This document shows positions 1-14,230 of a stretch of 14,230 bases of DNA, piece by piece (positions within the stretch are counted from its first letter, which is position 1; each line of letters opens with the position of its first letter). Under the pieces are notes generated by a model. The model had not been told where the DNA came from and ran no database searches. It was given only the letters and a program-made list of their open reading frames with translations. This stretch comes from a virus. The stretch is from the IMG/VR virus record IMGVR_UViG_3300045988_045788. The stretch is one strand, 5' to 3'. The translations under genes were made by a program, and so were the position numbers.

Positions 1-282
1 CTCTAAATAGAGTTGTGTCTAAACCTCGAACAATTCCCCACTTTCAAACCTTATTATCTGACAATTATATTAATTTTAACACAATAAAATCAGTTAAAGT
101 TCATCAATTTAACTTTCCAACTGCTTATTGTTTCAAGTTTACATACAATTTAATAAATAATCTGAAAACTAATCGAACATACCATAAATTATCAGACCGC
201 TCTCAGTACCTGCTTTAAAGCGTTAAAGTGACACTGTGTAAACAATTTAGACACAATTCACTTTAGTGAAGTGAAGCGGCAA
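1..282. repeat. Left inverted terminal repeat (ITR-L): 1-209 identical to the reverse complement of 14022-14230; 210-282 about 90% identical to 13949-14021
   Basis: Both ends were compared base by base. Mismatches occur only at 210, 221, 223, 252, 259, 267 and 279, and similarity stops at 283. The identical 67-aa ORFs at 15..218(+) and 14013..14216(-) are a by-product of the repeat. Confidence 0.95.
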
Positions 283-330
283 GAATAAGAAAGAGAGCCC
301 TGGGTATTCAGCATACCGGACGGACTCTCT
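281..330 (-). terminator. Rho-independent terminator closing the late operon, next to the inner edge of ITR-L
   Basis: The minus-strand RNA is AGAGAGUCCGUCCGGUAU-GCUGA-AUACCCAGGGCUCUCU followed by UUCUUAUUCUU. The outer stem is AGAGAG/CUCUCU plus UCC/GGG, and the inner stem is GGUAU/AUACC. It starts 29 nt downstream of the stop of the last gene (359). Confidence 0.6.
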
Positions 331-358
331 ATTGTATTATTAGTTATTGTGTTAGACG

Positions 359-2566
359 TTAGTTAACAGGGGCTGATTGTACAATATTATAATTAGATTT
401 TAGTGTAGTGTCTTTAATATCTACGGCGTTTTTAATTACATTGAAACAAAATTGTGAATTTTGCGGTTCTGTCTCTCTAGTTGGTAAATCATTATAGAAT
501 GTAGTTGCTTTATTATTAGTGATGGTTACACTTCCAAAATAATCTCCGCTTGTTTTTTCAATTCTAACCATTAAATCAGCACCTAAAGTACCAGCATCTA
601 AATTTAGTCCATTGTTAAAGCAAAAATTACCATCATATAAAGTAGCTTGGTCGTTCATACCTATACGAATACCAAACTGTTTGCTAAGTCTGCAAATATT
701 ATTGCTTACTTTATTTCCAATACCTTCAATTAAAATACCCGTTTTACCAAAACTTTGCACCATGTTAGAATCAACCAAAATGTTTTCAGTTTGCACTGTG
801 TGGATTCCGATATAATATGTATCGGCGATGTCATATATAATACCAATTAGCGTATTATCTGTTATAGTGCTTCTATCTATTTTTTCGGCATAAATACCGC
901 CATTACATTCAGTAATAAAACAGTTGTTTATTTTTAATTCGCTACCGCAAGAGAAACTAATTCCGCGACTAAAAGATTTTATAGTACAATTATTAATACT
1001 TATTCTATTGATTTTAGATTTATCAGCATTTAAGTGATTGCCGATTCCACAGTAGCCGCCTGTATTATTTCGTAAAGTAGTTTTACCAATAATCGTACAA
1101 TTAGAAATTTTAATATTTTGCGTTGGGGAACTGTCATAAGGTCCGAACCACTGAAAACTACCAGCATCATCGCAAATATCTAACTGAATACTTTCAGTAG
1201 TGCTACTTGCGCCGCCATATTCCGTTATAGTACAATTATCAATATAACATTGTGAGCATGAATTAAATGCGATTGAATGATAACCGCGGCAATCATGTAA
1301 GTAGCAATTCATAATACGAATATTATTACAATGTCCCATTGTTATTAAGCTACAATTTTCAGCATTTTCTCCGCTAATTTCAAGTCCGTAAAAAATAATA
1401 TTTGTATTAGCTTGGTCTGCTCCTATAGAACCGTCAGATTTGTTTATAAATAAGCAAGTATTATTTTTATTTGCATGAATATGCGCATTTTTTCCAATTA
1501 GAATTTTATTAGATGGAACATTTAATCTATCACATAAATATTCCCCACTGTCGAAAATAATAATAGCGCAATTAGAGTTTAAAGCATCTTGTATTGCTTC
1601 TGTATCATTTGTAACGCCATCGCCTTTTGCACCATATGTTTTAACACCTGTTATTCCATTAGTTAAGAGTCTAAGGTCTAACGTATGTTTTAAAAAGTTT
1701 ATAATATAACCAGTTGCATTAACTTCATTATAAACAGTGTTTAAAGTTCTTTTACCTTTATAAGTTTCTGTATATGAATTTTCAAATTCATTTGTAACAT
1801 TTCCAACAATCTTTGTATTTTTAGAATTATTATAAATTTCTGTTACCGCGCCGCCCCGGTTAATGGTTGTCACGCCGTTAACGTGTACAGAATCGTCCCC
1901 GTCAATATCAATCTCGCGACTGCCAGTAACCTGTTCCGTTAAATTGCCGTCTGAATCTAACAACATGTCTTGTGTACTGTGTAAAGTTACATGGCTTGCC
2001 GTTTCTGCAATATCCCCAGCGTTTACCGTATAATCTCCACTAACATTTAAAGTATCATTAATTAACTGCGCTACTCTATCTCTACCGTAATAGTTAGACA
2101 ATAAACTTTCAATCGTTGTTGCTGCTAAATTAGTTCCAACGATATACCTTGACCCCTCACTAATTGCCCTAGTAACACGGTATAAATCCCCATGATACCA
2201 GACCAAATCATTTACAAGTAAATCTTTACTAGCGGTTTCATTATCCTTTTCATTAAACGCCACGCTAGACATGATTTTATTATAAATCTTCTGGTAATCA
2301 AAAATTACCATCCAGTAATTTTTATCAGACAATAAAATTCCACTTGGTACAGCGTCTTTACTAATATAAGCGATTCCGGTGTTTTCATCTACAACTACAG
2401 TATTAGGTGCATACTGCGTTGTAATATTCCACTGTAAAGGGTCTGCATAATGAATTGTTTTGTAATCAATCGCCCGTTGTAATTCATTTTCAAATTTCTT
2501 TAGAATACTAATAATCCAGTCTTGATTGAGTTCATGAAAATTTGTATATGGATATAAGTCAAACAT
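359..2566 (-). CDS. Tail appendage / receptor-binding protein with a pectate-lyase-like right-handed beta-helix (probable polysaccharide depolymerase; positional analogue of phi29 gp12)
   Basis: 735 aa. GVKTYGAKGDGVTNDTEAIQDAL matches the N-terminal signature of Pectate_lyase_3 / GH28-like beta-helices. Repeated coil signatures follow: IRIMNCYLHD, YIDNCTITE, IKISNCTIIG, ISINNCTIKS and LKINNCFITE. AGGAGG lies 6 nt upstream of the ATG at 2566. It is the last gene of the structural operon. Confidence 0.8.
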   Translation of the reverse strand: MFDLYPYTNFHELNQDWIISILKKFENELQRAIDYKTIHYADPLQWNITTQYAPNTVVVDENTGIAYISKDAVPSGILLSDKNYWMVIFDYQKIYNKIMSSVAFNEKDNETASKDLLVNDLVWYHGDLYRVTRAISEGSRYIVGTNLAATTIESLLSNYYGRDRVAQLINDTLNVSGDYTVNAGDIAETASHVTLHSTQDMLLDSDGNLTEQVTGSREIDIDGDDSVHVNGVTTINRGGAVTEIYNNSKNTKIVGNVTNEFENSYTETYKGKRTLNTVYNEVNATGYIINFLKHTLDLRLLTNGITGVKTYGAKGDGVTNDTEAIQDALNSNCAIIIFDSGEYLCDRLNVPSNKILIGKNAHIHANKNNTCLFINKSDGSIGADQANTNIIFYGLEISGENAENCSLITMGHCNNIRIMNCYLHDCRGYHSIAFNSCSQCYIDNCTITEYGGASSTTESIQLDICDDAGSFQWFGPYDSSPTQNIKISNCTIIGKTTLRNNTGGYCGIGNHLNADKSKINRISINNCTIKSFSRGISFSCGSELKINNCFITECNGGIYAEKIDRSTITDNTLIGIIYDIADTYYIGIHTVQTENILVDSNMVQSFGKTGILIEGIGNKVSNNICRLSKQFGIRIGMNDQATLYDGNFCFNNGLNLDAGTLGADLMVRIEKTSGDYFGSVTITNNKATTFYNDLPTRETEPQNSQFCFNVIKNAVDIKDTTLKSNYNIVQSAPVN

Positions 2567-2576
2567 AAATTACCTC

Positions 2577-3236
2577 CTACCAAACTGTTATTAAAAATCT
2601 CTGTCTAAACTCATTCATAATATAATCAGAAAGATTGAATTTTACTATTTCTCGCTCTTCTCTAATCATCTGTTGAGTTGTCATCGTTCCTATATTTCCG
2701 TGAATCCGCCCGTTATGCGTCCCCGTATTATTTTTGGTATTATCAACATTGCTTATATTTTTAAATTCACTTTCAGTTGTATTTGTATTATCACTTTTTG
2801 TATTCTGTTCACTAGCATCTTTATCACTCAGCTCATCATCAAACGCGTGCACCTGCGTTTTAGAATTATCTTTAATAGTACCATCAAAAGTATTTGTACT
2901 TGTACTATCTCCCCCCGTCACAGTTTCGGTTATTTCTTTTCCCGAATCAGTGTCAGTCCACTCTTCCTGTCTATCGTAGTTTTCAATGGCATTGTATTCA
3001 TATTGAGTTGTTTCTTCCAGTTTTTTCCAGTTAGGAAGTTGAATACGACTCCACATTCCAATAGCAGTTTTTAAAATTTCCGGTTGCGAATACAGAATCT
3101 CAAGTTCTGCATAATTTAAGCAAAGATTCTGTATAAAGTCTGTTTTATTAATTGATTCTGGTAATTGTAATTCGTCAAAAATAGAGTTATCGTAGTTATA
3201 CATTCCCAGAATTGATAGTAGGTTTCCCCTCGACAT
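2577..3236 (-). CDS. Lower collar / tail tube adaptor protein (phi29 gp11-like)
   Basis: The gene lies directly downstream of the connector gene. It has a central D/T/S/N-rich low-complexity segment and the C-terminal motif HGNIGTMTTQQMIREE....FLITVW, which is typical of lower collar proteins as I recall them. The track ORF runs to 3293, but the ATG at 3236 (MSRGNLL...) is preceded by GGAGG 8 nt upstream, so I place the start there. Confidence 0.7.
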   Translation of the reverse strand: MSRGNLLSILGMYNYDNSIFDELQLPESINKTDFIQNLCLNYAELEILYSQPEILKTAIGMWSRIQLPNWKKLEETTQYEYNAIENYDRQEEWTDTDSGKEITETVTGGDSTSTNTFDGTIKDNSKTQVHAFDDELSDKDASEQNTKSDNTNTTESEFKNISNVDNTKNNTGTHNGRIHGNIGTMTTQQMIREEREIVKFNLSDYIMNEFRQRFLITVW

Positions 3237-4122
3237 TTGCTCCCCCTCCTCTGCTTTCTTTAAATTTAAGTTTAAAACTGATATTAGTTCCAAACATTTT
3301 ATTGACTCTTTTGGCTGATTCTTCTAAGCTGTCAGCAATCAATTCAATTTTAGTTTGTGTTTCGACGTTATTGCTATTAACCTCATCATCCGTAAGCCGT
3401 TCTTTCTTTTCAGTGTTTGCGTTAGGGATACCTACGTCAGTATCAAACATTAACTTTAACTTCTTTAAGTCTTCAAGTTGCTGACTTGCGATATAATTCT
3501 GTTTTAGATTCTGTGCGAAAGTATTCCACATCGGCGTTCCATCTTCACTAAATAATTCTTTACCAGTGACTACACAGGCTTCGCCAGAAGTAACTTTATC
3601 AATCATTTTCTTAAATGTTTCAGCGATTGATTTGCTATCAACCCCGATAATATAAGAAAGTTTTGAGTTAATAATATTAACGTCTATTCCCTCAGATAAG
3701 AGTGCCATTTTTTCCGCGTAAAACTGAATTAAATCATAAATTCCGCCGAAATCGGGGAATAATTTTATTAATTCAGTGTCACGATGTATTCGAGCATCGA
3801 TTGCGTTAGGAATTAACGGGTTGATGATTTGCGCCGTGGTAGGTTGATACATAACGTCAAAACCGTATAAATTACAATGCTGAGGAATTACCCCGAATTT
3901 ATCTGTGTTAATAACAGCTAAAAACCCAAAATAAACCAATGTATACATAGTGTAATTGTACGCCCATGTTTCCGGCAATTTAACTTCCCACTGTCCGAGA
4001 AAATCATCAATTAAATAACGCTCAAAAAACTTAGTCAACGCTATGTTCTGCGTGTGAATTGTAGACGGATTTTTTTGTCCGTTCACAGCATTTATATAAG
4101 TATAATCAACGGGTACGCCCAT
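3196..4122 (-). CDS. Portal / head-tail connector (upper collar) protein, phi29 gp10-like
   Basis: GIPNANTEKKERLTDDEVNSNNVETQ closely matches the phi29 gp10 segment [26 protein letters not shown]. From the ATG at 4122 the product is 308 aa, against 309 aa for gp10. GGGAGG lies 8 nt upstream. The track start at 4131 is a GTG extension. The ATG overlaps the upstream stop as TAATG. Confidence 0.9.
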   Translation of the reverse strand: MGVPVDYTYINAVNGQKNPSTIHTQNIALTKFFERYLIDDFLGQWEVKLPETWAYNYTMYTLVYFGFLAVINTDKFGVIPQHCNLYGFDVMYQPTTAQIINPLIPNAIDARIHRDTELIKLFPDFGGIYDLIQFYAEKMALLSEGIDVNIINSKLSYIIGVDSKSIAETFKKMIDKVTSGEACVVTGKELFSEDGTPMWNTFAQNLKQNYIASQQLEDLKKLKLMFDTDVGIPNANTEKKERLTDDEVNSNNVETQTKIELIADSLEESAKRVNKMFGTNISFKLKFKESRGGGANVEGKPTINSGNV

Positions 4123-4763
4123 TATATACACCTCCCTAATTTAAATAACAGCCATATTGGGATATTCAGCCCTAACGGCGGTCGTGGCGTTGGTGGCGGA
4201 ACTGGTTCACCACTCAACACTCCCCACCAATAAAGCGCGCTACTTCTTCTACTTGGTTCAGTTTTTCTAGCATTTTCCGCGCTAGGACGCTCATAATTAT
4301 ACAGCCACACACTTGCAAGCGTTTCCGGGTCGCTTTCCGATATTTTAAAATCGGCATAACTCATCGGATATTTAGTCGTAGGATAATAGTCTGCCTTTGC
4401 ATCAACAAAAATCATCTGTGCGTATCCGTCACTAGGCAACCCCGTTTTATCACTAAAATTCGGCGCGTAGCCCGTTGAATTAATTGCAAAAGGATCGTTA
4501 ATATATTTCCCACCGGGCGTAAATTGTGTGAAACCATATCCTTTATTGCGCCATGGACTTTCATTTTTTGACGGTACTCTATCAGATTGCCAACGCCACG
4601 GGTTCATGCCACCCTCATGTGATACATTACCAAGCAACCCGCACACAGCATTTACTGTCCAGCCCAAGCCGCCTAATACTTCATAGATTGATTTTGCATT
4701 ATCAATAGCTTCGTTGCTAGTCTCCGCATATGCTCCGGTTGCTTTAGCGTGCCAGTTACTCAT
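4122..4763 (-). CDS. Virion-associated peptidoglycan hydrolase (phage tail lysozyme type; functional analogue of phi29 gp13)
   Basis: 213 aa. GLLGNVSHEGGMNPWRWQ matches the LGNxxxE(S/G)GxNP signature of the phage tail lysozyme family. The gene is embedded among tail and connector genes. The C-terminus is proline-rich (PVPPPTPRPP). GGAGG lies upstream of the ATG at 4763. Confidence 0.6.
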   Translation of the reverse strand: MSNWHAKATGAYAETSNEAIDNAKSIYEVLGGLGWTVNAVCGLLGNVSHEGGMNPWRWQSDRVPSKNESPWRNKGYGFTQFTPGGKYINDPFAINSTGYAPNFSDKTGLPSDGYAQMIFVDAKADYYPTTKYPMSYADFKISESDPETLASVWLYNYERPSAENARKTEPSRRSSALYWWGVLSGEPVPPPTPRPPLGLNIPIWLLFKLGRCI

Positions 4764-6165
4764 AATAAAAACCGCCCTCCATATATGATTTTATCATTTG
4801 ATTTTCGTAAGCTGTGCCGGGTAGTGACACATCGGCATCGGCTACCATAATAAAGCCCGGAATTGTATTGATAACTTTTTCTTGACATAGAGGACGACCG
4901 CGGTGTTCTAACGACTCGGCTACTAACGGGAAAAACTGCGCTTGAAATCTAGGTTGAAAAGAAAAATCCGAAGTGCTACCAGTACTTCCCGAAGTTTGTA
5001 ACTGTGGTTGAGCGGATTTAATACTTGATTCAATACCGCTTGCAACACTTGATATAATTCCACCAACATTTCCTGTAGTAATTGCCTGCACTGTATTTGC
5101 CGCCGAGCCTATAGCGGTGCTAGCCATTCCTAAATAATCAATAGCCATTTGTGATAGCTGTAAAGGTACCGCGCACATAGAATCAAGTCGTGTAATTACT
5201 GTATTTAACTGTTCATCGGTTGAAATTGTAAGAGTGGCTTTTCCAGTAATCATATCTACATGATACGATACATATAAAGTGGATTTACCGTCTAAAAATG
5301 TTGTATCAATCGGTAAGCCGCCCCAAGGTTTAAAATCAAGACTGTATCGGCTGTACGGTGCTAAATTAAGATAGTTACCGCGCGTTACAGCTTGCGGATG
5401 CTTTGGAATTGTAATAGAATATGTTTTGTCATAGTCATAGTCAAGTAACTGTGTGCAACTTACGCCATTCATTTCCCACCATCCAAATTTAAGATTTGTT
5501 ACTAAAATTCCAGACCCTTTAAATTCAAACGGAAACCAGATACAGGAAGTTATATATTGAAATGGGTTAATTAATGCTTTTTGTAATTCGACAGAAATTT
5601 CGCCCGTATCAATGTTTAACCAGTCAGCACTTGCCATGAGAGCTCTATTTAATTTATTTAACTGTGATTTAGTAAAGTAATAGTAATTTACACCGCCCGA
5701 ACCTTGAGAATCCGAATTGATAATACCTAAAACGTAAGTACCCTTATTCCAAGACCGCGCCCACGGATTCTCTAAAAGTTGTGTATTTGTAGTGATTCCT
5801 GTGGTAGTAGGGTATAGACTGTCAACGATTCCGCCGTCATATGTATGAGACGAGCGCAAAATATACTGAGTTGACGCTCCAATAAAACTTTTCCAACTTG
5901 CCAATACGTCGATTTCACAACTAGCCCACCAAAGACCCTCATTCCAAGTCCAATCACGAATAAAATAATGCCTGCCGTATAATCCGATTGACACATAATT
6001 ATACATATAAATATCGCGGGTTGTTTTAAAAGAGAGAACCGGGGAAATAACCCCGGAACTCTGTTTTAAATTACAAGCAAGCGTTATATTATCTTCGCCG
6101 CCATCTGGAATTTTGGTTGAGTTTTCGCGCTTATTAAATTTTCTTAAAACAACCGTGAAACTCAT
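4756..6165 (-). CDS. Tail knob / distal tail tube protein (phi29 gp9-like)
   Basis: EIDVLASW matches the gp9 motif EIDVLQTW. The Gly/Ala/Ser-rich C-proximal segment MASTAIGSAANTVQAITTGNVGGIISSVASGI...AQPQLQTSGSTGS resembles the gp9 membrane-active loop followed by PPQL. The ATG at 6165 (MSFTVVL) has AGGAGG 7 nt upstream, so the track start at 6222 is an artefactual extension into the capsid gene. Confidence 0.65.
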   Translation of the reverse strand: MSFTVVLRKFNKRENSTKIPDGGEDNITLACNLKQSSGVISPVLSFKTTRDIYMYNYVSIGLYGRHYFIRDWTWNEGLWWASCEIDVLASWKSFIGASTQYILRSSHTYDGGIVDSLYPTTTGITTNTQLLENPWARSWNKGTYVLGIINSDSQGSGGVNYYYFTKSQLNKLNRALMASADWLNIDTGEISVELQKALINPFQYITSCIWFPFEFKGSGILVTNLKFGWWEMNGVSCTQLLDYDYDKTYSITIPKHPQAVTRGNYLNLAPYSRYSLDFKPWGGLPIDTTFLDGKSTLYVSYHVDMITGKATLTISTDEQLNTVITRLDSMCAVPLQLSQMAIDYLGMASTAIGSAANTVQAITTGNVGGIISSVASGIESSIKSAQPQLQTSGSTGSTSDFSFQPRFQAQFFPLVAESLEHRGRPLCQEKVINTIPGFIMVADADVSLPGTAYENQMIKSYMEGGFYYE

Positions 6166-6176
6166 GTGAACACCTC

Positions 6177-7346
6177 CTAATCTAAGAGTAATACAATACC
6201 GTTTTCTGTTACGTCGTTCCAATACCTCTGGTTAAAACGATACCAAATATTCGAATATTCGCCAGCGGCATTGTAAGGCGTTCGTTTAACACTTCGACCT
6301 ACTTCGGTAATACCAATAGCCTCCTCATCAAAAATAACTCCAAATACATTATCATTACTTACAGCTTCAGGTGCGGTTACTACAGCTCCATCAGCCCCGA
6401 TATAAGATGGAGTAACTTGGATACTTCCAGGTGTTTTGGCTGACTGCCAGAAATTAACGTCCTCATGGTCGATTAATTTGTAATATCCCTCATTAAAGGC
6501 ATCTGTAAAAATACTCGTTTTAGTTCTGTACTGTAATGGGGTATACATATATGCTTTCATTCGGTTATACGGGGTGTGCCGTTTGATAGCTTTACCTGTA
6601 ATATTTAAATGGTACATTTCAGTTCTTTCGGTCAGCATCGAACACAAATACTGAATGCGGGCGTAAGCCCACTGAATGAATGGCTTAAAATTATCCGGGT
6701 ATAGTACAGTCGCGCTTGTCAATTTTGTACCCATCGCCGCGTTGTATTCAGTAACCAGATGTACAACACTATCGCCACCAATGTTAATTTTAGCCGCGAT
6801 GAAGTTTGTAAGAGTGGCGCGGTCGGCTGTTTCTCGCGCCTGTTCAAGTTTATCAGACATATTACCTAAGACCATACTCCAAAATCTTTCAAGTTCCTGC
6901 GGCGTAGTAAAAGCAACGTCAAGCTGTCTGTCAAAAATAGTTAAATAGTCCCCAAAGTAGTCAATACCGTAAAAATTAGTCTGTAAAACTTCCGGCTTGC
7001 GAACTGTATACTGGTCGATAGATTCTCCATCAGTTAAATCCAGATATTTGGAATCAACTAGATCTTTGTCGATTGTCTGCAATTTTCGAATATGATTGCC
7101 GAACTGCTGATTTGTTTTTCGCAGTCCCTTAAACTTTGCTGTATAAGGACGCGTGGAAAAAATTGTGTTACTCAACACCTGTGAAATAGCCCCCATTACA
7201 GGGTCATAACCTGTTTTTAAAGTTGTCTGCGCCTGTGCGATAAACGAACTAATATCGGTCGCCGCAATGTTAGTTTTGCCAGTAACCTGATTCTGAAGTG
7301 TGTTAAGCACCGTTGCCATTTTAGTTAAAGTCATGTCATTTGCCAT
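6177..7346 (-). CDS. Major capsid protein (phi29 gp8-like, without an obvious C-terminal Ig-like extension)
   Basis: 389 aa, between the scaffold-like gene and the tail knob gene. KFKGLRKTNQQFGNHIRKLQTIDKD resembles the gp8 segment [20 protein letters not shown]. GGAGG lies 9 nt upstream of the ATG at 7346, and TAATG couples it to the upstream gene. Confidence 0.8.
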   Translation of the reverse strand: MANDMTLTKMATVLNTLQNQVTGKTNIAATDISSFIAQAQTTLKTGYDPVMGAISQVLSNTIFSTRPYTAKFKGLRKTNQQFGNHIRKLQTIDKDLVDSKYLDLTDGESIDQYTVRKPEVLQTNFYGIDYFGDYLTIFDRQLDVAFTTPQELERFWSMVLGNMSDKLEQARETADRATLTNFIAAKINIGGDSVVHLVTEYNAAMGTKLTSATVLYPDNFKPFIQWAYARIQYLCSMLTERTEMYHLNITGKAIKRHTPYNRMKAYMYTPLQYRTKTSIFTDAFNEGYYKLIDHEDVNFWQSAKTPGSIQVTPSYIGADGAVVTAPEAVSNDNVFGVIFDEEAIGITEVGRSVKRTPYNAAGEYSNIWYRFNQRYWNDVTENGIVLLLD

Positions 7347-7693
7347 TATTTATTACCTCCTTTGAAATCAGTCGGAATAGGCGGCGCAATCATCTGGGCA
7401 ATAATATCGTCTGTAGACTGTGGCTGTACCGTCTGAATCTGCTGCCCAATAAGATTAGTTGCCTGAATCGCTCCGGTTAAATTTTTAAGAGTCTGAATCA
7501 AATCCCCGTTATCAGGCTGAACCTGTGGCTGAACCTGTGGCTGAACCTGAGGCTGAACCTGCGGCTGAACCGGTGGCTGAACCTGTGGCTGAACCTGCGG
7601 CTGAACCTGTGGAGAATTTACACTTCCAAGTGCTAAAATCTGCTGTGCGGTAAATCCTGCCTTTGCAAGTAATAAAATGTCGTTCTGTGTCAT
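7346..7693 (-). CDS. Putative scaffolding protein carrying an internal (QVQP)8 tetrapeptide repeat
   Basis: 115 aa, immediately upstream of the capsid gene and translationally coupled to it, which is the position of phi29 gp7. AGGAGG lies 10 nt upstream of the ATG at 7693. I recognised no direct sequence motif, so the call rests on position and size. Confidence 0.5.
   Translation of the reverse strand: MTQNDILLLAKAGFTAQQILALGSVNSPQVQPQVQPQVQPPVQPQVQPQVQPQVQPQVQPDNGDLIQTLKNLTGAIQATNLIGQQIQTVQPQSTDDIIAQMIAPPIPTDFKGGNK
7515..7610. repeat. Tandem repeat, 8 x 12 bp (plus-strand unit ggctgaacctgt), in frame within the scaffold-like gene
   Basis: Eight contiguous units were read directly: ggctgaacctgt x2, ...ctga, ...ctgc, ggctgaaccggt, ...ctgt, ...ctgc, ...ctgt. 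They encode QVQP repeats on the minus strand. Confidence 0.95.
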
Positions 7694-7917
7694 GTGTCAA
7701 ATTCCTCCTTTAAATAAACATTACCGTTAATATCAACCGTAAGTGTTTTTATAGTTCTAATATTACCGTCTTTATCAAGGTAATAAATAGGACTGTAAAT
7801 ATCTACTTTATTAATATGAGCATTATCACATAGATTATCTAAGCAACAATATAAATTATATACAGTGCTTAATTTTTCACGTGAATCTAAACATTCCATA
7901 AATTTTAGACCTTTCAT
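7690..7917 (-). CDS. Hypothetical protein (75 aa, or 69 aa if it starts at the ATG at 7899)
   Basis: Its stop overlaps the scaffold start as ATGA (7690-7693), which suggests translational coupling. There is no convincing SD before 7917, and only a weak AAAGG before the ATG at 7899. I recognised no family motif. Confidence 0.5.
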   Translation of the reverse strand: MKGLKFMECLDSREKLSTVYNLYCCLDNLCDNAHINKVDIYSPIYYLDKDGNIRTIKTLTVDINGNVYLKEEFDT

Positions 7918-8380
7918 ACTCTAGGGTACAAATTTTATCTTTCTGATTACCGCCGATTGCAAAAACAGTTTTAGAACCTGCCTTATTATCTAAGTAAGCG
8001 ACCGACACGTGTTTCGAACTGGTTTCAACCATTTTACTACCAGCCCACAAGAAAAATAAAATATCATCTTTTTTAATGTCGATTGTTTTAAGCTGTTCTG
8101 CATTGTAAAAAGTCCCTTTGTTAGAATTTCTAAGTTTTACCATTAATGTATAAACATTATCGGATTTTACATCGGCTAAACCAAGCTTATTAATGATATA
8201 TGATACCGTAGTAGCGCACCAACTATCCTTAACATAAGAACCGTAGTACCATTTCTGGATGGCTCCTACTTTAGAATCCCATTCAAGAGCTGGTTTCATT
8301 TTTTCCAATTCATCTGCAATAGATTTTTTAGCAAATGTTTCACGTGGAACATATTCAACTCCATCAATCGTTACTTTCAT
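7877..8380 (-). CDS. Endolysin, NlpC/P60- or CHAP-like cysteine peptidase (TIGR02594-like)
   Basis: 167 aa. The candidate catalytic Cys lies in DSWCATTVSY and the candidate His in SKHVSVAYL, followed by AIGGNQKDKI. This Cys...His...GGNQ layout is characteristic of that small phage cell-wall hydrolase family. The gene lies directly downstream of the holin and overlaps it by 17 nt. AGGAG lies 10 nt upstream of the ATG at 8380. Confidence 0.65.
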   Translation of the reverse strand: MKVTIDGVEYVPRETFAKKSIADELEKMKPALEWDSKVGAIQKWYYGSYVKDSWCATTVSYIINKLGLADVKSDNVYTLMVKLRNSNKGTFYNAEQLKTIDIKKDDILFFLWAGSKMVETSSKHVSVAYLDNKAGSKTVFAIGGNQKDKICTLEYERSKIYGMFRFT

Positions 8381-8573
8381 TCTCTTTCATCTCCTTTAGC
8401 ATAAGAGATAATTCATTCAACGCCTGTGTATTGTTATTAATTGCCGCTGTAAACAGCTTTGATTCTTCCTTATGGCTGTTCATCTCCCTGTACCATAAGA
8501 AAAATAATGCAATACACAACGCTACAGGAACTCCTGTGTTACTGATAAAGTCACTAATAGCCGCTAAATCCAT
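8364..8573 (-). CDS. Holin, BhlA/UviB-like (single N-terminal transmembrane helix plus a charged coiled C-terminus)
   Basis: 69 aa. A hydrophobic helix (GVPVALCIALFFLWY) is followed by REMNSHKEESKLF...NELSLMLKEMKE, matching the BhlA/UviB family pattern. AGGAGG lies 5 nt upstream of the ATG at 8573. The gene precedes the endolysin. Confidence 0.65.
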   Translation of the reverse strand: MDLAAISDFISNTGVPVALCIALFFLWYREMNSHKEESKLFTAAINNNTQALNELSLMLKEMKENESND

Positions 8574-8602
8574 TGAACCCTCCTATTCTACACCCTTATA
8601 AT

Positions 8603-8678
8603 AGGGAGATACTCCGGCGCGTCCCCGCGCGACGGACACCTTCCGGGTGTTGGATATTCCGCCGTTTCGTATATCTCC
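8603..8678 (-). ncRNA. GC-rich 76-nt multi-helix RNA element of unknown class (candidate pRNA-like packaging RNA, other small RNA, or structured 5' leader of the late/lysis transcript)
   Basis: The minus-strand RNA is GGGAGAUAUACGAAACGGCGGAAUAUCCAACACCCGGAAGGUGUCCGUCGCGCGGGGACGCGCCGGAGUAUCUCCC, with 48/76 G+C in a genome of roughly 30-35% GC. An 8-bp closing helix pairs 8671-8678 with 8603-8610. Internal hairpins are ACACC/GGUGU (8645-8649 with 8635-8639) and GCGCG/CGCGC with a GGGA loop (8625-8629 with 8616-8620). There is also a small GGA/UCC hairpin and a CGG/CCG bridging helix. A promoter lies directly upstream. No ORF covers the element. Confidence 0.5.
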
Positions 8679-8687
8679 CTGTGATTC

Positions 8688-8717
8688 TATGATACTACTT
8701 TCAGAATATTTTGTCAA
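8688..8717 (-). promoter_or_regulatory. Sigma-A/sigma-70-type promoter: TTGACA, 18-nt spacer, TATCAT
   Basis: On the minus strand the -35 TTGACA is at 8717-8712 and the -10 TATCAT is at 8693-8688. The -35 begins 6 nt after the ATPase stop codon. The predicted transcription start near 8681 is only about 3 nt upstream of the first G of the closing helix of the structured element. Confidence 0.6.
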
Positions 8718-8723
8718 GTCTGA

Positions 8724-9767
8724 TTATTCAAAATATTTTGTTAACAGCACCTCACATAAATATTCTTCGAAATCGATTTTGTTCCTAAGATACGCTAGCC
8801 ACACATACGCAAAATCACGTTTAAATCTAATTAACGATATTTCGCTTGGTTTATATTCCGGGCAAGTGCCCGCTGTATGTGTACTGGCATAGTAACGACC
8901 GTTAGACTTGTGTTTGTAAATAGTGAGTTCCCCAACATGGACGATTGGACGATATTCCTTTAACGATTTAGGCTTGGCTTGAAAATACTGCGAATCCAAA
9001 AACACATTGCCTAATGCCATTTTGTTATATTCATCATTACCACCGACTTTGTACAGTGCTGTATTCTTTTTCATTTCCGCGATGGGGGAGGACTGCGGAA
9101 TAATTAAACAAATACCTCTATCTTTATTAATATAATATTCTTGCTTGTTCTCAATCATTTTCATAGCTTTTGAAATAAGTCCGAACTCCATAAACATAGG
9201 ATTCGCCATTCTATCACTATTAGCACAGCAAACCATCTGAAAAGATTTTTCCCCTTTTAGTTCTCTATTTCGGTTGATAGTTTCAAATGCGTTTCTAAAA
9301 GCGAACCCCTCTTCCTTAATTTTTACATCGTGCGGCTCTGGGATAAACTCATCATATAAACCGATTCGATAACCTTGTCCAGAAAATCCCCTCAGGTTTT
9401 TAATGGTTGATAGCGCCATACACAATGCTAAAACTCCGCCATCTTTGCAAAGTTTGCCGTTCTCATTCGTGTACGATTCATTAATAGTATATGACGAAGT
9501 TTTCTTAATTGGAAAAAAATTATAGCTTTTATTAAAATCCGAATTAATAGGAATGAGTGGATTATATTCTTCAGTACAGCAAGCATCTAACTGTGTTTGT
9601 AATCGTCTCATATAAATAAATGGTTGTGGGTTGTCAATTAACAAATCTTTTAATGTGCCGTATGTCTTGCCGCTACCACGGGTATCTACTACAAAGGTAA
9701 AAGGTAAACCCCATGATATAATTCTAGGCATATCAACCCAACCATCTTTGTTGTATATATTTAGCAT
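8724..9767 (-). CDS. DNA encapsidation (packaging) ATPase, phi29 gp16-like; start uncertain because the ORF stays open up to a TTG at 9887
   Basis: The Walker A motif is VVDTRGSGKTYG and the Walker B motif is IGLYDEFIPE. PFIYMRRLQ resembles gp16 QFIYVRRYK. Starting at the ATG at 9767 puts the Walker A Lys at residue 34, against residue 30 in gp16 as I recall it. None of the candidate starts (9887 TTG, 9854/9851 ATG, 9767 ATG) has a normally spaced SD. Confidence 0.85.
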   Translation of the reverse strand: MLNIYNKDGWVDMPRIISWGLPFTFVVDTRGSGKTYGTLKDLLIDNPQPFIYMRRLQTQLDACCTEEYNPLIPINSDFNKSYNFFPIKKTSSYTINESYTNENGKLCKDGGVLALCMALSTIKNLRGFSGQGYRIGLYDEFIPEPHDVKIKEEGFAFRNAFETINRNRELKGEKSFQMVCCANSDRMANPMFMEFGLISKAMKMIENKQEYYINKDRGICLIIPQSSPIAEMKKNTALYKVGGNDEYNKMALGNVFLDSQYFQAKPKSLKEYRPIVHVGELTIYKHKSNGRYYASTHTAGTCPEYKPSEISLIRFKRDFAYVWLAYLRNKIDFEEYLCEVLLTKYFE

Positions 9768-9795
9768 AATAAAATAAGCGGGGCTACTGCCCCGC
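9768..9795 (-). terminator. Intrinsic terminator-like or attenuator hairpin: 7-bp all-GC stem plus a U-rich tract
   Basis: The minus-strand RNA is GCGGGGC-AGUA-GCCCCGC (9795-9778) followed by UUAUUUUAUU (9777-9768). It lies 25 nt downstream of the stop of the 64-aa ORF and immediately before the ATG at 9767. Confidence 0.55.
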
Positions 9796-9819
9796 CATTC
9801 CTCCTTTCTAATAGGATAA

Positions 9820-10014
9820 TTATTTTTTAACTCGCGCTTTCTGCTCCTCATCATAATTGATTCTCGCTGTTTCGAGTTCCTTGTCAATTCTTCTAATTAA
9901 AAGATAATTGGCTCTTAAATCCTCTACAGGCTCACCTGCCGTCATAGCATCCATATAAGCGGTGTAAACTTCATTTTTGATTGCATTATATACTTTTTCT
10001 TCAAATTTATACAT
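9820..10014 (-). CDS. Hypothetical protein (64 aa), co-transcribed with the SSB-like gene
   Basis: AGGAGG lies 8 nt upstream of the ATG at 10014. The composition is helical and charged. I recognised no family motif. Confidence 0.6.
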   Translation of the reverse strand: MYKFEEKVYNAIKNEVYTAYMDAMTAGEPVEDLRANYLLIRRIDKELETARINYDEEQKARVKK

Positions 10015-10026
10015 TCTTAATTCCTC

Positions 10027-10359
10027 CTAATCTACTAATACAATATTTAAAAATTCACGTCCTGCTTTTGTTACCCCTTTGATAACCTTGATGATATTAA
10101 TTTCTCCAAAATCATCTAATAAGGTAATAAGTTCTTTTCTAACCACTCCGCTGTTAGTTGTGTAAACAACTCCGCTTTTATCCTCAAAAGATACCAGTTT
10201 TACCTCTTTTCCGTCTTTATCTGTACTAGTGTAGATGATAAAGTTTTCAAGTTCGATAATCTGGTCTACCGCTTCTTTAAGCGGTTTGGCTTCGGGGGAA
10301 CGTGTCAGTTTGTAGAGTTCCATTTTACTAAGTTCTTTGTTTGTTCTTTCGATTGTCAT
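10027..10359 (-). CDS. Putative single-stranded DNA-binding protein (phi29 p5-like)
   Basis: 110 aa. The C-terminal half (LVSFEDKSGVVYTTNSGVVRKELITLLDDFGEINIIKVIKGVTKAGREFLNIVL) has the same pattern as my recollection of the phi29 p5 C-terminus (TIFAADGSLYSAISKTV...DLIDLV...FKVKVVQGTSSKGNVFFSLQL). The gene lies in the replication module. It is driven by a perfect consensus promoter, with AGGAGG 7 nt upstream of the ATG at 10359. Confidence 0.45.
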   Translation of the reverse strand: MTIERTNKELSKMELYKLTRSPEAKPLKEAVDQIIELENFIIYTSTDKDGKEVKLVSFEDKSGVVYTTNSGVVRKELITLLDDFGEINIIKVIKGVTKAGREFLNIVLVD

Positions 10360-10402
10360 TTTTATACCTCCTGAAATAATTCTGGTTTCTATTACATTAT
10401 TT

Positions 10403-10431
10403 ATTATAAACCATTACATTTATAATGTCAA
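10403..10431 (-). promoter_or_regulatory. Perfect consensus sigma-A/sigma-70 promoter: TTGACA, 17-nt spacer, TATAAT
   Basis: On the minus strand the -35 TTGACA is at 10431-10426 and the -10 TATAAT is at 10408-10403, with an exactly 17-nt spacer. It begins 5 nt after the DNA polymerase stop codon (10437-10439) and lies about 36 nt upstream of the SSB-like start. Confidence 0.7.
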
Positions 10432-10436
10432 TAGAT

Positions 10437-12494
10437 TTATGATAAATTAGCAAGTAAATTTTTATATTCATCTGTCAAACTCATGTTATACGTTGTCGGT
10501 CTTAAGGTAACGTTAGAGGTTATTTCTATATCATGATTTTCAATTCGAATTTGTTTTGTAATCGGATTGTCACTATACACCGTTTCCAATCTGCCCGCAT
10601 CTCTAAAAATGAATCCGTCACGAAAGGCAGTAATACCGCCATGTGCATCAATTTCCGCGCCACCCTTTTTCTTTTGTACGCCCGAAACTGTAATATGTGT
10701 TTGCGATTTTCCATTTTCTGTATAAGCATATCGTTTCGCTCCTAGTGTTATAAAATTGTCATAATAGCCGTCATTTTCGTAAATTTCCATAAAATGTGTT
10801 ACACCAAATTTATCCGTGGCGTAAGCACCTGATTCTGTTGACTGTTTCATTTTACGATTATTATATTCTGTAAAGTCTACGTCAGTTATAAATTTATTAC
10901 TATCCGTATCGCCATAAACCCAAGCATCTGGATTTAACCATATTCCCTCGTGCAATTCATAACGCGCGTTTGCGGTAGTCCAGACACCCCATTGATAAGG
11001 TAAAAATGCCTTTTCATTGTAAGAATCTAAAAGTTTGTTTTCAGCTTCTTCGCGTTCTACAAACCCGGTGCCGTAAATATAATCTATTGACTGCTTTACA
11101 GGGTCTTGTGCTGACATACCGTAAATACTATTCAACAAGTTTTTGTTTTTGTTATAATAAATTTCTTGTCCCTCCACATTTTTTAGTTCCGTTTTATTTT
11201 TATAGTACATTTTATTTAATTCGATAAGCGGCTTCGGAAGTTTACCGTATTTTGATATATACACATCATAAAAATCTATTTCGTCAAAATCATACTCACG
11301 AATTAAAATTTTAAAATCAACGTCGGTTAAAGTTGTTTCTGTATAATCAGCATATAAAATTCGTCCGTTATCATAAACACCATTTTGCGTAGCTCTGCAT
11401 TTCGAACGCGATAAATAAGGGTCGGGAAATCCATCTTTAATTCTTACATTATATAGCGTACAATGAAAAACTATTGCACGATTATTTTGTAAGTATTTAT
11501 AAAATTCTTTCGGTTCAATTTCTCCCTTAAATTTAAACGGTTCGACTGGATATAGACCGTTACACTGAACGCCGGGATAGCTGCTAGAACGATCCTTGCT
11601 AAACACGCCTTGTAAAAGTTTACCAGCAAAAAATCTGCTTGCGTGTGTATCCCCGCCCCGAAATGCCTCACGAAGAAGCTTATATACTTCATAATTTGGC
11701 ATAAGCGATTTAAGCCATGTTTTATTTACACTTCGCATTGCCTGTTTAGCATCACGCCTAACATAGCCTGTAGAAGTTAATGGTATAGTGTATAAAGTAT
11801 CCATATCACGTTTTAATTCGGCTTCGATAATTTCTACTGTTGCTAATACATCATTTATACAATAATGTACTTCATATTCGGTTAAAGGTGTCCACGGAAA
11901 ACGCAATTTGTTATAATCAAATAATTCCCCGGACAGTTTACCATGTTCCACATTAAATTTATTACAAGCCACGGCAAGACTCATGTTTGTTTGTAAATAA
12001 GCATCTCTAAATTCTAGTTTTTCATCAAACATAGTACATTTTAATATTTTACGCGACTTTACAGCAAACACCTCTTCGGGCTGAAAATGATATATTCCAG
12101 ATAAAAATTGAAATTCATATGATAAATTCCAAACGTAAATTACTACTGTTTCTTCGCTTTCAAGCTGACTTGTAATATATTTGCACATGGAAAGAAATTC
12201 GTCCCAAGTTCTACCTGTTATAACTGCATAAGTACCCACTGCGAACTGCCAGTGATACATTATTGTTGCTTCTTCTTTTTTAGCTATTAATTCCCCCGTT
12301 TCTTTATTTTTTTCATATTTTTCTATTGGCATAAATTGAGTAATTCGAGTAGTTTCTATATCAAACGCTGTTATAACATTTTTATATTTCCGCAATTTCT
12401 TTTTTGTTCTGTTATTACCGCGAGGGCGATTTAACAGAGTGATATTTTTAATTATATTCGGCTTAATATTATTCATATTATACAACTTATACAA
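10437..12494 (-). CDS. Protein-primed family-B DNA polymerase (pPolB)
   Basis: 685 aa. Exo I is FDIETT, Exo II is WNLSYEFQF, and Exo III is YCINDVLAT. Motif A is DRSSSYPG (Dx2SLYP type), motif B is KNLLNSIYG (Kx3NSxYG), motif C is YGDTDS, and KxY is AKRYAY. The track start is a TTG at 12494, with GGAG 9 nt upstream. The alternative ATG at 12476 has no SD. Confidence 0.95.
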   Translation of the reverse strand: MYKLYNMNNIKPNIIKNITLLNRPRGNNRTKKKLRKYKNVITAFDIETTRITQFMPIEKYEKNKETGELIAKKEEATIMYHWQFAVGTYAVITGRTWDEFLSMCKYITSQLESEETVVIYVWNLSYEFQFLSGIYHFQPEEVFAVKSRKILKCTMFDEKLEFRDAYLQTNMSLAVACNKFNVEHGKLSGELFDYNKLRFPWTPLTEYEVHYCINDVLATVEIIEAELKRDMDTLYTIPLTSTGYVRRDAKQAMRSVNKTWLKSLMPNYEVYKLLREAFRGGDTHASRFFAGKLLQGVFSKDRSSSYPGVQCNGLYPVEPFKFKGEIEPKEFYKYLQNNRAIVFHCTLYNVRIKDGFPDPYLSRSKCRATQNGVYDNGRILYADYTETTLTDVDFKILIREYDFDEIDFYDVYISKYGKLPKPLIELNKMYYKNKTELKNVEGQEIYYNKNKNLLNSIYGMSAQDPVKQSIDYIYGTGFVEREEAENKLLDSYNEKAFLPYQWGVWTTANARYELHEGIWLNPDAWVYGDTDSNKFITDVDFTEYNNRKMKQSTESGAYATDKFGVTHFMEIYENDGYYDNFITLGAKRYAYTENGKSQTHITVSGVQKKKGGAEIDAHGGITAFRDGFIFRDAGRLETVYSDNPITKQIRIENHDIEITSNVTLRPTTYNMSLTDEYKNLLANLS

Positions 12495-12500
12495 CTATTC

Positions 12501-13199
12501 TCACTCCGCTTCTATGCCTAACTTCTGAATCCAGTATTTCGAACTGTCTTTTAAATTTTTAGATGGTTTTCTAGTTTTTGCTAACTGTTCTTCTTTTACA
12601 ATAAAATCATCGAAATATTGAGTTATTAAATCACTATTAATTTCTTTCTTTTCTATCTGTTCCATTAATTCCAAAACTCGCTCACTGTCATATATAGAAT
12701 CAAGTTTTTTAGTTCTTAACAAGTCCATAAACTCATAAAATTGTTTTATATTAGATTTATTAAGTAAAAACTTACCGTTTGTTATTCTCTTAAATCCGGC
12801 GTGCTCTGCGCGTTCTTCGCCGTATTTATCGGCATAAGATTCATAATAGTTTCTATAAAGCATCTGGTTAACAGAATTGATAGTTTCCTTGTCTCGTGCT
12901 CTAAGTCCTGTGAGCGTAGACGTTTCTGCGGAAAGAAAGAGTGCCACTTCCTGTAATTTACGTCTTAGCTGTCCATTAGTTGTAATATCGGAAATTTTAA
13001 CAAACGATTCTTTGCGCCGCTGTATAAATGGCTCGTTTTTATATTCTGATTTTTCAATTTGAGCCAAACGCCGCCGCGCAATTTTACGCAAGCGGCTATA
13101 TTCAGAACGTACTTCTTTTATGTCACGGTGTACTGTATAGTACGCCATATATTCAAGATATCCCCATTTTAATACACGACTATTTTTCCAAAGACTCAT
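12501..13199 (-). CDS. Putative terminal protein (primer for DNA replication)
   Basis: 232 aa, immediately upstream of the pPolB gene as in phi29 (gene 3 before gene 2). SEYSRLRKIARRRLAQIEK resembles the phi29 TP N-terminal segment AEYARLVKNTKAKIARTKKK. The protein is basic and helical. AGAGGG lies 8 nt upstream of the ATG at 13199. Confidence 0.6.
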   Translation of the reverse strand: MSLWKNSRVLKWGYLEYMAYYTVHRDIKEVRSEYSRLRKIARRRLAQIEKSEYKNEPFIQRRKESFVKISDITTNGQLRRKLQEVALFLSAETSTLTGLRARDKETINSVNQMLYRNYYESYADKYGEERAEHAGFKRITNGKFLLNKSNIKQFYEFMDLLRTKKLDSIYDSERVLELMEQIEKKEINSDLITQYFDDFIVKEEQLAKTRKPSKNLKDSSKYWIQKLGIEAE

Positions 13200-13203
13200 A
13201 TAT

Positions 13204-13443
13204 CTAACCCTCTTTACATTCTAAATCAAGTCTTTCATCCTCAGCGTTACCAATTCGCTGTCTAAGATAACGCCATTCAACCTCATTTATCTTATTATTT
13301 TCCACCAACCATGTAATGTAGAATAATTCAGAACAGTAATACGCCGCATTATTAATAATACGCTCTCGAATGTTATGGGCGTATGTTACTAACGCCCGTT
13401 TATGACCGTGATTTCTAATGATTTTATGTTTTGTTTCTCTCAT
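13204..13443 (-). CDS. Hypothetical early protein (79 aa, basic N-terminus)
   Basis: GGAGG lies 7 nt upstream of the ATG at 13443. The gene is tightly packed between neighbouring genes on the coding strand. I recognised no motif. Confidence 0.6.
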   Translation of the reverse strand: MRETKHKIIRNHGHKRALVTYAHNIRERIINNAAYYCSELFYITWLVENNKINEVEWRYLRQRIGNAEDERLDLECKEG

Positions 13444-13460
13444 TTTTATTCCTCCATATC

Positions 13461-13655
13461 TTAAACCATTCTATACAGTAATAAAATTATATCAACGCAC
13501 TTTTCACAATGCTCTTCCGACCCACTTGTAACAACTCTACCGCTATCAACTTCTCGTATAGTCATTACAGAATCGTCCCAAGTAGTTTTGTAATCTTTTT
13601 CTGTAACGTATGCCAACATTGTTAATTTATCTTTTAAAGATTCTGTCAATGTCAT
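13461..13655 (-). CDS. Hypothetical early protein (64 aa, acidic)
   Basis: AAGGAGG lies immediately upstream of the ATG at 13655, with a short spacing of 2-4 nt. The gene is on the coding strand in the early region. I recognised no motif. Confidence 0.55.
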   Translation of the reverse strand: MTLTESLKDKLTMLAYVTEKDYKTTWDDSVMTIREVDSGRVVTSGSEEHCEKCVDIILLLYRMV

Positions 13656-13662
13656 ATCCTCC

Positions 13663-13839
13663 TTATTTAAGTTTATTAATTTCTAACATTGCTTTTGATA
13701 ATAATTCATTTGCATCTAATAAGCATTTAAAAGCCTTATGTGCGGAGTCATCAGTTACTAATTCCCTTACCAGATTCATGATAATATCCTTACTCTCAAT
13801 GATAGTTTTATTGATTTCTCTCTTTTCGTTATAAGTCAT
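13663..13839 (-). CDS. Hypothetical first early protein (58 aa), absent from the supplied ORF track because of its size
   Basis: My own translation of the minus strand gives MTYNEKREINKTIIESKDIIMNLVRELVTDDSAHKAFKCLLDANELLSKAMLEINKLK*. AGAGAGG lies 7 nt upstream of the ATG (13839-13837), and the stop TAA is at 13665-13663. The ORF fills the otherwise empty gap between the early promoter and the next gene. Confidence 0.5.
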   Translation of the reverse strand: MTYNEKREINKTIIESKDIIMNLVRELVTDDSAHKAFKCLLDANELLSKAMLEINKLK

Positions 13840-13888
13840 AATTAAACCTCTCTTTCTAAAATTAAATACATCTTCTTTAACTGTCTTT

Positions 13889-13897
13889 ATTATAACA
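13889..13897 (-). promoter_or_regulatory. Extended -10 promoter (TGtTATAAT) for the early operon, just inside ITR-R
   Basis: The minus strand reads TGTTATAAT at 13897-13889. The -35 region (TGGCTT at 17-nt spacing) is poor, which is tolerated by extended -10 promoters. It lies about 50 nt upstream of the first early ATG and about 52 nt inside the end of the imperfect ITR. Confidence 0.45.
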
Positions 13898-13948
13898 TAC
13901 CTGAATCATAAAAGCCAGTCTGACTATTTTTATATTTATCAGAATACT

Positions 13949-14230
13949 TTGTCGCTTCACTTCGCTAAAGTAAATTGTTTCTAAATTGTTTACACAGTGT
14001 CACTTTAGCACTTTAAAGCAAGTACTGAGAGCGGTCTGATAATTTATGGTATGTTCGATTAGTTTTCAGATTATTTATTAAATTGTATGTAAACTTGAAA
14101 CAATAAGCAGTTGGAAAGTTAAATTGATGAACTTTAACTGATTTTATTGTGTTAAAATTAATATAATTGTCAGATAATAAGGTTTGAAAGTGGGGAATTG
14201 TTCGAGGTTTAGACACAACTCTATTTAGAG
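13949..14230. repeat. Right inverted terminal repeat (ITR-R): 14022-14230 identical to the reverse complement of 1-209; 13949-14021 about 90% identical to 210-282
   Basis: This comes from the same base-by-base comparison as ITR-L. Confidence 0.95.

Follow-up and report, generated by a model that had tools for sequence, protein, structure and literature searches.

A structured RNA at the head of the late operon

The window, here the whole 14,230-nt stretch of DNA that was analyzed (IMG/VR record IMGVR_UViG_3300045988_045788), is a complete phi29-like phage genome with 282-bp inverted terminal repeats. Pfam matches (Podovirus_Gp16, Phage_connector, Phi29_MCP and DNA_pol_B_2), together with PHROGs, identify a gp16-type ATPase, a gp10-type connector, a phi29-type capsid protein and a protein-primed PolB (type 2); among PDB entries, the ATPase matched phi29 gp16 (7jqq, 5hd9) and the connector matched the portals of phi29, GA1 and phiCPV4. 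The segment at 8574-8723, noted in the original prediction as the only sizeable non-coding gap inside the genome, is indeed the largest at 150 nt, the next gaps being 77 and 49 nt. A near-consensus promoter on the minus strand begins 6 nt past the ATPase stop codon, as had been predicted, with a spacer that measures 17 nt instead of the earlier 18 (TTGACA-17-TATCAT, 8717-8689; some of the earlier coordinates were off by one). It scores 11 of 12 against the consensus, and places the predicted transcription start at about 8682, 2-3 nt before the first helix of the RNA described below. A consensus-like promoter occupies the equivalent place in relatives, where 34 of 52 related loci have 5-7 nt between the end of the -10 hexamer and the first paired base of that helix. 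The GC-rich segment behind the promoter (8678-8603) has a GC content of 61.8%, slightly under the earlier figure of 63%, against 35.6% for the genome.

We assigned the features of this region by folding, covariance models and comparison with related phages (Table 1). As originally supposed, the element is neither a terminator nor a tRNA: no terminator was found between the RNA and the Shine-Dalgarno sequence, and ARAGORN found no tRNA in the window.

Table 1. Features of the promoter, structured RNA and first late gene start in the window.
Feature	Position	Strand	Basis or remark
-35 hexamer TTGACA	8712..8717	-	promoter scan, sequence checked
-10 hexamer TATCAT	8689..8694	-	promoter scan, sequence checked
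Whole structured RNA, 78-nt three-way junction, 61.5% GC	8603..8680	-	MFE fold, covariance models, covariation
P1 5′ strand AGGGAGAUAU, closing helix, putative counterpart of pRNA helix A	8671..8680	-	fold, covariation
J1/2 ACGAAAC	8664..8670	-	7 nt here; mostly 0-1 nt in relatives
P2a 5′ strand GGCGGA, putative counterpart of pRNA helix C	8658..8663	-	pairs with 8636-8631
5′ bulge AUAUCCAA, 8 nt, putative counterpart of pRNA CE bulge	8650..8657	-	UCC 8654-8652 complementary to P3-loop GGA
P2b hairpin CACC-CGGAA-GGUG, putative counterpart of pRNA E helix/loop	8637..8649	-	pentaloop CGGAA 8645-8641
P2a 3′ strand UCCGUC	8631..8636	-	fold, L003 variation, family alignment
P3 hairpin GCGCG-GGGA-CGCGC, putative counterpart of pRNA D helix/loop	8617..8630	-	fold, covariation
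P3 loop GGGA	8625-8622	-	GGA 8624-8622 complementary to bulge UCC
J3/1 CGGA	8613..8616	-	3-6 nt in relatives, usual end GA
P1 3′ strand GUAUCUCCCU	8603..8612	-	fold, covariation
Anti-E GGGUGU	8590..8595	-	complementary to ACACCC (last bulge A, P2b CACC, first loop C)
Shine-Dalgarno AGGAGGG	8584-8578	-	predicted mostly unpaired
ATG of 69-aa holin-like first late gene	8573-8571	-	PHROG holin, E=7e-4

Related RNAs in gut phages

A DNA search of the region against 50,697 phage records returned no match, and relatives were therefore found through the ATPase protein. More than 55 related phage contigs contain homologous RNAs, as do cultured Amedibacillus and Clostridium perfringens phages. These include Amedibacillus phage AD70P2 (OP172638), with the RNA at about 6475-6404 on the minus strand, and C. 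perfringens phage phiCPV4 (NC_018083), with the RNA at about 16290-16170, also on the minus strand. Covariance model matches were obtained for 55 of 78 sources, the remainder having an expanded or divergent form of the RNA or placing it beyond the flank that was retrieved. The window RNA itself is matched by both models (R1, E=1.4e-4; R2, E=2.7e-6) as the sole copy in its genome, and the RNA is single-copy in the other genomes as well. Overall, it is conserved in nearly the entire phage family, hundreds of small phi29-like gut phages with roughly 500 relatives in IMG/VR, and is near-universal across phages whose ATPases share only 24-50% identity. At the expected places in Clostridium innocuum phage CI644P1 and in MT835873, no such RNA was found.

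Models R1 and R2 do not detect the RNAs of AD70P2, MT836155, MT835901 and phiCPV4, nor phi29 pRNA; the first four assignments are weaker because they were read by eye and from MFE folds. In the cultured C. perfringens phages the RNA is about 105 nt long, with a longer P1 (longer and interrupted in phiCPV4), a P2a of about 10 bp and a GCCA/UGGC bulge/loop pairing; it shows compensatory changes, and its dimensions are nearer to those of pRNA. Rfam scans of the window and related loci, at the gathering threshold and at permissive E-values, gave nothing relevant. We found no description of the RNA in a full-text survey that covered few subscription-journal papers, and a prior description is possible.

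Fold and covariation

The predicted fold is a three-way junction closed by the pairing of the two ends of the RNA. The closing helix originally read as 8 bp (GGGAGAUA/UAUCUCCC) is present and extends to 10 bp (AGGGAGAUAU/GUAUCUCCCU, 8680-8671 with 8612-8603), and the hairpins CACC-CGGAA-GGUG and GCGCG-GGGA-CGCGC were found as anticipated. Two other elements of the first reading were not upheld. The proposed GGA-AUA-UCC hairpin is replaced in relatives by an arrangement in which GGA belongs to P2a (GGCGGA/UCCGUC) and UCC is the conserved bulge segment that pairs with the P3 loop. For the alternative CGGCG/CGCCG pairing, the sole informative variant (locus L003) has a G to U change without compensation. 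Neither the L003 variation nor the family alignment supports these two fold details, on which the argument for a conformational switch had drawn.

Taken alone, the single sequence is not exceptional: its MFE of -31.1 kcal/mol corresponds to z = -1.97, and 10 of 200 shuffled controls were equally stable. The topology in one sequence also carries little weight because a generic descriptor of it is too permissive, giving 10-48 matches per 12-19 kb genome in whole-genome scans; this loose descriptor misses both the window RNA, with its 3-bp kissing pair, and phi29 pRNA itself, with its interrupted helices. It is the covariation of the helices in homologues, and not single-sequence folding energy, that places the element beyond chance.

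That covariation extends to all 21 nested pairs, each of which has compensatory changes in relatives. The nested helices are 89.3% paired across the family, in comparison with 55% in shuffled and approximately 40% in slid controls, and their covariation score is 0.81 against 0.11-0.14 in controls. RNAalifold arrived at this fold too, and each of its 20 pairs shows double changes. By helix, P1 columns are 88% paired with double changes at all 8 pairs (49 distinct homologues), and P3 is 85.8% paired with double changes at 5 of 5. P2a (95.8% paired) and P2b (98.5%) are each altered by two compensatory double changes in L003, where they read GGCUCA/UGAGUC and CGCU/AGCG. The junction strands vary in both length and sequence (for example, GAAAC in J1/2 becomes GAAGC in L003), and conserved nucleotides are confined to the apical loop. 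This P2b loop is C-N-G-A-A in nearly all homologues, with the variants UCGAA in AD70P2, AGNCA in the MT836587 clade and GUGGAA in phiCPV4. The 5′ bulge is typically 7-8 nt long, and the window sequence AUAUCCAA is identical in Amedibacillus phage AD70P2 and nearly identical in MT836587.

Pairing between bulge and loop

In homologues, the 3′ segment of the bulge can form Watson-Crick pairs with the loop of the second hairpin, P3. The mean longest complementary run was 3.96 among 48 distinct RNAs, compared with 2.32 for mismatched partners, and none of 5000 permutations reached the observed mean. When treated as a 4-bp pseudoknot, whose pairs are absent from the covariance model, the columns are 79.5% paired with double changes at 4 of 4 pairs. 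Examples include GACCA/UGGUC, GCAUA/UAUGC, ACAGC/GCUGU and GUGCAG/CUGCAC, and the pairing reaches 8 bp in MT835901; the window RNA has a kissing pair of only 3 bp (UCC/GGA).

For the geometry of this interaction, we relied on three-way-junction rules reportedly set out by Lescoute and Westhof in 2006. A P2-P3 linker of 0-2 nt, combined with J3/1 as the longest junction strand, disfavors a side-by-side arrangement of P2 and P3; an intramolecular kiss is therefore disfavored as well, and we infer that the bulge and loop would pair between molecules.

Genomic linkage and the downstream region

Adjacency to the ATPase gene, part of the reasoning in the original prediction, does not hold across the family: the MT835998 RNA lies about 8 kb from the ATPase gene, and the RNAs of L054 and L075 follow an inserted gene. 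In all three, the RNA still heads the late operon. The conserved linkage is thus from promoter to RNA to first late or head gene, and not to the ATPase. The RNA is flanked by the packaging ATPase on one side and by scaffold and capsid genes on the other, with a scaffold-like gene directly after it in several clades; the first gene downstream differs by clade and may be holin-like, scaffold-like or other. A point against a pRNA reading is that the RNA is always sense-oriented at the head of the late operon, as a leader would be.

What follows the RNA also varies. In the L065 clade, an intrinsic terminator stands directly 3′ of an expanded version, and in the MT836587 clade a tRNA-Gln begins 3-4 nt after the RNA in 79 of 80 contigs, so that RNase P would cut the RNA off the mRNA. 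Both clades point to an RNA that stands alone. In the window and most relatives, neither a terminator nor a tRNA lies between the RNA and the first late gene, which counts against a pRNA reading; release of the RNA from the late mRNA in the window phage is a presumption. Spacing from P1 to the Shine-Dalgarno sequence ranges from 3 to approximately 100 nt with unrelated inserts. This variability and the constant 5-7 nt between the -10 box and P1 also favor a stand-alone RNA. Sequestration of the Shine-Dalgarno sequence by the 3′ strand of P1 (CUCCCU against AGGAGG) was considered and rejected, the former being predicted mostly open and the spacing not being conserved.

The anti-E segment of the window is optional and clade-specific, occurring 7-12 nt after P1 in several clades and absent in many. 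It covaries with its complement, reaching 9 bp in MT835998 and 8 bp in L033 and reading GGGCGG against ACGCUC in L003. None of 3000 permutations reached the observed mean complementarity, a result inflated by related sequences. Forcing the anti-E pairing costs only 2 kcal/mol in the window. Its presence in the window and several clades resembles a cis switch, which speaks against a pRNA reading.

Comparison with phi29 pRNA

Up to 2025, pRNA has been stated to be confined to Bacillus phi29-like phages (PMC11476376, PMC5066667, PMC12670572), and relatives such as asccphi28 were described as lacking one (PMC7823558). In the MFE fold of phi29 pRNA, the closing helix is followed by 0-1 nt, a helix, a bulge of 7-9 nt on the 5′ side only, a 4-bp helix with a 5-6-nt loop, a short linker, a hairpin of 4-6 bp and the return strand of the closing helix. 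The order of elements in the window RNA and its homologues is exactly that of pRNA domain I. Like phi29 pRNA, the window RNA comes from a phi29-like podovirus whose ATPase is gp16-type and whose connector is gp10-type, and it is served by a strong sigma-A-type promoter of its own, with its 5′ end paired into the closing helix. The family also resembles pRNA in conserving structure while its primary sequence is highly variable, and in a covarying Watson-Crick complementarity of 3-6 nt between bulge and D loop; the pRNA bulge/loop pairing is of 3-4 nt and likewise covaries (PMC12670572, PMC5066667). In pRNA this pairing forms between molecules and joins 5-6 RNAs into a ring on the prohead, where the RNA is needed for DNA packaging and makes packaging sensitive to RNase.

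There are clear differences. The family RNAs are about 70-78 nt in length, as opposed to the 117-120 nt of pRNA domain I, or 174 nt when domain II is included, and their C-type helix is 4-6 bp in contrast to 9-10 bp. P1 has a median of 10 bp (range 5-17) without a conserved CCA-type bulge, whereas helix A of phi29 runs to about 25 bp and carries a CCA bulge that binds the ATPase (PMC5066667). The longest junction strand is D-to-A (J3/1) in the family and C-to-D in phi29, and helix stacking would therefore differ between the two. The conserved CNGAA apical loop is a feature of the family that sets it apart from phi29 pRNA. Genes for the family RNA head the late operon, usually just past the ATPase gene, and are mostly co-transcribed with mRNA, unlike phi29 pRNA, which is encoded at the genome end; the hosts are gut Firmicutes (Amedibacillus, and C. 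perfringens for the larger version) instead of Bacillus. The N-terminus of the window connector has no RKR-like basic cluster; phi29 gp10 binds pRNA through an RKR cluster. A match to the Rfam pRNA family RF00044, raised as a check in the original prediction, was not obtained for the whole window at the gathering threshold or for 8400-8900 at E up to 10, nor for six related loci, including larger versions, at E up to 1.

From this pattern of likenesses, the RNA is probably a distant homologue of phi29 pRNA domain I, and it is a strong but unproven candidate for a pRNA outside Bacillus. As a functional reading, we give roughly even odds (about 0.5) that the element is a small stable structured RNA gene, a miniature packaging RNA of the pRNA type and the counterpart of domain I. 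The idea of a pRNA-like structured RNA with its own promoter has in this way been strengthened by covariation, by the bulge/loop hallmark and by the type of phage that carries it; the parts of the reasoning that concerned ATPase adjacency, the switch fold and RF00044 do not hold.

Alternative explanations

The foremost alternative, already listed in the original prediction and in our view rather unlikely, is that the RNA acts in cis as a leader of the late operon, its folded 5′ domain acting on its own transcript. Such a leader could make RNA polymerase resistant to terminators, as with HK022 put, nut/boxB and the Bacillus EAR element, could protect the late mRNA from decay that depends on its 5′ end, or could time translation of the first late gene, in which case anti-E would be the partner in the switch and a phage or host factor would bind the CNGAA loop. 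Its position fits well: the RNA is always sense and lies between a strong promoter and the first late gene even where the ATPase is elsewhere, an arrangement paralleled by lambda PR′-tR′-S. Since no terminator or tRNA precedes the holin-like gene, a leader role is kept for the window in particular, where terminator-like hairpins also occur within the late operon (for example, at 6056-6039 after the capsid gene). P1 begins 2-3 nt from the 5′ end, and known Firmicute 5′ stabilizers have a helix close to the end of the transcript. Like put, nut and EAR, the RNA is structured and transcribed right behind a promoter that opens a long operon, and it has a small hairpin whose conserved pentaloop could contact protein or polymerase. 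In architecture, however, HK022 put consists of two stem-loops without a three-way junction or kissing pair, and the boxB loop is GNRNA as opposed to CNGAA; none of the three has a covarying bulge/loop pairing, which a simple stabilizer or operator would not need any more than a three-way junction.

The downstream region bears on the leader in both directions. Covariation of anti-E in several clades and the low cost of the alternative fold in the window favor a switch, and the terminator of the L065 clade would fit a regulated attenuator. On the other hand, anti-E is missing in many clades, the Shine-Dalgarno sequence is predicted mostly unpaired in both folds, and neither its distance from P1 nor the identity of the first gene is maintained. 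An immediate tRNA or terminator fits elements such as put, nut and EAR less well, and processing at the tRNA found in nearly all contigs of one clade would detach a leader from its mRNA and polymerase. The junction strands are also not conserved as riboswitch pockets are.

Less probable again is another stable phage RNA that acts in trans in some role unrelated to packaging, which could be a regulatory small RNA with CNGAA as the seed and anti-E as a target, a decoy or sponge for a host factor or defense system, or a dimerizing RNA. Many regulatory or anti-defense non-coding RNAs are being found in phages. The same terminator and tRNA clades support a stand-alone RNA of this sort, and in some clades the exposed conserved apical loop exactly complements a segment of downstream mRNA (UUCCG(GG) against (CC)CGGAA). 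Anti-defense genes are usually patchy, though, whereas this RNA is near-universal and occurs as one copy in a constant position; the P2b loop is not invariant, which makes a fixed host target unlikely, and a pRNA-type topology would be left unexplained.

A metabolite riboswitch, small self-cleaving ribozyme or tRNA-like element is highly improbable: the RNA shares with purine riboswitches and hammerheads its size (about 70 nt), a three-way junction that its two ends close, tertiary pairing of the loop-loop type between distal arms and, for a riboswitch or ribozyme, a 5′ UTR position, yet in those RNAs the pocket or core is built from long conserved junction strands and the parallel arms are joined by a long linker, while the family has short variable strands, a near-absent P2-P3 linker, conservation in the apical loop alone, no Rfam family match at E up to 10 and no consistent expression platform (mostly unpaired Shine-Dalgarno sequence, variable spacing and an intervening tRNA in one clade). 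For the hammerhead, CGAAAC and a GUC just before P3 are present in the window, but there is no CUGAUGA, the stem III register that GUC requires is contradicted by compensatory changes in L003, and the change of GAAA to GAAG in that locus excludes a hammerhead GAAA core; the tRNA-like reading was rejected on the ARAGORN result.

Proposed mechanism and significance

Under the packaging reading, host RNA polymerase would initiate at the strong promoter 2-3 nt upstream of P1, and the first 78 nt of the transcript would fold into the three-way junction. The 3′ part of the P2 bulge would then pair with the P3 loop of a neighboring copy, so that several copies would form a closed ring at the prohead's portal vertex. 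Contacts to the connector or capsid may be made by the bulge/loop region and the conserved CNGAA pentaloop, with the P1 helices pointing outward and docking the gp16-type ATPase for packaging of the protein-capped 14.2-kb genome. A role in packaging, and binding of the RNA to prohead and ATPase, are suggested here by analogy with the phi29 motor.

Why the DNA-packaging motor of one phage lineage should need an RNA is a long-standing puzzle, and a covariation-supported RNA of pRNA topology in abundant gut phages changes the Bacillus-only picture. With cultured Amedibacillus and C. perfringens phages among its carriers, a direct test is feasible. If it is a pRNA, it would define a minimal core of about 70 nt that is useful for motor mechanics and for nanotechnology based on the pRNA three-way junction, and would provide an evolutionary series from approximately 70 to 105 to 120 nt. 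If it is instead a leader, it would still be a new, widespread and well-supported class of phage RNA controlling late and lysis genes. The broader view that we tentatively put forward, at slightly less than even odds, is that pRNA is an ancestral part of the phi29-like motor, of which hundreds of human-gut podoviruses would have kept a minimal core of about 70 nt and Clostridium perfringens phages a version of about 105 nt, and that the RNA would often also form the 5′ end of the late or lysis mRNA. If this is true, anti-E would couple late or lysis expression, by feedback, to whether the RNA is free, mRNA-bound or prohead-bound.

A promoter and a folded RNA between the ATPase and holin-like genes

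The window represents the entire linear genome of a small phi29-like podovirus, with all genes on the minus strand (see the table) and inverted terminal repeats of 282 bp (1-282 and 13949-14230, 98% complementary), far longer than those of phi29 (6 bp) or phiCPV4 (28 bp). No DNA-level match to it was found among 50,697 deposited phage genomes. The 150-nt gap at 8574-8723 is its largest internal non-coding stretch, as originally predicted. The promoter proposed there does begin 6 nt past the ATPase stop (TTGACA...TATCAT, 8717-8689), with a spacer of 17 nt rather than 18, and a transcript from about 8682 is predicted to fold into a three-way junction of helices P1, P2a/P2b and P3. GC content is 62% in the RNA segment versus 35.6% in the genome. 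By itself, the window fold is statistically unremarkable (z = -1.97, with 10 of 200 shuffles folding equally well); scanning the window against Rfam gave no match and, in line with the original prediction, ARAGORN found no tRNA.

Coordinates of the RNA elements and neighboring genes
Feature	Source	Sequence or description	Position	Strand
P1	window	AGGGAGAUAU / GUAUCUCCCU	8680-8671 / 8612-8603	minus
J1/2	window	ACGAAAC	8670-8664	minus
P2a	window	GGCGGA / UCCGUC	8663-8658 / 8636-8631	minus
5′ bulge	window	AUAUCCAA	8657-8650	minus
P2b hairpin	window	CACC-CGGAA-GGUG	8649-8637	minus
P3 hairpin	window	GCGCG-GGGA-CGCGC	8630-8617	minus
J3/1	window	CGGA	8616-8613	minus
Polymerase	window	type B, protein-primed	12494-10437	minus
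Packaging ATPase	window	gp16-type	most likely 9770-8724	minus
Holin-like membrane protein	window	69 aa	8573-8364	minus
Lysin-like protein	window			minus
Scaffold-like protein	window	(VQPQ)n, 115 aa, N-terminal motif LAKAGFT	ORF 7693-7346	minus
Major capsid protein	window	phi29-type		minus
Tail lysozyme, connector, lower collar, tailspike	window	connector gp10-type		minus
C. perfringens block	L090 (phiCPV4, NC_018083)		about 16290-16170	minus
C. perfringens block	CPS2		1337-1459	
tRNA-Gln	L097 (MT836587); also L098-L177	UUG; CUG in two contigs	8564-8489	minus

The ATPase gene probably starts at its ATG, judging from L003, the nearest divergent relative, in which the extension to a TTG start carries a stop, so that the longer ORF (387 aa) appears over-extended. 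Just upstream of this ATG is a hairpin resembling a terminator (GGCGGGGCAGUAGCCCCGCU, then UAUUUUAUUA; 9796-9777, minus strand), and the ATPase gene may sit behind a terminator closing the early unit. Only one further promoter close to consensus exists on the coding strand: a perfect TTGACA-17-TATAAT (12/12; 10431-10403, minus strand), which occupies the gap at 10436-10360 directly after the polymerase gene and precedes a 110-aa ORF, with no obvious structured RNA after it. A local GC peak of 50% at 7401-7700 is caused by the (VQPQ)n repeat, and immediately downstream of the major capsid gene a hairpin rich in GC and trailed by a U-rich stretch (6056-6039, both strands) could be a partial terminator within the late operon.

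Conservation and covariation in related phages

Searching for relatives with the ATPase protein returned three near-identical IMG/VR contigs from a single query, and over 476 related contigs (12-15 kb), mainly from human gut samples, when the ATPase alignment was the query, together with cultured phages and GenBank gut phage scaffolds lacking annotation. The RNA of L003 (ATPase identity 93%) shows four compensatory double changes against that of the window, two each in P2a and P2b. One contig, L038 (IMGVR_UViG_3300028048_000972), is also 14,230 nt long with an ATPase just 42% identical, an equality that looks coincidental. In 56 loci a structural parser recognized the architecture of the window RNA immediately past the ATPase stop, and covariance models built from the parser-found RNA loci detected it in 55 of 78 sources, always on the late-gene strand and exactly once per complete genome, the window included (E = 2.7e-6). 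In the model-derived alignment of 49 distinct sequences, where counts for the nested helices are biased because those helices were fitted to the model, 89.3% of cells were paired versus 54.8% after shuffling and 33-43% with partners slid; the covariation score was 0.81 versus 0.11-0.14 in controls, and two-sided changes occurred at 25 of 25 pairs. RNAalifold independently recovered this junction, all 20 of its 20 pairs having double changes. The helices are conserved with compensatory changes in related genomes, as expected of the RNA originally proposed; a GGA-AUA-UCC hairpin and an alternative CGGCG/CGCCG pairing that had been suggested gained no support from relatives.

Within the P2 bulge, the 3′ portion can form Watson-Crick pairs with the loop of P3 and covaries with it (GCACA/UGUGC, UUGCA/UGCAA, GACCA/UGGUC, GCAUA/UAUGC, ACAGC/GCUGU, GGACA/UGUCC, GAGCA/UGCUC, GUGCAG/CUGCAC), from UCC/GGA in the window to 8 bp in the relative MT835901 (AAAAGGAA/UUCCUUUU). 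This pseudoknot is absent from the covariance model. Across 48 distinct RNAs the longest complementary run averaged 3.96, versus 2.32 for bulges matched with the loops of other sequences, and none of 5000 permutations was as high; in the alignment, the four pseudoknot columns reached 79.5% pairing, each of them showing double changes. By the three-way-junction rules of Lescoute and Westhof, two arms can reportedly lie parallel only when a long linker joins them, as it does in hammerheads and purine riboswitches. A linker of just 0-2 nt joins P2 to P3, which would argue against a bulge/loop kiss within one molecule.

Comparison with phi29 pRNA

The 120-nt phi29 pRNA, when folded, starts with the A helix and U29. 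Next come a C helix of 6+3 bp, a bulge of 9 nt confined to the 5′ strand (GAUUAAACC), an E helix of 4 bp with a 6-nt loop, the C return, UUU, the D hairpin (6 bp, loop UGGUU) and the A return, an order and sidedness equal to those of the gut-phage RNA. The phi29 ring on the prohead is built by pairing of AACC in the bulge with GGUU in the D loop of the neighboring pRNA, and covarying 3-4-nt pairing is regarded as a pRNA signature (PMC5066667; PMC12670572). By comparison, the gut-phage RNA is shorter (median 71 nt), with a P1 of ~10 bp lacking the CCA bulge, a P2a of 4-6 bp, J3/1 as the longest junction strand and an apical pentaloop conserved as C-N-G-A-A. A loose topology descriptor gave 10-48 chance matches per genome, so likeness to pRNA counts only with covariation behind each element. 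By every testable structural criterion the gut-phage RNA is pRNA-like, but it lacks the long A helix and falls outside RF00044, whose covariance model matched neither the window nor the related loci scanned. We came across no description of pRNA, or of the RNA analyzed here, from phages other than those of Bacillus in full-text literature and pRNA reviews, whose incomplete coverage makes this absence of evidence.

Among cultured phages, Amedibacillus phage AD70P2 (Guelinviridae) has the promoter and RNA within a 123-nt gap after the ATPase, missed by the covariance model, with bulge AUAUCCAA and P3 loop GGGA identical to the window's and an E loop UCGAA. In 17 C. perfringens phages (phiCPV4, phiZP2, phiCP7R, CPQ, CPS2 and others), a 90-100% conserved non-coding block upstream of the gene preceding the capsid gene is predicted to fold into a larger pRNA-like three-way junction of ~105 nt, with a long interrupted P1, a P2a of ~10 bp, bulge CGCCA, hairpin GGG-GUGGAA-CCC, pairing of UGGC in the P3 loop with GCCA, and several compensatory changes. 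Both assignments are weaker than that of the gut-phage family because they involve fewer sequences and were read by eye. The CPS2 record lists the block as hypothetical protein CPS2_5, probably a spurious gene.

Genomic position and separate RNA versus leader

Placement beside the ATPase, emphasized in the original prediction, is common but not conserved. In the relative MT835998 the ATPase lies on the opposite strand about 8 kb from the RNA (1051-1119), which follows a promoter at the late-operon start ahead of a holin-like gene, and in L054 and L075 a convergent gene has been inserted between the ATPase and the promoter-RNA-holin series. In other clades a scaffold-like gene comes first after the RNA, then the capsid gene; homologues of the window's scaffold-like protein hold this first place in L026, L033, L044 and MT836587. 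What stays constant is a strong promoter leading into the RNA, which in turn precedes the first late or head gene; at 34 of 52 loci the -10 box ends 5-7 nt ahead of P1.

In the L065 clade, an expanded RNA of ~110 nt, weakly recognized by the covariance models, has two hairpins in place of the E arm, keeps the bulge/loop covariation (GUACA/UGUAC; UGUGC/GCACA in L005) and is directly followed by an intrinsic terminator, the holin homologue starting ~90 nt beyond. A long inverted repeat (GUUUCACGUGGAACAU ... AUGUUCCAGUGAAAC) lies between the two in L065 (2738-2785). In the MT836587 clade, a very abundant gut phage species whose RNA still shows compensatory micro-variation, 79 of 80 contigs carry tRNA-Gln, the only tRNA adjoining the RNA in any clade examined, 3-4 nt past P1, so that RNase P would cut the RNA off the mRNA. 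Between P1 and the following SD lie anywhere from 3 to about 100 nt, including unrelated inserts; the window SD is predicted to be mostly unpaired. These two clades and the variable distance favor a separate RNA, and count against a cis-acting late-operon leader for antitermination, stabilization or translational timing. Such a leader is a possible though doubtful reading; it accords with the window and most relatives, where neither terminator nor tRNA follows the RNA, and its main ground is the anti-E segment found in several clades 7-12 nt past P1, complementary to and covarying with the P2b 5′ strand and loop (9 bp in MT835998, 8 bp in L033; GGGUGU at 8595-8590 versus ACACCC in the window, GGGCGG versus ACGCUC in L003). 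In the window, the fold with this pairing enforced is just 2 kcal/mol less stable. Clade-specific structured segments, a GC-rich insert of ~90 nt and a conserved palindromic hairpin (UGUAUACAAGUAUACA-like), also separate the RNA from the first late gene (L055-L058 and L079, ~90 nt after the RNA; L027, L029, L045, L080 and L084, after the RNA), and might be counterparts of pRNA domain II or processing sites.

That the element is a small RNA acting in trans in some other way seems unlikely, and a riboswitch, ribozyme or tRNA-like element, matched by neither Rfam nor ARAGORN, is highly improbable. The best-supported reading, to which we give a probability of about 0.5, is a miniature pRNA-type packaging RNA, copies of which would oligomerize through bulge/loop pairing and bridge the prohead and the ATPase.
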